A stretch of 64,000 nucleotides of DNA from a virus (Duplodnaviria > Caudoviricetes), in IMG/VR virus record IMGVR_UViG_2706795248_000001, positions 3,618 through 67,617 of that record; one strand, written 5' to 3'. The translations under genes were made by a program, and so were the position numbers. The notes beneath the pieces are model-generated. The model was not told the DNA's origin, made no database searches, and was given only the letters and a program-made list of their open reading frames with translations. Each line of letters starts with the position of its first letter. Within the stretch, counting starts at the first letter, position 1. Positions 1-64,000 of the stretch are shown here, piece by piece.

Positions 1-1716
1 GACCAGGCGCTCTACCCGATCAACTTCGCCGCGGAGCCCGAGACGATCGTGGCGCGCAACGGCGACGGCACCTTCGACGTCGGCGCCCCCGTCGGACCGA
101 ATAACCCGATGACGAAGAGCTACGGGGACAATCGGTATGCGCCGACCGTCGACGCCCGGGTCCCAGCAGCCAACCTGCCGCAGGCATTCCGGACCACCGA
201 CAGCCAGCCCTTCTCCGCGGACTCGCACTGGAACACGCCGATCGGGACCGGAGCGACCTTCGAGTCGTCGAGCGCCGCGGCGACCGCGAACCTGCTCACC
301 GCGACCCCGGCGATCAACGACGGAAAGGCCTACGGCTTTACCAACAACATCGCGCGGCCGACGGACCCCCTCTGCACGGCCGTGTGGAAGGACAGCGGTG
401 GCGTGGTCCGGGGAACGTTCCTGTTCAAGTGCCCCTACGACCCGATCATCTCCTCGGGGACCGACCTTTCGATGCGCGTGATCGACGGCCGCTGGGCCTA
501 CGACCTGTGGAAGACCACGCGCACCGGAGTGTTCAAGTTCGAGGCTGAGTTCATCACCAAGACCGATCTTCTCGGCACCGGCCGGAACGCCGGAACCCGG
601 GCTGCGCGCTGGCCGACCGCAGGCGGGTTGATCCGTGCTCACGAGATGACCTACATCCCGCACGCGATCGCGATGTCGATCCCTCCGGCCTGCCTGAAGC
701 GGGGCTTTGTGTGGCCTGCCGCGGCCGAAGACGCTGCCGGAGTGATCTACTCCGGAGAGGTGCCGATGGGCTCGTTCTTCGCGATCCCGCCGAGCGTGAA
801 TCTCGACTCCCTGGGGCTCTCGATCGAGGGGTATGCGCTGGCCGAGGCGATGCAGAACTACGGGGTCTACATCGGGGATGCGTCAGGGTCGGCGGCAATC
901 TCGGTTGACGGTGAGGCCTACACCTCGGCTCGCCCGGCCCTGGAGCGGATGCGAACCGACTGGACGACGAAGATCTTCGCGCAGTTGCGTCGGGTCACCA
1001 ACGTCGCCGACCCCCAGCCGGGAGGACCCGGACCGCGGAAGGTGCCCCCGACCGGCCCCGTCACGGTCCGTGGGGATTCGCAGGACTTCCTCGTCGACAA
1101 CCTCTCGATGAAGCTCCAGGCGCTCCTGGGCTACACGATCACGTCGGACGATTTCACCGTCCCAGCGGAGACCATGGTCCCGACCACCGCATCGCAGGGA
1201 GGGAAGCCGGTCAACTGGACGGGATACCCGCTCCAGTACCGAATCGTGGACGGGGCGATCAAGCGCATCGCGGCCCCTGACGGTCAGACGCGGCTGCTGA
1301 TGCTCGCCGTCGGCAAGCGCGACGTGCGGGTCAAGTTCCGGGTGAAGGCCTTGCACGCCTCCGGGTTCTGTTACGTGGCGCTGGCCGTGGCGGGGTCGGG
1401 CGAGAATTACCGGCTGGCCATCACCTCGCAGGGGAGCTGCCACCTCCAGCGACTCGCTCCCGGCGAGGCCGCGGTGGCGATTACCCCGGGGACTCCGAAC
1501 GGGACCATCGGCGCGAACAAGGACGTCGAGGTCTCTCTGCGTGGGAATCGCCTGGAGTACAAGGTCGATGGCGAGGTCATGGGGGAGGTCTACGACACGG
1601 CCGAGATCGCCGGGACCAACGTCGGAATCTGGTTCCCGAGCGACACGAATATCGGCTGGACCAACCTCGTCGTGCAGACCATCCCGCGGCTGACTCGCAA
1701 GATCAGCGCGGGGTAG
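1..1716 (+). CDS. Large probable virion-associated or carbohydrate-binding protein (C-terminal ConA/LamG-like beta-sandwich); 5' truncated
   Basis: Frame open from base 1 (DQALYPINF...); ORF track starts at GTG 49; beta-rich C-terminus (VRVKFRV...NYRLAI...VEVSLRGNRLEYKVDG...VGIW). Confidence 0.55.
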   Translation, partial: DQALYPINFAAEPETIVARNGDGTFDVGAPVGPNNPMTKSYGDNRYAPTVDARVPAANLPQAFRTTDSQPFSADSHWNTPIGTGATFESSSAAATANLLTATPAINDGKAYGFTNNIARPTDPLCTAVWKDSGGVVRGTFLFKCPYDPIISSGTDLSMRVIDGRWAYDLWKTTRTGVFKFEAEFITKTDLLGTGRNAGTRAARWPTAGGLIRAHEMTYIPHAIAMSIPPACLKRGFVWPAAAEDAAGVIYSGEVPMGSFFAIPPSVNLDSLGLSIEGYALAEAMQNYGVYIGDASGSAAISVDGEAYTSARPALERMRTDWTTKIFAQLRRVTNVADPQPGGPGPRKVPPTGPVTVRGDSQDFLVDNLSMKLQALLGYTITSDDFTVPAETMVPTTASQGGKPVNWTGYPLQYRIVDGAIKRIAAPDGQTRLLMLAVGKRDVRVKFRVKALHASGFCYVALAVAGSGENYRLAITSQGSCHLQRLAPGEAAVAITPGTPNGTIGANKDVEVSLRGNRLEYKVDGEVMGEVYDTAEIAGTNVGIWFPSDTNIGWTNLVVQTIPRLTRKISAG

Positions 1717-1721
1717 CAGGA

Positions 1722-1727
1722 TACAAT
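1722..1727 (+). promoter_or_regulatory. -10 element TACAAT, 6 nt before ATG 1734 (probable leaderless promoter)
   Basis: TANNNT hexamer, cccggc, ATG; no SD. Confidence 0.55.
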
Positions 1728-1733
1728 CCCGGC

Positions 1734-1913
1734 ATGGCACGGAGACGGCGCGGCGGGTCGCTGAACACCCGGAAGAAGGGCAAGGCGAAGAACGGCGCGA
1801 AGTGGGGGCACGGCTTCGTGCCGAAGAACGCCGCCGCTCGGAAGCTGAAGAAGAAGCTAGACCGAAATGGGAAGCGCCGCAAGCGGACTTCGCAGGGGTA
1901 CCCGAAGCGATGA
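1734..1913 (+). CDS. 59-aa very basic microprotein (MARRRRGGSLNTRKKGKAKNGAKWGHGFVPKNAAARKLKKKLDRNGKRRKRTSQGYPKR)
   Basis: Translated by hand (below ORF-track cutoff); ATGA overlap with next gene; -10 directly upstream. Confidence 0.75.
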   Translation: MARRRRGGSLNTRKKGKAKNGAKWGHGFVPKNAAARKLKKKLDRNGKRRKRTSQGYPKR

Positions 1914-2377
1914 CGCCGCGGTCCTCGCGGCCCGACGGTCTCCTCCAGTGGTTCACCGTTCACTCCCCGCACAAGGATTTCGGCGACGGCTATGTGAACC
2001 CGCAGCACTGGTTTCGGGTCAACGTCTACGAGACCACGGCGCACCTGAGGGTCTATCGGGCGAAGCGGGTCCGCAACGTCGAGGTCGAGAAGGACATCGG
2101 CGCTGGGGTCATCTGGACCCGGGACGAGCTGCCCGCCAACGGGTTCCTCGGCACGCTGGTAGTCTCCGCTGACTGGCTCAACGCACGAGTCCTCATCCAC
2201 GAGAGCGTCCACCTCGCGGTGCGCGTGCTGAAGGGGTACAACCGGTCGCAGCGACCGACGCTGAGCAACGGTGTCGTCGGCGTGGCGAACGAGGAGATGC
2301 TCGCCTACCTCACCGACGGAATCGCGGCGTCGCTGATCTCGGAACTGGAGCCGTTCTTCTGTGGAGGCCCGGAATGA
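1910..2377 (+). CDS. HEXXH-motif putative zincin metalloprotease
   Basis: VLIHESVHLA plus downstream EEMLAYL glutamate; ATGA-coupled start inside ORF 1802..2377. Confidence 0.6.
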   Translation: MTPRSSRPDGLLQWFTVHSPHKDFGDGYVNPQHWFRVNVYETTAHLRVYRAKRVRNVEVEKDIGAGVIWTRDELPANGFLGTLVVSADWLNARVLIHESVHLAVRVLKGYNRSQRPTLSNGVVGVANEEMLAYLTDGIAASLISELEPFFCGGPE

Positions 2378-2805
2378 CCGGCCGCGCGCCGAAGCTCTGC
2401 TCCTGGCGCGACCCGGAGAACCCCGGCCGGAAGTGCTCGCGGCGCGCCGAGGAGGCGCCGAACGGAGATGACTTCCGGTGTCAGGAACACTGGCGGAAGT
2501 CCTTCGGCACCAAGGTCCCCCGCCGTGTCCGGCCGCTCACCGAGGACGAAAAGAACTACATCCGCGAGCGGGACTTCCATGTCTGCCGCGAGTGCGGCGA
2601 ACCTGCGCACCAGGTCGATCACATCGTCGAGGTGGCCGACGGCGGGGGCAATGAGCCGTCGAACCTCCAGCTCCTCTGCGATCGCCACCACGCGGCGAAG
2701 ACCCGTGCGAGCCAGGAAGCATGGGACCCTGGTATCAGGCGAGGGACATCGGCGCGCGCGCAGGCGAAGCGCAGGACGCGAGCGCGAGGGCTCTACGCAC
2801 AGTAG
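2374..2805 (+). CDS. HNH endonuclease next to terminase large subunit
   Basis: CxxC...HQVDHIVEVADGGGNEPSNLQLLCDRHH. Confidence 0.9.
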   Translation: MTGRAPKLCSWRDPENPGRKCSRRAEEAPNGDDFRCQEHWRKSFGTKVPRRVRPLTEDEKNYIRERDFHVCRECGEPAHQVDHIVEVADGGGNEPSNLQLLCDRHHAAKTRASQEAWDPGIRRGTSARAQAKRRTRARGLYAQ

Positions 2806-2825
2806 GAGATGACTGGGGAGGTCAC

Positions 2826-4553
2826 ATGAGGGTCGAGTACCCGGCGGTCGAGGATGACGACGTCACGTACCCGACGCTCGGGCCGCAGGTCGCTGCGTTC
2901 ATCGAGAGCCGGTTTACCTATGGACCGGGATCGCTTCAGGGACAACCGGCCCGACTCACTGACGACCAGCGACGGGTGCTCTACCGAGCGTACGAGCACT
3001 TCCCGAAGGGCTACCGGCTCTACGGGATGGACATGTCCGGCCGACGCCGGTTCACCCGCGTCTCGTGGTCGGTGCGCAAGGGCTCGGCCAAGACCGAGTT
3101 CATGGCCTGGGTCACCGCGTGCGAGCTGCACCCCGAGTCGCCGGTCCGGTTCAACGGCTACATCGGAGACATCACCGACGAGCAGCGGGACCAGTGGGAC
3201 GACGAAGAGTTCGAGCGCTACCAGAAGTTCGGGCTCGCTCCCGGCCGAGCGGTGAACAACCCCTACATCCCGCTGCTGGCCTACACCAAGGACCAGACCG
3301 AGGAGCTGGCCTTCGGCGCCCTGCGTTCGATCCTGGAGACCACCGAGGACGCCGACCGTCTCTTCGACATCGGCAAGCAGCGAATCATCCGGAAGAACGA
3401 GTACGGCGCCGAGGACGGCAAGTGCCATGCGCTGGCGGGCAACCCGAACTCGGCCGACGGCGCGCGCACCACCTTCCAGGGCCTCGACGAGACCCACCGT
3501 CTCTACACCGAGACCCACCGCAACGCCATCGAGACGATGCTCCAGAACCTCCCGAAGCGGCCGATGGAGGACCCCTGGCAGCTCGCGATCACCACCGCGG
3601 GCGAGCCCGGCCAGGGCTCCTACGCCGAGGACGAATACCGCGAGGGTGTGGCGTGCGCGGAGGGCAAGAAGAAGTCCGAGGGGTTCTACTTCCTGCACCG
3701 ACAGGCGCCGGACGGCTCGAAATTCGACACCATGCAGCAGCGCATGGAGGCCATCTGGTGGGCCACCTCGCCGTCGGTGCGCGAGTGGACCCGCTTCGAT
3801 TCGATTGCAGCGAACTGGGATCGCGAGGGAGCCGACCGGCAGTACCTCGAACGGGTGTGGACCAACCGCTGGACGCAGACCGCATCGCAGGCCTTCGACC
3901 GCGACGAGTTCGAGGCGCTCGGCGACCCGCGGCTCACGATCCCGGACGGCGCGTTTGTCACGGTTGGCTTCGACGGGGCAAAGTTCCAGGACTCAACGGG
4001 TTTCGTGATCACCGACATCCTGACCGGCCGACAGAACGTGGTCGGATTCTGGGAGCGCCCGGACGACAGCGAGATCGAGCGCGACGCCGACGGCAAGAAG
4101 ATCAAATGGCAGGTCCCCGAGATCGAGGTCAACCAGACCTTCGAGGACATCATGACCCGGTTCAAGGTATGGCGGTTCTACGGTGATCCGCCGCACTGGG
4201 TCGAGTCGATGGGCAACTGGCACGCGAAGTACCCCGACCAGGTCTACGAGTTCTGGACCAAGGACCCGACCCGAATGTACTACGCGGTCAAGGGGTATCG
4301 CAGCGCGATCTCCAGCGGGGCCGTGTCGCACAACGGGGACCCGGATCTGGTCCGGCACATCGGCAACGCAGGCAAGCGCACCACCCGCGGCGAGGACGAG
4401 GACGGCCAGCCGCGCTTCGTCCTGACGAAGATCGCCTACGAGCGCAAGTTCGACCTCGCGATGGCGGCGATCCTATCCTGGGAGGCGCGGATGGACGCGA
4501 TCAACGAAGGGGCGACGGCGCCGGTCGAGACCGCTATCATCCGGGTTCGATGA
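2826..4553 (+). CDS. terL: Terminase large subunit
   Basis: Walker A-like VRKGSAKTE, Walker B GLDETH, AITTAG motif, RNaseH-like VGFDGA...D...KFDLAMA; start MRVEY after GGGGAGG. Confidence 0.95.
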   Translation: MRVEYPAVEDDDVTYPTLGPQVAAFIESRFTYGPGSLQGQPARLTDDQRRVLYRAYEHFPKGYRLYGMDMSGRRRFTRVSWSVRKGSAKTEFMAWVTACELHPESPVRFNGYIGDITDEQRDQWDDEEFERYQKFGLAPGRAVNNPYIPLLAYTKDQTEELAFGALRSILETTEDADRLFDIGKQRIIRKNEYGAEDGKCHALAGNPNSADGARTTFQGLDETHRLYTETHRNAIETMLQNLPKRPMEDPWQLAITTAGEPGQGSYAEDEYREGVACAEGKKKSEGFYFLHRQAPDGSKFDTMQQRMEAIWWATSPSVREWTRFDSIAANWDREGADRQYLERVWTNRWTQTASQAFDRDEFEALGDPRLTIPDGAFVTVGFDGAKFQDSTGFVITDILTGRQNVVGFWERPDDSEIERDADGKKIKWQVPEIEVNQTFEDIMTRFKVWRFYGDPPHWVESMGNWHAKYPDQVYEFWTKDPTRMYYAVKGYRSAISSGAVSHNGDPDLVRHIGNAGKRTTRGEDEDGQPRFVLTKIAYERKFDLAMAAILSWEARMDAINEGATAPVETAIIRVR

Positions 4554-4560
4554 ATCGACC

Positions 4561-4569
4561 TGTTACAGT
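4561..4569 (+). promoter_or_regulatory. Possible extended -10 (TG-t-TACAGT) upstream of portal
   Basis: TGnTANNNT in the terL-portal gap. Confidence 0.3.
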
Positions 4570-4593
4570 TGGCGAAACCAGCGAGGAGTCGGC

Positions 4594-6183
4594 GTGAAGG
4601 TGAAGTACAACCAATTGGTACGCGCGAACGTACCAATTGAGGGGGACCGCCCGCAGCCGGACTGGTTCCTCGTCTCCATGCTGAAGGAGATCCTGGCCAA
4701 GCGGCGCCGGTTCGAGACGCTGAAGCGCTACGTCGAGGGCGATCCGCCCAAGCCCGAGACCCCCAACAACACCTCCCAGGATTCCTGGAAGGAGTTCGAG
4801 ACCTTCCGCAAGAAGTCGCGCACCAACTACGCCGGTCAGATCATCGGGGCGTGCGTCGACCGCACCACCGTGCAGGGCTTCCGGACGTCGCAGGACCACG
4901 ACACCGACGGTGACAAGGTCGCCCGGAAGCTCTGGGACGACAACGACATGGACGTCAAGGGCGACAAGGCGATGGCCGACGCCTACACCTACGGCGTCGG
5001 GATGCTGCTGGCCGACCCGCTGACGAAGAAGGCCAAGTACTTCCTCCCCTGGCAGGCCACCGTCGTCAAGGACTCGGTCGACGACCCGCGTGCTGCACTG
5101 TGCATCGAGCACAACCCGACCGAGGGCCGGGACTACGCCTACCTGTTCCTGCGTGACATCGACGACTTCGGCGTCGGCACGGGCAATGTCACGATCCACA
5201 TCGCGGTGCGCGACCGGGACAACCGCAACGCGGTGCGCAACGGGCTCTTTGAGAAGGAAGTGCCGGTCAATACCTACCTCACCCAGCGATGGACGTGGTG
5301 GAAGACCGTCGACCAGGCAGACTTCCCGGTCCTCGACATCATCCCGTTGGTGCCGTTCGACAACCGCGACGAGCGGGGAGAGTTCGAGAACGACACTGAC
5401 CTCCTGGACCGGATCAACCACATGATCCTCCAGCGCGTGGTCATCGCGACGATGCAGGCGTTCAAGCAGCGCGGCATCAAGGGCACCTTCCCGAAGTTCG
5501 ACGACAAGGGCAACCTGATCGACTACAACGGGATGTTCCCGGCCGATCCGAATGCGCTGTGGCTGTTGCCGCCGGACGCCGAGATCTGGGAATCGGGACA
5601 GACGTCCATCCAGGACATCCTCTCCGCGGTCAAGGACGACGTCCGCGACCTCGCGTCGGTCACCCGGACCCCGATGAACTACTTCTCCTCGGACGCAGCG
5701 AACCAGTCGGCAACCGGCTCCGAGCTGGCGAACGACTCCTACCTGCTGAAGATCCGGGATCGCAAGGCGCGGATGCGCGGTCGCTGGGTCCGGTTCATGC
5801 ACCTCATGTTCCGGATCAACGGCGACGAAGAGCGCGCCGACATGGACAAGCTCGCCGTCATCTGGATGCCCAGCGACAACGTCTCGATCACCGACCGGTA
5901 CTCCGCGGCGTCGCAGGCGAAGAGCCTCGGCCTGTCGCTGCGCACCATCATGCGCGAGGTGCTCAACTACGACCCGGAGACCATCGAGGTCGCCGAGCTG
6001 GAGATGATCTCCGAGACGCTGAAGAACGCGATCCGGACGGTCGATCCGGGGCAGACGACTGGAGCGAATCCGGCTGCGCAGACCCCGCTTCAGCAGCGCG
6101 CGGCGAGCGCGGCGGCGCTGCAATCGAGCAACGGCGCCACCAGTAGGTCGACCGGCGCGACCGCGGGCCGGAGTGGGCAGTGA
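4594..6183 (+). CDS. Portal protein (SPP1 gp6-like)
   Basis: Position after terL, 529 aa, motifs RKKSRTNYAGQII, DRINHMILQRVVIATMQAFKQRGIKG. Confidence 0.92.
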   Translation: MKVKYNQLVRANVPIEGDRPQPDWFLVSMLKEILAKRRRFETLKRYVEGDPPKPETPNNTSQDSWKEFETFRKKSRTNYAGQIIGACVDRTTVQGFRTSQDHDTDGDKVARKLWDDNDMDVKGDKAMADAYTYGVGMLLADPLTKKAKYFLPWQATVVKDSVDDPRAALCIEHNPTEGRDYAYLFLRDIDDFGVGTGNVTIHIAVRDRDNRNAVRNGLFEKEVPVNTYLTQRWTWWKTVDQADFPVLDIIPLVPFDNRDERGEFENDTDLLDRINHMILQRVVIATMQAFKQRGIKGTFPKFDDKGNLIDYNGMFPADPNALWLLPPDAEIWESGQTSIQDILSAVKDDVRDLASVTRTPMNYFSSDAANQSATGSELANDSYLLKIRDRKARMRGRWVRFMHLMFRINGDEERADMDKLAVIWMPSDNVSITDRYSAASQAKSLGLSLRTIMREVLNYDPETIEVAELEMISETLKNAIRTVDPGQTTGANPAAQTPLQQRAASAAALQSSNGATSRSTGATAGRSGQ

Positions 6184-7568
6184 CCACTCCCGGCTCGCTC
6201 ATGCCGCGGCCGAGCCTGCTCGACGTGCCCGCGGTGCCGCCGGAGCAGATGACGGCCGAGGAACGGGAGGCCTGGGTCGTCGCGCAGGTCGGCGCGATCA
6301 CTCTCGCTGCCGCGTCGGCACGCGAGCAGATCACCAATAACGTTGTGCTGCAACTCGTTCCACTACTCCGGTTGATCAATCCCTACAACGAGGAGGCGGT
6401 GACGCGCTTCGCAGTCGAGGCTGCCGAACTCGTCGCCGTGGGGATCGGCGAGGTCGGACAGGTGGCGTGGTCGGCGGTGTCGTCCCGGCTCAGCGTGCAG
6501 GGGTACTCGCTCAACCGGCGCTACCAGCCGCCGACCGACGGCCGCACGACGGCGCTGGAGGTGGCCTACAAGCGAGTGGCAGCCGACTACCGGCGCCGAG
6601 TGGCAGCCGGGCCGGAGTCGATCGCCGGGACGATCGCTCAGGCCGAGGAGGAGCGGTTCCAGGCGATCGGTGGAGCGGTCGTCGCCGAAGGTCGCAAGGG
6701 GGAGAGCAATGCCGAAGTCGCGGGGACGAAGCGATCACCGACGAAGAGTGGAGGCTCGGGCTCGTCGAGCGGAGGCGGAAGCGGAGCGGACCGGTCTGGA
6801 TCCGCGAAAGACGTCGGTGGTGCATCGAAAGGCGGCTCAGCGGGCACGGGTGGCAGCTCGACGAAGTCAGCCGCCGAAGGGGCTCAGCGAAAGCCGCCCC
6901 CTGATCGACAGGTCAATCGGACCGCTGAAGATGCCGACGAACCAACTCCGACAGGAGTCGACGCTGGTCCAGCCAGCGCCGCAGATGTCGCCGAGGAAGA
7001 CGCCGCTCGTCTCGAAGCAGAGCTTCGTCGTGAGGCAGCCCTGAGCGATGGCGAGAAGCGCAAGCTCCTCGAACAGGTTGCCCAACAAGAGATGGAGATC
7101 CGTCTCGAACGGATGGTCAACGACGACATCGCGATGGCGAACCGGTCGGCGTTCCGGAACGCGATCAATGCGGCACCAGCGGGAGTGATCACCGGCTACC
7201 GGCGGGTGCTCCACCCCGAGCTGTCGAAGACCGGCCAGTCGTGCGGGCTGTGCGTCGCCGCGTCGACGCGGATCTACAAGAAGAAGGATCTCCTGCCGCT
7301 GCACAACCTGTGCAACTGCGAGCCCCAGGAGATCGTCGACGGCCGCGACGTCGGCCAGCAGATCAACGATGAAGACCTCGACATCCTTTATGGTGAGGCG
7401 GGATACAGCACTCACCGCACGGACCTGTCGAACACGAAGTGGAAGATCTTCGACCACCCCGAGCTCGGGCCGGTTCTCCGGTCGGTGCCTCGGAACAAGA
7501 AGAGCAAGCCCGCGCAGATACAGTTCGGCTCGCGGGAGTCAGCAAACGACCGGGGAGGTCAATCATGA
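6180..7568 (+). CDS. Head morphogenesis protein (MuF-like / 'capsid maturation protease' family) with Gly/Ser-rich insert
   Basis: After portal; GYRRVLHPELSKTGQSCGLCVAASTRIYKKKDLLPLHNLCNCEP motif. Confidence 0.8.
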   Translation: MTTPGSLMPRPSLLDVPAVPPEQMTAEEREAWVVAQVGAITLAAASAREQITNNVVLQLVPLLRLINPYNEEAVTRFAVEAAELVAVGIGEVGQVAWSAVSSRLSVQGYSLNRRYQPPTDGRTTALEVAYKRVAADYRRRVAAGPESIAGTIAQAEEERFQAIGGAVVAEGRKGESNAEVAGTKRSPTKSGGSGSSSGGGSGADRSGSAKDVGGASKGGSAGTGGSSTKSAAEGAQRKPPPDRQVNRTAEDADEPTPTGVDAGPASAADVAEEDAARLEAELRREAALSDGEKRKLLEQVAQQEMEIRLERMVNDDIAMANRSAFRNAINAAPAGVITGYRRVLHPELSKTGQSCGLCVAASTRIYKKKDLLPLHNLCNCEPQEIVDGRDVGQQINDEDLDILYGEAGYSTHRTDLSNTKWKIFDHPELGPVLRSVPRNKKSKPAQIQFGSRESANDRGGQS

Positions 7569-8260
7569 TGAAGCACATCACCCGAACTCGCGCGATCGCC
7601 GCGGCGATGCCCCTCGACGGTGGGCTGCCGTTCACCGGCCGTCCCGCGCGCGCCGGGCGCGCGATTCCGCGCCGCGACGACAACGGGGGTCACCCCAACG
7701 GCGGCAAGACGGACGCCGACAAGGACGACGACACCGACGCCGACAAGGACGAGGACAAGGACGACGACGAGCCGAAGCCCGTCGACGTCAAGGGATCTCC
7801 CGAGTACAAGGAAGCCGAGAAGCAGCGCAAGGCCGAGAAGGCGCGCGCCGACAAAGCCGAGCGCGAACTCGAAGAGGCGCGCCGCAAGGGGATGTCCGAC
7901 GACGAGCGTCAGCGTGCCGAGGCCGTTGACGCGGCTGTCGCGACCGCGGTGTCCGAGAAGGAGACCGAGCTGACTGATCACTACGAGGGTCAGATCGCCG
8001 CGCTCCAGACCCAGATCATCGACTCGACGATCGAGAGCGTATTCGCCACCGGTGGACTGGATCGCAAGGATTACGAGGACGTGATCGCGACTTTGGACAA
8101 GACCCTGTTCGTCAAGGACGATGGGTCTGTCGACCGGGAGAAGGTCAAGAAGACCCTGGCACCGCTCACCAAGGCGGCGGTCTCGCGGCCCCCTCGGACG
8201 AGTAGCGCCCGGCGGACCGAGAACAAGGGCTTCGGCCGCTATCTCGAATCGAAGGACTGA
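7565..8260 (+). CDS. Capsid scaffolding protein
   Basis: Acidic N-terminus, coiled coil, position before capsid genes; start MMKH inside ORF 7439. Confidence 0.8.
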   Translation: MMKHITRTRAIAAAMPLDGGLPFTGRPARAGRAIPRRDDNGGHPNGGKTDADKDDDTDADKDEDKDDDEPKPVDVKGSPEYKEAEKQRKAEKARADKAERELEEARRKGMSDDERQRAEAVDAAVATAVSEKETELTDHYEGQIAALQTQIIDSTIESVFATGGLDRKDYEDVIATLDKTLFVKDDGSVDREKVKKTLAPLTKAAVSRPPRTSSARRTENKGFGRYLESKD

Positions 8261-8277
8261 GAGAAGGAGAAGGCTCC

Positions 8278-8703
8278 ATGGCCGGTTTGACCCCCACTCG
8301 GACGAACAACCAGAACGTCCGCGACCACACCTGGCTCGCCTCGCGCGAAGGTGTGGAGAACGCCCGAAGCATCACCCTCCACTACGCCAGCCTCAACGCC
8401 GCTGGCACGCACAAGCTGGAGAACTGGGTCCGCGGCGGCACCCCGCTCGGCGAGATCACCACCGCCGGAGCGACCAAGGGCCAGCTCGGACTGTACGATC
8501 CGACGGCCACCGACGGCCGACAGAAGCACGCGGGCTTCCTGCTCGACTCGGTCCAGCTCTCGGACCCGGTCACCGGACAGGCGAACACGCCGATCACCGG
8601 CGCCCTGCACCAGCGGGGCCAGGTGTTGGTCAACCGTCTCCCGGTCGCGTTCGACGCGAGCGACGCGGACGTGTCGCCGTACTTCATCTACCGGACGCAG
8701 TAA
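8278..8703 (+). CDS. Head decoration / minor capsid protein
   Basis: 141 aa between scaffold and MCP; GLYDPTATDGRQKHAGFL motif; strong SD GAAGGA. Confidence 0.75.
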   Translation: MAGLTPTRTNNQNVRDHTWLASREGVENARSITLHYASLNAAGTHKLENWVRGGTPLGEITTAGATKGQLGLYDPTATDGRQKHAGFLLDSVQLSDPVTGQANTPITGALHQRGQVLVNRLPVAFDASDADVSPYFIYRTQ

Positions 8704-8742
8704 GACCGGTCGGACAGAGACCAGGAAGACAGGAGAGGGTAA

Positions 8743-9813
8743 ATGCCCATCAATCGCGATTTCGTTGATCCGGCCGAGCTGACCTCGCAGGTGCGAGTTG
8801 CTCTGGCGGACTACGACATCAACGGCCCGAACACGCTCGCGCCGTACCTGCCGTCGGAGACCCTTGACGACATCGAGTACGAGGCCGACACCGGCCAGGG
8901 CGGGCTCATCGAGGCCGCGATGTACCGCGCGTTCGACGCCGAGCTGCCGCTGGCGAACGACGAGGCCGCGGGCCAGATGCGCGGACGCATCCACCCGCTG
9001 GGCCAGAAGATCCCTCTCTTCGAGGAGGATCGGATTCGCCTGCGCAACGGTGCCGAGGACGGCCTGCGCGCCTACATCGACCGCGTGTCGAAGCGGATCG
9101 CCAAGGCCGTTGCGCTCCAGATCAACCTGAAGCGCGCCGAGGCTCTGACCACCGGCAAGCTCCAGTTCGTCGGCAACGGCCAGAACTTCCCGGTCGACTT
9201 CGGCCGTCGCCCCGACTTCACGTTCACCGCGGCGACCCTGTTCTCCGATCCCGACGTCGATCCGTTCGGCGTCCTGGAGGACTGGAACGAGGCCTACTTC
9301 GACGAGAACGGCTTCGAGATCGGCAAGTTGCTGGCGCCCAAGGAGGTCATCAACGCCTTCTACCGGCACCCGCTGGTGACCGCGCTGGCCTTCGGTCGCC
9401 GCGTCACCGACGTCCCGGACGGCGCCGTGGCGCCTCCGTCGGCGATCGACGCGCTGTTCGGCGAGCGGGACCTGCCCGGCTTCACCAAGATCGGTGGCCG
9501 GATCAAGGTGCGCGACATCAACAACCAGACCATCATCAAGGATCTGGTGCCGCGCGACGGGATCATCGCCCTCGACGGCGAAGGCGATGCCGCGGTGGCG
9601 GGGTCGAGCGAGCTCGGCTCCACCATGTGGGGCAAGACCATCGAGGCCGACAAGCCCGAGTGGGGCCTGTCCGCCGAGGGTGACGGCCCCGGCATCGTCG
9701 CCGCTGTCCACGACAACGACGACGTTCCGGCTCGCATGTGGGTCTCGGCCCACGCGATCGCGATGCCGGTCCTGGTCAACCCGAACTACTCCTCGTTCAT
9801 GAAGGTGCTCTGA
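8743..9813 (+). CDS. Major capsid protein (lambda gpE-like family)
   Basis: 356 aa; RAEALTTGKL...VDFGR...; C-terminal AIAMPVLVNP; strong SD. Confidence 0.9.
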   Translation: MPINRDFVDPAELTSQVRVALADYDINGPNTLAPYLPSETLDDIEYEADTGQGGLIEAAMYRAFDAELPLANDEAAGQMRGRIHPLGQKIPLFEEDRIRLRNGAEDGLRAYIDRVSKRIAKAVALQINLKRAEALTTGKLQFVGNGQNFPVDFGRRPDFTFTAATLFSDPDVDPFGVLEDWNEAYFDENGFEIGKLLAPKEVINAFYRHPLVTALAFGRRVTDVPDGAVAPPSAIDALFGERDLPGFTKIGGRIKVRDINNQTIIKDLVPRDGIIALDGEGDAAVAGSSELGSTMWGKTIEADKPEWGLSAEGDGPGIVAAVHDNDDVPARMWVSAHAIAMPVLVNPNYSSFMKVL

Positions 9814-9815
9814 TC

Positions 9816-10268
9816 ATGGCGTCGAAGAAGCTCAACACCTACGTGTGGCTCCGGGAGCCCGGCGCCCTTGCTCAGACCTCGTTCGCCCCGGGAGACACCC
9901 TCCCGGAGTGGGCCGAAGAGCTGCTGGCCAACAGCCCGCACGTCTTCGAGGGGTACGTGAAGCCGGGCCGGAAGTCGACCACCGTCAAGGTCCCGCTCCC
10001 GAAGGACCAGCCGTCCGACCCGGCCGACTACAAGCCGACCGGCGAGGCGACCGGCAAGGAGCCCGCGGCGACCGAGGAGGGCAAGACCCAGCTCGAAGAC
10101 CCGGACGCCGAGGACGAAGGTCCGAAGCAGCCGAAGGGCAACGCCTCTCGCGAAGCCTGGGCCCTGTTCGCCGGTCACGACGACATCGGGGTGCCCGTTA
10201 CTCCCGACATGAGTCGTGACGATATCAAGGCGGCGTGCGCCGAAGCTGGCGTCCTCGACGACGAGTAA
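9816..10268 (+). CDS. Hypothetical structural-region protein, acidic, small helical C-terminal domain
   Basis: Coding-like codon use; start MASKK just after MCP stop. Confidence 0.7.
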   Translation: MASKKLNTYVWLREPGALAQTSFAPGDTLPEWAEELLANSPHVFEGYVKPGRKSTTVKVPLPKDQPSDPADYKPTGEATGKEPAATEEGKTQLEDPDAEDEGPKQPKGNASREAWALFAGHDDIGVPVTPDMSRDDIKAACAEAGVLDDE

Positions 10269-10314
10269 AGACCGGACCGAGAGGCCCGACCACAGGACCA
10301 GGGAGGATTGGCGA

Positions 10315-10770
10315 ATGACCGCGTTGGCCACGTTTGATCACGTGCAGAGCGGATTCGAGAAGCCGATCCCTTCCTCATTGAAGCCGAAGGTGGAAGTGTT
10401 CCTGGGTCGGGCCTCTCGTCGTCTGCACCTGGTGGTGCCCAAGCTCGCCGCGGCGATCGACAAGGCCCTCGCCGAGAGCGACTACGACCCCGAGAGCCCC
10501 GAGGACGAGACCAACGAGGTGCCGGTCGTCGTCGGGTTCGCCCGGGACATGATCGTCCAGGCCGCGGAGAACAAGCTCCGCAACTTCAGCGGGTACTCGT
10601 CCGAGAGCGCCGGGGTGTTCTCGGTGACCCGCGAAGACTACTGGGCCAAGGGCCGCATCGTCTTCGAGCCCGAGGATCTACGTCTGCTCAACGAGAACAT
10701 CGACGAGACCTTCGGCGCCGTGCTCACCGGACCGATTCGTACGTCCGTACCACCCCATCGGTGGCCCTGA
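10315..10770 (+). CDS. Head-to-tail adaptor
   Basis: Synteny; SSESAGVFSVT motif; SD GGGAGG. Confidence 0.7.
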   Translation: MTALATFDHVQSGFEKPIPSSLKPKVEVFLGRASRRLHLVVPKLAAAIDKALAESDYDPESPEDETNEVPVVVGFARDMIVQAAENKLRNFSGYSSESAGVFSVTREDYWAKGRIVFEPEDLRLLNENIDETFGAVLTGPIRTSVPPHRWP

Positions 10771-11162
10771 TGATCGGGATGAACGCCTGGATCGGCGGGA
10801 TCGACGTCGAGGTCTGGAACGAGCCGACCAAGGACTCCTGGGGCAACACGAAGCCGACGCACCACCGGCTCACCCTGGAGAGCGTCCCGTTCGTGCCGCG
10901 CACGACTACGATGGCCACCAACGACAGCTTTCGCGAGCGCATCGAGAGCGGGTACGCGTTGTACCTCTCGTCCGAGCAGATCGCCCAGTTGCGCGAGGCC
11001 GACGAGTTCCGCATCACCTTCCCCTCCGGTCAGCGAGCAGCGTTCGCGCTCGACGGTTCGCTGGAGGGCCTCATGTGGGACCTGAACCCGTTGTCCAGCA
11101 CCGATCTGGGTAACGAGGTCAACCTGAAGTTCCTCCGGCGGATCGGAGCCCGAAGTGCCTGA
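10761..11162 (+). CDS. Head-to-tail stopper (start may be 10770)
   Basis: Synteny; DSWGN...VPFVPR...FALDG motif. Confidence 0.65.
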   Translation: MALMIGMNAWIGGIDVEVWNEPTKDSWGNTKPTHHRLTLESVPFVPRTTTMATNDSFRERIESGYALYLSSEQIAQLREADEFRITFPSGQRAAFALDGSLEGLMWDLNPLSSTDLGNEVNLKFLRRIGARSA

Positions 11163-11520
11163 GGCAGGAAGCCACCCGAACGACCGCTGGCGCAACGGGT
11201 ATCGGCAGAACACCCGCGGTACCGGCCAGCTCCTCCGGCACTCGAAGCCGCTCGACCGAGCGCTGCGCTACTCCGCGGTCCAGATCGCCTGGTACTACCG
11301 ACGGAAGCTTCCCCGCTCCAACGAGGCGGGGATGCCGTCGGCCGACCAGGTGCGCGTGTTCAAGCGGGTCCCCGGCGGTCGGAAGAAGGACCGCATGGAG
11401 ATGATGGTCGTCGCGTCGAACCAGAAGAACATGAAGAACATGGCCCGGACCTTCCGCGGTGGACTCGCTCACGTGTCCGGCGGTCGGAAGGTCTCGGCCC
11501 GGGGGAGGGTATCGAATTGA
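11155..11520 (+). CDS. Basic neck / tail-completion protein
   Basis: Synteny, overlapping start and stop codons. Confidence 0.55.
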   Translation: MPEAGSHPNDRWRNGYRQNTRGTGQLLRHSKPLDRALRYSAVQIAWYYRRKLPRSNEAGMPSADQVRVFKRVPGGRKKDRMEMMVVASNQKNMKNMARTFRGGLAHVSGGRKVSARGRVSN

Positions 11521-12032
11521 CCTGGCAGCAACCAACGCTCGACCAACTGATCGCCGACGCAGGCGAGCGCATCCCGGGTTTCAACAGCGACTTCCCGGAC
11601 GGTGCGCAGTACGCCGACATCGAGAAGGTGTTCGCCTTCGTCCTGCGGCCCCTGGTCGAACTCGACGAGCACATCGGCAATTTCGTGATCGCCGACTACG
11701 ACCAGGACAAGATCGACCCCGATACCGACACGGTCATCGAGACGCCTTTCATCGAGATCCACCGCCGCGGTGGCGAGTACAACCCCGACGACTTTAGCTA
11801 CTCGCCGAACGTGGAGGTACTGTTCTGGGGTAAGTCGAGGGACATGGCCAACGGCACGGCTGACCTAGGGACGATCCTGCTCCTGGGCTGCGGTGGAGCC
11901 GAGGTAGACGGCGTCTATCTCGACTTCGTGGAGGACGCGACGGGCGACGAAGAGATTCGTCAGAACAACTTCGACGACCGCTGTGTCACACGACAATTCC
12001 GAACGGGATACCGACCCACCTACCCCGACTGA
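11517..12032 (+). CDS. Tail terminator
   Basis: Immediately before major tail; PFIEIHRRGG...VEVLFWGKSR motif. Confidence 0.7.
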   Translation: MTWQQPTLDQLIADAGERIPGFNSDFPDGAQYADIEKVFAFVLRPLVELDEHIGNFVIADYDQDKIDPDTDTVIETPFIEIHRRGGEYNPDDFSYSPNVEVLFWGKSRDMANGTADLGTILLLGCGGAEVDGVYLDFVEDATGDEEIRQNNFDDRCVTRQFRTGYRPTYPD

Positions 12033-12060
12033 TCGGGACTGGAGATAAGGAGCAAGGCAG

Positions 12061-12744
12061 ATGCCTTCTTTCGCATCCTTGGCGAAGCGCCAGGGTGAGC
12101 TGATCCGCAAGCCGCTCGCAGGCATCATCGGCGTTGCCCCCGAGGATCTCGAACTGGACGCCGACTTCAAGCTGACGACCCTCGCGGCCGGTGGAGCGAT
12201 CGAACTCGCCGACCTCAGCGACTTCGACCAGCTCGGCTGGGTCTCGAAGTCCGACGGCGTCGTATTCTCGGCCGACACCGAGACCAGTGACGTCGAGTCG
12301 TGGGGCGCGCTGGAGCCGACCCGCTCCGACATCACCAAGGACGTCACCTCGGCGCAGTTCACCTGCCAGGAGACGAACAAGGTCGTCCTGGAGATGTTCT
12401 ACAACGTCAGCCTGGAGACGGTGTTCGGCGACTACGACACCGGCGAGGTCGACTTCAACCAGGCCGTCGACCCCTCGACGACCTACCGCCGGATGCTGTT
12501 CCTCTCGAAGGACGGCAGCGGACCGAAGGAAGTCTTCATCGGCAAGCTGATGCCGCGCGCCGGTGTCACCGCGAAGTCGGACCAGAACTGGAACTCCGAG
12601 GACGCGCTCGTCCACGGCATGACCATCACCGCGAAGGTCGACGACGAGATGGGCTACGCCGTGCGGCACATGTTCGGTGGCGCGGGCTGGAAGGCTCAGC
12701 TCACCAAGATGGGCTTCACCCTGGCCCCCGCGCCGACCCCGTAG
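12061..12744 (+). CDS. Major tail protein
   Basis: LGWVSKSDGV...VESWGALEPTRSDIT...FTCQETN motifs. Confidence 0.9.
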   Translation: MPSFASLAKRQGELIRKPLAGIIGVAPEDLELDADFKLTTLAAGGAIELADLSDFDQLGWVSKSDGVVFSADTETSDVESWGALEPTRSDITKDVTSAQFTCQETNKVVLEMFYNVSLETVFGDYDTGEVDFNQAVDPSTTYRRMLFLSKDGSGPKEVFIGKLMPRAGVTAKSDQNWNSEDALVHGMTITAKVDDEMGYAVRHMFGGAGWKAQLTKMGFTLAPAPTP

Positions 12745-12747
12745 AAC

Positions 12748-12790
12748 CCAGCCCGGCTCGCTCTTCCTCCCCGGTAGCGAGCCGGGTTGG
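12748..12790 (+). terminator. 15-bp GC hairpin after major tail gene (terminator or mRNA stabiliser)
   Basis: CCAGCCCGGCTCGCT / AGCGAGCCGGGTTGG; no U-tract. Confidence 0.65.
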
Positions 12791-12828
12791 CTCCACCGGG
12801 GAGGCCCCTCTCACCCAAGGAGAAGATC

Positions 12829-13212
12829 ATGGCCTTCGAGCCGATCCAACTGGTCCACCCGAAGACCGGCGCCGTCGTCACTGCGACGACCGCGGTCGAC
12901 CTCACCAACTTCCGCTTCAACGACGGCTACGTGCTGGCCGACCAGGCAGAGGCCCTCGTCAAGCCCGAAGGCGGGGCCGAGAAGCACCCCAAGCTCGCCG
13001 AAGGCCTGAAGGTCGTCGCCGATATCCGGTCGGCTCAGGCCGATTCCGAGGAGGCTCCGGAGCCGGAGGCCGACGGCGAGAAGGCGGATGCCGAGTCGGA
13101 GAAGCCCGGCGAGGTATCCTCGCCCCAGGGGTCTCGGTCGTCCGGCCGAGGCGCCAAGACCGCCGCGAAGAGCGGAACGGACGCCAGCGGGAACGACGTC
13201 GGCGTCTCCTGA
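12829..13212 (+). CDS. Hypothetical tail-region protein with acidic low-complexity tail
   Basis: SD AAGGAG before MAFEPIQLVHPKTG. Confidence 0.7.
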   Translation: MAFEPIQLVHPKTGAVVTATTAVDLTNFRFNDGYVLADQAEALVKPEGGAEKHPKLAEGLKVVADIRSAQADSEEAPEPEADGEKADAESEKPGEVSSPQGSRSSGRGAKTAAKSGTDASGNDVGVS

Positions 13213-13244
13213 TCCACAACCTACCGGGGAGGTAGAACAGCACC

Positions 13245-13559
13245 ATGGCAGTCAATTTCGCTGATCTGGAACGTCGCGCCGCCAAGCGGACTGCGCGCTT
13301 CAACCGCTCGCCGTTCGTCATCAACGTCGAGGGCGACGATCCGATCGAGATCAAGTACCCCGACTCCATCGCGTCGATGGAGTACGAGCGGGCCTCCACG
13401 GTCTACGACCAGTTGCGGGTCCTCACCGACTCGGACTTCCCGCGCGTGCTGGATCTCGTGCGGGGCAAGGACATCTCGGTCGTCCAGCTCATGATCACCG
13501 AGATGTGGGCTCACTGGGGCGATGACTCCGGCGAGGTGCCCGGGGGAAAAGAGGGCTGA
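13245..13559 (+). CDS. Tail assembly chaperone (G)
   Basis: Position before TMP; ends at slippery GGGAAAA. Confidence 0.88.
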   Translation: MAVNFADLERRAAKRTARFNRSPFVINVEGDDPIEIKYPDSIASMEYERASTVYDQLRVLTDSDFPRVLDLVRGKDISVVQLMITEMWAHWGDDSGEVPGGKEG

Positions 13560-14050
13560 TCGAGCTCTTCGACCAGTACGGCCGCGAGATCCTTCTCGAC
13601 TTCAGGTCGTACTGGTCGGGGCTCGATGTCCTCGACTACTTCACCGGCGATCGATCGTGGTTCGAGTTCTACGACTTCCTCTTCGGACTCCCGAGCTGGT
13701 CGCGCTTCCAGGCCAAGATGGCTCTCGATCCGGCCTATGCCGAGATGATCCACCAGCGGAAGTTGGAGGCCGGGGAGTACGAAGACGACGACGAGGACGA
13801 CAGCGACGAAGGCTGGAAGCCCGAAACTCGTTCGCAGGAGGGGTTCAGCCCCGTCATCGCGACGATGTACACGGCGATCGAGTCCATCAACGAGGTCTCG
13901 CGCACCCTCATCGCTGTCCACGGGAACAAGCCGCCGAACCGACAGAAGCTCCCGAGACCGTTCTCGGCTCTCGACCTGCTGGAACTGGAAGACGAACGCG
14001 ATGACATGCACGATCTCGCCGCGAGGTTTGGCATGAAGCAACCGGGCTGA
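13245..14050 (+). CDS. Tail assembly chaperone (GT), -1 frameshift product
   Basis: -1 frame open from the slippery site (KRGLIELFDQYGREILLDF...) into ORF 13718..14050. Confidence 0.85.
13544..13550 (+). promoter_or_regulatory. Programmed -1 ribosomal frameshift site G GGA AAA
   Basis: X XXY YYZ heptamer in the correct phase. Confidence 0.88.
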
Positions 14051-14072
14051 GATAGGATCGAATCGGCCTAAC

Positions 14073-14112
14073 CGAAGGGCATCAGGGATCGGAAACCCCT
14101 GGTGCCCTTTCG
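14073..14112 (+). terminator. Hairpin between chaperone and tape measure genes
   Basis: CGAAGGGCATCAGGG / CCCTGGTGCCCTTTCG. Confidence 0.55.
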
Positions 14113-14133
14113 CATATCAGAGAGGGGTGAGAC

Positions 14134-17100
14134 GTGGCGAAGACCTTCCTCGTTGGCGAAGGCGCCGTCCGTCTGGTCCCCAACGCCGCCGGGTTCCACA
14201 CCCGCGCGCGTACTGATCTCGCCAAGGACAAGCTCACCGTCGGCGTCAATCTGAAGCCGAACCTCTCCGGATTCAAGACCGAGGCACGGAACCAGCTCAA
14301 GTCCGTTCAGGGACTTCGGGTTTCGGTTGACCTGCGTCCCGACGTCACCGGGTTCGGCCGCGAGGCCCAGGCGAAGCTCGACGCCACCCGGAAGCTGAAG
14401 GTCGACGTCGCCGTCGAGGCTCGCGTCGACCGCGGGTCCGTCGCCGCCGCGCATCGCGAGATGCAGGCGCAGCTCCTCGCGATGGGTCCGCTGAAGGTCT
14501 CGATCGAATCCCGGATCGACGACGACAGCCTGCGCCGTGCGATCGAGACGCTGCGTGCGCGCGTCGCCGCGGCGAACATCACCGCGAACATCAACAGCCG
14601 CAACGGCCGCGGGCCTCTCGGTGGGATGGGCGACCGAGACGGCGGCGGTGGAGGAGGCCGGGGTCGGCCGGTCCGCAAGGCCGCGATCGCTACCGGCGTC
14701 ACCATGGCGCCGATCGTCACCAACGCCGCCGTCGGCGGGCTCACCGCGCTCATCGGTGCCGCGTCGCAGGCTGCCGGGGCCCTGGGCCTGCTCCCCGCGG
14801 CCGCGACGGCTGCCGGTGCTGGGCTCGCCGCGATCGCGATCGGCGCTGCCGGTATCGGCGGTGCGTTCTCCGCGCTGAGCAAGGAGTCGGCGTCGGCCGG
14901 GACCGCGGCGCAGCAGAGCGGGGCTCAGCAGGCCTCTGCGGCGCGTTCGATCGCGGCTGCCGACCGAGGGCTGGCCCAGGCTCACCGCGGCGTCACGCGC
15001 TCGCTGGAAGACCTCAACGACGCACGCAAGGATGCGCTCCGACGGCTGCGCGACCTCAACGACGAAGCGAAGATGGCGCCGATCAACGAGCGCGAGGCCG
15101 CGCTCGCGATCAAGGAGTCGACCCGAGCCTTGCAGGAGGCCTACGCCTCCGGCGACGGGCTGGAGATCGAGGGCGCGCAGATCGACCTGGAGAAGTCGCG
15201 GCTTCAGTACGACCAGCTCCGCAAGCAGAACGACGACCTCGCAACCGATGTCGCCGAGGCGAACCGTAAGGGGGTCGAGGGCGACAAGCAGGTCGTCGCC
15301 GCCAAGGACGGCGTCGTCGACGCCAACAACGCGCTCATCGACGCCCAGGACGCGCTCGCCAGCGCGATGCAGTCGGCTGCCGACGCGGCGACCTCGATGG
15401 CTGCCGGGGTCAACCAGCTCGACCAGGCGATGGCGAAGCTCTCGCCGAACGCGCAGCAGTTCGTCCGGCAGATCCACGCGCTCGGCCCGGCCTGGACCGA
15501 GACCCGAAAGTTCATCCAGGACGCGCTGTTCAACCGGCTCGGTGACTCGGTGACCAAGCTCGCCGGGGTCCAGCTCCCGGTGCTGCGCACCGGCCTGGCG
15601 GGGATCGCCACCGAGATCAACGGCGGGCTCCGCGGTGCGCTGGCGACCTTCTCGACCGACATGGCGCGCGCCGACTTCACGACCACCCTGGAGAACTCCC
15701 GGGGGATGTGGGCCGGGATCGCGCAGAGCTTCGCGCCGTTCGCGCAGGCCTTCATGAACGTGGCCACCGTCGGCTCGACGTTCATGCCGCGGCTCGGCAC
15801 CGCGGTGTCGAACATGGCCTCGAACTTCAAGCAGTTCACCGACGAGGCCCGCGCCGACGGCTCCATGCAGGAGTTCTTCGAGAACTCGCTGACCATGGCC
15901 AAGCAGCTTGGCCGCATCCTCGGCAACGTCGGAGCCATTGTCGGACAGATCTTCTCGGCCGGAGCGGAGACTGGCGGCGGCTTCCTCAACACCATCGAGA
16001 CCGCGACGGCAGAGCTGCGCGAGTTCCTCGGCTCGACCGAGGGGCAGGAGGGCCTGAAGACCTTCTTCGCCGGGGTCAAGGAGGCCGTCCAGGCGCTCGC
16101 GCCGATCATCCAGATCGTCGGCAGCGTCCTGCTCACCGTGCTCGGACCGGCGCTGACCGACTTCGTCATCGCGCTCGGCCCCGGACTCGTCGCGATGTTC
16201 GAGGGGCTCGGCAACGGTCTCGCTGCCATCCAGCCGGTGATGACCGTCGTCGGCGAAGCCTTCGGCGCGCTCGGCAAGGAACTCGGCAGCGTCTTCGAGG
16301 TGCTCGGCCCGGTCATCGCGCAGACCCTCTCCGCGCTGGCCCCGGCCGTTGCGCCGCTGGCCCAGCTCCTCGGTGCGATCATCAAGGCGCTGGCTCCGAT
16401 CCTGCCGCTGGTCGCGCAGTTCGTCGGTCTCCTGATCTCCGCTCTCGCACCAGCTTTCACCAAGATCGTCGAGGCGCTGACCCCCGTCATCCAGTCGCTC
16501 GTCGACGCGCTGATGCCGATCCTGCCGCCGATCATGGACGTGCTCGGCCAGCTCGCGGGGACGATCGCCGACGCGCTGGTCATGGCCCTCCAGGCCATCG
16601 CGCCGTTCCTGCCGCAGCTCGTCGGCGCGTTCGGCTCGCTGCTGACTGCGATCCTCCCGCTCATGCCGGTGTTCGGCGAGCTGATCGCCTCGCTGATCCC
16701 GCCGCTGATCAGCGTGCTCGAAGGCATCATGCCGACGGTCGTGCGGATCATCGAGATCCTCGGCGACCTCATCGGATACATCGTCCCGATCCTAATCCCG
16801 GTCCTGCGCCTGCTCGCGGCGGTCGTCGGCGAGGTCTTCTCGTGGATCGGCTCGCTGATCGGCGCCATCTTCCGCAACGTCCTCGACCCGATCTTCATCG
16901 CGATCGGCTGGGCCCTCCAGAAGCTCGGCGACTCCTTCCACTGGCTGTGGGAGGTGGCGATCAAGCCTGCCTGGGACGCGATCTGGGGTGCGATCAAGTG
17001 GGGCTGGGAGAACGTCATCAAGCCCGCGTTCGACGCACTGATGACCGGCATCGGCAAGGTCGGAGACTTCTTCTCCAGCGTCGTCACCGGCATCGGAAAG

Positions 17101-19521
17101 GCCTGGGCTCTGCTGGGGTCCATCGCGGCGAAGCCGATCAACTGGGTGATCAATCACGTGGTCAACGGCGGTATCGGCCGCGCGTGGAAGGCCGTCGACA
17201 ACTTCCTCGGCGGGCACCTGCCGGACTGGGCCGACGTCCCCCAGATCAAGATGGCCAGCGGCGGCGAGGTGCCCATGGCCAAGGGAGCCGAGAAGGGCAA
17301 GGACTCGGTCCGCATCCTCGGTATGCCCGGCGAGCACATGTGGGACGTCGAGGACGTCAACCGCGCCGGTGGCCAGCGGGCGATGTACCGGATGCGCGAC
17401 ATGGTCATGCGTGGCGAGCCGTTCACCTGGACCCCGGGCGGGCTGGCTGCCGCGACCGGCGACGGCGCGATGCCGCGCTACGCCAAGGGTGGCGAACTCT
17501 CGGCCGGTGACAAGCTCACTCCGCTACCCGGCGAGGGTGGCCTCCAGCCGATCGCGCAGCTCATGGCGCGTATCATCAAGCGCACCTGGCCGAAGAGCGT
17601 CAGCTCGATCGGCGGCTACCGTCCGCCGGACGGCTACAACGAACACTCGTCGGGTCGCGCGCTCGACGTGATGGTCGACAGCATGAAGACCGGTGACGAA
17701 GTCGCCGACTTCTCGATGGCGAATCACCCGAATTACCCGGTGACGCACACCATCTGGAAGCAGATGATGCACTACCCGCCGGACGGTCGCACCGAGGGTA
17801 TGGACGACCGCGGGTCGCCGACGCAGAACCACATGGACCACGATCACATCTGGTATGCGCCGAACCAGGGGGCGATCAACCCCAACGTCATGCCGGACAA
17901 CATCGCGTTCGGCGGGGTCACCGACGCCGCTGTGCGCAAGGGCATCACCGCCTGGGCCGAGAAGGCCTTCAACACCGCGCTGGCGCCGGTCAAGAAGATC
18001 CTCGACAGCGGCGCGTTCACGCCGCCGCCGGAGATCAAGGCTGCCCCGCGCGAGATGTACAAGGGCATGGTCGAACCGGCCAAGGAGAAGCTCCTCGACA
18101 AGGTCTCGGAGCTGACCTCGGTCGAGGGCTGGAAGAACATGCTCGGCGGCGCGGTCGACAAGGTGAAGTCCGGCGCAGGCAATCTGCTCGGCGGGCTGAA
18201 GCGCGTCCTGTTCGACACCGGCGGCGTCGTCCGGCCGGGCACTACCGTGGTGCAGAACGACACCGGTCGCGATGAGTACATGCTCAACCCGACCGAGACC
18301 ATCCTGCTCCGCGGTCTCGTTGCGGCACTGCGCGGCATCGGCATCTCCCCGGTTCTGCCCCAGGACCAGCAGACGACCCCGGAGACCCAGGACGTCAACA
18401 TCCAGTCCGTCGGCGGTCAGCAGACCACCCCGGGCGAGCTGCCGACCCCGCAGCAGCAGGAGATCAAGCCGCCGACGGCGTCGGACCTCGACGGAGGCCT
18501 GGCGGGGACCGGCTCCGGCGCGGCGACGATCCCGCTGAAGCGCAACCCCGATGGCACGTACACCTCGACCGATCCCGAGTGGGCCAAGCTCATCAACCGG
18601 GAGTCCGGCGGCGACCCGACGATCACCCAGAAGATCACCGACGTCAACTCCGGGGGCAACGAGGCTTCGGGCCTGTTCCAGATCGCCAAGGGCACCTGGG
18701 CTTCCAACGGCGGCACGAAGTTCGCGCCGACCGCCGGTGAGGCGACCCCGGAGCAGCAGGCTGAGATCGCAGCGAAGATCTTCAACGAGCAGGGTGGCTC
18801 CCCGTGGGGCTCCGGCGCCGGGCAGAACTTCGGCCGCGAGGACGAGGCGCTGCTGCGCAAGGGCATCCGCCCGGCCGGGACCAAGGACGACCCGGTCAAC
18901 GTCGTCACCCAGAACACCCCGTCGGACGACCCCTCGAAGGATTGGGAGACCACGGCCGACACGAAGCCGGGAGACACCACCGGTTCGGCGTACGGCCAGA
19001 ACCTCCAGGGTGCGGCGATCGGCCCGGACGGGCAGTACAAGCCGGACCAGAACGTGCCCAAGGGCGGGAACATCGACCCGTCGACGAAGCCGATGTTCAC
19101 CAACCCGTTCGAGACCGACGGAGGCAAGTTCGCGCTCGGCTTCGGCAAGAGCGCGCCGCTCGGGATCGGCGCCCCGCAGATGGAGAAGGCCGCGGAGAAG
19201 GCCCCGGCTCTCACCGAGTTGGCCAACGGGATCGCCAAGGCCGCACCGGCATGGGGCGCGGCGCTGGCGGGGAACCCGGCTGCCCTCGCTGCGAACATCG
19301 GGCAGGCCACCGGTGCTTGGGCCACGAAGACCGCGCAGGACTTCGCGACCTACCTCCCCGAAGCTGCTCCAGGGATGCTGGAGTCCGCGCTGTCGGCGGT
19401 GGGAGGCCCTCTCATTGGTACGGTGAACACCGGAGTCAGTGAGGCTCAGCTCATGTCCACCATGGAGGACGCACAGAACCGGCAGATCCGCCGGACCAAG
19501 ACCGGTCGCCGGAGGTACTGA
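14134..19521 (+). CDS. Tape measure protein with C-terminal M15-like peptidase and lytic-transglycosylase-like domains
   Basis: 1795 aa, Ala-rich helical repeats; EHSSGRALD...HMDHDH; RESGGDP...ASGLFQI...TW. Confidence 0.95.
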   Translation: MAKTFLVGEGAVRLVPNAAGFHTRARTDLAKDKLTVGVNLKPNLSGFKTEARNQLKSVQGLRVSVDLRPDVTGFGREAQAKLDATRKLKVDVAVEARVDRGSVAAAHREMQAQLLAMGPLKVSIESRIDDDSLRRAIETLRARVAAANITANINSRNGRGPLGGMGDRDGGGGGGRGRPVRKAAIATGVTMAPIVTNAAVGGLTALIGAASQAAGALGLLPAAATAAGAGLAAIAIGAAGIGGAFSALSKESASAGTAAQQSGAQQASAARSIAAADRGLAQAHRGVTRSLEDLNDARKDALRRLRDLNDEAKMAPINEREAALAIKESTRALQEAYASGDGLEIEGAQIDLEKSRLQYDQLRKQNDDLATDVAEANRKGVEGDKQVVAAKDGVVDANNALIDAQDALASAMQSAADAATSMAAGVNQLDQAMAKLSPNAQQFVRQIHALGPAWTETRKFIQDALFNRLGDSVTKLAGVQLPVLRTGLAGIATEINGGLRGALATFSTDMARADFTTTLENSRGMWAGIAQSFAPFAQAFMNVATVGSTFMPRLGTAVSNMASNFKQFTDEARADGSMQEFFENSLTMAKQLGRILGNVGAIVGQIFSAGAETGGGFLNTIETATAELREFLGSTEGQEGLKTFFAGVKEAVQALAPIIQIVGSVLLTVLGPALTDFVIALGPGLVAMFEGLGNGLAAIQPVMTVVGEAFGALGKELGSVFEVLGPVIAQTLSALAPAVAPLAQLLGAIIKALAPILPLVAQFVGLLISALAPAFTKIVEALTPVIQSLVDALMPILPPIMDVLGQLAGTIADALVMALQAIAPFLPQLVGAFGSLLTAILPLMPVFGELIASLIPPLISVLEGIMPTVVRIIEILGDLIGYIVPILIPVLRLLAAVVGEVFSWIGSLIGAIFRNVLDPIFIAIGWALQKLGDSFHWLWEVAIKPAWDAIWGAIKWGWENVIKPAFDALMTGIGKVGDFFSSVVTGIGKAWALLGSIAAKPINWVINHVVNGGIGRAWKAVDNFLGGHLPDWADVPQIKMASGGEVPMAKGAEKGKDSVRILGMPGEHMWDVEDVNRAGGQRAMYRMRDMVMRGEPFTWTPGGLAAATGDGAMPRYAKGGELSAGDKLTPLPGEGGLQPIAQLMARIIKRTWPKSVSSIGGYRPPDGYNEHSSGRALDVMVDSMKTGDEVADFSMANHPNYPVTHTIWKQMMHYPPDGRTEGMDDRGSPTQNHMDHDHIWYAPNQGAINPNVMPDNIAFGGVTDAAVRKGITAWAEKAFNTALAPVKKILDSGAFTPPPEIKAAPREMYKGMVEPAKEKLLDKVSELTSVEGWKNMLGGAVDKVKSGAGNLLGGLKRVLFDTGGVVRPGTTVVQNDTGRDEYMLNPTETILLRGLVAALRGIGISPVLPQDQQTTPETQDVNIQSVGGQQTTPGELPTPQQQEIKPPTASDLDGGLAGTGSGAATIPLKRNPDGTYTSTDPEWAKLINRESGGDPTITQKITDVNSGGNEASGLFQIAKGTWASNGGTKFAPTAGEATPEQQAEIAAKIFNEQGGSPWGSGAGQNFGREDEALLRKGIRPAGTKDDPVNVVTQNTPSDDPSKDWETTADTKPGDTTGSAYGQNLQGAAIGPDGQYKPDQNVPKGGNIDPSTKPMFTNPFETDGGKFALGFGKSAPLGIGAPQMEKAAEKAPALTELANGIAKAAPAWGAALAGNPAALAANIGQATGAWATKTAQDFATYLPEAAPGMLESALSAVGGPLIGTVNTGVSEAQLMSTMEDAQNRQIRRTKTGRRRY

Positions 19522-20462
19522 TGAGTGGGGGAGGCCTCAGCCGCGGGGATCGCACGCACATCATCTTCCGGGGGCCCGAAGGTCCGAAGCCGTTCTGGCT
19601 CTCCGGGATGCGCGGGCAGGGCAAGCAAGGCGTCGAGCTGGCCAACGGTCTCGTCGGCCTCGACCGTCCGCCGACCGAGCTGGTGTGGCTCCAGGAGGCC
19701 CGGCAGAACGGCGCCGACCTCGTCGGCAGCAACGTCGACATCCGAACGGTCAAAGGCGCGGTCAACATCCTGGGCAAGACGCCCCGAGGAGTGCGCGCAG
19801 CCTACGACGACTGGCAGCGAAACAACTTCGTGGACCGGTACTCCCGGATCTTCTTCATCAACAGCTACAGCGGCGTCCGGTTTCTCGACGTCCTGCTCGG
19901 CGCGTCGCCGGACGGATCGCTCGACAAGGACCCGGCGCTACTGCGGCGCCTGGTGAACTACCCCTGGACCTGGGTCGCGCCGAACCCCTTCTACAAGGGC
20001 TACACCGAGACCTTCCGCGCGAAAACCCTGGGCAGCGGGGACGAGTTCGTCCGGATCAAGGTGCGCAACTTCGGCAGCGCCCCACGGGTCTATCCGCGCA
20101 TCTACCTGCCCGGCCCCGGCGTCTGGCACATCCCTCGCGGGACCCGGCTGCCGAACTGGCGGGGCGAGGAGAACCTCGGACCGCTCGTCGAGGACGACAT
20201 GATCCCCCTGCCGCCGATCAAGTCCGGCGAGGGCATCTGGCTCAATCCGGATCCGCGCATCGAGACCATCACCCGGGTCGATGCCAATGATCCGACGAAC
20301 AAGGCCAAGGAGAAGAACCTCTGGGCTCAGATGGGAGGCCAGCGGCCGAAGCTCTGGCTCAACCCCCGCTCGCAGGAGACCTGGAAGTTCCGCTGCGTCG
20401 GCGGCGTCGGCGGACGCGAGGCGAAGATGGTCGTCCAGCCCCTCTACCTGACGTTCTGGTGA
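19521..20462 (+). CDS. Minor tail protein (distal tail, Dit-like)
   Basis: First gene after TMP, 313 aa. Confidence 0.8.
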   Translation: MSGGGLSRGDRTHIIFRGPEGPKPFWLSGMRGQGKQGVELANGLVGLDRPPTELVWLQEARQNGADLVGSNVDIRTVKGAVNILGKTPRGVRAAYDDWQRNNFVDRYSRIFFINSYSGVRFLDVLLGASPDGSLDKDPALLRRLVNYPWTWVAPNPFYKGYTETFRAKTLGSGDEFVRIKVRNFGSAPRVYPRIYLPGPGVWHIPRGTRLPNWRGEENLGPLVEDDMIPLPPIKSGEGIWLNPDPRIETITRVDANDPTNKAKEKNLWAQMGGQRPKLWLNPRSQETWKFRCVGGVGGREAKMVVQPLYLTFW

Positions 20463-20466
20463 GCCG

Positions 20467-22080
20467 ATGCCTCCTCTTCTGAGCGACGCACCCCCGATCT
20501 CCATGGACGATCGGGGCATCCTGCCTCCGTGGCGCACCGAGGCCGACATCGAGGTCCGCCGGTGGATCGGCGACGACCCGATGGGTCTCGAAGGCTACTG
20601 CAACGACTTCATCGAGGCCGAGTTCGACTACGTCGAGAACGCCACCGGCCCCGGCCATATCGAGGTCCCCCACAACTCGAAGTGGGCTCCGATCTTCGCC
20701 AACTGCGACAACGAGGTCGTCCTCGTTCACGCCAAGGTCAACGGCGAGTGGTGGACCGGCCGCGTCGACAAGTGCCGCAAGGTCCGGAAGGGCAAGAAGC
20801 GCACCGTCATCGCCGAGCTCGTGAGCGACTACGTGTGGCTCGAAGCGATGTTCTGTTGGCCGAATAACTTTGCGCCGCTTGGCATTCAGTGGCCCAAGAA
20901 GAACGTCAAGCTCATGCCGACGAAGAGCATGATCGAGAGCTACATCTTCGAGGTGCTGTTCCGGCTCCAGGCGTTCGGTAGTGGCCTCTACCGGTTCCCC
21001 ATCGGGTTCTTCGACAACCCGGGCGAGAACTGGTGGTCGATGAAGGTCAAGGACTGGGCTCGACCGTGCGTGGTGATCCCGGGCAGCCTCCTCTACGACA
21101 CCACGCGCTGGAACACGTTGCTGGCGCGGATGACTCCGCTCGACGAGCTGTTCAAGGACGTCACCTACGACGAGCACGTGGTGATCAAGGCCCAGGCCTG
21201 GGTGAAGGGGCGCGACCCGCAGCCGTCGGACGCGATCACGCTGGAGCGCTCGTGCATCTACTTCAAGGTCGAGGACAAGCGCGCTGTCGTCGGCCGGACC
21301 GGCACGGTCCTCGACGGCCTGTTCAACACCATCATCGACACCATCTCGCCGGTGGTCGAGAACGTCGTCGGCGCCTTCACCGAGAACAGCGAGATGTACT
21401 CGCTGTCGCACTTCTTCGGCACCGACCCCAAGGACCCCTGGGTCGTCATCCGCGAGGACGACATCGACGACGACATCGAGGAGTCGGAAGTCGTCATCAA
21501 CAGCCCCCAGGCGCACACCGGGATCGTCGGTGGACAGGCCCCGGAGTGGCTGAACAAGGGCATCGAGATGGTCGCCAACGCGGCGATCGGCGGGATTCTG
21601 GCCATGGCCGGGGTCTCGTTCCTCTCCGACCTGATCAGCGGGGAACTCTCCGACATTGCGCTGGCCTTCCAGAGCCAGACCGACGAACGGCTCCGGTCGA
21701 AGTTCGGCATCATGATGCTGCCGGAGGCCTACCCCGGCAGTGGGACCACGGCCTACACCTACGACTCGGTCCAGGCTCTCCGCAAGATCATGCACGAGAC
21801 CCGGCCGTACCGGACGTTCTCGGTCACGGTCAACGACGGGAAGCCGTTCGTTCCGTTCGTCCACTTCGGCATCGGCGACCCGATCGGCTGGGAGGACGAC
21901 GGCGAGATCCACGTCGACTACGTCCGCCGGATCACCGTCACGCTCAACCGGGAGAAGCGGACTCGCCTCACGATCAAGGTCGGCGACGACCAGGCGCCCC
22001 GGGACCCAATGGAACTCGCGCTGAAGCGGGTCGAGGGGGTCAAGCAGGCCTTCGACTTCTGGACTTTGTCGGATGGCTGA
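20467..22080 (+). CDS. Minor tail protein (baseplate hub-like)
   Basis: Second gene after TMP; DGKPFVPFVHFGIGD motif. Confidence 0.8.
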   Translation: MPPLLSDAPPISMDDRGILPPWRTEADIEVRRWIGDDPMGLEGYCNDFIEAEFDYVENATGPGHIEVPHNSKWAPIFANCDNEVVLVHAKVNGEWWTGRVDKCRKVRKGKKRTVIAELVSDYVWLEAMFCWPNNFAPLGIQWPKKNVKLMPTKSMIESYIFEVLFRLQAFGSGLYRFPIGFFDNPGENWWSMKVKDWARPCVVIPGSLLYDTTRWNTLLARMTPLDELFKDVTYDEHVVIKAQAWVKGRDPQPSDAITLERSCIYFKVEDKRAVVGRTGTVLDGLFNTIIDTISPVVENVVGAFTENSEMYSLSHFFGTDPKDPWVVIREDDIDDDIEESEVVINSPQAHTGIVGGQAPEWLNKGIEMVANAAIGGILAMAGVSFLSDLISGELSDIALAFQSQTDERLRSKFGIMMLPEAYPGSGTTAYTYDSVQALRKIMHETRPYRTFSVTVNDGKPFVPFVHFGIGDPIGWEDDGEIHVDYVRRITVTLNREKRTRLTIKVGDDQAPRDPMELALKRVEGVKQAFDFWTLSDG

Positions 22081-22120
22081 TGACGACCGATAGACTGACT
22101 CGCGAACCGAGGGAGACACC

Positions 22121-23248
22121 ATGAGCGCGCCAGTAACCACCGTCCGCGAGGCGATCGCGAAGCTCGTCCTGCGTTGGGACGGCGACGCTCTGGACTACGA
22201 GTCCGAGCGGCGTGCGTTCATCGAGGTGACCAACGGTGAGGGCGAGCTACTCCTGCCCCGCGGCCGGAAGGGCGACAAGGGCGACGACGGCCTCCCGGGA
22301 CCGAAGCTCGCGCCGGACCTCATCCTCGAAGAGGACCAGGACGCCGACATCACCCCGCAGCTCCCGGCCGGTCTCAGCGACGTCGACCGTGGGTACGTCG
22401 TGGTCAACGACACCACGAAGACCGCGTGGTTCTGGAGCGGAACGGGCTGGCAGATCGTCCACGACGTCGTCGGGATGCAGGGCGAGCGCGGACCGGCCGT
22501 CGGTTTCTCCATCGGCACCATCACCACCTCCCCGGCCAACGGTTCCGCGTCGGTGTCCATCGACCCCGCGTCGACGCCGGGGAACATGATCCTCAACTTC
22601 ACCCTCCCCCGCGGTGGGCAGGGTCCGGTCGGTGTCGGCCAGCGCGGTCTGGCGGGCGATGCCATCTTGCAGGCCAACGACTTCGCCGCCCCCGAGGGCG
22701 GGGCCGAGGGCATGACCGACGGCACGACTCTCGTCTGGGACAGCACCGTCGGCAAGTTCATCCCGATGATCGTCAACAGTGGACCGGCCGGACCGTACGG
22801 CCTCGGCCCCAACGAGTTCACCGCGGTGAACGACAACAACTGGTCGAACGACTACAAGATCATCGCCCAGATCACCGTCCCCGAGCAGCCTTTCGCCTGG
22901 CACCCCCGAGTCTTCGCGCAGTGCGACGTCCGGCTCACCGGCATCCAGGCACGCGTCGACCTCGAAGCTCGACTCGGCTCGCCGACGGGCCCGATTGTTG
23001 GCCGCGGCCCGGGACACACGATCTCGACGTTCATCGACAACTACTACCCGCGCGACCTCTCCCCGGCGTTCGAGGGTGGCCCGATCACCCCCGAGTCCAC
23101 GGCGTACTCGATCCCGCGGAACACTCCCGGGACGATCTACCTCGTCATCCGACGGATCGACACCCTGGCCACCTTCGGCGTGAGCACCCGCAAGGACCGT
23201 GCGTCACTGACCGTGTACTGCGACCCGATTCCGGGGTCGGAGTCCTAG
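22121..23248 (+). CDS. Minor tail protein with short collagen-like segments
   Basis: GRKGDKGDDGLPGP, GMQGERGP, GPVGVGQRGLAG. Confidence 0.8.
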   Translation: MSAPVTTVREAIAKLVLRWDGDALDYESERRAFIEVTNGEGELLLPRGRKGDKGDDGLPGPKLAPDLILEEDQDADITPQLPAGLSDVDRGYVVVNDTTKTAWFWSGTGWQIVHDVVGMQGERGPAVGFSIGTITTSPANGSASVSIDPASTPGNMILNFTLPRGGQGPVGVGQRGLAGDAILQANDFAAPEGGAEGMTDGTTLVWDSTVGKFIPMIVNSGPAGPYGLGPNEFTAVNDNNWSNDYKIIAQITVPEQPFAWHPRVFAQCDVRLTGIQARVDLEARLGSPTGPIVGRGPGHTISTFIDNYYPRDLSPAFEGGPITPESTAYSIPRNTPGTIYLVIRRIDTLATFGVSTRKDRASLTVYCDPIPGSES

Positions 23249-25615
23249 GTGGACGCCCTCGATCTCAACCGGCACACCCCGGAGGAGCTGCTCCTCGCGG
23301 GCAAGAAGATCGCGCTCAAAGAGGACATCTGGGACCCGAAGTCGGTCGGCGAGATCGTCGCGAAGATCCTCGACCTGTTCGGCCTCGACATCCCAAACTG
23401 GGAAGACGCCCTGGCCAACTGGGAAGCGCTGAAGGATGCCTTCGAGGGCACCTACGTCGGCCCGGACCTCGCGCTCAACATCATCCAGAACACCATCGGC
23501 ACCATCCGGCGGTTGGCGACCGGCCTGATCAACCCCGGTCGGCTCCCGCTGATCCCCTTCAGCCACATCGGCGAGACCTACCCGAACCTGCTGGAGAACG
23601 GCGGGTTCGAGAGCGCGGACTCCCTCGACGGCCAGAGCATCTGGACCTGGGACGGCACCGAGGGCCGCACCGCTCCCGGATCGGCGAAGGCCGTCGGCGA
23701 CGGAACCCGAAAGGTGTTGCTGTCCAACAGCGTTCCCGCCACCGCGGAGCAGAAGTTCCAGATCTCGGGATGGGTGAAGTGGGCCGACCTGACTGGCGGG
23801 GCCAACGCGCTGCGCGTTTCGGTGGTCCCCTACCTCGGGGGCAACGTGCTCGCCGACGTCCCAATCGCCACGCGCAGCTCGCCGACGGCCAACTCCGGCT
23901 GGACCGAGCTCACCGGCACGTACGAGGTCCCGGCAGGCGTCGACAGCATCCGGCTCCAGGTCGAGGTCGGCGCGACGGTCACCGCGGGGTCCGTGTGGTG
24001 GGACGACATGCGGATCTCGAAGTACGGCAGCCTGCCCCAGCGCTTCATCGGCGGGCTCGTCGACGCGCTCGGGGACCTCGGCGAGGGCATCGTCGCGGTG
24101 GTCGGCCAGATCGGTGACTTCTTCGACCGGATCACCGGCCGCGTCGGCGCCACGATCGGCGACATCCAGGAGTGGATCTCGCAGCTCGGCACGATCCTGT
24201 CCGGCGGGACCGTCGGCGCCGGACTCCTTCCCACCCTGTCGAATGGCCTGCGCTTCGCCGTCAACGGGGTGCAAAGCTTCATCCAGAACGTCATCGACAC
24301 GATCCTCTCGGCCCTGCGCAAGGTCCCGGTCATCGGCGGTCTGATCGGCGACGTCCACGAAGAGGTCGGCCAGCTCGGAGACACCGCACAGAAGGGCCTC
24401 TCGATCGCGCAGGACGGCCGGACGCTCGCGCAGTCGACGGTCTACAACATCGCGACCTCGCGACCCCTGTGGTCCGGCCTGGACCCCACCGCGGAGGTCT
24501 CGTTCCCGTGGAACGAGCTGTTCTACAACACCGGTGGAGCGATCTCGACCCAGACCATCACCCCGACGGTCGCGCGCATCGTGAAGGTCCGCTGCCAGGT
24601 CGACCAGATCATGAACACCGTTGCGTTCCTGGCCTCGAAGTCCGGGACCTCGCAGACCGTCTTCATGAACATCTACCGGTACAACCCGGACACCGCGATC
24701 TGGAACCGGGTCTACGCCACCTCGGCCAGCTTCGCCGCGCTCATCGGCGCCTCGCTCAACCGGGTCACCCTTAAGTTCTCCAACGACGGGTTCCCGGTCA
24801 GCGCGCAGGAACTCTACGCCTTCGAGTTCTGGTGTGTCGGTGGGAATATCACCTTCGCCGCGAAGACCGCGCCGGTCGCCCCGATCCCCGGGGTCGTCCC
24901 CGGCGCCATCGGTGGATCACGAAACCCCACCAGCGCCAACATGAACCAGATCACGAGCGCCGAGATGGAGGCGATGAACGACGGCAACACGATCTACCTG
25001 GAGTTCGGATCGGACCTCGGGCAGCTCGAACTTCCGCGCCACTTCTTCATCAACTTCGACAACTTCTCGTGGCAGAACTGGGTGCGCAACACCGTCGGCG
25101 AGAGCGGTCAGCTCCAGATCGTCAACGGCCGAGTGCAGTACGGCGGGAACGACGACGGTCTTCAGACCGCGGTCTTCGGGTCCCAGACCCTCACCGACGA
25201 GATGGCGATCATCGGCCGGATCGACGAAGATCCGAAGACCCTGGCCTACTCCATCCTCGGCATCTGCTCGGACAACACCACGGCCAACAAAAACGCACAG
25301 ACCGTCCTCATGCGGATCTACCGCGGCTCGGTCGCGATCATGACTGGTACGACCGTGCGCAACAGCGCTGACGGCACCTTCGTCGCTGGCGATTACCGAC
25401 TGCGTGCCGAGATCGTGACCGGAGGATTCCGGCGCTTCGTCGCCGAGCGGTGGAACGGTCAGGACTGGTCCTTCATCGTCGACTGGGTCGACAGTGGCTC
25501 GGTCGCAGGCAGCGGTCCCGGCCGACGGTACGGCGTCATCGCGATCCACCACGCCTTCTTCAACGCCGGTGCGGCGATCGACAACGTCCAGATCCTCGAC
25601 ATGGAAGCGGCATGA
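23249..25615 (+). CDS. Minor tail protein with carbohydrate-binding module(s)
   Basis: NLLENGGFES...SGWTELTGTY...VWWDDMRI (CBM4/9-like); lectin-like C-terminus. Confidence 0.8.
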   Translation: MDALDLNRHTPEELLLAGKKIALKEDIWDPKSVGEIVAKILDLFGLDIPNWEDALANWEALKDAFEGTYVGPDLALNIIQNTIGTIRRLATGLINPGRLPLIPFSHIGETYPNLLENGGFESADSLDGQSIWTWDGTEGRTAPGSAKAVGDGTRKVLLSNSVPATAEQKFQISGWVKWADLTGGANALRVSVVPYLGGNVLADVPIATRSSPTANSGWTELTGTYEVPAGVDSIRLQVEVGATVTAGSVWWDDMRISKYGSLPQRFIGGLVDALGDLGEGIVAVVGQIGDFFDRITGRVGATIGDIQEWISQLGTILSGGTVGAGLLPTLSNGLRFAVNGVQSFIQNVIDTILSALRKVPVIGGLIGDVHEEVGQLGDTAQKGLSIAQDGRTLAQSTVYNIATSRPLWSGLDPTAEVSFPWNELFYNTGGAISTQTITPTVARIVKVRCQVDQIMNTVAFLASKSGTSQTVFMNIYRYNPDTAIWNRVYATSASFAALIGASLNRVTLKFSNDGFPVSAQELYAFEFWCVGGNITFAAKTAPVAPIPGVVPGAIGGSRNPTSANMNQITSAEMEAMNDGNTIYLEFGSDLGQLELPRHFFINFDNFSWQNWVRNTVGESGQLQIVNGRVQYGGNDDGLQTAVFGSQTLTDEMAIIGRIDEDPKTLAYSILGICSDNTTANKNAQTVLMRIYRGSVAIMTGTTVRNSADGTFVAGDYRLRAEIVTGGFRRFVAERWNGQDWSFIVDWVDSGSVAGSGPGRRYGVIAIHHAFFNAGAAIDNVQILDMEAA

Positions 25616-26670
25616 CCTGGTCGCCAGCCCCACTCCCGGACGACGAGATCAATCCCGGGCTCGGGTGGTCCCCGACCGGGCCGACGATCCCGGCCGACTC
25701 CGAACTCGGTTGGTGGATCAAGACGCAGCTCCTCGCGAGCTTCGAGGGGACCGGCGACTTCCCGGCCTCCCTCGCTGCTCACCTGAACGCGACAGTCGAG
25801 GCGACCGGCTCCTTCCCGGCAGCCGCGGTGGCCCACCTGCTCGCGACCCTCACTGCCACCGGCGCATTCTCGGCGTCGACGACGGCCCACCTCACCGGCC
25901 AGTTCACCGGCACCGGGGAGTTCTCCGCTCGCGCCGCTCTGGCGGGGAGTGCGAGCTTCGAGGGCACCGGCTCGTTCTCGGCCGTCGCAGCGGCGCACCT
26001 GCTGGCGTCGATGGAGGGGCTCGGGTCCTTCGCCGCCAGTCAGCTCGCGCACCTCTTCGCGAGCTTCACTGGGACTGGGGCCTTCTCGGCTGCCGGTGCC
26101 TACAGCCCCGTCGACCCCGTCACCACGACCTACACGACCGTCGGCGCCTTCACCTACCCGATCCCGAGCTGGTGCATCTTCATCGACGTCATCGGGCTCG
26201 GCGGCGGGAAGGGTGGCCAGACCGGCTCTGGCGTCAACAGCCAGCCGGGCTCCGGCGGGCTCCCCGGAGCCTGGGCCGGGATCACCCTCCAGCGCGGGGT
26301 CGACATCCCCTGGAGCGAATCCCAGTTCACCGGGGTCGTCGGCGCCGGGGGAGCGGGAGGCGCGAACTCCGACAACGCGGCCGGAGGGAACGGCACCGCG
26401 TCGACGATCACCGCGTCGGTCGGCACCCTCACGGCAGCCGGAGGCACCGGCGTCAACAGCGGATCGACGAGACGCGATGGCCCGGGTCCCGGCGACTACA
26501 CTTACCTCGGAATCACGTACACCGGTGGCGGGCTCTCCGACGGGAGCGGTCTCCCGGGGAATCCGCCCGGCGGCGGCGGCTCCGGCGGCAACGGCGGCGT
26601 GTTTGGCAACAGGACTCGCGGCGGCGCGGGAGCAAGGGGGCAGGTGTGGCTTCGAGCGCGACAGTCATAG
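25612..26670 (+). CDS. Gly-rich minor tail protein
   Basis: ATGA overlap; repeated ASFEGTGSFSA units; GGGGSGG...GAGARGQVWLRARQ end. Confidence 0.8.
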   Translation: MTWSPAPLPDDEINPGLGWSPTGPTIPADSELGWWIKTQLLASFEGTGDFPASLAAHLNATVEATGSFPAAAVAHLLATLTATGAFSASTTAHLTGQFTGTGEFSARAALAGSASFEGTGSFSAVAAAHLLASMEGLGSFAASQLAHLFASFTGTGAFSAAGAYSPVDPVTTTYTTVGAFTYPIPSWCIFIDVIGLGGGKGGQTGSGVNSQPGSGGLPGAWAGITLQRGVDIPWSESQFTGVVGAGGAGGANSDNAAGGNGTASTITASVGTLTAAGGTGVNSGSTRRDGPGPGDYTYLGITYTGGGLSDGSGLPGNPPGGGGSGGNGGVFGNRTRGGAGARGQVWLRARQS

Positions 26671-26948
26671 AGTTCGAGACCGAGTTCTGGGTCGAGTTCG
26701 GGACCAGGACGGTCGTGCCACTCGGGACCGAGATCATCGGCAGGCGACTCGAAGACGCATACCTGATCGTCGAGGCCCGGTGCGTCTACGACTACGGCCC
26801 CTTCTCCGATGGCTACGCACCGGCTTTCGACTTCCAGGCGCTCCTCTTCGAGGCCACCCTGTTCGGGGAGCTCGTCGACCCCGTCGAGGTCACCTGCACC
26901 AGCACGCCGGACGGCGAAGGTGCCCGAATCACCACGATCAAGGAGTGA
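26646..26948 (+). CDS. Small hypothetical tail-region protein
   Basis: 3' part of ORF 25494 (VIEFETEFWVEF...) looks coding; start uncertain. Confidence 0.55.
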   Translation: MASSATVIEFETEFWVEFGTRTVVPLGTEIIGRRLEDAYLIVEARCVYDYGPFSDGYAPAFDFQALLFEATLFGELVDPVEVTCTSTPDGEGARITTIKE

Positions 26949-26951
26949 GCC

Positions 26952-27296
26952 ATGGCTTCAACGAACGCCGACCGCATCGCCATCGTCGAGTACATGGCCT
27001 CCCGCGGGGCGAAGATCACCCCACACAACGGGGACCCCGGCACCACCGGCGCCAACCGCATCGGCACCCTGGAGGGCACCACCACCTGGGGGTCCGGGTC
27101 CGTTTCCGGGAGCACCGCGAAGTGTGTGGGATCGGCTGTCCCGTTCACCATTCCGGCCAACACCACGGTCACTCACTACGGCATGTGGAATGGGAATACC
27201 TACCTCCGCGGTTACCCCATGGACAACCCGATCACCGTCGGCGCCGCCGCGACGTCGGTCGACATCACCCCTGAGGCTCGCTACACCGTCCCCTGA
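26952..27296 (+). CDS. Small structural (tail) protein
   Basis: FTIPANTTVTHYGMWNG motif typical of actinophage tail accessory proteins. Confidence 0.65.
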   Translation: MASTNADRIAIVEYMASRGAKITPHNGDPGTTGANRIGTLEGTTTWGSGSVSGSTAKCVGSAVPFTIPANTTVTHYGMWNGNTYLRGYPMDNPITVGAAATSVDITPEARYTVP

Positions 27297-27347
27297 GTTT
27301 CGGTTGCGCCCCAAGGCCGGTGATACCGTCGGGTAACCGGAGGAGGG

Positions 27348-27986
27348 GTGCGAGTGGCTGTCGGCGATGTGGTCCTGGATTTCGACCACGTGATCATCCC
27401 GCAGGAGACCTATTACTGGTGCGGACCTGCGACGATGCAAGTGCTCCTGTCGATTCGGGGCATCCGCGTGACCGAGAAGTACATGGCCGACCAACTCGGG
27501 ACCACCGAGAATGGCACGGACACCATCCTCTATCTCACGCGAGAGCTGAACGAACGTCTCGGTGACATCTATCGCACCGTGCAGGTCCCGGGAGCCGGAG
27601 ACCTCGACCAGTTCCGCAAGCACGTCTTCCACTCGATCGACGCCGGGTACGGCGTCGGCGGCAACATCATGGTGCCCCCGTCGAACTACCCGCTGCCACA
27701 GCGGGGAGAGCGCGCGCAGTACCGCGGTGGCTGGATCTACCACTACTGGTCGATCGTCGGAAAGAACGAGCGTCTCGACCAGATGGCCATTGCCGACAGC
27801 GGATTCCCGGACTACTACTACTGGGTGACCAGCAAGCAGGCCCTCTCGATGATCTCGGGGAAGGGCTACACCTGGGCTGCCAACGCCAAGGTCGCCGACG
27901 ACTTCCTCGGCCTGTTGACCGACGCCGAGATCGCGAAGGTGCTCGCCGGTGCCGCACAGGTCGGCGAGCCGCACAGGGGGTCATGA
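27348..27986 (+). CDS. Lysin A, peptidase C39-like part (start may be 27354)
   Basis: QETYYWCGPAT...HY...IADSG catalytic C/H/D pattern. Confidence 0.85.
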   Translation: MRVAVGDVVLDFDHVIIPQETYYWCGPATMQVLLSIRGIRVTEKYMADQLGTTENGTDTILYLTRELNERLGDIYRTVQVPGAGDLDQFRKHVFHSIDAGYGVGGNIMVPPSNYPLPQRGERAQYRGGWIYHYWSIVGKNERLDQMAIADSGFPDYYYWVTSKQALSMISGKGYTWAANAKVADDFLGLLTDAEIAKVLAGAAQVGEPHRGS

Positions 27987-29008
27987 TGGACGTCGCAACA
28001 CTCCGGAAGGCCCTGGCGCCAACGCCGCTCACTGACGACGAGCTGGCTCGGCATCTGCCCGCGGTCGAGGCCGCGATGACCCAGGCTGGAGTGACCACCG
28101 TGCGCCGTGCCGCGGCGTGGTTCTCGCAGATCACCGTCGAGTCCGGCGGGCTCCGGTACTTCGAGGAGATCTGGGGGCCGACTTCGCAGCAGCGCGGGTA
28201 CGAGGGTCGCTCTGACCTCGGCAACACCGTGCCCGGCGACGGCTACCGCTTCCGCGGTCGCGGACCCATCCAGCTCACCGGCCGCAACAACTACCGGGAG
28301 TTCGGGAAGTGGTGCGTGGCACAGGGTCTCGTCTCCGACCCTGAGCACTTCACGAAGAACCCGGACCTCGTCGCGACGCCGAAGTGGGGGTTCCTCGCGG
28401 CCGCAAAGTACTGGGCGATGACCTGGCGCCGCGGCAAGTCGATCAACGAGTGGGCCGACGCGGGAGACATTCTCGCCGTCAGCCGATGCGTGAACGGGTG
28501 GGTCGACGGGTCCTACCCGTACCATTACGCCGAGCGCAAGAAGAGCTGGGACAACTGCCTCGCACTCGGCGAGGCGATACTACCGGGAGGTTTCCTCATG
28601 GCCATCGACGAAGCAGGACAGCGCAAGATCCTCGGCGCCGCGATCCAGACCGCGGACGCGCAGCAGACGGACCTGGAGAAGGGTGTAATCGGCCCCCGGC
28701 CGCAGCGCCACACCCAGTTCTACAACGTCGACGGCAACCCGTCGCTCGCAGCCAAGGGCAAGAAGCTCGCCTACCTGCGCGCGATGGTCATGGACCTCTG
28801 GAACGAGCTGGTCTACGACGGCTACGTCGCCGAGGTGGAGGACCCCGCGCTCGACGACAAGCGCTACGGCTCGCCGGTGCGATTCATCACCGCGATCCAC
28901 AAGAACGTGCGGCAGAGCTTCCTGCTCATCCGCGCCATCGCCGACAAGGTCGGCGTCGACACCAAGGCCGTGCTCGAACCGGCCCCCAGCATTGAGGAGA
29001 AGAAGTGA
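27983..29008 (+). CDS. Lysin A, GH19 glycoside hydrolase part
   Basis: AAWFSQITVESGGLRYFEE...GDGYRFRGRGPIQLTGRNNY...WA. Confidence 0.92.
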   Translation: MMDVATLRKALAPTPLTDDELARHLPAVEAAMTQAGVTTVRRAAAWFSQITVESGGLRYFEEIWGPTSQQRGYEGRSDLGNTVPGDGYRFRGRGPIQLTGRNNYREFGKWCVAQGLVSDPEHFTKNPDLVATPKWGFLAAAKYWAMTWRRGKSINEWADAGDILAVSRCVNGWVDGSYPYHYAERKKSWDNCLALGEAILPGGFLMAIDEAGQRKILGAAIQTADAQQTDLEKGVIGPRPQRHTQFYNVDGNPSLAAKGKKLAYLRAMVMDLWNELVYDGYVAEVEDPALDDKRYGSPVRFITAIHKNVRQSFLLIRAIADKVGVDTKAVLEPAPSIEEKK

Positions 29009-29316
29009 CCCTGCCCAACATCCCGCCCGTTCCCGCGACCGAGGTCGTCGACGAGCTACGTGAGCAGCTCCAGCGGCAGCCGTGGTACGCCCGGTTCGCC
29101 AACACCGTCACCACCGCGGTCGGCGCTCTCGCGCTGATCGTCTGGCTGCTGACGTCCAACGGGGTCGGCATCGACCCCGCCATCGTCACCGCGGTCGGAT
29201 CAGTGCTCGGCGTGCTGACCACCCTCGGAGTCCTGAAGACCCCCAACGGCATCACGCCGCGTGGGGTCGAGAAGGTCGAGGACGCGGCACAACTGGCGGC
29301 GCGTCGGTTCGAGTGA
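29005..29316 (+). CDS. Holin
   Basis: Two TM segments, QPWYARFANTVT motif, follows the lysins. Confidence 0.8.
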   Translation: MTLPNIPPVPATEVVDELREQLQRQPWYARFANTVTTAVGALALIVWLLTSNGVGIDPAIVTAVGSVLGVLTTLGVLKTPNGITPRGVEKVEDAAQLAARRFE

Positions 29317-29819
29317 TCTCCTCGCTGCGTCGCCGACTTCCCCGGACCGGCAGGTGGACTCCCCTCATCCCCCTGCCGGTCCGGGTGGTCATCCTTGCCC
29401 TCTGGGCACTGGAGCCCATCTCGCGGGGCCTGGACTACCTCACCGGCGATCAGCCGGGAGTGACCCAGTCGCTCACCCGGATCGAGCAGGCCTTCCCGCT
29501 CCCCGTATGGGGCGCGTTCTGCTTCATCTCCGGAGCGATGATCCTGATCGGCTTCGCGGGACGCTGGCGGCGCCTCGCCATCCTGGGCCTCTACTTCGCC
29601 GGAGCGACCTACGTCGCGCTCGGATGTGGGCTCGCGGCCAACGTGATTGAGCGAGGCGGGGACGGATTCCGCACGCCGGTAATGTTCTTCGTCTTCGGGC
29701 TCACGTATTGGGCCGCAGCCATCGGATACATGATGAGTGGCCCTCCGGAACTTATCGTTGTGGATAGCAACGATACCGACGAGAAGGTGCCCGATGGAAG
29801 TCCCTCTGCCGACCACTGA
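29313..29819 (+). CDS. 4-TM membrane protein (lysis accessory)
   Basis: GTGA overlap; four hydrophobic stretches. Confidence 0.75.
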   Translation: MISSLRRRLPRTGRWTPLIPLPVRVVILALWALEPISRGLDYLTGDQPGVTQSLTRIEQAFPLPVWGAFCFISGAMILIGFAGRWRRLAILGLYFAGATYVALGCGLAANVIERGGDGFRTPVMFFVFGLTYWAAAIGYMMSGPPELIVVDSNDTDEKVPDGSPSADH

Positions 29820-30222
29820 CAACTTCTGGCTGACCCTTCTCGTCTTCGTCCTGTTCGGGTCCCCCGCGCTGTTCTCCAAGACCGCGGCGAAGCTCCCCGG
29901 ATTCCTTGGCGCCGCGGGTCGTTGGTGGCAGAACCGATCCGAGGCCAACTCGAACACCTCTCGCGTGGTCACCGCGGCGAACCTCGAACGCATCATCGAC
30001 CAGCGGGTCTCGGAGAAGGTCGGTCACATCGAGCGCGAGGTCGTCGAGCTGCGCGAGGACATCGACGACTACTCGGAGTACCTGACCTACGACGCCGGGT
30101 GGCACCGGGAGACGAACATCTATGCAGCGCAGGCGGGTTTTCAGTTCCCGCCCCCGACGCACCTGACGTTCACGCAATGGCAGGAGCGCAAGCGCACCCG
30201 GGCCACCTCGGCGGGGTTCTAG
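29794..30222 (+). CDS. Membrane-anchored coiled-coil protein (lysis cassette)
   Basis: N-terminal TM, then coiled coil; SD GAGAAGG. Confidence 0.7.
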   Translation: MEVPLPTTDNFWLTLLVFVLFGSPALFSKTAAKLPGFLGAAGRWWQNRSEANSNTSRVVTAANLERIIDQRVSEKVGHIEREVVELREDIDDYSEYLTYDAGWHRETNIYAAQAGFQFPPPTHLTFTQWQERKRTRATSAGF

Positions 30223-32768
30223 TCCTCGTCGACGGCCTTGCGTGCGATCCCCTTGAACGCGTAGGCCGACGTCACCTTCCCGTTCTTGCGCACGCTGACC
30301 GACTTGGTCGTGATCCCGTTGTCGCGCATCCGAGCCATGAACTCGCGCTTGTTCATCGGTTCGCGGATCTCCTCGCGCTTGGCCCACTGTCGGTAGAGCT
30401 CGAACAGCGTGCCGGTGACGATCTTCCCGTTCTCGTCGGGGACAGTCATCTCCGACAGGAACGTCTGGAAGGTCGACGTTCCGGCGATGAACTTCTTCTG
30501 GCGCTGGCGTACCAGAACCGGCATGTCGGCGTCGAGACCTTCGGCGAGGTAGTCGATCAGCCCGTCGACGAGCCAGGAGAGTACGGCGCGCAGTGCGTCG
30601 GGGGACGACTTGATTGGGTCGCTCTCGACTGCGCTCGGCGGGACCTGCCGGTCGAAGGGGAGCACGAGCAGACGGCGCCAGAGCGCGGCGTCGCCGTCCT
30701 CGATCGTCGGCATGGAGTTCGTCGCGACGATCGGGGTGAACATCGGGGTCTTCTGCACGATGGTGTTGCTGTACAGCGCACGGGCTGAGACCGAGTCGCC
30801 GCCGGTGAGCCGCTTGATCACATCGGAGTGCAGCTTGTTGCGCTGGCCGACCTCGGAGGCGAACACGATCCGGCGGGGGAAGGCGTTGATCACCTCGGGC
30901 ATCGGGCCCGAGTCGCGCTTCTGCCGGAACAGACCGTTGAGGTCGATCGACCCGGCGTAGTCGCCGAGACAGGCCTGCATCGCTTCGAGGATCGTCGTCT
31001 TGCCGGTCGACGTCCCGCCCTGGATGAAGATGATGCGGCGCTGCGGGTTCCCGCCGAGGAAGGCGTAGCCGAACACCTTCCGGACGTACCGGCGGTAGTC
31101 CGGGTCGGGCAGGAACGTCGAGAGGTAGCTCTCCCACTTCGGGTGCGTGTAGCCAGGCTCGTAGGCGGTCGAGGTGTGTTGGAGGATCAGGTCTTCGGGC
31201 TTGCCCTTACGGCACAGCGCGTCGTAGTCGTCGACGAGACCCTTCTTCGCTGCGGCCTCGCGCAGGTCGAGCACGCCGTTGCCGACACCCCAGGTCAGCG
31301 GGTTCGTGTCGAACTCGGCCGGGTCGATCGGGTTCTTCGAGAGCACGTGGGCCATCGACATCGAGTGCTCGATGATGGTCCGGTTGCCCGCGGTGACGGC
31401 GCGTTTGTCGAAGGCTTTCGCTGCCTTCAGGGTTTCGTCGGCCTCGGACATACCCTGCTCTTCCTCGACCTCGGCCCGCGCGTAGTGGCTGACCGCGGCA
31501 GCGCGGAGAGAGGCCTGCACCGACTGGGACCAGAGCAGCCCGTAGGTCTCGGCCTTAGTCAGCTTCACCAGTCGGCCGATCTCCTCGTCCCACCAGGCCC
31601 AGTCGTCGGTGCCGGTCTTGATCGGACGGACGACGTCGCCGAGCGCGTCGAGGAACATCTGTGCGCGGCCGGAGTCGCTGTCCTCGTACTCGCTGGCGTC
31701 GACGATCGTGTTGCGGCGCTCGATCATCCGCTTCAGCATCTTGTCGCGGAACGCCTCGATGTCGATGTCACCGTCCTTGGCGGTGTACCCGCCGACGGTC
31801 GAGATCCGAATCAGGTCGTCGGCGATGTCGGCGCGCAGCTTCGAGACCTCGCCGCACAGCGCGCGGCGCCACTCGCTCTTGGCCTGCAAGATGTCCCGAC
31901 GGGCCTCGCCACCTTCGGCCCCGCCCAGGGTCTCGGTGAGGAAGGCCTTGCGGACGCGGCTGATCGCGAGCTTCAGACCGTGGTGGCCCTCGGCCGCGAG
32001 CTGCACGACCTCGTGCAGTCGGCCGAGCATCATGTCGTGCGCGCCGGAGGACATCTCCTCGGCCAGCTTCTCGGGATTGGTGGCCCGGTTCATGTGGCCG
32101 GACGGGTCCTCTTCGTAGCCGGGGATCTCGGTTTCGAGCCACTGGACGGCCTCTTCGACGTCGTCGATCTCCTCGATCACGCGCGTCTGACCGGCCTCAC
32201 CCTTGCACAGATGCTCGATCCACGGCTCCGGCAGGCTCGGCAGGTCGCTGACGTGCGGCGGGCCGTCCATCGGCTGCTCGTCGAGGTCGTACCAGCGGTA
32301 GACCCGATCCTCGGTCTCCGACGGCCACGCGACGGCGTACCGGTGGGTGCGCTGGATCACCTCGATGTCGGGGCCCGGCTTGCCCTTCCACTTCAGGTCG
32401 GCCGGGACGAGGAAGAACCGAATGCCCGACGGGTTATCGGGGTCGCGCGAGGTCGAGCGGTACGTCATCGGCAGCGGGCCGAGCTCGTCGATCAGATCGC
32501 GCAGGGTCTCGTAGCCGTGCTTGTCGTCGTAGTCGTCGACGTCGAGACCGATGACCTCCCAGGCCATGCCGGCGACGAAGCGCGGCATCCGGAGGCCGAG
32601 GTTGGACTCGGGGATCTCCTCGATCCAGTCGGTGATCTGGTTCTCGTCGGGGTAGGGCTTGTTGCCGGTGGTGTCGTCCGGCGGCGGGTACTTCATGCCC
32701 TCGGGCAGCGGCAGTGGGCTGTGCCAACCGGCGTCGAGGTAGAGGTCGGCGTGGTCACCGTAGATCAA
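30219..32768 (-). CDS. Bifunctional primase/polymerase fused to SF3 (D5/P4-like) helicase
   Basis: IGLDVDD...RSTS...SGIRFF; Walker A GGTSTGKTT; VFASEV; IKRLTGGD; ALWRRLLVLPF. Confidence 0.93.
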   Translation of the reverse strand: MIYGDHADLYLDAGWHSPLPLPEGMKYPPPDDTTGNKPYPDENQITDWIEEIPESNLGLRMPRFVAGMAWEVIGLDVDDYDDKHGYETLRDLIDELGPLPMTYRSTSRDPDNPSGIRFFLVPADLKWKGKPGPDIEVIQRTHRYAVAWPSETEDRVYRWYDLDEQPMDGPPHVSDLPSLPEPWIEHLCKGEAGQTRVIEEIDDVEEAVQWLETEIPGYEEDPSGHMNRATNPEKLAEEMSSGAHDMMLGRLHEVVQLAAEGHHGLKLAISRVRKAFLTETLGGAEGGEARRDILQAKSEWRRALCGEVSKLRADIADDLIRISTVGGYTAKDGDIDIEAFRDKMLKRMIERRNTIVDASEYEDSDSGRAQMFLDALGDVVRPIKTGTDDWAWWDEEIGRLVKLTKAETYGLLWSQSVQASLRAAAVSHYARAEVEEEQGMSEADETLKAAKAFDKRAVTAGNRTIIEHSMSMAHVLSKNPIDPAEFDTNPLTWGVGNGVLDLREAAAKKGLVDDYDALCRKGKPEDLILQHTSTAYEPGYTHPKWESYLSTFLPDPDYRRYVRKVFGYAFLGGNPQRRIIFIQGGTSTGKTTILEAMQACLGDYAGSIDLNGLFRQKRDSGPMPEVINAFPRRIVFASEVGQRNKLHSDVIKRLTGGDSVSARALYSNTIVQKTPMFTPIVATNSMPTIEDGDAALWRRLLVLPFDRQVPPSAVESDPIKSSPDALRAVLSWLVDGLIDYLAEGLDADMPVLVRQRQKKFIAGTSTFQTFLSEMTVPDENGKIVTGTLFELYRQWAKREEIREPMNKREFMARMRDNGITTKSVSVRKNGKVTSAYAFKGIARKAVDED

Positions 32769-32779
32769 CGTGGATTCTC

Positions 32780-33184
32780 CTAAATGTCCTGCTCACGGAG
32801 CAGAACCTCATCAACGGACTCGAAGTAGAGCCCGCATCCTGGGCAGATCAGGGGGTAGGCGAGATAGTCGCGAAAGTAGCTGGCGTGAGCCGGGCAGAGC
32901 ACGGCCTGGCGGACGATGAGACCGGCGACGAACTGGGTCGAGCTGAGCGGGTGTCCCTTCTCGATCAGCTTCAGCGGGTTCGATCCTGGCCAGCAGGTGC
33001 AGAGCCGGAGGTAGTAGACCTTGGTCCCGCGAGCTTGGCAGCCGTTGGGATGTATCTCGGCGAGCTGGACCTCGGGCAGGACGGTGCGAGTGGGGTCATG
33101 GGCCTCCCAGAGCATCCGCCGAGAGTCGCAGATGAGACCGTTAGGCTCGAAGTCGAGATCCCGGAGGGTCTGATCGAAGTCCAC
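32780..33184 (-). CDS. Hypothetical Cys-rich protein
   Basis: SD AAGGAG before GTG 33184; several C/H pairs. Confidence 0.65.
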   Translation of the reverse strand: MDFDQTLRDLDFEPNGLICDSRRMLWEAHDPTRTVLPEVQLAEIHPNGCQARGTKVYYLRLCTCWPGSNPLKLIEKGHPLSSTQFVAGLIVRQAVLCPAHASYFRDYLAYPLICPGCGLYFESVDEVLLREQDI

Positions 33185-33488
33185 GGGTCTCCTTGGGTGA
33201 TCGGTTCTGGATGAGTTCACCGCCGTAGATCCCCTCGGCGAGCGGGTCGAGCTGCGCCGCGGCGAGACACTGGACGCGCTGGGTGCAGGCCTGGCACACG
33301 GCCTTGGCCATCTCGTGTCGGCCGCGGCGCGCGACGGCGCTCTCCCCCTTCGCGTTCTTCTCGCCGCCGCCGTCGAGCTCGGCGTCCCAGAGCCAGGACC
33401 CCTGGAATCGGGGCTGGCAGCAGGACGCTTCGCGACGGTCGACGGCGAGCTGAGCGGGGGAGAGCAGGCCCAGCGGGATCGGGGTCAC
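33141..33488 (-). CDS. whiB: WhiB-family transcription factor
   Basis: C...AKAVCQACTQRVQC...EGIYGGEL. Confidence 0.82.
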   Translation of the reverse strand: MTPIPLGLLSPAQLAVDRREASCCQPRFQGSWLWDAELDGGGEKNAKGESAVARRGRHEMAKAVCQACTQRVQCLAAAQLDPLAEGIYGGELIQNRSPKETRGLRSDPPGSRLRA

Positions 33489-33757
33489 GCCTTCGGGTTG
33501 GGGGCTCGGATGATGTGCTCGCGCACGACTTCCGGGTCGAAGTAGACCTGGATGCCCTGGATCTCCAGTCGCTCGGCGACCAGGCGCATCATGTTCTCGT
33601 TCGAGATGCCCTCGTCGGGGTCCCAGTCGTCGTCAAGGCGCTTCACCGGGTGGACGTTGCTCCCGGCGCGCAACTTGCCCTCTTCGTAGTCCTTGGCCAC
33701 CGAACCCACCGTGGCGGTGAGTCGCTCGGCGACCTGGACCGGATCGAGACGTTTCAC
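33485..33757 (-). CDS. Hypothetical protein
   Basis: Coupled overlaps on both sides. Confidence 0.7.
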   Translation of the reverse strand: MKRLDPVQVAERLTATVGSVAKDYEEGKLRAGSNVHPVKRLDDDWDPDEGISNENMMRLVAERLEIQGIQVYFDPEVVREHIIRAPNPKA

Positions 33758-34230
33758 TGTGCGGACCCCGCTTCCATCAGTGCCTCCACGCTTTCACGGT
33801 AGTAGCGAACCTGCTTGGGCCCGAGCGGACGCACGCCGACGATCCGACCCTCCCGTTCCCACCGACGCAGGGTCGGCCGGGACACTCCGAGCATGGTCGC
33901 CGCGGTGTTGGCGTCGATGGTCTCGCGGATCACCTTGCGCAGCTCGGCGATCTTCTCCGGCGAGGCCTTGCGCGGGAGGGACTTCGAGTCCGACCGGCGC
34001 GACACCTCCAGGCGCCAGTTGTAGATCTCCTCGATGATCAGCTCATAATCGTCGATGAGGGTCTTGACGGGGACCCGCTGGTGAGCACCCGCCGTCCGGC
34101 TGACCGGCAGGGTCTTCATCCCGCCGGGCTGGTTCAGACAGCGGCGAAACACCCATGCGGGCACACCGAGCAGGACCGCGGCCTGGTTGATACTCACCAG
34201 GTTGTCGATCGTGATGTCAGTGCCGCTCAT
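33754..34230 (-). CDS. Tandem HTH (MerR/excisionase-like) DNA-binding protein
   Basis: SINQAAVLLGV and AATMLGVSRPTLRRWEREGRI...RYYRESV. Confidence 0.85.
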   Translation of the reverse strand: MSGTDITIDNLVSINQAAVLLGVPAWVFRRCLNQPGGMKTLPVSRTAGAHQRVPVKTLIDDYELIIEEIYNWRLEVSRRSDSKSLPRKASPEKIAELRKVIRETIDANTAATMLGVSRPTLRRWEREGRIVGVRPLGPKQVRYYRESVEALMEAGSAQ

Positions 34231-34260
34231 GTCCTCATTCCTCGTTTTGTTTCGGTTGTT

Positions 34261-34992
34261 TCACAACTGTATCAGACCACGGTCGATTCCCTCCTTCAGC
34301 AGGGGCCATGCGCGGAAGACCTTCGCGCGCTGCTCGCGCACCTTCCGGATGAACAGCAGTGCGTGGCGGTCGGCGTCCCTCGCGTGGCGGCTGCCAGAGA
34401 CCCAGAAACCCCACTGCTTCAGCCGCTCGTCGGTGATCGTGGTCTCGGCCTCGCTCGGCTGCTGCTTGGCGGCTTCCGGGGCGATCCGCTCCATCCAGAG
34501 CAAGGTGTCGAGGCTGGAGATCAGCCGCACCGGCGAGATCGCGTCGCGCTTCTTCGACTGGGTCCGCAGGATGAAGTCCTCGACGACCACCGTCGCCGCG
34601 GGGACCCGGCCGCCGAGCCGGATCAGCCGCTCCATCATGAACACGCCCGCGGCTTCGCCGGACGCCGAGCCGCCGAGGTCGATCCCCTGCGCGGCAGCGG
34701 TGTTCGAGATCTGACCGGAGTTCGCGCCGCAGTCGATCTCGCCGTGGTACCAGTCGAGAATGGTCTCGTGCGGCCGGACGGTCTTGTCGAGCAGCTTCTT
34801 CGGGTCGACTCGCATGATCGACCAACCGGTGGTTCCGCCCGGGTCGAACGCGACGACGTTGAGCCCGAGGTCGAGGCGCTTCGCAATTCGTCTGTCATCC
34901 ATCGCGGAAACCTTCTGCTCGAAGGCAGTATCGAGGTCGGCCATCGCCGCGCGCCGGTCGAGCCAATCGGCGGGGGCCTCGGACGGCTTCAC
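34261..34992 (-). CDS. ruvC: RuvC-like Holliday junction resolvase
   Basis: VVAFDPGGTTGW...VVVEDF...HARDA; GTGA-coupled start. Confidence 0.85.
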   Translation of the reverse strand: MKPSEAPADWLDRRAAMADLDTAFEQKVSAMDDRRIAKRLDLGLNVVAFDPGGTTGWSIMRVDPKKLLDKTVRPHETILDWYHGEIDCGANSGQISNTAAAQGIDLGGSASGEAAGVFMMERLIRLGGRVPAATVVVEDFILRTQSKKRDAISPVRLISSLDTLLWMERIAPEAAKQQPSEAETTITDERLKQWGFWVSGSRHARDADRHALLFIRKVREQRAKVFRAWPLLKEGIDRGLIQL

Positions 34993-35216
34993 AGGCCGAC
35001 CTCGTCGGCGGTCACGGTGACTTCTTGTTGGACCGAGGGCGAGTTGAGGTTCCACGTCACCCGGGCGACGCAGTACAGACGACCGTCTGCCTGGAGGTGC
35101 TCATTGACGGCCGGGACCCGGAAGCCAGTCCCGACGGTGTCGTAGCGGTACGTGACTGTTCGGGGTCCCATCAAAGACTTGAGCTGGTAGTGGACAACAA
35201 CTGTCGGTTTCATCAT
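34989..35216 (-). CDS. Hypothetical protein
   Basis: ATGA overlap with dnaE stop. Confidence 0.6.
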   Translation of the reverse strand: MMKPTVVVHYQLKSLMGPRTVTYRYDTVGTGFRVPAVNEHLQADGRLYCVARVTWNLNSPSVQQEVTVTADEVGL

Positions 35217-38200
35217 TCCTCCAATTCGATCAGGGTGAGTTCTTCTGCCTGGATGCTCGGCCCGTGCCCGTCGCGGGAGATGCCGAGTACGTGGACCGCG
35301 GTGTTCTTGGTGACCGCCGCCAGCTCCTCGGCGAGGTCGGGGTAGAGGAACCGGTGGACGTAGATGTGGACCTCGATCCCCTCCCCGTCCTCGGCGATCA
35401 CGGTGGCCTTCGTCGACTTCTCCGGCGCCTTGTCCTCGGCGCGCAGCTCCTCGACCGGACGGCCGGTGCGCTTGCGCAGGGCCTCGAAGTGGTCCTTGAT
35501 CACCACCTCCCGGACGAGGCCGATGAACACCACCCGCTCGTCGACGCACTCCAGAAGCAGGTCCGAGCCGGTGTTGTCTCCGAGCAGGCCGACGTCGCCG
35601 TCGTCGATCGCGGTCTCGACGGTTGCGACGGCGCGTGCTGCCCGGTTGATTCCGAACGGGTCCGGGTTCGACGACATCTCGTTGAGCCGCTGGACCATCT
35701 TCGCGCCGACGCCGGGGATGCCCTTCGACGGTTCGTCGGGCAGGGTCTTACGCCCCTTCTTCCCGGCGACGTACCGCATGTCCTCCCAGTGCAGGTTGAG
35801 CAGTCCGAAGTCGATCGGTCCGGTCTTGTCGGGGTTCGCTCGTTCATCGCGCCACTCGACCATCTTCTGACCGACCTTCTCGCCGACGCCTTCGACCTGG
35901 GTGAATCCGGCGCGGACTGCGCGGGGCCCGCGGAACTGGGCTCGGATCGGGCTGCCGTCCTCGCGGAGGCCGCGGAACTCGTCGGTCCACACCGGCTCCC
36001 AGGTCAGTTGTGAGCTGGCGAGGGTCGGCGGGACGATACTGACGTCGTGTCGCGTTGCATCCTTCATGAGGGCCAACGACTGATCCTTGTCCGCGCGGCG
36101 CAGCGCCGCCGCGAAGAACTCGCGGGGGTAGTAGAGCTTCAGCCAGGCGAGCCAGTAGCCGACGACCGAGTAGCAGACGGCGTGCGCGATGTTGAACAGG
36201 TAGCTCGATGACGCGGCCATGTAGTCCCAGAGCTCGCGGGCCTCGCTCTCGTTGAGCCCGACCGCGCTCTTCATGCCGTCGCGGAACTCCTCCCAGAAGG
36301 CCTCGAACGCACCGCCCTGCTTCTTCTTTCCGATGATCCGGCGCAAGGCACCGACGCGTTCGCCTGGCATCCCCGCGACGCGGCCCATTCCCATCACCTG
36401 CTCTTGGTAGACCAGGCAACCGTTTGTGGTCGAGAGAACGTCGTTCAGCGCCGGGAAGCCCCACCAGTCGCGCGGCTCCTCCTTGCCCAGCTCGACGGCC
36501 TCGTAGTGCGAGGTCTGTCCGGAGATCAGCGCGCCGGGACGAGACAGCGCGTTGATGTCGGCGAGGTGGCGGAACTCGAACTTCGTCGACCCGGCCAGCG
36601 CGTTGACGATCCCGCGGGTGGTCCGGCCGTCGAACTGGAAGATGCCGGTCAGGTCACCCATCCCGAAGATCTCGTCGAAGACCTGCTGGTTGTCCCGGGG
36701 CAGCGCGTAGAGGTCGGTCCAGGACATGCCGATCCACCGCAGGCAGTCCGAGATCAGGCCCAGCGTCGACAGCCCGAGGATGTCGAGCTTCAGCATCCCG
36801 AGGTACTCGGCGTCGCGTTTGTCGTAGGCGATGCCGCGCCGGACCACACCCTCCTTGTTCTGGGTGTAGATCGCACACGTCTCGACGATCGGCCGGGTCG
36901 AGATCACCAGCCCGGCAGCATGGATGCCGAGCCCGCGGTAGTCGCCCTCGATGTCGGCTGCCATGCGCAGGTCGGGGTACTTCGCGACGATCTCCTTGGC
37001 CCGGTCGAAGCTGGCGATCGCATCGACGACTGAGTAGTTCTCGCGGGGGTCGCCGTCGTCGCGGTCGACGATGAGATCCTTCAGCTCGAAGACCTCGGAG
37101 AAGTCGGCCAGCTCGTGCGCGCGAGCGACGTCGGCGATGGCCGTCCGGCCGCGGTACCGCGTGTAGTTCGCGATGTGGCTGGTCTTCTCCGCGCCGTACT
37201 TGGCTGTGGCGTAGTCGAATACGGCCTTCGGGTCCTCGAAGTCGATGTCGATGTCAGGGTCGTCCGGCCGCGACGGGTCGATGAACCGCTCGAACTGCAT
37301 GAGCGGGAACTCCATCGGGTCGACCTCGGTGATGCGCAGCAGGAAGCAGACCAGCGACCCGGCAGCCGACCCGCGGCCGGGACCGACCCCCATCTTCGCG
37401 ACGTCCTTGGCCCACCGGACCAGGTCCGCGGTGACCAGGAAGTAGTCGCAGAACCCCTTCTCGTCGAGCATCCCGAACTCGTAGTGGATCCGCTCCAGGT
37501 AGGCATCGGTGTCGACGTCCCACCGTGCCGCGAAGCGGGGGTCGGTGCTCGCGCGGAACTCGATGCCCTCGTTGATCCACTTCTTCAGCCGGTCCGGCGC
37601 CGACATCTGCGGGCCCCGCTCGATGAAGACGATGCGCTCCGACTTCGGCAGCTCGACGTTGCACCGGTCGGCGATCTCGCGTGCGCCATCGAGCGCGGCG
37701 TCGCCCTCTGCGTCGCTGAGCAGGCAGTCGGCGAGCTTCTGCCGGACGACGTCGTCGGACTCGGGGTAGGTCAGCCGGACGTCGTACTCCCAGTCGGCGT
37801 CCTGTGTCGACACGGTGCCGCCGCGGTGCGCCGCGTGCAGCATTCGCTGGATCGCGTTCTGCTCGGGGTAGGGGTAGTGGACGTCGGCCGTCGCGACGGT
37901 GGGGATGCCGTCGGCCGCGGAGACATCGGCGAAGAACTGGTTGAGCAGCACGGCCCGGTCCAGCTCCGGGAACATCTGCATCTCCAGGTAGAACCGGTCG
38001 CCGTAGCACCTCTGGAACTTCGCGATCAGCGCGCGCGTGGCGTCGACAGACTCGTCGTCCCAGTCGTCGCGCCGGTCGCCGAGGGTCTTGCCGCCGAGCA
38101 GCGTGCAGGAGATCCACGAGTCGGCGCACCCGCTGGTCACGATGAGCCCCTGGGTCAGCTCCGGGTTGAGGATCTGGTTCAGGTGCAGGCGGGGGACGTA

Positions 38201-38521
38201 CTTGGTCTGCTCCCAGGCCAGGCCGACGAGTCGATTGAGGTTGCGGTACCCCTCGGCGTTCATCGCGAGCACGGTCTGATGGAAGTGCCGACGACGGGGC
38301 TCGTCGGCCGGGGCGATGTCGAACTCGCATCCATAGATCGCCTTGATCCCGGCCTCCTTCGCGGCCTGCTCGGCCTGGACGTGCGAGGAGACGTTGCGGT
38401 GCTCGGTGAACCCGACGGCGTCCATCCCCAGCTCTTTCACCCGATGGACGTGTGCGCGGGGTTTCCGGTAGCCGTCGCCGTGCGAGAACGAGGTGTGGGT
38501 GTGCAGCGAAACCCACTTCAC
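35213..38521 (-). CDS. dnaE: DNA polymerase III alpha subunit (DnaE-like)
   Basis: PHP HTHTSFSHGDG...TEH...DVHY; GRGSAAGSLV; PDIDIDF; LKLDILGL; YLFNIAHA; start GTG 38521. Confidence 0.97.
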   Translation of the reverse strand: MKWVSLHTHTSFSHGDGYRKPRAHVHRVKELGMDAVGFTEHRNVSSHVQAEQAAKEAGIKAIYGCEFDIAPADEPRRRHFHQTVLAMNAEGYRNLNRLVGLAWEQTKYVPRLHLNQILNPELTQGLIVTSGCADSWISCTLLGGKTLGDRRDDWDDESVDATRALIAKFQRCYGDRFYLEMQMFPELDRAVLLNQFFADVSAADGIPTVATADVHYPYPEQNAIQRMLHAAHRGGTVSTQDADWEYDVRLTYPESDDVVRQKLADCLLSDAEGDAALDGAREIADRCNVELPKSERIVFIERGPQMSAPDRLKKWINEGIEFRASTDPRFAARWDVDTDAYLERIHYEFGMLDEKGFCDYFLVTADLVRWAKDVAKMGVGPGRGSAAGSLVCFLLRITEVDPMEFPLMQFERFIDPSRPDDPDIDIDFEDPKAVFDYATAKYGAEKTSHIANYTRYRGRTAIADVARAHELADFSEVFELKDLIVDRDDGDPRENYSVVDAIASFDRAKEIVAKYPDLRMAADIEGDYRGLGIHAAGLVISTRPIVETCAIYTQNKEGVVRRGIAYDKRDAEYLGMLKLDILGLSTLGLISDCLRWIGMSWTDLYALPRDNQQVFDEIFGMGDLTGIFQFDGRTTRGIVNALAGSTKFEFRHLADINALSRPGALISGQTSHYEAVELGKEEPRDWWGFPALNDVLSTTNGCLVYQEQVMGMGRVAGMPGERVGALRRIIGKKKQGGAFEAFWEEFRDGMKSAVGLNESEARELWDYMAASSSYLFNIAHAVCYSVVGYWLAWLKLYYPREFFAAALRRADKDQSLALMKDATRHDVSIVPPTLASSQLTWEPVWTDEFRGLREDGSPIRAQFRGPRAVRAGFTQVEGVGEKVGQKMVEWRDERANPDKTGPIDFGLLNLHWEDMRYVAGKKGRKTLPDEPSKGIPGVGAKMVQRLNEMSSNPDPFGINRAARAVATVETAIDDGDVGLLGDNTGSDLLLECVDERVVFIGLVREVVIKDHFEALRKRTGRPVEELRAEDKAPEKSTKATVIAEDGEGIEVHIYVHRFLYPDLAEELAAVTKNTAVHVLGISRDGHGPSIQAEELTLIELEE

Positions 38522-38814
38522 AGAAGCCCCTCCCTCTTCAGCAGGATCTCGGCGTTCTCCCGCGCCACACGTGAGAGCTGCGATGACCGGCCGTACCGGG
38601 CGCGGAAGAACAGCTCGTCGCGCAGCTTGGCCTGACGCTTCTCGCTCTCGGTCAGCCGGTTCCATTCGGGCAGAGCGCGCGGTCGAATCCACCAGTGGTG
38701 ATCGGGGTGGCCCTCTTTCAGTCGGCAGACCAGTGTTCCGCCGGTCTTCGATTCCCTGGTCGCCGGGCACGGGGGCGTCACTTTCAGCGTCGGGACGCGG
38801 TTGACGATGGTCAC
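38518..38814 (-). CDS. Hypothetical protein with C...CxLxxGHxxHH motif
   Basis: GTGA overlap; CPAT...CRLKEGHPDHH. Confidence 0.65.
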   Translation of the reverse strand: MTIVNRVPTLKVTPPCPATRESKTGGTLVCRLKEGHPDHHWWIRPRALPEWNRLTESEKRQAKLRDELFFRARYGRSSQLSRVARENAEILLKREGLL

Positions 38815-39020
38815 TGCTGGCCGTCCTCGTGGTAGAAGTCGACCGCCGCCGACACCGCCGCAGCCCGCTCGTCGTTGAACAGGCTCATCTTCGCGGTGCG
38901 CAGAATCGGGCGCTGGAGATCCGGGGGAAGCCGGTGCCAGCAGGGGCCGCAGGCGAACAGGTGATTCCTCACCCGACTCCCACAGCCGCCGGGGCATCGG
39001 TGGTGGGTAAGTCCGGTCAT
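38811..39020 (-). CDS. Small Zn-binding hypothetical protein
   Basis: SD GGAGGA; CPGGC...CGPCWH. Confidence 0.7.
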   Translation of the reverse strand: MTGLTHHRCPGGCGSRVRNHLFACGPCWHRLPPDLQRPILRTAKMSLFNDERAAAVSAAVDFYHEDGQQ

Positions 39021-39066
39021 GGTTCCTCCAAAGTTGCCGGAAAATCCGGGGGAAGTTGCTGAGCAA

Positions 39067-39106
39067 ACTTTAACAGTTGACGTCAAGCGACGTCAAGCGA
39101 CGTCAA
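39067..39106 (-). promoter_or_regulatory. Leftward promoter TTGACG-18-TAAAGT within three TTGACG copies spaced 10 bp apart; contains TTGACGTCAA palindrome (39077-39086)
   Basis: Minus strand: TTGACGtcgcTTGACGtcgcTTGACGTCAActgtTAAAGT. Confidence 0.7.
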
Positions 39107-39323
39107 GGTGTCGCTGTCCCCGCGAGCCGACGAGCCACTTCTTGAACGTGATCATGTCGTGGGTGCGGTTGTAGGCCGCGATCTCCTCGGGGTGGTCCGA
39201 GCAGGCGTTCTCGCGCTCGATCTCCTGTCGGTACCGCTCGGCACGGTACTCGTCGACCTGACGGGCATGAGCGACCGAGCACTGCACGTGCGAGGCCGTG
39301 CAGCGCAGATGCGGCGCCAGCAC
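39093..39323 (-). CDS. Small hypothetical protein
   Basis: EYRAERYRQEIERENAC...ITFKKWL; coding-like. Confidence 0.65.
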   Translation of the reverse strand: MLAPHLRCTASHVQCSVAHARQVDEYRAERYRQEIERENACSDHPEEIAAYNRTHDMITFKKWLVGSRGQRHLDVA

Positions 39324-39329
39324 CGCCGG

Positions 39330-39794
39330 TCAGTCGCGCTTCTCGGCCCACAGGACCCGGCCGTCGGCCGTCACGCCGACCTGCTCGAACTGCGGCGGCA
39401 CCGCGACCTCGATCTCGGCCATGGCGTCGGCCATTCGCTCCTGCGCGTTGGAGTGGCAGAGCTGGTCGACGGCCTCCTTCAGCTTCGCGAAGGGGATCGT
39501 GCCGGAGATCGTGGTGTCGACGTTCCCGGACTTAACCAGCAGGATCGCCGGAGTCGAGGTCAGCGAGGCTCGTTCGAGGAAGGAGATGACCCGCTCGTGT
39601 CCGGTCCAGTAGTCGCACGAGGCGAAGCGGAGGTTCCGGTAGATCGGCAGCTCATTGATGGCGTCGGCGAGGTAGTCGTACGTCGGGTCGCCGGGTCGGC
39701 CGACGAGGACCAGCCAGCGGGGAGAGCGGCTCTCGCTGGTCACCCGCTCGTAGACGGCGGGGTTGTTCAGGGGCGCAAACTCGATGGTGGGCAT
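39330..39794 (-). CDS. Thioredoxin-fold-like protein without CxxC
   Basis: RFASCDY...LTSTPAILLVKSGNVDTTISGTIPFAKLKEAVDQL resembles the Trx C-terminal half; SD GAAGGAG. Confidence 0.55.
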   Translation of the reverse strand: MPTIEFAPLNNPAVYERVTSESRSPRWLVLVGRPGDPTYDYLADAINELPIYRNLRFASCDYWTGHERVISFLERASLTSTPAILLVKSGNVDTTISGTIPFAKLKEAVDQLCHSNAQERMADAMAEIEVAVPPQFEQVGVTADGRVLWAEKRD

Positions 39795-39817
39795 GAGGCT
39801 CCTTCAGGGACGAGAGA

Positions 39818-39853
39818 AGCGGGTGGACCGACCCCTCAATCGGTCCACCCGCT
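39818..39853 (-). terminator. Perfect 14-bp hairpin (leftward terminator)
   Basis: AGCGGGTGGACCGA / TCGGTCCACCCGCT, followed by TCTCTC on the minus strand. Confidence 0.75.
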
Positions 39854-39917
39854 CCAGGTGGTGGATCAGAACGCGCTGCGGCGCTTCCGACCGGTGGGCT
39901 TCGGCTCGGGCTCGGGC

Positions 39918-40808
39918 TCAGGCTCGGGCTCTTCGTCTTCCGGCTCGTCCTCGTCGGTCCTCGTCGATGTAGCCGTCCTCGTCGCTGTCCGGGTCGACGT
40001 ACTCGTCCTCGTCGACGGGGTCCTCTTCCGGCTCCGGCTCGTCTTCCGGCTCCGGCTCCGGATCGGGCTTCGGCTGACGGCGCGCGGTGCGCTTGGCCTT
40101 GGCCTTCTCGACCTTCTCCGGCTCCTCGTCCTCGTCGTAGTCCGTGGGCTCGTCGGACACGTCGTCGGCGTCGAGTTCGTCGTCGTCCACCACGATCTCG
40201 TCGTCGTCGACGATCACCGGCTCCTCGGTCGAGCCGCCGGAGGGCACCTCGTGGCCGGAGGGGTAGATGTCGTTGATCCGGAGCTGGCGGCGCGGCGTCT
40301 TCTTGATCGTGCCGTCCTCCTGCTTCTCCTTCACGACGTAGCTGTCGTTCTTCGTCGACACCACGACCGGGATGCCCTTGAAGCCCTTGCCACCCATCGA
40401 GAACTGGCCGAGGCGGATGATCTTCTCGCCCTTGTCGTCCATGACGGCACTGCCGCCCCAGAACACCGCTCGGAGCTTGTCGTCGCCGGAGATCGCGTCG
40501 AACAGGCGGTTGATCTGGCCGATCTTCAGGTCGATGTACTCCTCCTCCATGCTCTCGGGGATCACGAGGCGATGGAAGATCGCGTAGCCGTTGTACTTCT
40601 CGTGCTCGTGGCCCTTCGGCGCGTCGAGCTCGATGATGGTGACCAGCATCGTCTTGTCACCCTTGCGGGTCGGCTTCACGCCGATCTGCTTGATTTTGGC
40701 CGAGTAGACCCCCATGGGAGGGGTGGAACCCGAGTAGTTGGAATACCCCTCGACAGCCTTGACCTTTGCGGCCTCGGCTCCGAGCTTCAGCTTCAGCTTG
40801 ACGCCCAT
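39918..40808 (-). CDS. SSB-like (DUF669-type) protein with long acidic tail; natural end probably 39866 (see findings)
   Basis: PPMGVYSAKIK motif, Asp/Glu-rich C-terminus, follows AAA ATPase. Confidence 0.7.
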   Translation of the reverse strand: MGVKLKLKLGAEAAKVKAVEGYSNYSGSTPPMGVYSAKIKQIGVKPTRKGDKTMLVTIIELDAPKGHEHEKYNGYAIFHRLVIPESMEEEYIDLKIGQINRLFDAISGDDKLRAVFWGGSAVMDDKGEKIIRLGQFSMGGKGFKGIPVVVSTKNDSYVVKEKQEDGTIKKTPRRQLRINDIYPSGHEVPSGGSTEEPVIVDDDEIVVDDDELDADDVSDEPTDYDEDEEPEKVEKAKAKRTARRQPKPDPEPEPEDEPEPEEDPVDEDEYVDPDSDEDGYIDEDRRGRAGRRRARA

Positions 40809-40840
40809 TGTGGTGTGTTTCTCCTAGTTCCCTGGGTGGG

Positions 40841-41662
40841 TTACTTCTTCGAGCCAGCGGGTGCGGGCTCGTCGTCCTCGACGGCGTTTGCCTCTTCGAT
40901 CTTCGCCGCGATCTTCATGAGGTTCGGGCTGACCGTGCGGGGCCCGAGTGCGTCGAACCGGTCCTTCGCGATGACCGATCCGTCGGAGCTGGCCCACTGG
41001 ATGACCCGCGCATTGACCGTCTTGTTGGTCCTCGCGTTGGTCACCTGGGCCTTGTGCATGTAGCCGACGCAGTGCATCTGCGCAGCGATCCAGTTCGCGA
41101 CCTTGTAGCCCTGGCCGTGGAACTGGGGCATCCGGAGCTGCTTGCCCTCCTCGTTGTCGACGAGCATCGCGTGCGCGGTCCAGCAGACGTTGATCGGCAG
41201 GTCGTTGATCAGCGTCACGTAGCGCATGAGGCGCTGCTGCTCTTTGCCGTACTCGTCGAGGTGGACCTTGTCCGGATCCAGATCCTTCGCGGTGCCCTCC
41301 TCGACGCGCTCGGCGACGATGTCGCGCCGGATGTTGAGCTGGAGCTGGGTGCCGGTGTCGATGCACACCCAGTCGAACGGGAAGCCCGGCGATCCGGCGT
41401 GGTCGCGCAGCCACTCGTAGGCGTTCTTGAACTTCTCCCACGAAGCGACGCAGTCCCAGACCTTCGATCCCTCGCCGCCAGCGGACTTGCGCGCGGAGAT
41501 CGTGCCGTTCTCGGTGGCCAGGAACAGGACCCGGCCTCCGGTCCCGGCGAAGCGGGTCTTGCCGACGCCAGGGTCGCCGTAGACCAGCATCGTGATGGAT
41601 TCGGTGTACTCGTCGATGTCGACGATGTCGTCTGGAAGGTCGAACTCGATGTCGGTGCTCAT
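40841..41662 (-). CDS. AAA_24 / Sak4-like ATPase (recombinase)
   Basis: MLVYGDPGVGKTRFA; VCIDTGT; SD AAGGAG before MSTDIEF. Confidence 0.88.
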   Translation of the reverse strand: MSTDIEFDLPDDIVDIDEYTESITMLVYGDPGVGKTRFAGTGGRVLFLATENGTISARKSAGGEGSKVWDCVASWEKFKNAYEWLRDHAGSPGFPFDWVCIDTGTQLQLNIRRDIVAERVEEGTAKDLDPDKVHLDEYGKEQQRLMRYVTLINDLPINVCWTAHAMLVDNEEGKQLRMPQFHGQGYKVANWIAAQMHCVGYMHKAQVTNARTNKTVNARVIQWASSDGSVIAKDRFDALGPRTVSPNLMKIAAKIEEANAVEDDEPAPAGSKK

Positions 41663-41677
41663 GGCTCCTTGATTCTT

Positions 41678-41717
41678 AGTTGACGTCAACTGTAGCAGTA
41701 AATCACACCGGTGTCAC
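41678..41717 (-). promoter_or_regulatory. Leftward promoter GTGACA-17-TACAGT with 14-bp palindrome AGTTGACGTCAACT over the start site
   Basis: -35 at 41712-41717, -10 at 41689-41694, palindrome 41678-41691. Confidence 0.72.
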
Positions 41718-42917
41718 TCAGAACTCGCCGCGGCGTTCCTCGCGGTGAGCGGCATACGGATCGCGCACCCGATATGCGGCTTCCTTCAGCATCTCGACGT
41801 CGCCACCGTTCTCGTCGGCCAGGCACAGCGCGTAGAAGTCGCAGTCCCACGTGCAGTCCGTCGTCGGCGTCTTGTACAGCGGCAGCCGCCCCTCGCGCAT
41901 CTCGTTCATCACCGCGACCTCGTCGGCGATCCGCTGGATCTGCTTGCGGCGTTCCTTCGAGGTCCGGAACACCGGCTCCCGCTTGAACCGCGGGCTCGGC
42001 TGGCTGTTCGAGACGTCGCCGAGCACCACCAGCTCGCGGGCTTCGGCCTCCAGGATCAGCTCGTCGACCTTCAGCTTCTCGAAGAGCTTCAGGGTCGCCG
42101 GACCCTCATTCGTGCGCCACTCCTCGGCGGGCCCGGCCCACTGCTTGGACTCCCACTCCATCAGCGCGTCGAGGTAGTGCTTCTTCGTCGGCTTGTTGGT
42201 GGCCTGGCCCTGCGCGTTGACCGGCCGCGGGTCCGGCGGGGCCTTCATCAGGAAGTTGTACATGATGCCGTTGATCCGCTCGTTCTTGTGGATCACCCCG
42301 CGGCGCCGGAGCACGGTGTCGGCGACGGCCCAGTAGCCTCCGGCCTGGTCGTCGAGTGGCAGGTGGTGGGTGCGGATCGAGCGCGCCGTCTTGTGGTCCC
42401 AGAGCCAGATCGAACCGTCGGGCAGGTACCGCGCGACGATGTCGAAGGTGCCGTGGAACTTCGCGACCGGGGTCAGGTCTTTCGGCCGCTCCGGGTCGAT
42501 GCCGGTCGAGCGGGGGATACCGATGCCGAACGGCGATTCCGGGGACAGGATCTCCCAGTCCTCGTCGTTGCCGAACTCAACGAGGTAGTTCTCCAGCATC
42601 GCCACGCCGACGGCCTCGGCGTCCATGACCACGGTCTCGGCGTCCTCGGGCAGTCCCGACTTCTTGAACTCGACACGGATCAGCTCACGGACGCCCTCGC
42701 AGTACTCTCGCCACGTCTCGACCAGCGGTCGGCCGCGCTCGGTGCCGGGGATGTACCACTGCTCGAAGGCGAGGTGAATGCCGGTCCCGAACCACAGCGG
42801 GAGCTTCTGCTTCTTCGACTCCAGGCCGTCGCGCCAGGCCCACCACCACCGCTGCGGGCACCGCTTGAAGTCCTTGCGCTCGGACCCGCGGAGCAGCGGC
42901 AGGTCGATCTGGGTCAC
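41718..42917 (-). CDS. RecB/Cas4-like PD-(D/E)xK exonuclease
   Basis: FKRCPQRWWW...FGTGIH...GTFDIV...IWLWDHKT...C-x-W-x-C...C. Confidence 0.9.
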   Translation of the reverse strand: MTQIDLPLLRGSERKDFKRCPQRWWWAWRDGLESKKQKLPLWFGTGIHLAFEQWYIPGTERGRPLVETWREYCEGVRELIRVEFKKSGLPEDAETVVMDAEAVGVAMLENYLVEFGNDEDWEILSPESPFGIGIPRSTGIDPERPKDLTPVAKFHGTFDIVARYLPDGSIWLWDHKTARSIRTHHLPLDDQAGGYWAVADTVLRRRGVIHKNERINGIMYNFLMKAPPDPRPVNAQGQATNKPTKKHYLDALMEWESKQWAGPAEEWRTNEGPATLKLFEKLKVDELILEAEARELVVLGDVSNSQPSPRFKREPVFRTSKERRKQIQRIADEVAVMNEMREGRLPLYKTPTTDCTWDCDFYALCLADENGGDVEMLKEAAYRVRDPYAAHREERRGEF

Positions 42918-43225
42918 GGGAGCAAGACCTCTTCCATGACCGTGACGACCCGCTCGGCGTTGACGCGGAGCATCTGCACGTGGCTGCTCCCGGGGTAGTT
43001 GAACCGCCCCTTGTTGTTGTCTCGCTCGTCGGCGTCTCGGATGGGCAGGAAGGTGACGAAGTCGCGCATGACGTCGTCGTTTTCCACGAGGTAGCCGACG
43101 AACCGCCGGAGCGAGCCTCCGACTCCCTGTTCGTACATGATGGTCGAGAGCTTCTCGTCGACCGGGCCGTATTTGCCGCGGACGTACGCGAGGATGTTCG
43201 GATCAACTCCGCGATTGGTTGCCAT
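42914..43225 (-). CDS. Hypothetical protein
   Basis: ORF with coding-like codon use, overlap coupling. Confidence 0.7.
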   Translation of the reverse strand: MATNRGVDPNILAYVRGKYGPVDEKLSTIMYEQGVGGSLRRFVGYLVENDDVMRDFVTFLPIRDADERDNNKGRFNYPGSSHVQMLRVNAERVVTVMEEVLLP

Positions 43226-43262
43226 GGGGGAGAGTCCCTTTCGTCAGTGCGGGTGGACGGTA

Positions 43263-43439
43263 TCAGTTCATTCGGACAGGGGTGGGGTTCACCCGGCCGC
43301 AGTCGAGGCACACCCGCTGGCCCAGGCGCACCACCGCGGCCGGACGGCCATCCTGGGTGGCCGGTCGGGTGACCCAGTCCTTCACCTGCGTCCGGGTGTG
43401 TTTGCAGCGCTTGTGCGCGCGGCGCTCAGCCCGGTTCAC
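43263..43439 (-). CDS. 58-aa Zn-ribbon microprotein (MNRAERRAHKRCKH...RVCLDCGRVN...)
   Basis: Translated by hand; GTGA overlap with upstream stop; CxH...CxxC. Confidence 0.7.
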   Translation of the reverse strand: MNRAERRAHKRCKHTRTQVKDWVTRPATQDGRPAAVVRLGQRVCLDCGRVNPTPVRMN

Positions 43440-43771
43440 TCGGACCCCATCGGCGGAAACTCGCCGCGGAACACGTGCCAGACGAAGATCCCGTCGCGCA
43501 CGGTCGCGATATGAGATCCGAGCACGTTGGCGATGTTCCCCGTGCCGTACTGGATGCGCTCCTCGTGAACGTTCTGTCCGGTCCCCCGGATCTCGATCGG
43601 GACGAACTGGATCGAGCCCGGGTGCGGGTCGACGATCATCCAGACGTCGATCTGGTTGGACCAGTCGGGATTCATCTGCGCGTCGAGGATACCGATGACC
43701 GTGGCGCCGTCGACCTTGATCTGCTGGCTGTCGGTAACGGGGATAGTGAACTTCCAGATGGTGTGTGTCAC
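43436..43771 (-). CDS. Hypothetical protein (TIWKFTIP...HVF type)
   Basis: GTGA overlap; 3' part of ORF 44086. Confidence 0.75.
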   Translation of the reverse strand: MTHTIWKFTIPVTDSQQIKVDGATVIGILDAQMNPDWSNQIDVWMIVDPHPGSIQFVPIEIRGTGQNVHEERIQYGTGNIANVLGSHIATVRDGIFVWHVFRGEFPPMGSE

Positions 43772-44016
43772 TTGCTCTTTCCCTTCTTGGCCTTCGGGAC
43801 CTTGCGGTATCCCTCGGCGGGGCCGTGATGCGAGACCGAGCTGTTGTCGCTCACGCAATGGATGTTGCCGTTCTGGTAAACCGAGGTCACCTGGCACGGG
43901 GTCATCACCGAGGTCATGTCCTGCCCCTCGACGAAGGTGATCGGCTGGACGTAGTCGCCCGGCCGGATGGAGTGGGACTTCTTCGGCTTCGGAGCCGTGC
44001 GGGGACGTCCGGGCAT
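43768..44016 (-). CDS. Small basic hypothetical protein
   Basis: TAATG overlap with helicase stop. Confidence 0.65.
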   Translation of the reverse strand: MPGRPRTAPKPKKSHSIRPGDYVQPITFVEGQDMTSVMTPCQVTSVYQNGNIHCVSDNSSVSHHGPAEGYRKVPKAKKGKSK

Positions 44017-46082
44017 TACGCTGCCTTCTCTCGCTTGATGGGGGTGAGCAGGGCCTTTGCGAAGTTGACCCCGCGCTGGCCGTCAATGAGCATCTTGGTC
44101 AGACGCTCGCGGTTGCCCGCGGTGAACGCGATGTTCTCCTCGACCGTGCCGATCGTGCGCAGGTAGTGGATCGTCACCTGGTGGATGCGCGAGACGCGGT
44201 GGATGCGGTCCTCGACCTGCTCCTGCTCGTCGGGGATCCACGTTTCGTCGAGGAACACGAGGTCGTCGGCCGCGTCGAGGGTGAGTGAGACGCCGCCAGC
44301 CTGGGTGTTGAGCAGGAACACCCGCGGACCGCCGGGCTGCTGCCACCGGTCCTTGTTGGCCTTCCTCTGCGCCTGGGACACCTTTCCGGTGACCTTCAAG
44401 CACTCGATCCCGAGCTTCTTCAGCTCGACCTCGTACATGTCGAGAATCGAAGTGAATTGGCTGGCCACGACCACCTTTCGCTCTTCCTCGTCCGGCTCGA
44501 TCGAGCTGTGCTTGTTGATCCCGAGCGAGTCGAGGAACTCGACCAGCCAATCGAACTTTGCCGACGGCATCTTCGGCAGGAAGCGGTAGGCCTCCTCGCC
44601 GTCCTTGATGTAGGTCTCGATGTCGCCGTGACAGATCGCGAACTGCTTCAGCCGAGTGAGTTCGGCCAGGAAGCTGTTGGCCACGAGGATGCCCGATTCG
44701 AGCATCGTCTCGGCCTGCTCGGCGATCTCGTGGTAGGACTTCGCCTGCTTCGGGCTCATCTCCAGCCAGTGCCCGATGGGGCTGTTCTCGTCGATGATGC
44801 CGGTGTCGGGGTGTGGCAGCGGGGTCCCGGCGTAGAGCTTGTCCGGCAGCTCGGCGCGCACCTCGCGCTTGGTCCGGCGCAGCATGATCGGCGCGATGTC
44901 CTCGTAGAACAGCTTCGCCTTGGTCTCGTCGAGACCCGCGATCTCGACGTTGCCGCGTTTGCCCTCGCTGTTGCGGATGTCGCCGAGCACGTGGAACCAC
45001 TGCTGAGCCCAGGTGTAGTAGGCGTGGTACTTCTTCGGGTAGAGCCAGTTCAGGGTGCCCCAAAGGTTCTCCGGCTTTCCGCGGAACGGCGTGCCCGACA
45101 GCGCGATCTTCATCCCGTCCTCGCGCACCGGGATCATGCCCGCACCGGCACGGACCTGGGTCTGGGACTGCGGAGTCGCCGAGTGGCAGATCAGGCAGCG
45201 ATGGCTCTCGTCGATGACGAACGCCGACCACTCCCGCTCGTGGAGCTGCGGGTACTTGTGGTCCCACCAGCCGGGCTCGTTGAACAGGCCCATCTTGCCG
45301 GTGCGCTTGTGCGGACGGCGGACCTGGGTCGGCTTGACCCACTCCGAGCGCATCATCTCCAGGTTGACGATGACCCACCGGCGTCGGTTCGTCGGCGCGG
45401 GGCCGAGTCCGTCGAGGATCTTCTTGCGCTTCGGCCCGGTCCCCATCACGGCGATGCACTCTTCGCTGGGGGCCCAGAGCGCGAGCTCGTCCGGCCAGGT
45501 GGTCGCGACGGCGATCGACGGCGCCGCGACGAGGATGTCGCCGGTGAGCTGCGACTCGGCCATCGCGCCGATCGTCTGGAGCGTCTTGCCGAGACCGGGG
45601 TGGTCGGCCAGCAGGCCGTTGCGGGTGTGGTTGAGGAACGCGATTCCCGCTCGCTGGTACGGGTGTACCACACGCGAAATGGCAGGTAGATCGCTATGGA
45701 AGTGCTCCGAGAGGACCGCGTCGCTGCTGGCGCTGGAGAAGTTCTCGATCGCGCCGAGCCGGTCGATCTCGTCGAGGGCCCACTCGTTGAGGCCTTCGGA
45801 GATCGACAGACGGTCGCCGAATGTCTGGCGCAGGGCCTTGCAGTTGGTCAGGGTCAGCGGGAGCGAGCCACCCCCGGCCGCGAGTTTGGTGCCGCCGAGT
45901 TCCTTCAGCCGCTCCTTCATGACCTCGCGCTCGGTGGCGCGCATTCCGGTCGGCCACCAGACCTCGATCGAGGTTGGCGAGCGGTCGTCGTCGGCTAGCT
46001 CAGCCCACAGCTCTCCAGCTCGGAGAGCGTCGATCCGTTCGAGGACGGAAGGGTTGTCGGATTCGAGCTCGATGGCTCCCAT
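44016..46082 (-). CDS. SNF2-family DNA helicase
   Basis: YQRAG...LLADHPGLGKTLQT; VIDESH; LSGTP; SQF; LLNTQAGGVSLTL; QVEDRIHR. Confidence 0.95.
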   Translation of the reverse strand: MGAIELESDNPSVLERIDALRAGELWAELADDDRSPTSIEVWWPTGMRATEREVMKERLKELGGTKLAAGGGSLPLTLTNCKALRQTFGDRLSISEGLNEWALDEIDRLGAIENFSSASSDAVLSEHFHSDLPAISRVVHPYQRAGIAFLNHTRNGLLADHPGLGKTLQTIGAMAESQLTGDILVAAPSIAVATTWPDELALWAPSEECIAVMGTGPKRKKILDGLGPAPTNRRRWVIVNLEMMRSEWVKPTQVRRPHKRTGKMGLFNEPGWWDHKYPQLHEREWSAFVIDESHRCLICHSATPQSQTQVRAGAGMIPVREDGMKIALSGTPFRGKPENLWGTLNWLYPKKYHAYYTWAQQWFHVLGDIRNSEGKRGNVEIAGLDETKAKLFYEDIAPIMLRRTKREVRAELPDKLYAGTPLPHPDTGIIDENSPIGHWLEMSPKQAKSYHEIAEQAETMLESGILVANSFLAELTRLKQFAICHGDIETYIKDGEEAYRFLPKMPSAKFDWLVEFLDSLGINKHSSIEPDEEERKVVVASQFTSILDMYEVELKKLGIECLKVTGKVSQAQRKANKDRWQQPGGPRVFLLNTQAGGVSLTLDAADDLVFLDETWIPDEQEQVEDRIHRVSRIHQVTIHYLRTIGTVEENIAFTAGNRERLTKMLIDGQRGVNFAKALLTPIKREKAA

Positions 46083-46570
46083 GGAATGCGTCCCCCGGAT
46101 TTGATCTGGTCGGTGAGCGTGGTCAGTTTGGTGATGTACTGCGCCTTGGCTTCTCGGCCGGTGAAGGTGACTCCGGCCCACGTGCCGCAGAGCCGTCCGG
46201 CCGAGCCCTGGTGACGAGCGATGGCCTGCGCGGCGGCGAGCGCGTCCCGTGAGCATATGTCGAGGAAGCGACAGTCCTGGACGCACTGTCGGCGCGCCGC
46301 GCGGGCGGGGACGACCGCCGGGACCCCACTGGGGTCGTCGTCATCGTCGGGAATGTAGTCTTCGGCTTGGAGATCGCACGGCTTGGACTCGTTGCGCCAG
46401 TGCCGGAAGCGATCCGGGAGGTCGGGGACCTCGAAGTCCATCGCCGGATTGCCGTCGGTGTTGTAGACCGCGAAGATCTTCGGGTCGATCTCGGCCAGCG
46501 AGCGAGCGATGCGACGCCCGGTCACCGACAGGGACTCGATGCGAGAAGCTCGCGTCCGTCCGATGGTCAC
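45995..46570 (-). CDS. Divergent WhiB-like protein
   Basis: PC...ARRQCVQDCRFLDIC...GTWAGV (CxxxC instead of CxxC). Confidence 0.6.
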   Translation of the reverse strand: MTIGRTRASRIESLSVTGRRIARSLAEIDPKIFAVYNTDGNPAMDFEVPDLPDRFRHWRNESKPCDLQAEDYIPDDDDDPSGVPAVVPARAARRQCVQDCRFLDICSRDALAAAQAIARHQGSAGRLCGTWAGVTFTGREAKAQYITKLTTLTDQIKSGGRIPWEPSSSNPTTLPSSNGSTLSELESCGLS

Positions 46571-46752
46571 GAATTGTCGCCGTGACTCGCCGGGGTCTGG
46601 TCCCGGACGACTCTCGGCTCGCTGCACACGCTCTCGCTGTGGACGGGTCGGCCGTATTCCGCGTAGCGGTCGACGGCCTCGGCCTCGGTCTCGGCCTGGA
46701 CGGCGTACGTGGTCGTGGTCGACTGGTCGATCTCGACGAGGAACTCCTGCAC
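46567..46752 (-). CDS. Small hypothetical protein
   Basis: SD GAAGGAG; YAVQAETEAEA motif. Confidence 0.7.
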   Translation of the reverse strand: MQEFLVEIDQSTTTTYAVQAETEAEAVDRYAEYGRPVHSESVCSEPRVVRDQTPASHGDNS

Positions 46753-46791
46753 GGAGGACTCCTTCTGTGGGTGGTGAGGCGAACGAAAGTC

Positions 46792-46820
46792 AGCCTAGTC
46801 GGTTGACGTCAATTGGTCAA
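46792..46820 (-). promoter_or_regulatory. Leftward promoter TTGACC-17-TAGGCT with TTGACGTCAA palindrome (46803-46812) in the spacer
   Basis: Read directly from the minus strand. Confidence 0.75.
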
Positions 46821-47001
46821 GTGCCTGTTCAGGGGCCGGTTTTTCGACCATCCATCGGCGCGACATGCCCGTCTGGTGGCACTTGTCGCACCCCTTGCCC
46901 GGCCGGTACCCCATCACGGTGAATACCGTGACGTCGATGAGGGCACCGGCATGACCGCAGTTCGAGCACTGGCCGTGCGGAACGAAGACGAGGTCGTCCA
47001 T
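46795..47001 (-). CDS. Zn-ribbon microprotein
   Basis: CSNC...CDKC; TGATG overlap. Confidence 0.7.
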   Translation of the reverse strand: MDDLVFVPHGQCSNCGHAGALIDVTVFTVMGYRPGKGCDKCHQTGMSRRWMVEKPAPEQALDQLTSTD

Positions 47002-47126
47002 CAGGCGTGGAAGTAATGGTTCGGGCTGACGGCGTAGTAGATCGTCGGCACCCAGAACACCATCCAGCCGAACAGCAGGTGCTTGGTCAGGGAGTGACCG
47101 GTCTGGACTCGGGTGTAGTTGCTCAT
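47001..47126 (-). CDS. 41-aa membrane microprotein (MSNYTRVQTGHSLTKHLLFGWMVFWVPTIYYAVSPNHYFHA)
   Basis: Translated by hand; ATGA and TGATG overlaps; resembles a recurrent actinophage small-protein family (from memory). Confidence 0.8.
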   Translation of the reverse strand: MSNYTRVQTGHSLTKHLLFGWMVFWVPTIYYAVSPNHYFHA

Positions 47127-47596
47127 CGCGGCTGCTCCGATTGGGTTCCGTGGTTCTGGTTATCGACCAGGCGATCCTCGGTGACGAAGATCCGATCGAG
47201 CGTGACCTGGCTGCCGTAGAGGGTGACCAGGTCGTAATGCCGGAACGAGTACTCCTCGGCTGCACCGGCGCCGACGTTGACGTGGACCTCCCCGCCGTCG
47301 ATGCTGATCTGGCGCAGCTCGGCGATCACGATCTTGACCGACATCCCGTCGTCACCGAAGCGCTTCGGGAAGCGGACGTACCGGCCGATGTCGCGGGCCA
47401 TCAGCTCGCAGGCGTAGACCTGGATGCAGAGGTCGCCGAGCGACTTCGGGGGCTCCTGGCGCGCGACCCACCCTCCCTGGGAGATCGTCGCCGCGGCGAT
47501 CGTGACGGTCTCTTTCGGATCTTCGAGGTTGTCCATCATGTTGAGCTCGTCGGCCATCCGGTCCTGGTCGGCCTTCTTCTTGCGTGCGGTGCCCAT
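47123..47596 (-). CDS. Hypothetical protein
   Basis: Coupled ORF. Confidence 0.75.
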   Translation of the reverse strand: MGTARKKKADQDRMADELNMMDNLEDPKETVTIAAATISQGGWVARQEPPKSLGDLCIQVYACELMARDIGRYVRFPKRFGDDGMSVKIVIAELRQISIDGGEVHVNVGAGAAEEYSFRHYDLVTLYGSQVTLDRIFVTEDRLVDNQNHGTQSEQPR

Positions 47597-48075
47597 CAGT
47601 CATTGCTCCAATCGGGGTCTTGCTCGGGGACTTCGCTATCGGGGATGTATCGAACCGGCTCTCCGATGGCGTGCGGGGCGATTCGCCAAGTTGCCCCGGA
47701 GAGAGATAGGTGTTTGTTCAGCACGCCGATCTTCGCCAGGGCTGCGAGTCGGCCATACGCCACTGACTCGGTGACTCCCATCGCCCGTGCTGCTTGCTTC
47801 GTGGTCATCTCTTCCCGGTCCGACGATTCGACGATCGAGTAGGTAGAGAACTGCCCGTCGGTCAGAGCCTGGAGTTCTCGACCGTGGTCATCAGTGATTC
47901 CAAGAGCGAAAGGCCTTCTTCTCCGCTTTGACGCGTGCCTTCTTCGGCTCGGTATCTCCTGTTGTGGCTCCGGGGGAGCCGGGTCCACTGATGCTCCGGG
48001 GGAGCACTTCGAGAGGAACTCTGCGATCTCCGCAGGAGTGCCGGTCAGGGTCATTCCCCGGTAGACGGCCTCCAT
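47596..48075 (-). CDS. Winged-HTH-like DNA-binding protein
   Basis: MTTKQAARAMGVTESVAYGRLAALAKIGVL. Confidence 0.7.
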   Translation of the reverse strand: MEAVYRGMTLTGTPAEIAEFLSKCSPGASVDPAPPEPQQEIPSRRRHASKRRRRPFALGITDDHGRELQALTDGQFSTYSIVESSDREEMTTKQAARAMGVTESVAYGRLAALAKIGVLNKHLSLSGATWRIAPHAIGEPVRYIPDSEVPEQDPDWSND

Positions 48076-48078
48076 GGG

Positions 48079-49104
48079 TTATCCGATCTTCTTGATGCGG
48101 CAGACGGCGACCGAGCGGAAACCGCCGCCGACCTGGAGGAAGTGCAGGATGCGCAGGTCTTCCCCGTGCTCCTCGGGATCGAACTCCGCGGGAGTGATGT
48201 GCGGCGGGTACTTGCCGCCGTCGCCGTCGACGATCGCGCGGTCCAGCGAGCCCGAGAGCGCGTTGAGCCAGACGACCTCGACGCGGTTGTTGGTCTTGCG
48301 ATTGACCCCGAGCTTGGTGAGGATCTCCGCGGAGGTCAGCGGGGACGCGAACCCCGACCAGTTGCGGCTGGGGTTGGCCTGCTGGCTGCGCACCGCGGCG
48401 TAGGTGTCTTGCTGGCTCCACGTCGGGTGAACCGCGTCCTTCGGCTTCGCCTTCTCGGCGGCGGCCTGGTGCGCCTGCGCCTCGTCGGCGATCGCACGAG
48501 CCTCGACCTCGGGGACCATGCCGACGTGCTCGGGGACCGTCTTGCCGACGGTGGGCGGCACATCGTCTTCGATGGGCATGATCGCCTCCATCTCCTCGCT
48601 CGGGAGATGGTCGCCCTCGGTATGGGCGGCACTATGGGCGGCACTCTCGCTGTCGCTGTCCGTATGGGCGGCATCAGTGGGCGGCACGTCCGTATGGGCG
48701 GCACTATGGGCGGCACTGGTGGGCGGCACTGCGTCACTGTCGACGGCGTCCGGTGCCGACTCGGGCTCGTTGTCCTCGGGCTGCGGGTCGCCCGGCTGGA
48801 TGATGTGGAAGTCGTTCTCGATCTGCTCGCGCACGTCGCCGCTCTCGGGGTCCAGCACGCGCGCGTCGCCGTTGGGATCGGTGTAGGTGACCTGGTCGCT
48901 GTCGGCGTCCGGGTCGACCGCGTAGAAGGCCTTCAGCTCCTCGACGCCGATCGAGCCGAGATCGCGGCGCAGAAGGACGAACGCGAACTTCTTGTTCGTC
49001 TTCGGGTGGCCCTTAGCCGGGCTCCAGCCGTACTTCTGCGCGTGCTCGGTGATCTGCTTGGCCAGATCGAGGGCATCCTGCTGAGCTTCGCTCAACTCGG
49101 GCAT
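48079..49104 (-). CDS. Hypothetical protein, first gene of the leftward arm, with internal repeat array
   Basis: SD AAGGAG; AAHSAAHT / VPPT repeats. Confidence 0.85.
   Translation of the reverse strand: MPELSEAQQDALDLAKQITEHAQKYGWSPAKGHPKTNKKFAFVLLRRDLGSIGVEELKAFYAVDPDADSDQVTYTDPNGDARVLDPESGDVREQIENDFHIIQPGDPQPEDNEPESAPDAVDSDAVPPTSAAHSAAHTDVPPTDAAHTDSDSESAAHSAAHTEGDHLPSEEMEAIMPIEDDVPPTVGKTVPEHVGMVPEVEARAIADEAQAHQAAAEKAKPKDAVHPTWSQQDTYAAVRSQQANPSRNWSGFASPLTSAEILTKLGVNRKTNNRVEVVWLNALSGSLDRAIVDGDGGKYPPHITPAEFDPEEHGEDLRILHFLQVGGGFRSVAVCRIKKIG
48552..48728. repeat. Eight copies of TGGGCGGCA
   Basis: Copies start at 48552, 48623, 48635, 48665, 48678, 48695, 48707, 48720. Confidence 0.9.
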
Positions 49105-49162
49105 GTTGCTCCTTAAATATGTTGTTACTTAATGCATTTCATCACATCAGCGGATTTCGGCC

Positions 49163-49186
49163 GTACTCGCTTACTCGCGTACTCGG
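49163..49186. repeat. Three tandem 8-mers (G/T)TACTCG(C/G)
   Basis: GTACTCGC TTACTCGC GTACTCGG. Confidence 0.7.
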
Positions 49187-49262
49187 GGTACCGGCGGCGG
49201 GTGGTGCGGGGTGCGCGCGGGTCGGTCGGCACGGGGTCGGGCTGGGGTGTCGTGCGCGCGTG

Positions 49263-49319
49263 TCGAACTCCTGTTCGATCCGGGGGATCGAAAGTCTGTT
49301 CGATCGAAACTGTGTTCGA
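49263..49319. promoter_or_regulatory. Three actinobacterial LexA (SOS) boxes
   Basis: TCGAAC-TCCT-GTTCGA (49263-49278), TCGAAA-GTCT-GTTCGA (49288-49303), TCGAAA-CTGT-GTTCGA (49304-49319). Confidence 0.85.
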
Positions 49320-49600
49320 TTGGGTCCCGATTCTGTCCGGCCGGTTGCCCGTTCGCGCTGTGCCGCGCGAGCGCCGTATCGGGTACCCGGCGCGCTCACC
49401 CTGTCGCCGTGTGGTGCGCGTGTCTCGCGCTCCCGTGTCCGCTGTTGACTTGTCGAAGAACCTGCGCCGTTCGGCGCGATACGTGAACTGTACCCGTTAC
49501 CGGGCAACCGGCGCAACTCCGGCCGGTCGGCCGGTGTCGGTGTCGCCGTGTGTCCTGCTCATGTCCACACCGTACACACGTGCGCCGGTTGTCGCCAAAC

Positions 49601-49629
49601 TTGCGAACTAAGGCCGTAGCGCTTACTGT
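49601..49629 (+). promoter_or_regulatory. Rightward promoter TTGCGA-17-TACTGT
   Basis: Canonical spacing, upstream of 49675. Confidence 0.65.
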
Positions 49630-49674
49630 GACCTCACCGGCCGCACACGGCGCCGGTCCGATGAAAGGCCCACC

Positions 49675-50556
49675 ATGGCAACGATCCCCGCTCTTACGCT
49701 CGACGCGATCCCTCACGCCGACGCGCTCACGTACGACGACGTCGAACTGCGCGACCGGTACCCGGACAACGGTCCCGCTGTTCGCGCATTCCGTGTCACC
49801 GGTCGCCGGGTGTCCGGTGTCCTCACCGCTCGGGTCGGGTTGTCCGGCGCCGGTGCGCCGACTCACCGGGTCGACGAACCGGCGACCGGTCACCGCGGAA
49901 TGCAGGACCTCCCCATGGCGTCGTACCCGTCGGTGTCGCTCACGTTCGGGCCGCGCGCAGCGGGCAAGTTCCTCAACGTCGACGGGCATGACGCGATGTA
50001 CCCGGACCCGTTCACCGTGAACGGCCGCGCCTACTACGGGTTGCCCTCGTCGGTGACCTTCCACCCGGTCGACGTGCGCGCGCTCTACGGCGACGACGTC
50101 GACACGTCCCCGGTCGGGATCACGACGTCGAGCGCGTGGCACGGGATGACGGCCGACGAGGCTCGAAAGAGGTTGGCGCCGATCATCCATCAGGCAGGGG
50201 CACACGGGTATCTGTTCGCGAACAACGTCCCCGGGACCGACGGCCGGACGGCGTCCGGCGTATTCGAGTCGGACACCGATAGCTGGACTTACGGGACCAC
50301 CGATTCGGCGCGCGCGATCGTTCGCGCGATCGGGATCGACGTGCTGCGGATCCTGCTCGACGACGGCGTCGAGAACGATTGGTGGGACCTGATCGCCGAC
50401 GACGTCGCACGGGACCGCGACAAGGCACTCGCGGCCGCGCAGCGCTACATGGCCGTCGTCGAGGGTCACCGGGACACGCTGCGCCGGATCTCGACGGCCG
50501 CGCTCATGTCCACCGCGCCGACCGGCGGCGTCGAGGTTGTCGAGGTGACCCGATGA
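49675..50556 (+). CDS. Hypothetical protein
   Basis: 293-aa ORF behind a promoter. Confidence 0.8.
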   Translation: MATIPALTLDAIPHADALTYDDVELRDRYPDNGPAVRAFRVTGRRVSGVLTARVGLSGAGAPTHRVDEPATGHRGMQDLPMASYPSVSLTFGPRAAGKFLNVDGHDAMYPDPFTVNGRAYYGLPSSVTFHPVDVRALYGDDVDTSPVGITTSSAWHGMTADEARKRLAPIIHQAGAHGYLFANNVPGTDGRTASGVFESDTDSWTYGTTDSARAIVRAIGIDVLRILLDDGVENDWWDLIADDVARDRDKALAAAQRYMAVVEGHRDTLRRISTAALMSTAPTGGVEVVEVTR

Positions 50557-50948
50557 CCCTCACCCTCGACGCGCGCGTGATGACCGGCGCGCTGATGATC
50601 GACGTCGAGAGCGTCGGCGACACGGTCGCCACGCTCACCGCGGCCGGGTACGTCTGGCAAGTGATCGCCGATGCCGACGACACCGGCGCCGACCGGGTGC
50701 GCGTCGTGTGCCACGGTCGCCGGGTGTCGCGATTGTTCGACCGATGGCAGTACCCGCGCGCCGACGTGTGGTCGGCCGTCGGCGTCGCCGGTGTCCGGGT
50801 GCTCACCGGCGCGCAGCGCGTCGCGGTCGATCTCACCCCGGCCGGACCCGGCGCCGTATCGTTCCGCGGCCGTCGACCGCTCCCGGACGCCGAACGTCAC
50901 GCCGTCGAGAGCGCAGCGCGGCACTACGTCGTCACGGATCTCGACTAA
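50553..50948 (+). CDS. Hypothetical protein
   Basis: ATGA overlap. Confidence 0.7.
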   Translation: MTLTLDARVMTGALMIDVESVGDTVATLTAAGYVWQVIADADDTGADRVRVVCHGRRVSRLFDRWQYPRADVWSAVGVAGVRVLTGAQRVAVDLTPAGPGAVSFRGRRPLPDAERHAVESAARHYVVTDLD

Positions 50949-50983
50949 CCCTCACTCCCCTACTGACGGAACAGGATCGGACG

Positions 50984-51277
50984 ATGACAGTTACGAAACT
51001 CCCCACCGGCGCGTATGTCGGGATCGACGACGATGACCGCGCCGGCCGGATCGCCTATCTGGAGCGGCCGCGGGACCCGCGCGAGAACGGCGACCACTAC
51101 CGGACACCGGCCGGGTACGCGCGCTGTTACCGGTGCGAGAACAGCGCGACCCGGTTTGCCTATCTCGCGATTAGCTCACTGACACCGGTGTGCGCCGATC
51201 ACCTCGCGCTGCTCGTCGTCGAGCGGGACCGTTGCGGGTCGACCGTCGAACGTATCCAAACCACCGAACACAACTGA
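50984..51277 (+). CDS. Hypothetical protein with CxxC...C-x-x-H motif
   Basis: SD AGGA; CYRC...CADH. Confidence 0.7.
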   Translation: MTVTKLPTGAYVGIDDDDRAGRIAYLERPRDPRENGDHYRTPAGYARCYRCENSATRFAYLAISSLTPVCADHLALLVVERDRCGSTVERIQTTEHN

Positions 51278-51295
51278 GAGACAGGACAACTCATC

Positions 51296-52054
51296 ATGGG
51301 CACATATCCCACTATTCGCGAACAGCGCGTTATTGACCACGTCAACGCGACACGTCTCGGGAGCGTTTCGGACGACGGGCTATTGCAGCTCACCGACATC
51401 GGTTACGACGACGACAACGGCGCCGTGAGCGTCACCGTGCGGGAGTTGATCGGGCACAACGGGTGGACCTGCTCGAAACGATCGCTCGACAAGCGTATGC
51501 GCCGGTTCGCTGCGCGCTGCTCGGGATACGGGGAGCGCGCGCGGGTGTCGGTCGAGCGTCGGTGGATCGCCTACGGGTGCGACAACGTGACCTATACCGT
51601 CACCCGACCGACGACGACGACACCCGGGGAGCGCTCCCGCGCGCGGGTCGACGCGATGTTTCTCGACGCCGGGTGGCGCAGCGCGGCAAGCGACAAGCCT
51701 GGACACCCCGACGTCTACGCACGGGACACCCGCAACGGCGGTCCCCGTGCCATGGTGCAGATATACCGGGACCCGGCGCGGGGGAGGGTGACCGGCGCGA
51801 CGCTGTTCGATGACGACGGCCGCGCGTACCCGTTCCCGTCTCACGGGACGCTGCGCGCGGTGAGCGCGTACCTGCTCGGGTACCGGTGGGAGGTCACGAC
51901 GTACAACGGCGCCGTTCCGACGTTCGGGACCCGTTACGGGCCGTCGGGAACGATTGTGTTCCCGACCGAACGCGCAGCGCGGGAACACTTCAAGCGTGTC
52001 AACAGGGAACATGCGGCGACCGTGCGCCGGGTACCTCCCGCGCAGCGCGGATAG
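51296..52054 (+). CDS. Hypothetical protein
   Basis: SD AGGA, 252 aa. Confidence 0.75.
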   Translation: MGTYPTIREQRVIDHVNATRLGSVSDDGLLQLTDIGYDDDNGAVSVTVRELIGHNGWTCSKRSLDKRMRRFAARCSGYGERARVSVERRWIAYGCDNVTYTVTRPTTTTPGERSRARVDAMFLDAGWRSAASDKPGHPDVYARDTRNGGPRAMVQIYRDPARGRVTGATLFDDDGRAYPFPSHGTLRAVSAYLLGYRWEVTTYNGAVPTFGTRYGPSGTIVFPTERAAREHFKRVNREHAATVRRVPPAQRG

Positions 52055-52055
52055 T

Positions 52056-52084
52056 TTGCACGGTTGACGTTAAGCGCGTAACGT
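52056..52084 (+). promoter_or_regulatory. Rightward promoter TTGCAC-17-TAACGT with palindrome variant TTGACGTTAA (52064-52073) in the spacer
   Basis: Read directly. Confidence 0.65.
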
Positions 52085-52142
52085 ATCCCTCACACCGGGC
52101 AACGGACCCGGCCGCACCCCTCCCAGATAGGAAACGCTCGAT

Positions 52143-52799
52143 ATGCCCGCAACCGGATACCTCGGCCACAACGTCTACCGGTCGGCCGACGACCACAAAC
52201 AACCGACACCGGTTGAACTGCTCACCGGACACCGACCGCGCGCGCTGCGCCGTAACGATGAGATCGGACCCGCGATCGCTGCGCGCACCGACCCGGGCTA
52301 TCCCGCTCGGGAAGGCAGTTCCCAGGACATTCGCAACGCCGTTGCGTTCCGTACCCGCAACGGGAGCGTGTCGGCCGGGTGGATCCCCTGTCGCGAACTG
52401 TGCCGGTGGATCACGGGCCGGTACGACGGCGCGGACAACGGGTGCGCGCTCCCCGGGTCGTGGGTCCGGGAGTTGACAGAGGTCGCGTCGACACAGTTGA
52501 GCGCGTACGTCTACGTCGTGTTTTCCTACGAAACGCCGATTGCATGGCTGGACATGCGCGACACGGCGCCGGTTCCCTCCCCGCTGCTCACGGTCCCTGA
52601 TGTGCGCTACTCACTCGCCACCGGACGACACCAGACGAGCGTGCTCTCTCACCTCCCCCTAAAGCCCAACGGGGAGCGCGATTACTCGCGCAGCTACGTC
52701 ACCACCGGGCAACGCGCGACGCTCCCCGACGTCGATCCCGGGGAGGTCCGGCGCGGCCGTGGCGCGTCCCCGTTCGGACCGCGCTCGGGAGGGTACTGA
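52143..52799 (+). CDS. Hypothetical protein (YVVFSYETPIAW motif family)
   Basis: SD AGGA; motif recurrent in phage early genes (from memory). Confidence 0.75.
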   Translation: MPATGYLGHNVYRSADDHKQPTPVELLTGHRPRALRRNDEIGPAIAARTDPGYPAREGSSQDIRNAVAFRTRNGSVSAGWIPCRELCRWITGRYDGADNGCALPGSWVRELTEVASTQLSAYVYVVFSYETPIAWLDMRDTAPVPSPLLTVPDVRYSLATGRHQTSVLSHLPLKPNGERDYSRSYVTTGQRATLPDVDPGEVRRGRGASPFGPRSGGY

Positions 52800-52800
52800 C

Positions 52801-52968
52801 ATGCGCGCTACGGAACGGCGCGCGCTGCGCGCGGTGACGGCCGACGCGCTGCGCGGTCTCGTCGCGATCCCGACCGACTCCCCTCACTACTGGCAAGCGC
52901 TCGACACGCTCCACACGGCCCGCGCACACCGGCGCGCGCTGCTCACAGAACAGGACACGGAACGATGA
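52801..52968 (+). CDS. Small hypothetical protein
   Basis: SD GGAGGG; ATGA overlap. Confidence 0.6.
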   Translation: MRATERRALRAVTADALRGLVAIPTDSPHYWQALDTLHTARAHRRALLTEQDTER

Positions 52969-53450
52969 CATACCTACCCGACGCGCGCGACGTGATCGCT
53001 ACCCGGACGCTCGACCCGGTCGACGGTTTCACCCTCACCGCTTACGAGGTCCCGGATACCGACTCGACGCCGATCGGACAAGAGCTGGAGAACGGCGGAT
53101 GTTATGCGGCCGCGGATATTGCGGCATGGCGCGACGATGAATGGCAGTACGTCGGCGTCGTCGTCGTCGCGTCGCGCGCCGGGGTGAGTCTCGGGAGCGC
53201 TGCTATCTGGGGAATGGACACCGGCGACTATTGGGACGCGATCGCCCGCGCCGAGGGCCGGACGCCGTACGGTGTGCTCGACAACGTCCCTAACGCCGTC
53301 ACGACGGGACAACCGCGGGAAGACGGCGGAATCGACTACGTGACCCGGGATGACTTCGCTCACGGGTACGGCGCCGACCTGATCTCTGAAGCGCTCGACG
53401 ACGCGCGGGCAACCCTGTCGAGCGTCGTCGCCGGGGACGTGGCGCCGTGA
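52965..53450 (+). CDS. Acidic hypothetical protein
   Basis: WRDDEWQYVGVVV...AAIWG motif. Confidence 0.75.
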   Translation: MTYLPDARDVIATRTLDPVDGFTLTAYEVPDTDSTPIGQELENGGCYAAADIAAWRDDEWQYVGVVVVASRAGVSLGSAAIWGMDTGDYWDAIARAEGRTPYGVLDNVPNAVTTGQPREDGGIDYVTRDDFAHGYGADLISEALDDARATLSSVVAGDVAP

Positions 53451-54136
53451 ACATTTCGACACCCGACGGCCGCGTGATCGGCCGGGTATCGCTCACCGGC
53501 GACGACGTCACGGCCGTAGCTCACGCGATCGGCGCGGATCTCGAAACGCGTACCCGGGCACTCATCGCCGACGCTCGACGCGCAGCGATCACCACCGGGG
53601 GAGGCTGGACACCGGGACCGACGTCGAGCGACGATGACCGGCCGTCGAGCGGGAGCGTCGAGGGTCCCCGGCGCCGTCGGTGGTGGCCGTGGATCGTCGG
53701 TGTGTTCGCCGGTCTCGCGCTGCTCGGGATGATCGCCGACACCGACGAGACTCCCGCGGCCGACACCCCGGCCGTCGTCGCACCGACACCGGCGCCGCAA
53801 CCGCTCGACGCTGCGCGCGCGGTCCCGTCGGCCGACGGTTCGGTGATGGTCGGGAGCGTCGTCGTCGACAACGTCTATGAACCGTCGTCGCCGCTGCGCA
53901 AACGGTTCGCCGGTGTCATCGTGAGCTACGGCGCCACGGGCACACACGGGAGCGAACTAGACGCGAACCTGCGCGACGGCGTCGCTTTCTGTCGGGATCT
54001 CGCGGCCGGTCGCACCATGGCGCAGCGTCATGCGTCGATCGTCACCGGTGTCCCGGCCGACGGTTACGGGGATCTCGGGACCCAACGTCGCGCGGTGGTT
54101 GTCGCCGCGCTCTCGACGCTGTGCCCTGCACTGTAA
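53447..54136 (+). CDS. Membrane-anchored protein
   Basis: RRRWWPWIVGVFAGLALLGMIA TM, Pro/Ala linker, C-terminal C...C domain. Confidence 0.75.
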   Translation: MNISTPDGRVIGRVSLTGDDVTAVAHAIGADLETRTRALIADARRAAITTGGGWTPGPTSSDDDRPSSGSVEGPRRRRWWPWIVGVFAGLALLGMIADTDETPAADTPAVVAPTPAPQPLDAARAVPSADGSVMVGSVVVDNVYEPSSPLRKRFAGVIVSYGATGTHGSELDANLRDGVAFCRDLAAGRTMAQRHASIVTGVPADGYGDLGTQRRAVVVAALSTLCPAL

Positions 54137-54164
54137 ACCTCACTCACACAAAAGGATTGAACCA

Positions 54165-54671
54165 ATGTATCTCTCGCCCGGAAGTACCAACTACCTCACT
54201 CTTGACGACGTCGTGACGTTTCTCGATCACGGTCCGACACCCGTGTCGCGCAGTGCGACCGGATACGGCGAGCGCGCACTATCGGTGCGGCTGCGCTGCG
54301 CCGTCGGCGATGATCCTCGCGCAGTGATCCGGCGCGTCTATGTCCTGAACTATGGCAACGGTGGTGCGACACCGTACGTGTACGGCCGCGTGAGCGGTGG
54401 TGAGCGGGTGAGGTTCTATCTCGATCCTCACGTTCTCGCGTGGATCCAATCGCTGCGCGACACCGCGGGTCCGGTGCCGGTGAGTCTCGCCGACGTGCGC
54501 AGCGCAGCGCTACGGGACGCGCGACTGGTCGACGCCGGACAGGGTTACGGGTACGCGCAGCGGTTAGGTGAGGGTGGCGCACCCCGTCGGCCGCTGCGCA
54601 TCGCGAACTGTCGATCGACCGGGACCGCACGTACCCGGACGGTCTCGGGTGGCGGACACGCTGCGACGTGA
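54165..54671 (+). CDS. Hypothetical protein (SATGYG...RRVYVLNYGN motif)
   Basis: SD AAAGGA before ATG 54165. Confidence 0.75.
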   Translation: MYLSPGSTNYLTLDDVVTFLDHGPTPVSRSATGYGERALSVRLRCAVGDDPRAVIRRVYVLNYGNGGATPYVYGRVSGGERVRFYLDPHVLAWIQSLRDTAGPVPVSLADVRSAALRDARLVDAGQGYGYAQRLGEGGAPRRPLRIANCRSTGTARTRTVSGGGHAAT

Positions 54672-54811
54672 ACGGGACCCGTCACCACCGCACCATGGGG
54701 GACGTGATCGCCTATCTCGCATGGTGGGCCGAACGGTACGGATACACCACGCCGGACGTCGCGCCGGTGACGCTCACCCTGTTCAACGGCGGTCACACGG
54801 TCGCCGTCTAG
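54668..54811 (+). CDS. 47-aa microprotein
   Basis: Translated by hand; GTGA overlap. Confidence 0.5.
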   Translation: MNGTRHHRTMGDVIAYLAWWAERYGYTTPDVAPVTLTLFNGGHTVAV

Positions 54812-54878
54812 CTCACCCCTCGCGCTCCCGGTCACCACGGCCGGGAGCGTTTCATCTCTCACAGAAACGGATCTCACC

Positions 54879-55148
54879 ATGCCCAGTACCAACGGAATCA
54901 TCACGAAAGTCGATCGGCTCACCCGGGCGAACACTCTTGCGCTGGAAGAAGCGATTACGCGCGGGTATCTCGACGGCGACCGGTGCGACGTCGGGCTGAC
55001 AGTCGCGACGTTCTGGGATGCCACCGCGGCCGACGCTCTCGCGCTGCTCGACGCTGCTCGGGAGGGTCTCGCGCGCGACCATGGCACCCGGGGACACCCG
55101 GTAGCGTCCCTCCCGGCCGTGCGCCGTAAGTTGGTCGCGCTGCTGTAG
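54879..55148 (+). CDS. Hypothetical protein, last gene before predicted right end
   Basis: ORF followed by terminator. Confidence 0.7.
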   Translation: MPSTNGIITKVDRLTRANTLALEEAITRGYLDGDRCDVGLTVATFWDATAADALALLDAAREGLARDHGTRGHPVASLPAVRRKLVALL

Positions 55149-55191
55149 TTCCCGGCGCATCGGGTGAGTACTCCCCGACGTTGGATGACCA

Positions 55192-55224
55192 GACACCCCG
55201 TCACTCCCATGGTGGCGGGGTGTT
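55192..55224 (+). terminator. Hairpin terminator
   Basis: GACACCCCGTCAC / GTGGCGGGGTGTT. Confidence 0.7.
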
Positions 55225-55360
55225 GTCGTGTGTGCGCCTGTTGGTGTGCGCCTGTTGGTGGTCGGCCGTCTGTGTCCATCTCAGCGCGAGTAGGGGTGTC
55301 TGGGGAGGGGTGTCTATACGGCGTCGATCTCAGGGCATCGCACGATTGGAACGTTTCGCC

Positions 55361-55690
55361 AAAAATTTCACATATGCAAGGCTTGATATAGGTAAGTGTA
55401 TGTACAGGGAATCGAAAATAATTATTTCTAGAATATATTTATTTATTCCTCCTAGATATATATATATATATATATGTATTAGGCATTGTAATAGGCATAG
55501 GGGTAGGGGTCCTATATAGGGGTATATGTGCATATTCATATATATGTGTATGTTCTAGATATATTTGTATGAATAATTACAGAATAAATATGAGAATGAA
55601 TTAATCAATTGATGTCAATCGAACAAACTAATTGTGTGTATGTGATGAGTGTCAATGATGAGAATGGATGATCACTATGCGTGGTGTGTG
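55361..55690. other. Very AT-rich non-coding island with (AT)10 microsatellite at 55456-55475
   Basis: Abrupt shift from high GC to long A/T runs; direct repeat TTCTAGA(A)TATATTT at 55426 and 55553. Confidence 0.95.
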
Positions 55691-55960
55691 TACTGGGGAG
55701 TGTAGGAATTGTGCGAAAAATGGTGATGCATGGGTATGTATGCCATGGGGTGATGGTCGGTGATGAGAGCGTGCGATGTGTTGGTGTGGTGTGTGCTGTG
55801 TGGCCGTGGTGTGTGGTGGCTGTGCGGGATCGGGGTGCGCATGGTGGCGTGGTGTGGCTGTGTGCGCCGTGTGTGGCCTCGTATGCCTGCTCGACGTCGT
55901 GTGTGCGTGGCTGTGATTCGTGCGCTGTGCGTGGCTGTGAGCTGCGACTATGGCCGTGGG
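55690..55960. repeat. GT-rich, strand-biased low-complexity tract
   Basis: Dense GTGTG / GTGG / TGTGCG words on the + strand. Confidence 0.85.
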
Positions 55961-56017
55961 GAGCGCGTCGGAGACCCCCGGGGGTGTCACCCCTCCCCCT
56001 GCCTCCGGCCAGGGGCC

Positions 56018-56027
56018 CGCCGCGTAC
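56018..56027 (+). other. Candidate cos 3' overhang CGCCGCGTAC (physical genome end)
   Basis: Upstream ACCCCCGGGGGT palindrome and C-rich tract, downstream TG..., directly before HNH-terS; matches my recollection of a Gordonia cluster CR overhang (unverified). Confidence 0.6.
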
Positions 56028-56076
56028 TGTCCTCGAACGCCTGTGCGAGTCTGGGGGTAAACTCGTATATGTTTTC

Positions 56077-56085
56077 TGCTACAGT
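56077..56085 (+). promoter_or_regulatory. Extended -10 TG-c-TACAGT, 6 nt before GTG 56092 (leaderless)
   Basis: Read directly. Confidence 0.6.
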
Positions 56086-56091
56086 CTGCTC

Positions 56092-56775
56092 GTGAAATGC
56101 GAGAATTGTGGCTGCATCTTCGCTGGTCGCAAGCGAAAATTCTGCTCCGGGCAATGCCGAGAAGCCTTCCATAATCGGGACTGGAGGTCCAAGAGGCCCC
56201 CTCGTCAGAGGGAGGGCGATTACGTCCGAGGAGTCCCTCGATCAAAGCAATGCTCTTCATGCTCAAAACCCTTCTCTCCGAACAGCTCTCGGCAAAAATA
56301 CTGTTCCCGAGAATGCCGACCCAGGCCGATCAAGAAGCCGGTCATGACCAAGCAGTGCCCCGAGTGTGAAACCGTCTTCAAGACCTCCCGGGATCGACAG
56401 ACCTGCTCAAATCGCTGTGCCATGCGGCGTCGCTACAGGGAGAAACCCCAGGTAGTGGCGCAAAAGGTTCGGGCCTGGGAGGTCGCCAATCGGGACTCCC
56501 ATCGCATCCGGCAAGCAGAGCGCTGTGACCGCCGGAGAAGGGCCATTGTGGGCTCGGTGTCCACCCGGGACTGGAAAAGGGCTCTCCGTCGCGCTCAGGG
56601 CCGCTGCGCTTACTGCCAGTGCAGGTCCACCAGGCTTACGATCGACCATGTGGTCCCTATCTCTCGCGGAGGCAGGCACACGATCGGCAACGTCATCCCG
56701 GCCTGCCCCCGCTGCAACTACCAGAAGAAAAACAAGACCGTCATGGAGTGGCGGATCTGGAAGGAGTCCCGATAA
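56092..56775 (+). CDS. HNH endonuclease with three N-terminal Zn-finger repeats
   Basis: Three CxxC...CSxxC repeats; CAYC...DHVVPISRGGRHTIGNVIPACPRCNYQK. Confidence 0.9.
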   Translation: MKCENCGCIFAGRKRKFCSGQCREAFHNRDWRSKRPPRQREGDYVRGVPRSKQCSSCSKPFSPNSSRQKYCSRECRPRPIKKPVMTKQCPECETVFKTSRDRQTCSNRCAMRRRYREKPQVVAQKVRAWEVANRDSHRIRQAERCDRRRRAIVGSVSTRDWKRALRRAQGRCAYCQCRSTRLTIDHVVPISRGGRHTIGNVIPACPRCNYQKKNKTVMEWRIWKESR

Positions 56776-57332
56776 TGGCTGGTCATGGCCCTCCCCCGAA
56801 GGATGCGTCGACCCGAGCACGACGGCACAAGTCGTCTACCAACGCGGTCCTGAAAGCGGTCGAGGACCCGGATATCCCCGATCTGCCTCCGGCCGAGGAG
56901 TGGCTCGGCGGGATCGAGGACGAAATCGGCGACATGGAGGGCCGTCCCCGCGAGACCCGAGACTGGCCGAAACCGGTCGTGAGCTGGTGGAATGACATCT
57001 GGAGCTCCCCGATGTCGGCCGAGTTCCAGGACTCCGACATCCACGGCCTGTACCTCGCGTGCTTCTACCTGTCGCAGGTGCTCAACCCGTTCTTGAAGAT
57101 GTCCGATCGCATCTCCGCGTCCAAGGCCTACGAGGTCCAGGTCCGCAACTTCGGCCTAAACCCCATGTCCCGCAGGACTCTTCAGTGGGAGATCGAGCGC
57201 ACCGAGGAGGCTCAGGACCGCGGCAAGAAGCGCCGGAGCCGTGCCCAGGCAGCCACGAAGGACGCCCCCGAACCCGCAGACCCGCGAGGCGTCGAGGAGG
57301 AACAGGCCAACCCGTTCACCGTCGTGTCGTAG
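56775..57332 (+). CDS. terS: Terminase small subunit
   Basis: MAGHGPPPK start, WWNDIWSSP, FGLNPMSR motif; TAATG overlap; next to candidate cos. Confidence 0.8.
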   Translation: MAGHGPPPKDASTRARRHKSSTNAVLKAVEDPDIPDLPPAEEWLGGIEDEIGDMEGRPRETRDWPKPVVSWWNDIWSSPMSAEFQDSDIHGLYLACFYLSQVLNPFLKMSDRISASKAYEVQVRNFGLNPMSRRTLQWEIERTEEAQDRGKKRRSRAQAATKDAPEPADPRGVEEEQANPFTVVS

Positions 57333-57378
57333 ACTCGACCTCGGCATCGGAAGCCACCCGGGCTCAGGCCCACACGAG

Positions 57379-57422
57379 AAGCCCCGTCGGTCACTCCCAA
57401 TTCGGCACACCGGCGGGGTTTT
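57379..57422 (+). terminator. Intrinsic terminator after terS
   Basis: AAGCCCCGTCGGT / ACCGGCGGGGTTT followed by TTC. Confidence 0.7.
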
Positions 57423-57572
57423 CTCGTACCCGGACTTTCACAGTTGAGCGTCAACGAACTGGGTCAACTGTCCAAAAGCCCAGATTTTCTCTCAGGTTTC
57501 ACTCAGGAAACTCGAAACATACTCTGACCTGCGATTATCCAGGGGTCTCTAGTTCGTATGCTTCACGTGCAT

Positions 57573-57800
57573 TTTTCAAAAACGTACTCTGACCTGCTGC
57601 TTAACGAGGCGTAGTTGTTGTAGTCTAAAAAAGGGGTGGTGGCTCACCCCTGTAGAGAGAGAGATTTCACCCTAGTTGTCACGGTTGATGGGCTCGTTAA
57701 CCGTTACAACTTCTTCTCTACAGGAACCCTCAAAATGAAATAAATAGACTACAACGATTACACCCTCGAAAGTCCCAGGTCAGATAGTATATTTTGAAAT
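57573..57800 (+). ncRNA. Candidate structured ncRNA, long rod with central A-rich bubble (6S-like architecture)
   Basis: Nested helices 57588-96/57776-84, 57605-09/57764-68, 57611-27/57745-61, 57649-59/57714-24, 57674-90/57695-711; several G-U pairs on the + strand. Confidence 0.6.
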
Positions 57801-57884
57801 ATAGCTGGCAGGTAACTTTACAAAATCGTGCATTTGTCTACTACTTCCTGGTTAACGCTCAACCGTGAAACTCTAGATTCCGAG

Positions 57885-57913
57885 TTGACACACAACCGTC
57901 TCAACTCTAGGAT
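57885..57913 (+). promoter_or_regulatory. Consensus sigmaA promoter TTGACA-17-TAGGAT, 6 nt before ATG 57920 (leaderless)
   Basis: Read directly. Confidence 0.85.
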
Positions 57914-57919
57914 GGGCCC

Positions 57920-58321
57920 ATGATTCTCCGCACCAAGACGCACTTCGATGGCTGTGTCCGGATCAAGCTGGACTGCGACACCAAGTCGTGCGAGAGGAGG
58001 ACCTGGATCACGATCCCGGACGCCGACCTGGGGGACCTCCCCGGCCCCGAGGAGCGCCCTCGCGGCAGGGTCCGGGCCCGGCTGGCCCGCTACGGCTGGA
58101 CAACCCCTCTCGACGAGACAGGGGCCGATAACCGGACGTTCTGTCCGACCCATTCGGTGATTGTTCGCGATGACGACGAGATCATCGACGACGACGACGT
58201 CCAATTCACCGAAACGCCGTTCCAGGCCCGCAAGAGAATGCTTCGAGAGAAGGCCGAGCGCGCCGAGCAGAGGCGCGCTAAGCAGAGACAGAAATACGCC
58301 GACAAAAGGAACCCGCAATGA
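57920..58321 (+). CDS. Hypothetical protein (Cys motifs, basic C-terminus)
   Basis: Leaderless start; C...C...CPTH. Confidence 0.75.
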   Translation: MILRTKTHFDGCVRIKLDCDTKSCERRTWITIPDADLGDLPGPEERPRGRVRARLARYGWTTPLDETGADNRTFCPTHSVIVRDDDEIIDDDDVQFTETPFQARKRMLREKAERAEQRRAKQRQKYADKRNPQ

Positions 58322-60234
58322 TCTATGGATCGAGCAAGAATGCGGAGGACGTGCGCAACGCACTGCGCGACATCCTCCGGAGCCTCCCCCTCAACATCCA
58401 GGCGCCGATACCGATCGACGTCGAATACGCCATCAGAGCGATCGAGAACGACAAGCGGATCGTGGTGGTCTCGAACGAGGAGGACGAGGATATCGCGAAG
58501 AGGGTCTACGAAATGGACCAGACCGAGGTGGCCGACCTGCGCTCGCAGCTCACCCACCTCGAACAGTGGATCAACCAGAACGTTCCGGCCGAGAAGCAGT
58601 CGGCGCACACCGGGGACCCCGTCGCCAACGCGATCTCGCTGCTCATGAAGATGAAGTCGCAAGAGCTGAAGATGGACGAGCTCGCGACGATGCGCAACGG
58701 CCGAGATCGCCTGCTGAACTGGATGAACCTCCACGTCAAGAAGAGCGGAGGAATCCCTCCGGGGCTGATCGCCCGCAGCTCGACCTCGTTCGACGCGGCG
58801 ATCTCGGCGATGGATGACCTGCTCGCGCAGATCGAAGCCGCCAAGGTCGAGTCGGCCCGCAGGCAGCAGGTCATCGACGACCTGAACGAGCAGCTCCGCG
58901 AGCACCAGAAGACCCCGAAGAAGCCGGACGAGTTCGTCCACACCGCGCCGGACGTGGACAGTGACAACGTGCTGCTCAACCTGCTCACCGCGACGCTCGC
59001 CAGCACGGCTGTCCAATCCGAGAATGCCTACAAGGAAAGGGGGTGGGAGCGATTCGCCGAGGCGATCCTCGGCAACCCCAAGCTCCGCGTCTCTCGCGCG
59101 CCGGAGAAGCCCAAGGTCCAGACCGAACCGGACCCCACGATCGGCATCGGGTACGACGGCGAGGTCATGGAGCCCGGCGAGACCTACGTCGCCAGGCGGG
59201 ACGCCGACGGGAGGCTGCGTACCGACCGGCTCGGCGACCTCGGCCAGGTCTGGGTCCTCCCGGAGCAGCCCGAACCATTCGAGCGGGTGCTGGAGCAGAT
59301 CGCGAAGATCTCGGCGAAGCTCGACGACCTGACGAAGCCGAAGCGGATCCAGATCGAAGACGGCCCCGTCGGCACCTTCCTCGACGGCGTGGTTCACGTG
59401 ACCGACCCGGCGGACCTGGAGCGCATCAGCCGGATCGCCCAGGAGGCGCAGCGGGCGAAGACGCGGTTCGCGCGGGTGTCCGGGAGGGTCGAGGGCATCG
59501 GAGACGCGGTCGCCGACGAGGTCGCGTACTACTCGACGCCAACGGCCTCTGACGAGGTCGCCGTCCACCCGATCACCGAGTCCATCGAGCGGGCCAAGAG
59601 CGAGGACGACCTGCTGCAATCGGTGAGCGACGTTATTGCCGTGGAGTTCCGCGAGGAGCTGACCAACCGGGCCATCCCGGCGAAACCGAACGCTCTGACA
59701 CAGGAGTTCGCCCTCACCGTCGCCGAGACCCTGATGGCGAAGGGGCTGCTCCGGCAGGGGCCGCGCCCGGGAGCGCCGGACGCCGCCGACTGGCGCCACG
59801 AGATCAGCGCCGCGCTCGGGGTCCTGCCGGGCAGCTTCAACTACGACCTGAAGAAGGCGAAGGAGCAGATCGGGTCGCTGCGGGAGGGAGCCCGCCGGGA
59901 CCGGGAGTGGGTCGTTTCGGTCAGCCTGGCTCTCGGGATGCCGCCGATGGCACAGGAGTACACCAAGGCCGACGCGGTGAACAAGATCGGTGAGCTGCGC
60001 AAGGACATCTTTACGGTGACGAAGGACCGGGCCGAGATCCGTTGCGAGCCGGGCAAGCTGCGCTCGATCATCGAGGACGCCGTCCTGGGGGTCATGAAGG
60101 ACGCCTACCTGCGCGAGCACGGCTACCCGGCCGGGGAGACCTCCGAGCGGGCCGCGCAGATGGCTGTGCTGGCCAATCAGGCGTGGTACCGGTTCGCCGA
60201 GAGCCTGGTCGGCGACGAAGACCCGCACATCTGA
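58318..60234 (+). CDS. Large coiled-coil-rich hypothetical protein
   Basis: 638-aa ORF, ATGA overlap, phage codon use. Confidence 0.85.
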   Translation: MIYGSSKNAEDVRNALRDILRSLPLNIQAPIPIDVEYAIRAIENDKRIVVVSNEEDEDIAKRVYEMDQTEVADLRSQLTHLEQWINQNVPAEKQSAHTGDPVANAISLLMKMKSQELKMDELATMRNGRDRLLNWMNLHVKKSGGIPPGLIARSSTSFDAAISAMDDLLAQIEAAKVESARRQQVIDDLNEQLREHQKTPKKPDEFVHTAPDVDSDNVLLNLLTATLASTAVQSENAYKERGWERFAEAILGNPKLRVSRAPEKPKVQTEPDPTIGIGYDGEVMEPGETYVARRDADGRLRTDRLGDLGQVWVLPEQPEPFERVLEQIAKISAKLDDLTKPKRIQIEDGPVGTFLDGVVHVTDPADLERISRIAQEAQRAKTRFARVSGRVEGIGDAVADEVAYYSTPTASDEVAVHPITESIERAKSEDDLLQSVSDVIAVEFREELTNRAIPAKPNALTQEFALTVAETLMAKGLLRQGPRPGAPDAADWRHEISAALGVLPGSFNYDLKKAKEQIGSLREGARRDREWVVSVSLALGMPPMAQEYTKADAVNKIGELRKDIFTVTKDRAEIRCEPGKLRSIIEDAVLGVMKDAYLREHGYPAGETSERAAQMAVLANQAWYRFAESLVGDEDPHI

Positions 60235-60317
60235 TCGACGAACGCTAGCGCCGGGTGTCTGGGTACGCCAGCACCCGGCGCTATGTAATTCCCTCACGAG
60301 CGGGGAGAAATCCCCTG

Positions 60318-60347
60318 TTGACGTCAACTCTGAAAGTAAGGTACGGT
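60318..60347 (+). promoter_or_regulatory. Promoter TTGACG-18-TACGGT whose -35 lies in a TTGACGTCAA palindrome; leaderless ATG at 60354
   Basis: Read directly. Confidence 0.75.
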
Positions 60348-60353
60348 AGAGCC

Positions 60354-61070
60354 ATGAACGAAAACACACCCGAGCCGGACGAGACCGGCACTGAAATGCA
60401 CGAGCTGCTGGAGAAGTACCTCGGCTTCCCGCCGAAGAAGAACGTGCAGGTCAGTCTGCCTCGGCAGCACAGCAAGAACCTGCTCCGCAAGGCGCTGGAG
60501 GCCGGAGTCCCGACGGAACCGACCGAGTTGCCGGAGGGCATGGAGGTGCTCGGCTTCACCGAAGACCTGACCCCGGTTCTGTTGCCCGAGCTTCGGCGAA
60601 AGGCCCAGGAGGTCGCGAACGAAGAGGCTCTGCGCCAGATCAAGAACCTGATCAACGAGCGAGCGGTCGCGCACCCGGCCTTCCTCGATCGCATCGAGAT
60701 GCCGGAGGTCTCGTTCTCGCAGCCCCGGCAGTGCCGGAAGGCAGAGGCCGACCAACGCGGTCCGCAGATGCCTTTCAAGATCGGGTTCCCGAAGACCGAA
60801 GACGCCGCGCGCCAGCATTTCGAGGACGCGATGGAGAAGTTCAATCGCGAGGTGCTGCCGCCGTTCCGCGAGGCCGTCTACGGCCTCTATCAGACGATTG
60901 AGGGCTCGTGGCGGTCGATGACTCCGGCGATGGAGATGATCGCGAAGATCGAAGCCGAGATGCACGGAAAGCCGGTCCACCCCAAGGACATTCGCGACGA
61001 GCGAGGGGTCAAGCAGCCCTCGCCGGTGCCGCCGTTCTGGGCTGCGCGACCGAACGGCCGACGGCGATGA
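60354..61070 (+). CDS. Hypothetical protein
   Basis: Start MNENTP after promoter. Confidence 0.8.
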   Translation: MNENTPEPDETGTEMHELLEKYLGFPPKKNVQVSLPRQHSKNLLRKALEAGVPTEPTELPEGMEVLGFTEDLTPVLLPELRRKAQEVANEEALRQIKNLINERAVAHPAFLDRIEMPEVSFSQPRQCRKAEADQRGPQMPFKIGFPKTEDAARQHFEDAMEKFNREVLPPFREAVYGLYQTIEGSWRSMTPAMEMIAKIEAEMHGKPVHPKDIRDERGVKQPSPVPPFWAARPNGRRR

Positions 61071-61366
61071 GCACGACGGCGTGCGAGGCGCTCAACAACT
61101 GGGATCAGCGGGTCTGCTCACTACCCGAGGGCCACTCGGGATGGCACAGCGATGGCGAGACGATGTGGCCTCGGCACGAGAAGTTCCGCGCTGAGGACTA
61201 CCCCGATCCTGAGGCTGTTCGCGCCCTCGAAGAGCTAGTCGGCGAGTTCGGCGCCACCGACAACATGGGTCCGAGCGACTGGGACGGCATGGAGGCGCTC
61301 GGCAATTTCCTGGAGAAGTACCAGGTCACACGCATCGACACGACGAAGAAGGACACCAATGACTGA
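61067..61366 (+). CDS. Hypothetical protein with C...CSLPEGHSGWH motif
   Basis: ATGA overlap. Confidence 0.7.
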   Translation: MSTTACEALNNWDQRVCSLPEGHSGWHSDGETMWPRHEKFRAEDYPDPEAVRALEELVGEFGATDNMGPSDWDGMEALGNFLEKYQVTRIDTTKKDTND

Positions 61367-61709
61367 CATCGCATCGCTCGACAGCACACCCGTGTTCACC
61401 AAGACCAGCACGGTCACGACCGTCCATGTCGAGGTCTCCGGCGTGCCGGACTACACCGGGAGCTTCCACAAGAAGGCGATCCGGCCGGACCGCGCCAAGC
61501 TCGTCTACCACGAAGCAGGGTCGTGGGAGAGGGCCCCGCACGTCTCGATCGAGGTCTCCGGGCCGCAGGTCCGCAAGGACGGGTCCGCCGGACAGAATCG
61601 GACGACGACGCACGTCTGGCGGGAGAAGGTCACCCCGTGGATGCGCGACATGGTCGAGGCTGTCCGGCCGTCGACGCACCCGAGGGTCGACGGGGAGAAG
61701 ATCGGGTGA
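61359..61709 (+). CDS. Hypothetical protein
   Basis: SD GAAGGA. Confidence 0.75.
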   Translation: MTDIASLDSTPVFTKTSTVTTVHVEVSGVPDYTGSFHKKAIRPDRAKLVYHEAGSWERAPHVSIEVSGPQVRKDGSAGQNRTTTHVWREKVTPWMRDMVEAVRPSTHPRVDGEKIG

Positions 61710-61978
61710 CCGGGGAGACGATCGCGACCCTCGACGAGCTGCTGGACGGCCTGCCGGAGATCTACGCGCCGGTGGTCCGGGCCGTCTGGCGGCACCGCGA
61801 AGGGGTGCGCGACATCGCCGAGCTCGGGGAGGCCTTCGACACGCTGTTCCGGGTGATGACCGACCTCCGGCAGCTCGACGAGCACGACGCCGCGGACCTG
61901 CCCGACCACCCGGCCAACTGGAAGTTGTGCTCGGCAGCCTGGGCCTCGGTGTACTGGAGCGAGAGGCGTGAGGCGTGA
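61706..61978 (+). CDS. Hypothetical protein
   Basis: GTGA overlap. Confidence 0.7.
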   Translation: MTGETIATLDELLDGLPEIYAPVVRAVWRHREGVRDIAELGEAFDTLFRVMTDLRQLDEHDAADLPDHPANWKLCSAAWASVYWSERREA

Positions 61979-62108
61979 GGCGCGGCGAGACTCGGTCCGC
62001 GGGGCATTCTGGAGATACCTGCACTCCGGGGATCTGCCTCGGGCCCTGGAGATGCTGGTCATCCTGAACAACGAGACCGTCGACGAGAACCGGAGAAAAC
62101 ATGACTGA
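61968..62108 (+). CDS. 46-aa microprotein (MRREARRDSVRGAFWRYLHSGDLPRALEMLVILNNETVDENRRKHD)
   Basis: Translated by hand; fills the gap with coding-like codons. Confidence 0.5.
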   Translation: MRREARRDSVRGAFWRYLHSGDLPRALEMLVILNNETVDENRRKHD

Positions 62109-62322
62109 GCTGGCCGTACGCTTCCTCTCGCTGATCGGGCCGATGTCGGCACTGATCGTGCTCCTGCGGGTGTTCGAGAGCGTGCCGCTGTCGGAGTGGT
62201 GGCCGTTCCTGATCTTCACCATCGCGGTCAACGCGCTGACGGTGCTCATCGTGAAGAAGACGCAGCGACCAGCCGCCGACGACGACCTGATTCTCGGGCC
62301 GGACGTCGACGAGAAGCGGTGA
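62101..62322 (+). CDS. 2-TM membrane protein
   Basis: Two hydrophobic segments. Confidence 0.7.
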   Translation: MTELAVRFLSLIGPMSALIVLLRVFESVPLSEWWPFLIFTIAVNALTVLIVKKTQRPAADDDLILGPDVDEKR

Positions 62323-62570
62323 CCGCAACCAGCGCGTCCCCGGGGTCAAAGAGATCCCGAAAGACGTTGCGGGGCAACAAACATTACAAAGAGCTGGCCG
62401 AGAAGATCCTCGCCGCTGGAGCCGAGATCCGTTGGCCCAGAGGCAAAGGCCACCCCCAGGTCTACTTCCGAGGCGAGCACGTGACCAGCCTCGCGATGAC
62501 ACGATCCGATACCCGAGGGGACAAAAACACCATCGCTCGGTGCCGCCGAGCGGGAATGGATATTCGATGA
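62319..62570 (+). CDS. hicA: HicA-like toxin (dsRBD-fold mRNA interferase)
   Basis: GAEIRWPRGKGHPQVY...TRSDTRGDKNTIARCRRAG; conserved GH. Confidence 0.7.
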   Translation: MTATSASPGSKRSRKTLRGNKHYKELAEKILAAGAEIRWPRGKGHPQVYFRGEHVTSLAMTRSDTRGDKNTIARCRRAGMDIR

Positions 62571-63025
62571 AACACCAGGTGAAAGACCTGATCGAGTCGA
62601 CCGAGCGCATTCTCGTGCAGGCCGACGAGAAGGCCGACGAGGCTGCGAAACAGTGGCTGGCCGACCACGAGCAGTTCTACCGCGCGCTGCGCGATCGGAT
62701 GACCCAACGGCTGCGGAAGAAGGAGCCGATCACCGAGCAGGACTTCCGGGACACCGTCGGGAAGTCGGATCTCGGATACGGCCGTCGGCGGGCCTTCGAT
62801 GACCTGCGGCGCCGTCCGATGACCGCGCTGCGCCAGACGCGACCCCGAGGGCACCTGGACATCTTCTACAGCGACCTGGTCGCATTCCGGGACTCGATGC
62901 GCGGCCTCGACCAGGAGGAGGTCACCGACCGGGACCTCACCGACCTCGGGTTCAACCGGTACGGCGCGGTGATCAACCGGCTCCAGAACCCGGACCGCTA
63001 CTGGGGAAACCAGGTGATCTGGTGA
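62567..63025 (+). CDS. Hypothetical protein
   Basis: ATGA overlap. Confidence 0.75.
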   Translation: MKHQVKDLIESTERILVQADEKADEAAKQWLADHEQFYRALRDRMTQRLRKKEPITEQDFRDTVGKSDLGYGRRRAFDDLRRRPMTALRQTRPRGHLDIFYSDLVAFRDSMRGLDQEEVTDRDLTDLGFNRYGAVINRLQNPDRYWGNQVIW

Positions 63026-63324
63026 GCGACATGACGATCACCGACGAGGAGCTCGCGGGGCTGCTGAAGCCGCTCAACGACCTCCCTGCGGAGCAGCGCC
63101 CGGCCATCTACGCCCGGTTGCTGTTCGAGCAGAAGCGCCGCCAGACCTACCACCGGTACGGGGAGCCGGTATTCCACTTTCTGATGAGCGGAATCCCCGG
63201 GACCAGTCCGGATGTCCGGAACCGCTTCGCCAAGTTCCTGTTGGACGGCGAGGACATGGCAGAGGTCCGTGACGCGATTCTCCGGTGGTATCAGCAGCAA
63301 GAACAGAGAGGGCTTGTCCGATGA
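63022..63324 (+). CDS. Hypothetical protein
   Basis: Overlap coupling. Confidence 0.7.
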   Translation: MSDMTITDEELAGLLKPLNDLPAEQRPAIYARLLFEQKRRQTYHRYGEPVFHFLMSGIPGTSPDVRNRFAKFLLDGEDMAEVRDAILRWYQQQEQRGLVR

Positions 63325-63692
63325 ATGACCAGGTAGACCAGCCGACGCCGCGGGAAGACCTGCGCGCGATCATCACCAAGCTCTGCCAGGACGCCGCGAC
63401 AACCGGGATCAACCATCCGGCGTTCCCGGTGCACCGCGAGCACCTGATCGACTCGTTCTTCGCGACGTGGTTCGTCGAGAAGCCGACCGAGATCGGCAAG
63501 GAGCGCGCCGCACAAGCCGAGTGGCAGAAGGAGGCCAAGAGCCTCTTCTCTGCGATTGTGGTGGCCCTGAAGCGGGTCGGCGGCGGCACTGGAGTGTCGA
63601 TCGGAGAGATCGTGATGGCGGCGACCGAGACCATCCTGCACGAGCGCGGTGTGGAGGACCCCGACGAGCTGATGGAGCGGATGCTGTCGTGA
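63321..63692 (+). CDS. Hypothetical protein
   Basis: ATGA overlap. Confidence 0.7.
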   Translation: MNDQVDQPTPREDLRAIITKLCQDAATTGINHPAFPVHREHLIDSFFATWFVEKPTEIGKERAAQAEWQKEAKSLFSAIVVALKRVGGGTGVSIGEIVMAATETILHERGVEDPDELMERMLS

Positions 63693-64000
63693 GCGGGATG
63701 CGGTTCCGCGAGGAGTTCGCGGTGGAGTGGATGCGGGTGCCTCGGATCATCCCGGGTATCGAGATGCCCTTGGAGTCGGTCCAGTCGGAGCCGACGCGCA
63801 GCGAGGAGGTAGCCGTGAGCGCCGCGAAGTGGCTCAACCGGCAGCCGGGGATCATGCTGGCCCGGGTCCTGACTCGCACCGTGCGCGAGGAGCGCGATCA
63901 CTGGTGGCGCCCGTGGCGCACGACCGGCCTCTCGAAGTGGTTCGAGCAGGGCGAGGTCCCAGATGGGTCGCCGGTCGTGGAGATCGACCCCGCCGTCTGA
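63689..64000 (+). CDS. Hypothetical protein
   Basis: GTGA overlap; stop TGA at 63998-64000. Confidence 0.65.
   Translation: MSGMRFREEFAVEWMRVPRIIPGIEMPLESVQSEPTRSEEVAVSAAKWLNRQPGIMLARVLTRTVREERDHWWRPWRTTGLSKWFEQGEVPDGSPVVEIDPAV

Follow-up and report, generated by a model that had tools for sequence, protein, structure and literature searches.

The window analyzed here is a 64,000-nucleotide stretch of viral DNA with a G+C content of 65.9%, corresponding to bases 3618–67617 of a complete record of 67,617 bp. Three 16-bp sites that match the LexA (SOS) box of actinobacteria are located at 49263–49319. They occupy a 570-bp gap between the first gene of the leftward arm, an open reading frame (ORF) of 341 aa (48079–49104, minus strand, phrog_12059), and the first gene of the rightward arm, an ORF of 293 aa (49675–50556, plus strand, phrog_26936). 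Downstream of the 341-aa gene, an HTH protein and an SNF2-type helicase are encoded, followed by the remaining replication genes; a weak HTH_20 match was found in 47596–48075. Searches of Pfam, PHROGs, and the protein atlas placed the flanking genes only in families without an assigned function and gave no usable look-alike.

The array region was approximately 84% identical to that of Gordonia terrae phages of the genus Foxborovirus (Zierdtviridae, Emilbogenvirinae), and the phage is a cluster-CR Gordonia siphophage, probably GTE8. Gordonia phage GTE8 belongs to subcluster CR2 (PMC5559632) and was judged "obligatory lytic" with a broad host range (PMC4524720); LexA or SOS is mentioned in neither paper. 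Provided that the identity with GTE8 holds, the window phage would be obligately lytic. Neither tyrosine nor serine integrase domains were found in the complete record, which bears out an earlier description of the phage as integrase-less (hereafter, the preliminary description). LexA (TIGR00498) was not found in the complete record either, and no LexA-type DNA-binding domain was detected in the phage even at E ≤ 1.

The gene order of the relative Tracker was used for orientation. Its genes 1–51 are rightward and comprise small unknown genes followed by packaging, virion, and lysis genes. Genes 52–77 are leftward and include primase/polymerase/helicase functions, two WhiB-type proteins, an HTH protein, and a RuvC-like resolvase, as well as a DnaE-like polymerase, a thioredoxin, a Cas4-family exonuclease, and a helicase. 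Genes 78–92 are again rightward and are annotated as unknown throughout. Together with the ORFs of the window, this annotation agrees with the placement of the array between a leftward replication arm and a rightward arm. By reading of the annotation, Tracker has no repressor, integrase, or partition gene. The carrier or pseudolysogenic state that had been proposed for the phage found no support in the sequence, and no partition or maintenance genes are among the Tracker annotations.

Box 1 (49263–49278, TCGAACTCCTGTTCGA) is the perfect palindromic consensus TCGAAC-N4-GTTCGA and has an aligned counterpart in all ten aligned phages. Nine bases separate it from box 2 (49288–49303, TCGAAAGTCTGTTCGA), which has A at position 6, and box 3 (49304–49319, TCGAAACTGTGTTCGA) directly abuts box 2 in a 16-bp register. 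Boxes 2 and 3 depart from the consensus at position 6 only, and all three boxes share the 3' end TGTTCGA. The 16-bp imperfect palindrome of the actinobacterial SOS box is thus present in the array, and the three boxes lie exactly where the preliminary description had placed them. The pattern TCGAAM-N4-GTTCGA gave four strand-matches in the window, every one inside the array, and none outside the array in the complete 67,617-bp record; the pattern searches of both agree with the earlier remark that the window holds no other perfect box. In dinucleotide shuffles, a mean of 0.09 matches per window was expected, against three sites observed in 57 bp, and four matches were reached in 0 of 100 shuffles. 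These figures argue against the array being a product of chance or a neutral relic with no present function.

When up to three mismatches were allowed, no further degenerate boxes that could serve as looping partners near the promoters were found in 49050–49720. A second, single LexA-like box with one mismatch was located at 56033–56048 (plus strand, TCGAACGCCTGTGCGA; the whole element spans 56025–56048). It is the only other site in the window at one mismatch or fewer, and the sole further good site when two are allowed. The box begins 2 nt past a −10-like hexamer, TACTGT, and lies upstream of an HNH endonuclease ORF (56092–56775); Flapper, GTE5, and Turuncu have a box at the homologous position. 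A single box abutting TACTGT before the HNH gene suggests that LexA may act as a regulator of phage genes.

The motif TCGAAC(N4)GTTCGA is the SOS box of M. tuberculosis, defined by mutagenesis and confirmed by ChIP-seq (PMC3381160). The mycobacterial LexA consensus had therefore been recognized correctly, and the same motif was found at lexA and recA of Gordonia. The host genus was assigned as Gordonia by 16S primer matches, not by genome names. The Gordonia-specific primer G1096R (PMC9786905) matched one of the 401 sampled genomes of the order. Six genomes marked as unpublished were part of this sample; none of them matched, and they enter no other result. Both primers were exact and 829 bp apart in that genus (G268F in 5/5 and G1096R in 6/6 genomes tested, the five for G268F being complete or near-complete).

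The site TCGAAC-N4-GTTTGA was present 125–318 bp upstream of the lexA match in all 15 Gordonia genomes, and a second lexA-upstream site, TCGATC-N4-GTTCGA, in eight of them. A box with at most one mismatch was found upstream of recA in 11/15 genomes. Core SOS genes of the host genus are accordingly preceded by the motif of the array. The position-6 variant TCGAAW-N4-GTTCGA occurred 2–17 times per Gordonia genome versus 0 for the reversed control pattern. Some of these sites were intergenic, with DUF222 genes and a conserved HEPN/GNAT pair among their neighbors; DUF222 is presumably the domain of the REP13E12 repeat family, tied to the M. tuberculosis LexA regulon.

All lexA and recA operators of Gordonia had at least one mismatch to the palindromic consensus, and perfect palindromic boxes numbered 0–1 per Gordonia genome (five genomes, 3.7–5.3 Mb). 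Cluster-CR phage genomes (64–69 kb) contained 1–3 perfect boxes each, and the phage boxes were closer to the consensus than nearly all host sites. This difference lends some weight to the titration that the preliminary description had offered as its second option. By this account the array would not regulate phage genes; instead, the 3–4 near-consensus sites, multiplied to hundreds of copies by genome replication, would act as a LexA sponge and outcompete the weaker host operators. Host SOS functions would be switched on as a result (RecA and recombination, repair polymerases, a division block) and would aid the phage. The mismatches in the lexA and recA operators and the scarcity of perfect boxes in host genomes are both in line with titration, and its remaining evidence concerns number and placement of the boxes (see below).

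Conservation was examined by reading the same intergenic region in 17 distinct cluster-CR phages of five named genera: this window, Tracker, Arti, Emianna, Commandaria, NosilaM, Kabluna, Buggaboo, Skysand, Lollipop1437, IDyn, Marietta, a Sukkupi-like record, GTE5, one more record, Flapper, and Turuncu. All 17 had three or four boxes (55 in total; Skysand is one with four), and in all 17 the final pair abutted in the 16-bp register. Pleakley, a more distant Gordonia phage, had one perfect box at the equivalent place, which brought the set to 56 boxes with 23 distinct sequences. In these 56 boxes, positions 2–5, 11, 12, 14, and 15 were invariant, position 6 was C, A, or T, and the four spacer positions varied freely. 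Mean identity of the surrounding intergenic alignment (ten phages) was 60%. As the 17 phages are related, their counts are not independent, and the 23 distinct boxes with their variable spacers are the better measure of selection. Half-site conservation with a free spacer in orthologous regions, a mark of SOS boxes, was found here, and purifying selection on exactly the LexA-contact positions is, judging by the alignment, strong. Half-site positions that stay fixed across 23 distinct boxes while spacers and flanks diverge leave chance or a neutral relic with a practically negligible probability.

No LexA boxes were present in the Rhodococcus phages Maselop, MacGully, and ChewyVIII, which belong to the same family and have the same genome layout. 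Since Pleakley has a single box and these relatives have none, the array is a lineage-specific addition and not part of the basic architecture. Conservation in related phages, which the preliminary description had left for checking, therefore holds throughout the 17 cluster-CR phages and fades beyond them.

One feature of the boxes is not symmetric: position 6 in the left half-site varies, but position 11, which mirrors it, is fixed. Such an asymmetry is not predicted by a symmetric LexA dimer alone and fits either an added directional constraint or a phage-encoded binder with LexA-like specificity, for which host LexA would be irrelevant or a mere competitor. Candidates for such a binder exist among the HTH and WhiB-type proteins of the leftward arm (the weak HTH_20 match in 47596–48075; Tracker genes 56, 73, and 54), and phage regulators often bind repeated palindromes in early control regions. 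The asymmetry is partly due to shared ancestry, however, because the 16-mer of box 2, TCGAAAGTCTGTTCGA, recurs identically in eight phages (the window, NosilaM, Kabluna, Commandaria, GTE5, Buggaboo, Flapper, and Turuncu). Nothing would keep a private operator from drifting, yet the boxes hold the host consensus over five named genera, and the phage lacks a LexA-like DNA-binding domain. The repeated palindrome of the phage itself is apparently a different one, TTGACGTCAA, found at the promoters. With the abutting layout also being the same as in bacterial lexA-region operators, a phage-encoded binder seems distinctly unlikely.

The layout was searched for in one representative genome each of 185,579 species. 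Abutting double boxes were found at ten loci, all of them in Actinomycetota. In Geodermatophilus the double box lies between lexA and a divergent LysM-domain gene, an arrangement that presumably resembles that of Rv2719c/chiZ, and in Microlunatus flavus it lies beside lexA. At other actinomycetotal loci it clusters with one or two more SOS-type boxes, including ones that resemble lexA operators, and Nocardioides and related MAGs share the abutting 16-bp register. As far as sequence comparison goes, this distribution identifies the abutting arrangement as one found naturally in LexA operators. The chromosomal SOS operators of actinobacteria have the identical 16-bp motif and register but are near gene starts and usually imperfect, whereas those of the phage match better, are present in larger number, and lie at a distance from a gene start.

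Taken together, the identity with the host motif, the selection on contact positions, the natural abutting layout, and the lack of a LexA-like protein in the phage make it quite probable that host LexA binds the array.

Among 2.9 million IMG/VR contigs, box pairs within 30 nt were found in approximately 90. The abutting pair was present in 15 contigs, of which 11 belonged to this phage group and four to unrelated low-G+C metagenomic viruses. In an unrelated metagenomic virus of 49% G+C, four boxes lie right beside three to four 24-bp iterons. This neighborhood is consistent with an origin-linked or architectural role, in which array-bound LexA would organize or license a nearby origin or insulate it from transcription. 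Candidate origin features are also close to the array in the window, at the head of the replication arm. Direct repeats containing GTAC (GTACTCG, TTACTCG, GTACTCG, and GGTACC; 49163–49192) lie between the boxes and the leftward gene. They are followed by an AT-rich stretch (49105–49150, minus strand) just upstream of that gene, which stands out in a 66% G+C genome and includes the ribosome-binding site AAGGAG. The AT-rich stretch may contain a proximal promoter or be a region that melts easily; weak promoter-like matches were found in it in six of ten phages. The Rhodococcus Zierdtviridae without boxes retain both the GTAC repeats and the AT-rich stretch, so the presumed origin has no need for LexA. 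LexA is not known to us to act as a replication factor in any system, and an origin role is considered very unlikely.

Promoters were predicted by scanning for −35/−10 pairs with relaxed actinobacterial criteria and mapping the hits onto the ten-phage alignment; they are predictions supported by conservation. A look-up of public sequencing runs, RNA included, for 47000–52000 listed none. The rightward promoter P_R (49601–49629, plus strand, TTGCGA-17 nt-TACTGT) is located about 45 bp before the first rightward gene. Its −10 hexamer TACTGT was invariant in 10/10 aligned phages, and the element was present in all 17. Two leftward promoters were predicted on the minus strand. P_L1 (49598 to 49569, TTGGCG-18 nt-TACGGT, with the −10 at 49569–49574) was found in 11/17 phages. 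In relatives, it stands back to back with P_R, and the two share the palindrome TTGACGTCAA, one half of which is the −35 of P_L1. P_L2 extends from 49516 to 49487 (−35 TTGCGC at 49516–49511, 18 nt, −10 TACAGT at 49492–49487), which puts the boxes at about +161 to +217 relative to it. These three predicted promoters account for three of the only four TTGNNN-17/18-TACNGT matches in the window.

The geometry was conserved. Each of the 17 phages has at least one predicted leftward element (TTGNNN-17/18-TACA[GT]T) 129–217 bp to the right of the array that is directed across the boxes, and in 11/17 a second one is present 252–335 bp from the array. Predicted P_R lies 290–385 bp to the right in all 17 and is directed away from the boxes. 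No comparable conserved promoter-like element overlapped the array or lay to the left of it in the 17 phages. The array is thus at about +160 to +300 of the predicted leftward transcripts, and approximately 160 bp separate it from the gene that opens the replication arm.

LexA operators normally overlap a promoter or a start site, and an operator 160–300 nt downstream of a promoter is unusual; by the predicted promoters, the array neither overlaps nor adjoins a regulated promoter or start. The preliminary description had called the region a divergent control region. The gap does divide the two arms, but the boxes overlap no conserved promoter and P_R is some 300 bp off. Similarly, the proposal that host LexA gates phage transcription would hold in so far as the predicted P_L1 and P_L2 are directed through the boxes, but not for both arms as from a divergent operator. 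Because P_R points away from the array and the leftward elements point through it, any effect of LexA in cis would be limited to the leftward arm, as a downstream operator or roadblock.

Other contents of the leader were considered as well. A generic scan for sigma-70 promoters and terminators in 48900–49900, spanning leader and array, found nothing, and 48900–49800 had no Rfam match. A conserved RNA fold in the leader (RNAalifold, 49320–49486, minus strand, eight phages) was rejected: the covariation term was positive, with almost no compensatory changes. The conserved blocks of the leader are explained in part by the predicted promoter hexamers that lie there. A small ORF across the boxes was also rejected, as single-base indels between close relatives break every frame; such an ORF is annotated inconsistently (Tracker 78, Emianna 79/80, Kabluna 81/82, IDyn 73 on the opposite strand, and GTE5 Orf67).

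The conserved geometry, with predicted leftward promoters pointing through the array and P_R pointing away, favors a transcriptional roadblock. In this reading, the three boxes would be genuine high-affinity sites for host LexA, kept by selection across the cluster-CR Gordonia phages. They would lie in a long untranslated leader that runs from one or two conserved leftward SigA-type promoters to the first gene of the replication and recombination arm. In an undamaged cell, LexA dimers would occupy the array, the abutting pair probably cooperatively, and the filled array would stop or strongly cut read-through by RNA polymerase from P_L1 and P_L2, leaving the rightward arm driven by P_R unaffected. 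Read-through would increase once LexA is lost, either by cleavage (following DNA damage in the host or an activation of RecA set off by infection) or in some other way. The replication module would in this way be timed or accelerated by the SOS state of the host. One pay-off could be a built-in delay, in which right-arm genes are expressed before replication and the block is relieved once RecA has been activated by infection or damage; another could be a faster programme in damaged cells.

We put the probability at roughly 0.45 that array-bound LexA keeps RNA polymerase from reading into the replication arm before SOS relieves the block. Repressors that act as roadblocks downstream of a promoter include CcpA or CodY in Bacillus and PurR at purB. 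The array shares with them an operator within the (predicted) transcribed leader and a need for high occupancy. Several near-consensus boxes suit this mechanism, since very tight binding at several sites is required for a roadblock but not for promoter occlusion. To our knowledge, LexA has not been reported to act as a roadblock, and we know of none documented at 160–300 nt; here this action is inferred from the geometry. Strong promoters are able to push through roadblocks, and transcription from the candidate proximal promoter in the AT-rich stretch could escape a block at the array. Lawns need not be damaged for cluster-CR phages to form plaques on them, so any block must leak or be lifted in the course of infection. 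The relatives also weigh against a roadblock: the Rhodococcus phages do without boxes and Pleakley manages with one.

Many high-quality sites fit the sponge and the roadblock equally. Titration would also account for multiple tandem sites that overlap no promoter and whose number is held at 3–4 across genera. The placement of a sponge is in principle free, yet the array is fixed in place and in orientation relative to the leftward promoters. The effect of a sponge would come late, after many genome copies have been made, and transcription across the array would tend to strip LexA from it. With 3–5 sites per genome only, and with Pleakley's single box making a poor sponge, we regard titration as unlikely; no natural precedent for a LexA sponge is known to us. 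Whether through a roadblock or by titration, the phage probably reads or manipulates the SOS state of its host, as far as can be read from the sequence.

Host LexA boxes in phages are already known. A review-style passage names GIL01, CTXphi, 186, and SPC32H-type phages as users of LexA, and every one of these is temperate (PMC9437464). The use of host LexA by GIL01 and CTXphi, which the preliminary description had cited, agrees with the literature (PMC4551915, PMC6182141, PMC9437464). In the Bacillus tectivirus GIL01, dinBox1/1b lie in P1 and gp7 is the co-repressor; 186 employs tum, and SPC32H-type phages employ antirepressor control. The window phage resembles these temperate switches in having host LexA boxes in a phage control region, adjacent boxes as in P1 of GIL01, no CI-type repressor of its own, and RecA-stimulated LexA cleavage as the presumed signal (PMC4551915, PMC6182141, PMC9437464). 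It differs from them apparently in life style and, as judged by the predicted promoters, in operator position. The listed phages are temperate (integrated, plasmid-like, or filamentous) and LexA keeps them dormant, whereas the window phage has no integrase. Their boxes overlap the regulated promoter, whereas those of the array are 130–300 bp downstream of predicted promoters.

Among virulent phages that use host regulators, only Spo0A (phi29) and CtrA are listed (PMC9437464). Like phi29 and the CtrA phages of Alphaproteobacteria, for which the term "lytic deferment" is used (PMC9437464), the cluster-CR lineage appears to combine a virulent life style with several conserved sites for a host global regulator at early transcription units. 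The presumed use is also shared, namely an infection programme tuned to the physiological state of the host. Unlike in these phages, the regulator is LexA and responds to DNA damage rather than to sporulation or the cell cycle, and the sites form one compact leader array instead of being spread over several promoters. The expected direction is reversed as well, with stress releasing expression instead of suspending it.

A full-text search of the literature on LexA with Gordonia phages, actinobacteriophages, and virulent phages returned nothing on the array, and an actinobacterial tectivirus scan reported no LexA sites (PMC6950372). The transcriptome of the Rhodococcus phage WC1 was set aside as a comparison, as it concerns an unrelated temperate cluster. 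What appears to be new here is the occurrence of host LexA boxes in a lytic lineage and their arrangement as a tandem array downstream of predicted promoters.

The wider reading, to which we give about even odds, is that an entire obligately lytic lineage of actinobacteriophages has recruited the SOS repressor. Its tandem "super-operator", superior to the operators of the host itself, would serve as a roadblock in the leader of the replication operon or as a sponge, by which the phage senses or rewires the DNA-damage response. If true, LexA would here be co-opted for the first time beyond temperate elements, the cases in the surveyed literature being confined to temperate elements that leave dormancy, and would for the first time act as a roadblock or sponge. 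The system is unusually testable: teaching-lab collections include the host Gordonia terrae 3612 as well as dozens of cluster-CR phages that have been sequenced and carry one, three, or four boxes, and recombineering methods exist for actinobacteriophages. The geometry of the array offers a natural test for LexA as an elongation roadblock. Where these phages are applied to control Gordonia foams in activated sludge, DNA-damaging conditions could alter the kinetics of infection. Lytic phages that rely on master regulators of the host are few (phi29 with Spo0A, and the CtrA phages), and the array would add to them. Its conservation in a lytic lineage would demonstrate that virulent phages, too, monitor or interfere with the SOS response of their hosts.

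The coordinates of the phage record (67,617 bp; G+C content of the window 65.9%) begin at the packaging genes, and its numbering is permuted relative to that of the SEA-PHAGES relatives. The divergent promoter region of most relatives contained the palindrome TTGACGTCAA (columns 665–690 of the phage alignment A1; ~1900–1915 in the NosilaM locus L007), the two halves of which are the −35 hexamers of the predicted divergent promoters P_R (rightward) and P_L1 (leftward). The more distant phage Pleakley has three copies of it in this region. The window retains a decayed version of the palindrome, TTGTCGCCAA, and here P_R has a new −35 hexamer, TTGCGA, 11 bp further along.

Sequence-conserved blocks at 49320–49480 are not accounted for by promoters, ORFs, or RNA folds. 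Among these blocks are two copies of CACGGCGA, a hairpin-like TCGCGC-N6-GCGCGA on the minus strand, and the palindrome GCGCCG-TT-CGGCGC (49462–49475). Immediately upstream of the first leftward gene, GTAC-containing direct repeats were found at 49163–49192. Such repeats are kept throughout Zierdtviridae, including the Rhodococcus phages that have no LexA boxes; the repeat is present in ~20 copies in ChewyVIII (L179, ~1300–1600), and direct repeats of this type were also seen in locus L178 (~1700–1760). A phage-encoded activator or origin-binding protein is the candidate ligand of these repeats.

Perfect palindromic SOS boxes numbered 0–1 per chromosome in the Gordonia genomes G144, G409, G410, G411, and G414. 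The last of these had 17 TCGAAW-N4-GTTCGA sites, several of them sharing identical spacers, which suggests a repeated element, putatively LexA-controlled. Among 185,579 species genomes, abutting pairs were restricted to ten Actinomycetota loci (L014–L023; e.g., L018:4749–4845), where SOS boxes are clustered 3–4 together with such a pair included. In Geodermatophilus, the cluster separates lexA from a divergent LysM-domain gene; in Microlunatus flavus, it adjoins lexA, and equivalent clusters were found in Nocardioides and several MAGs. LexA-type arrays of 2–4 boxes were also observed in viral contigs unrelated to the window phage, namely in metagenomic viruses of 49% G+C (L030:2000–2300; L028:3385–3450) and in a contig of 36% G+C (L032:191–249 and 4186–4217). 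At L030, the array of four boxes comes immediately after 24-bp direct repeats (GATCAGAACTTAGTTCAGCTAACG; three to four copies), which look like replicon iterons.

In Flapper, Turuncu, Lollipop1437, and Skysand, an additional perfect box (L029:1879, L035:2172, L036:3680, and L038:1749) lies within the leftward arm, ~3 kb from its start, and seems to fall in a coding region; its spacer varies by genus (AGGT vs AGAC), and the window has no counterpart of this box. On the plus strand at 56025–56775, a −10-like hexamer, TACTGT, is followed after 2 nt by a one-mismatch LexA box, 5′ of an HNH endonuclease ORF (56092–56775; phrog_1271, E = 6e-38), and the leader between box and ORF is moderately AT-rich. 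At the homologous site in Flapper, GTE5, and Turuncu, the box TCGAATATGCGTTCGA precedes an AT-rich stretch with the palindrome TTGAAACGTTTCAA. The HNH ORF of the window may encode an SOS-responsive homing-type endonuclease.
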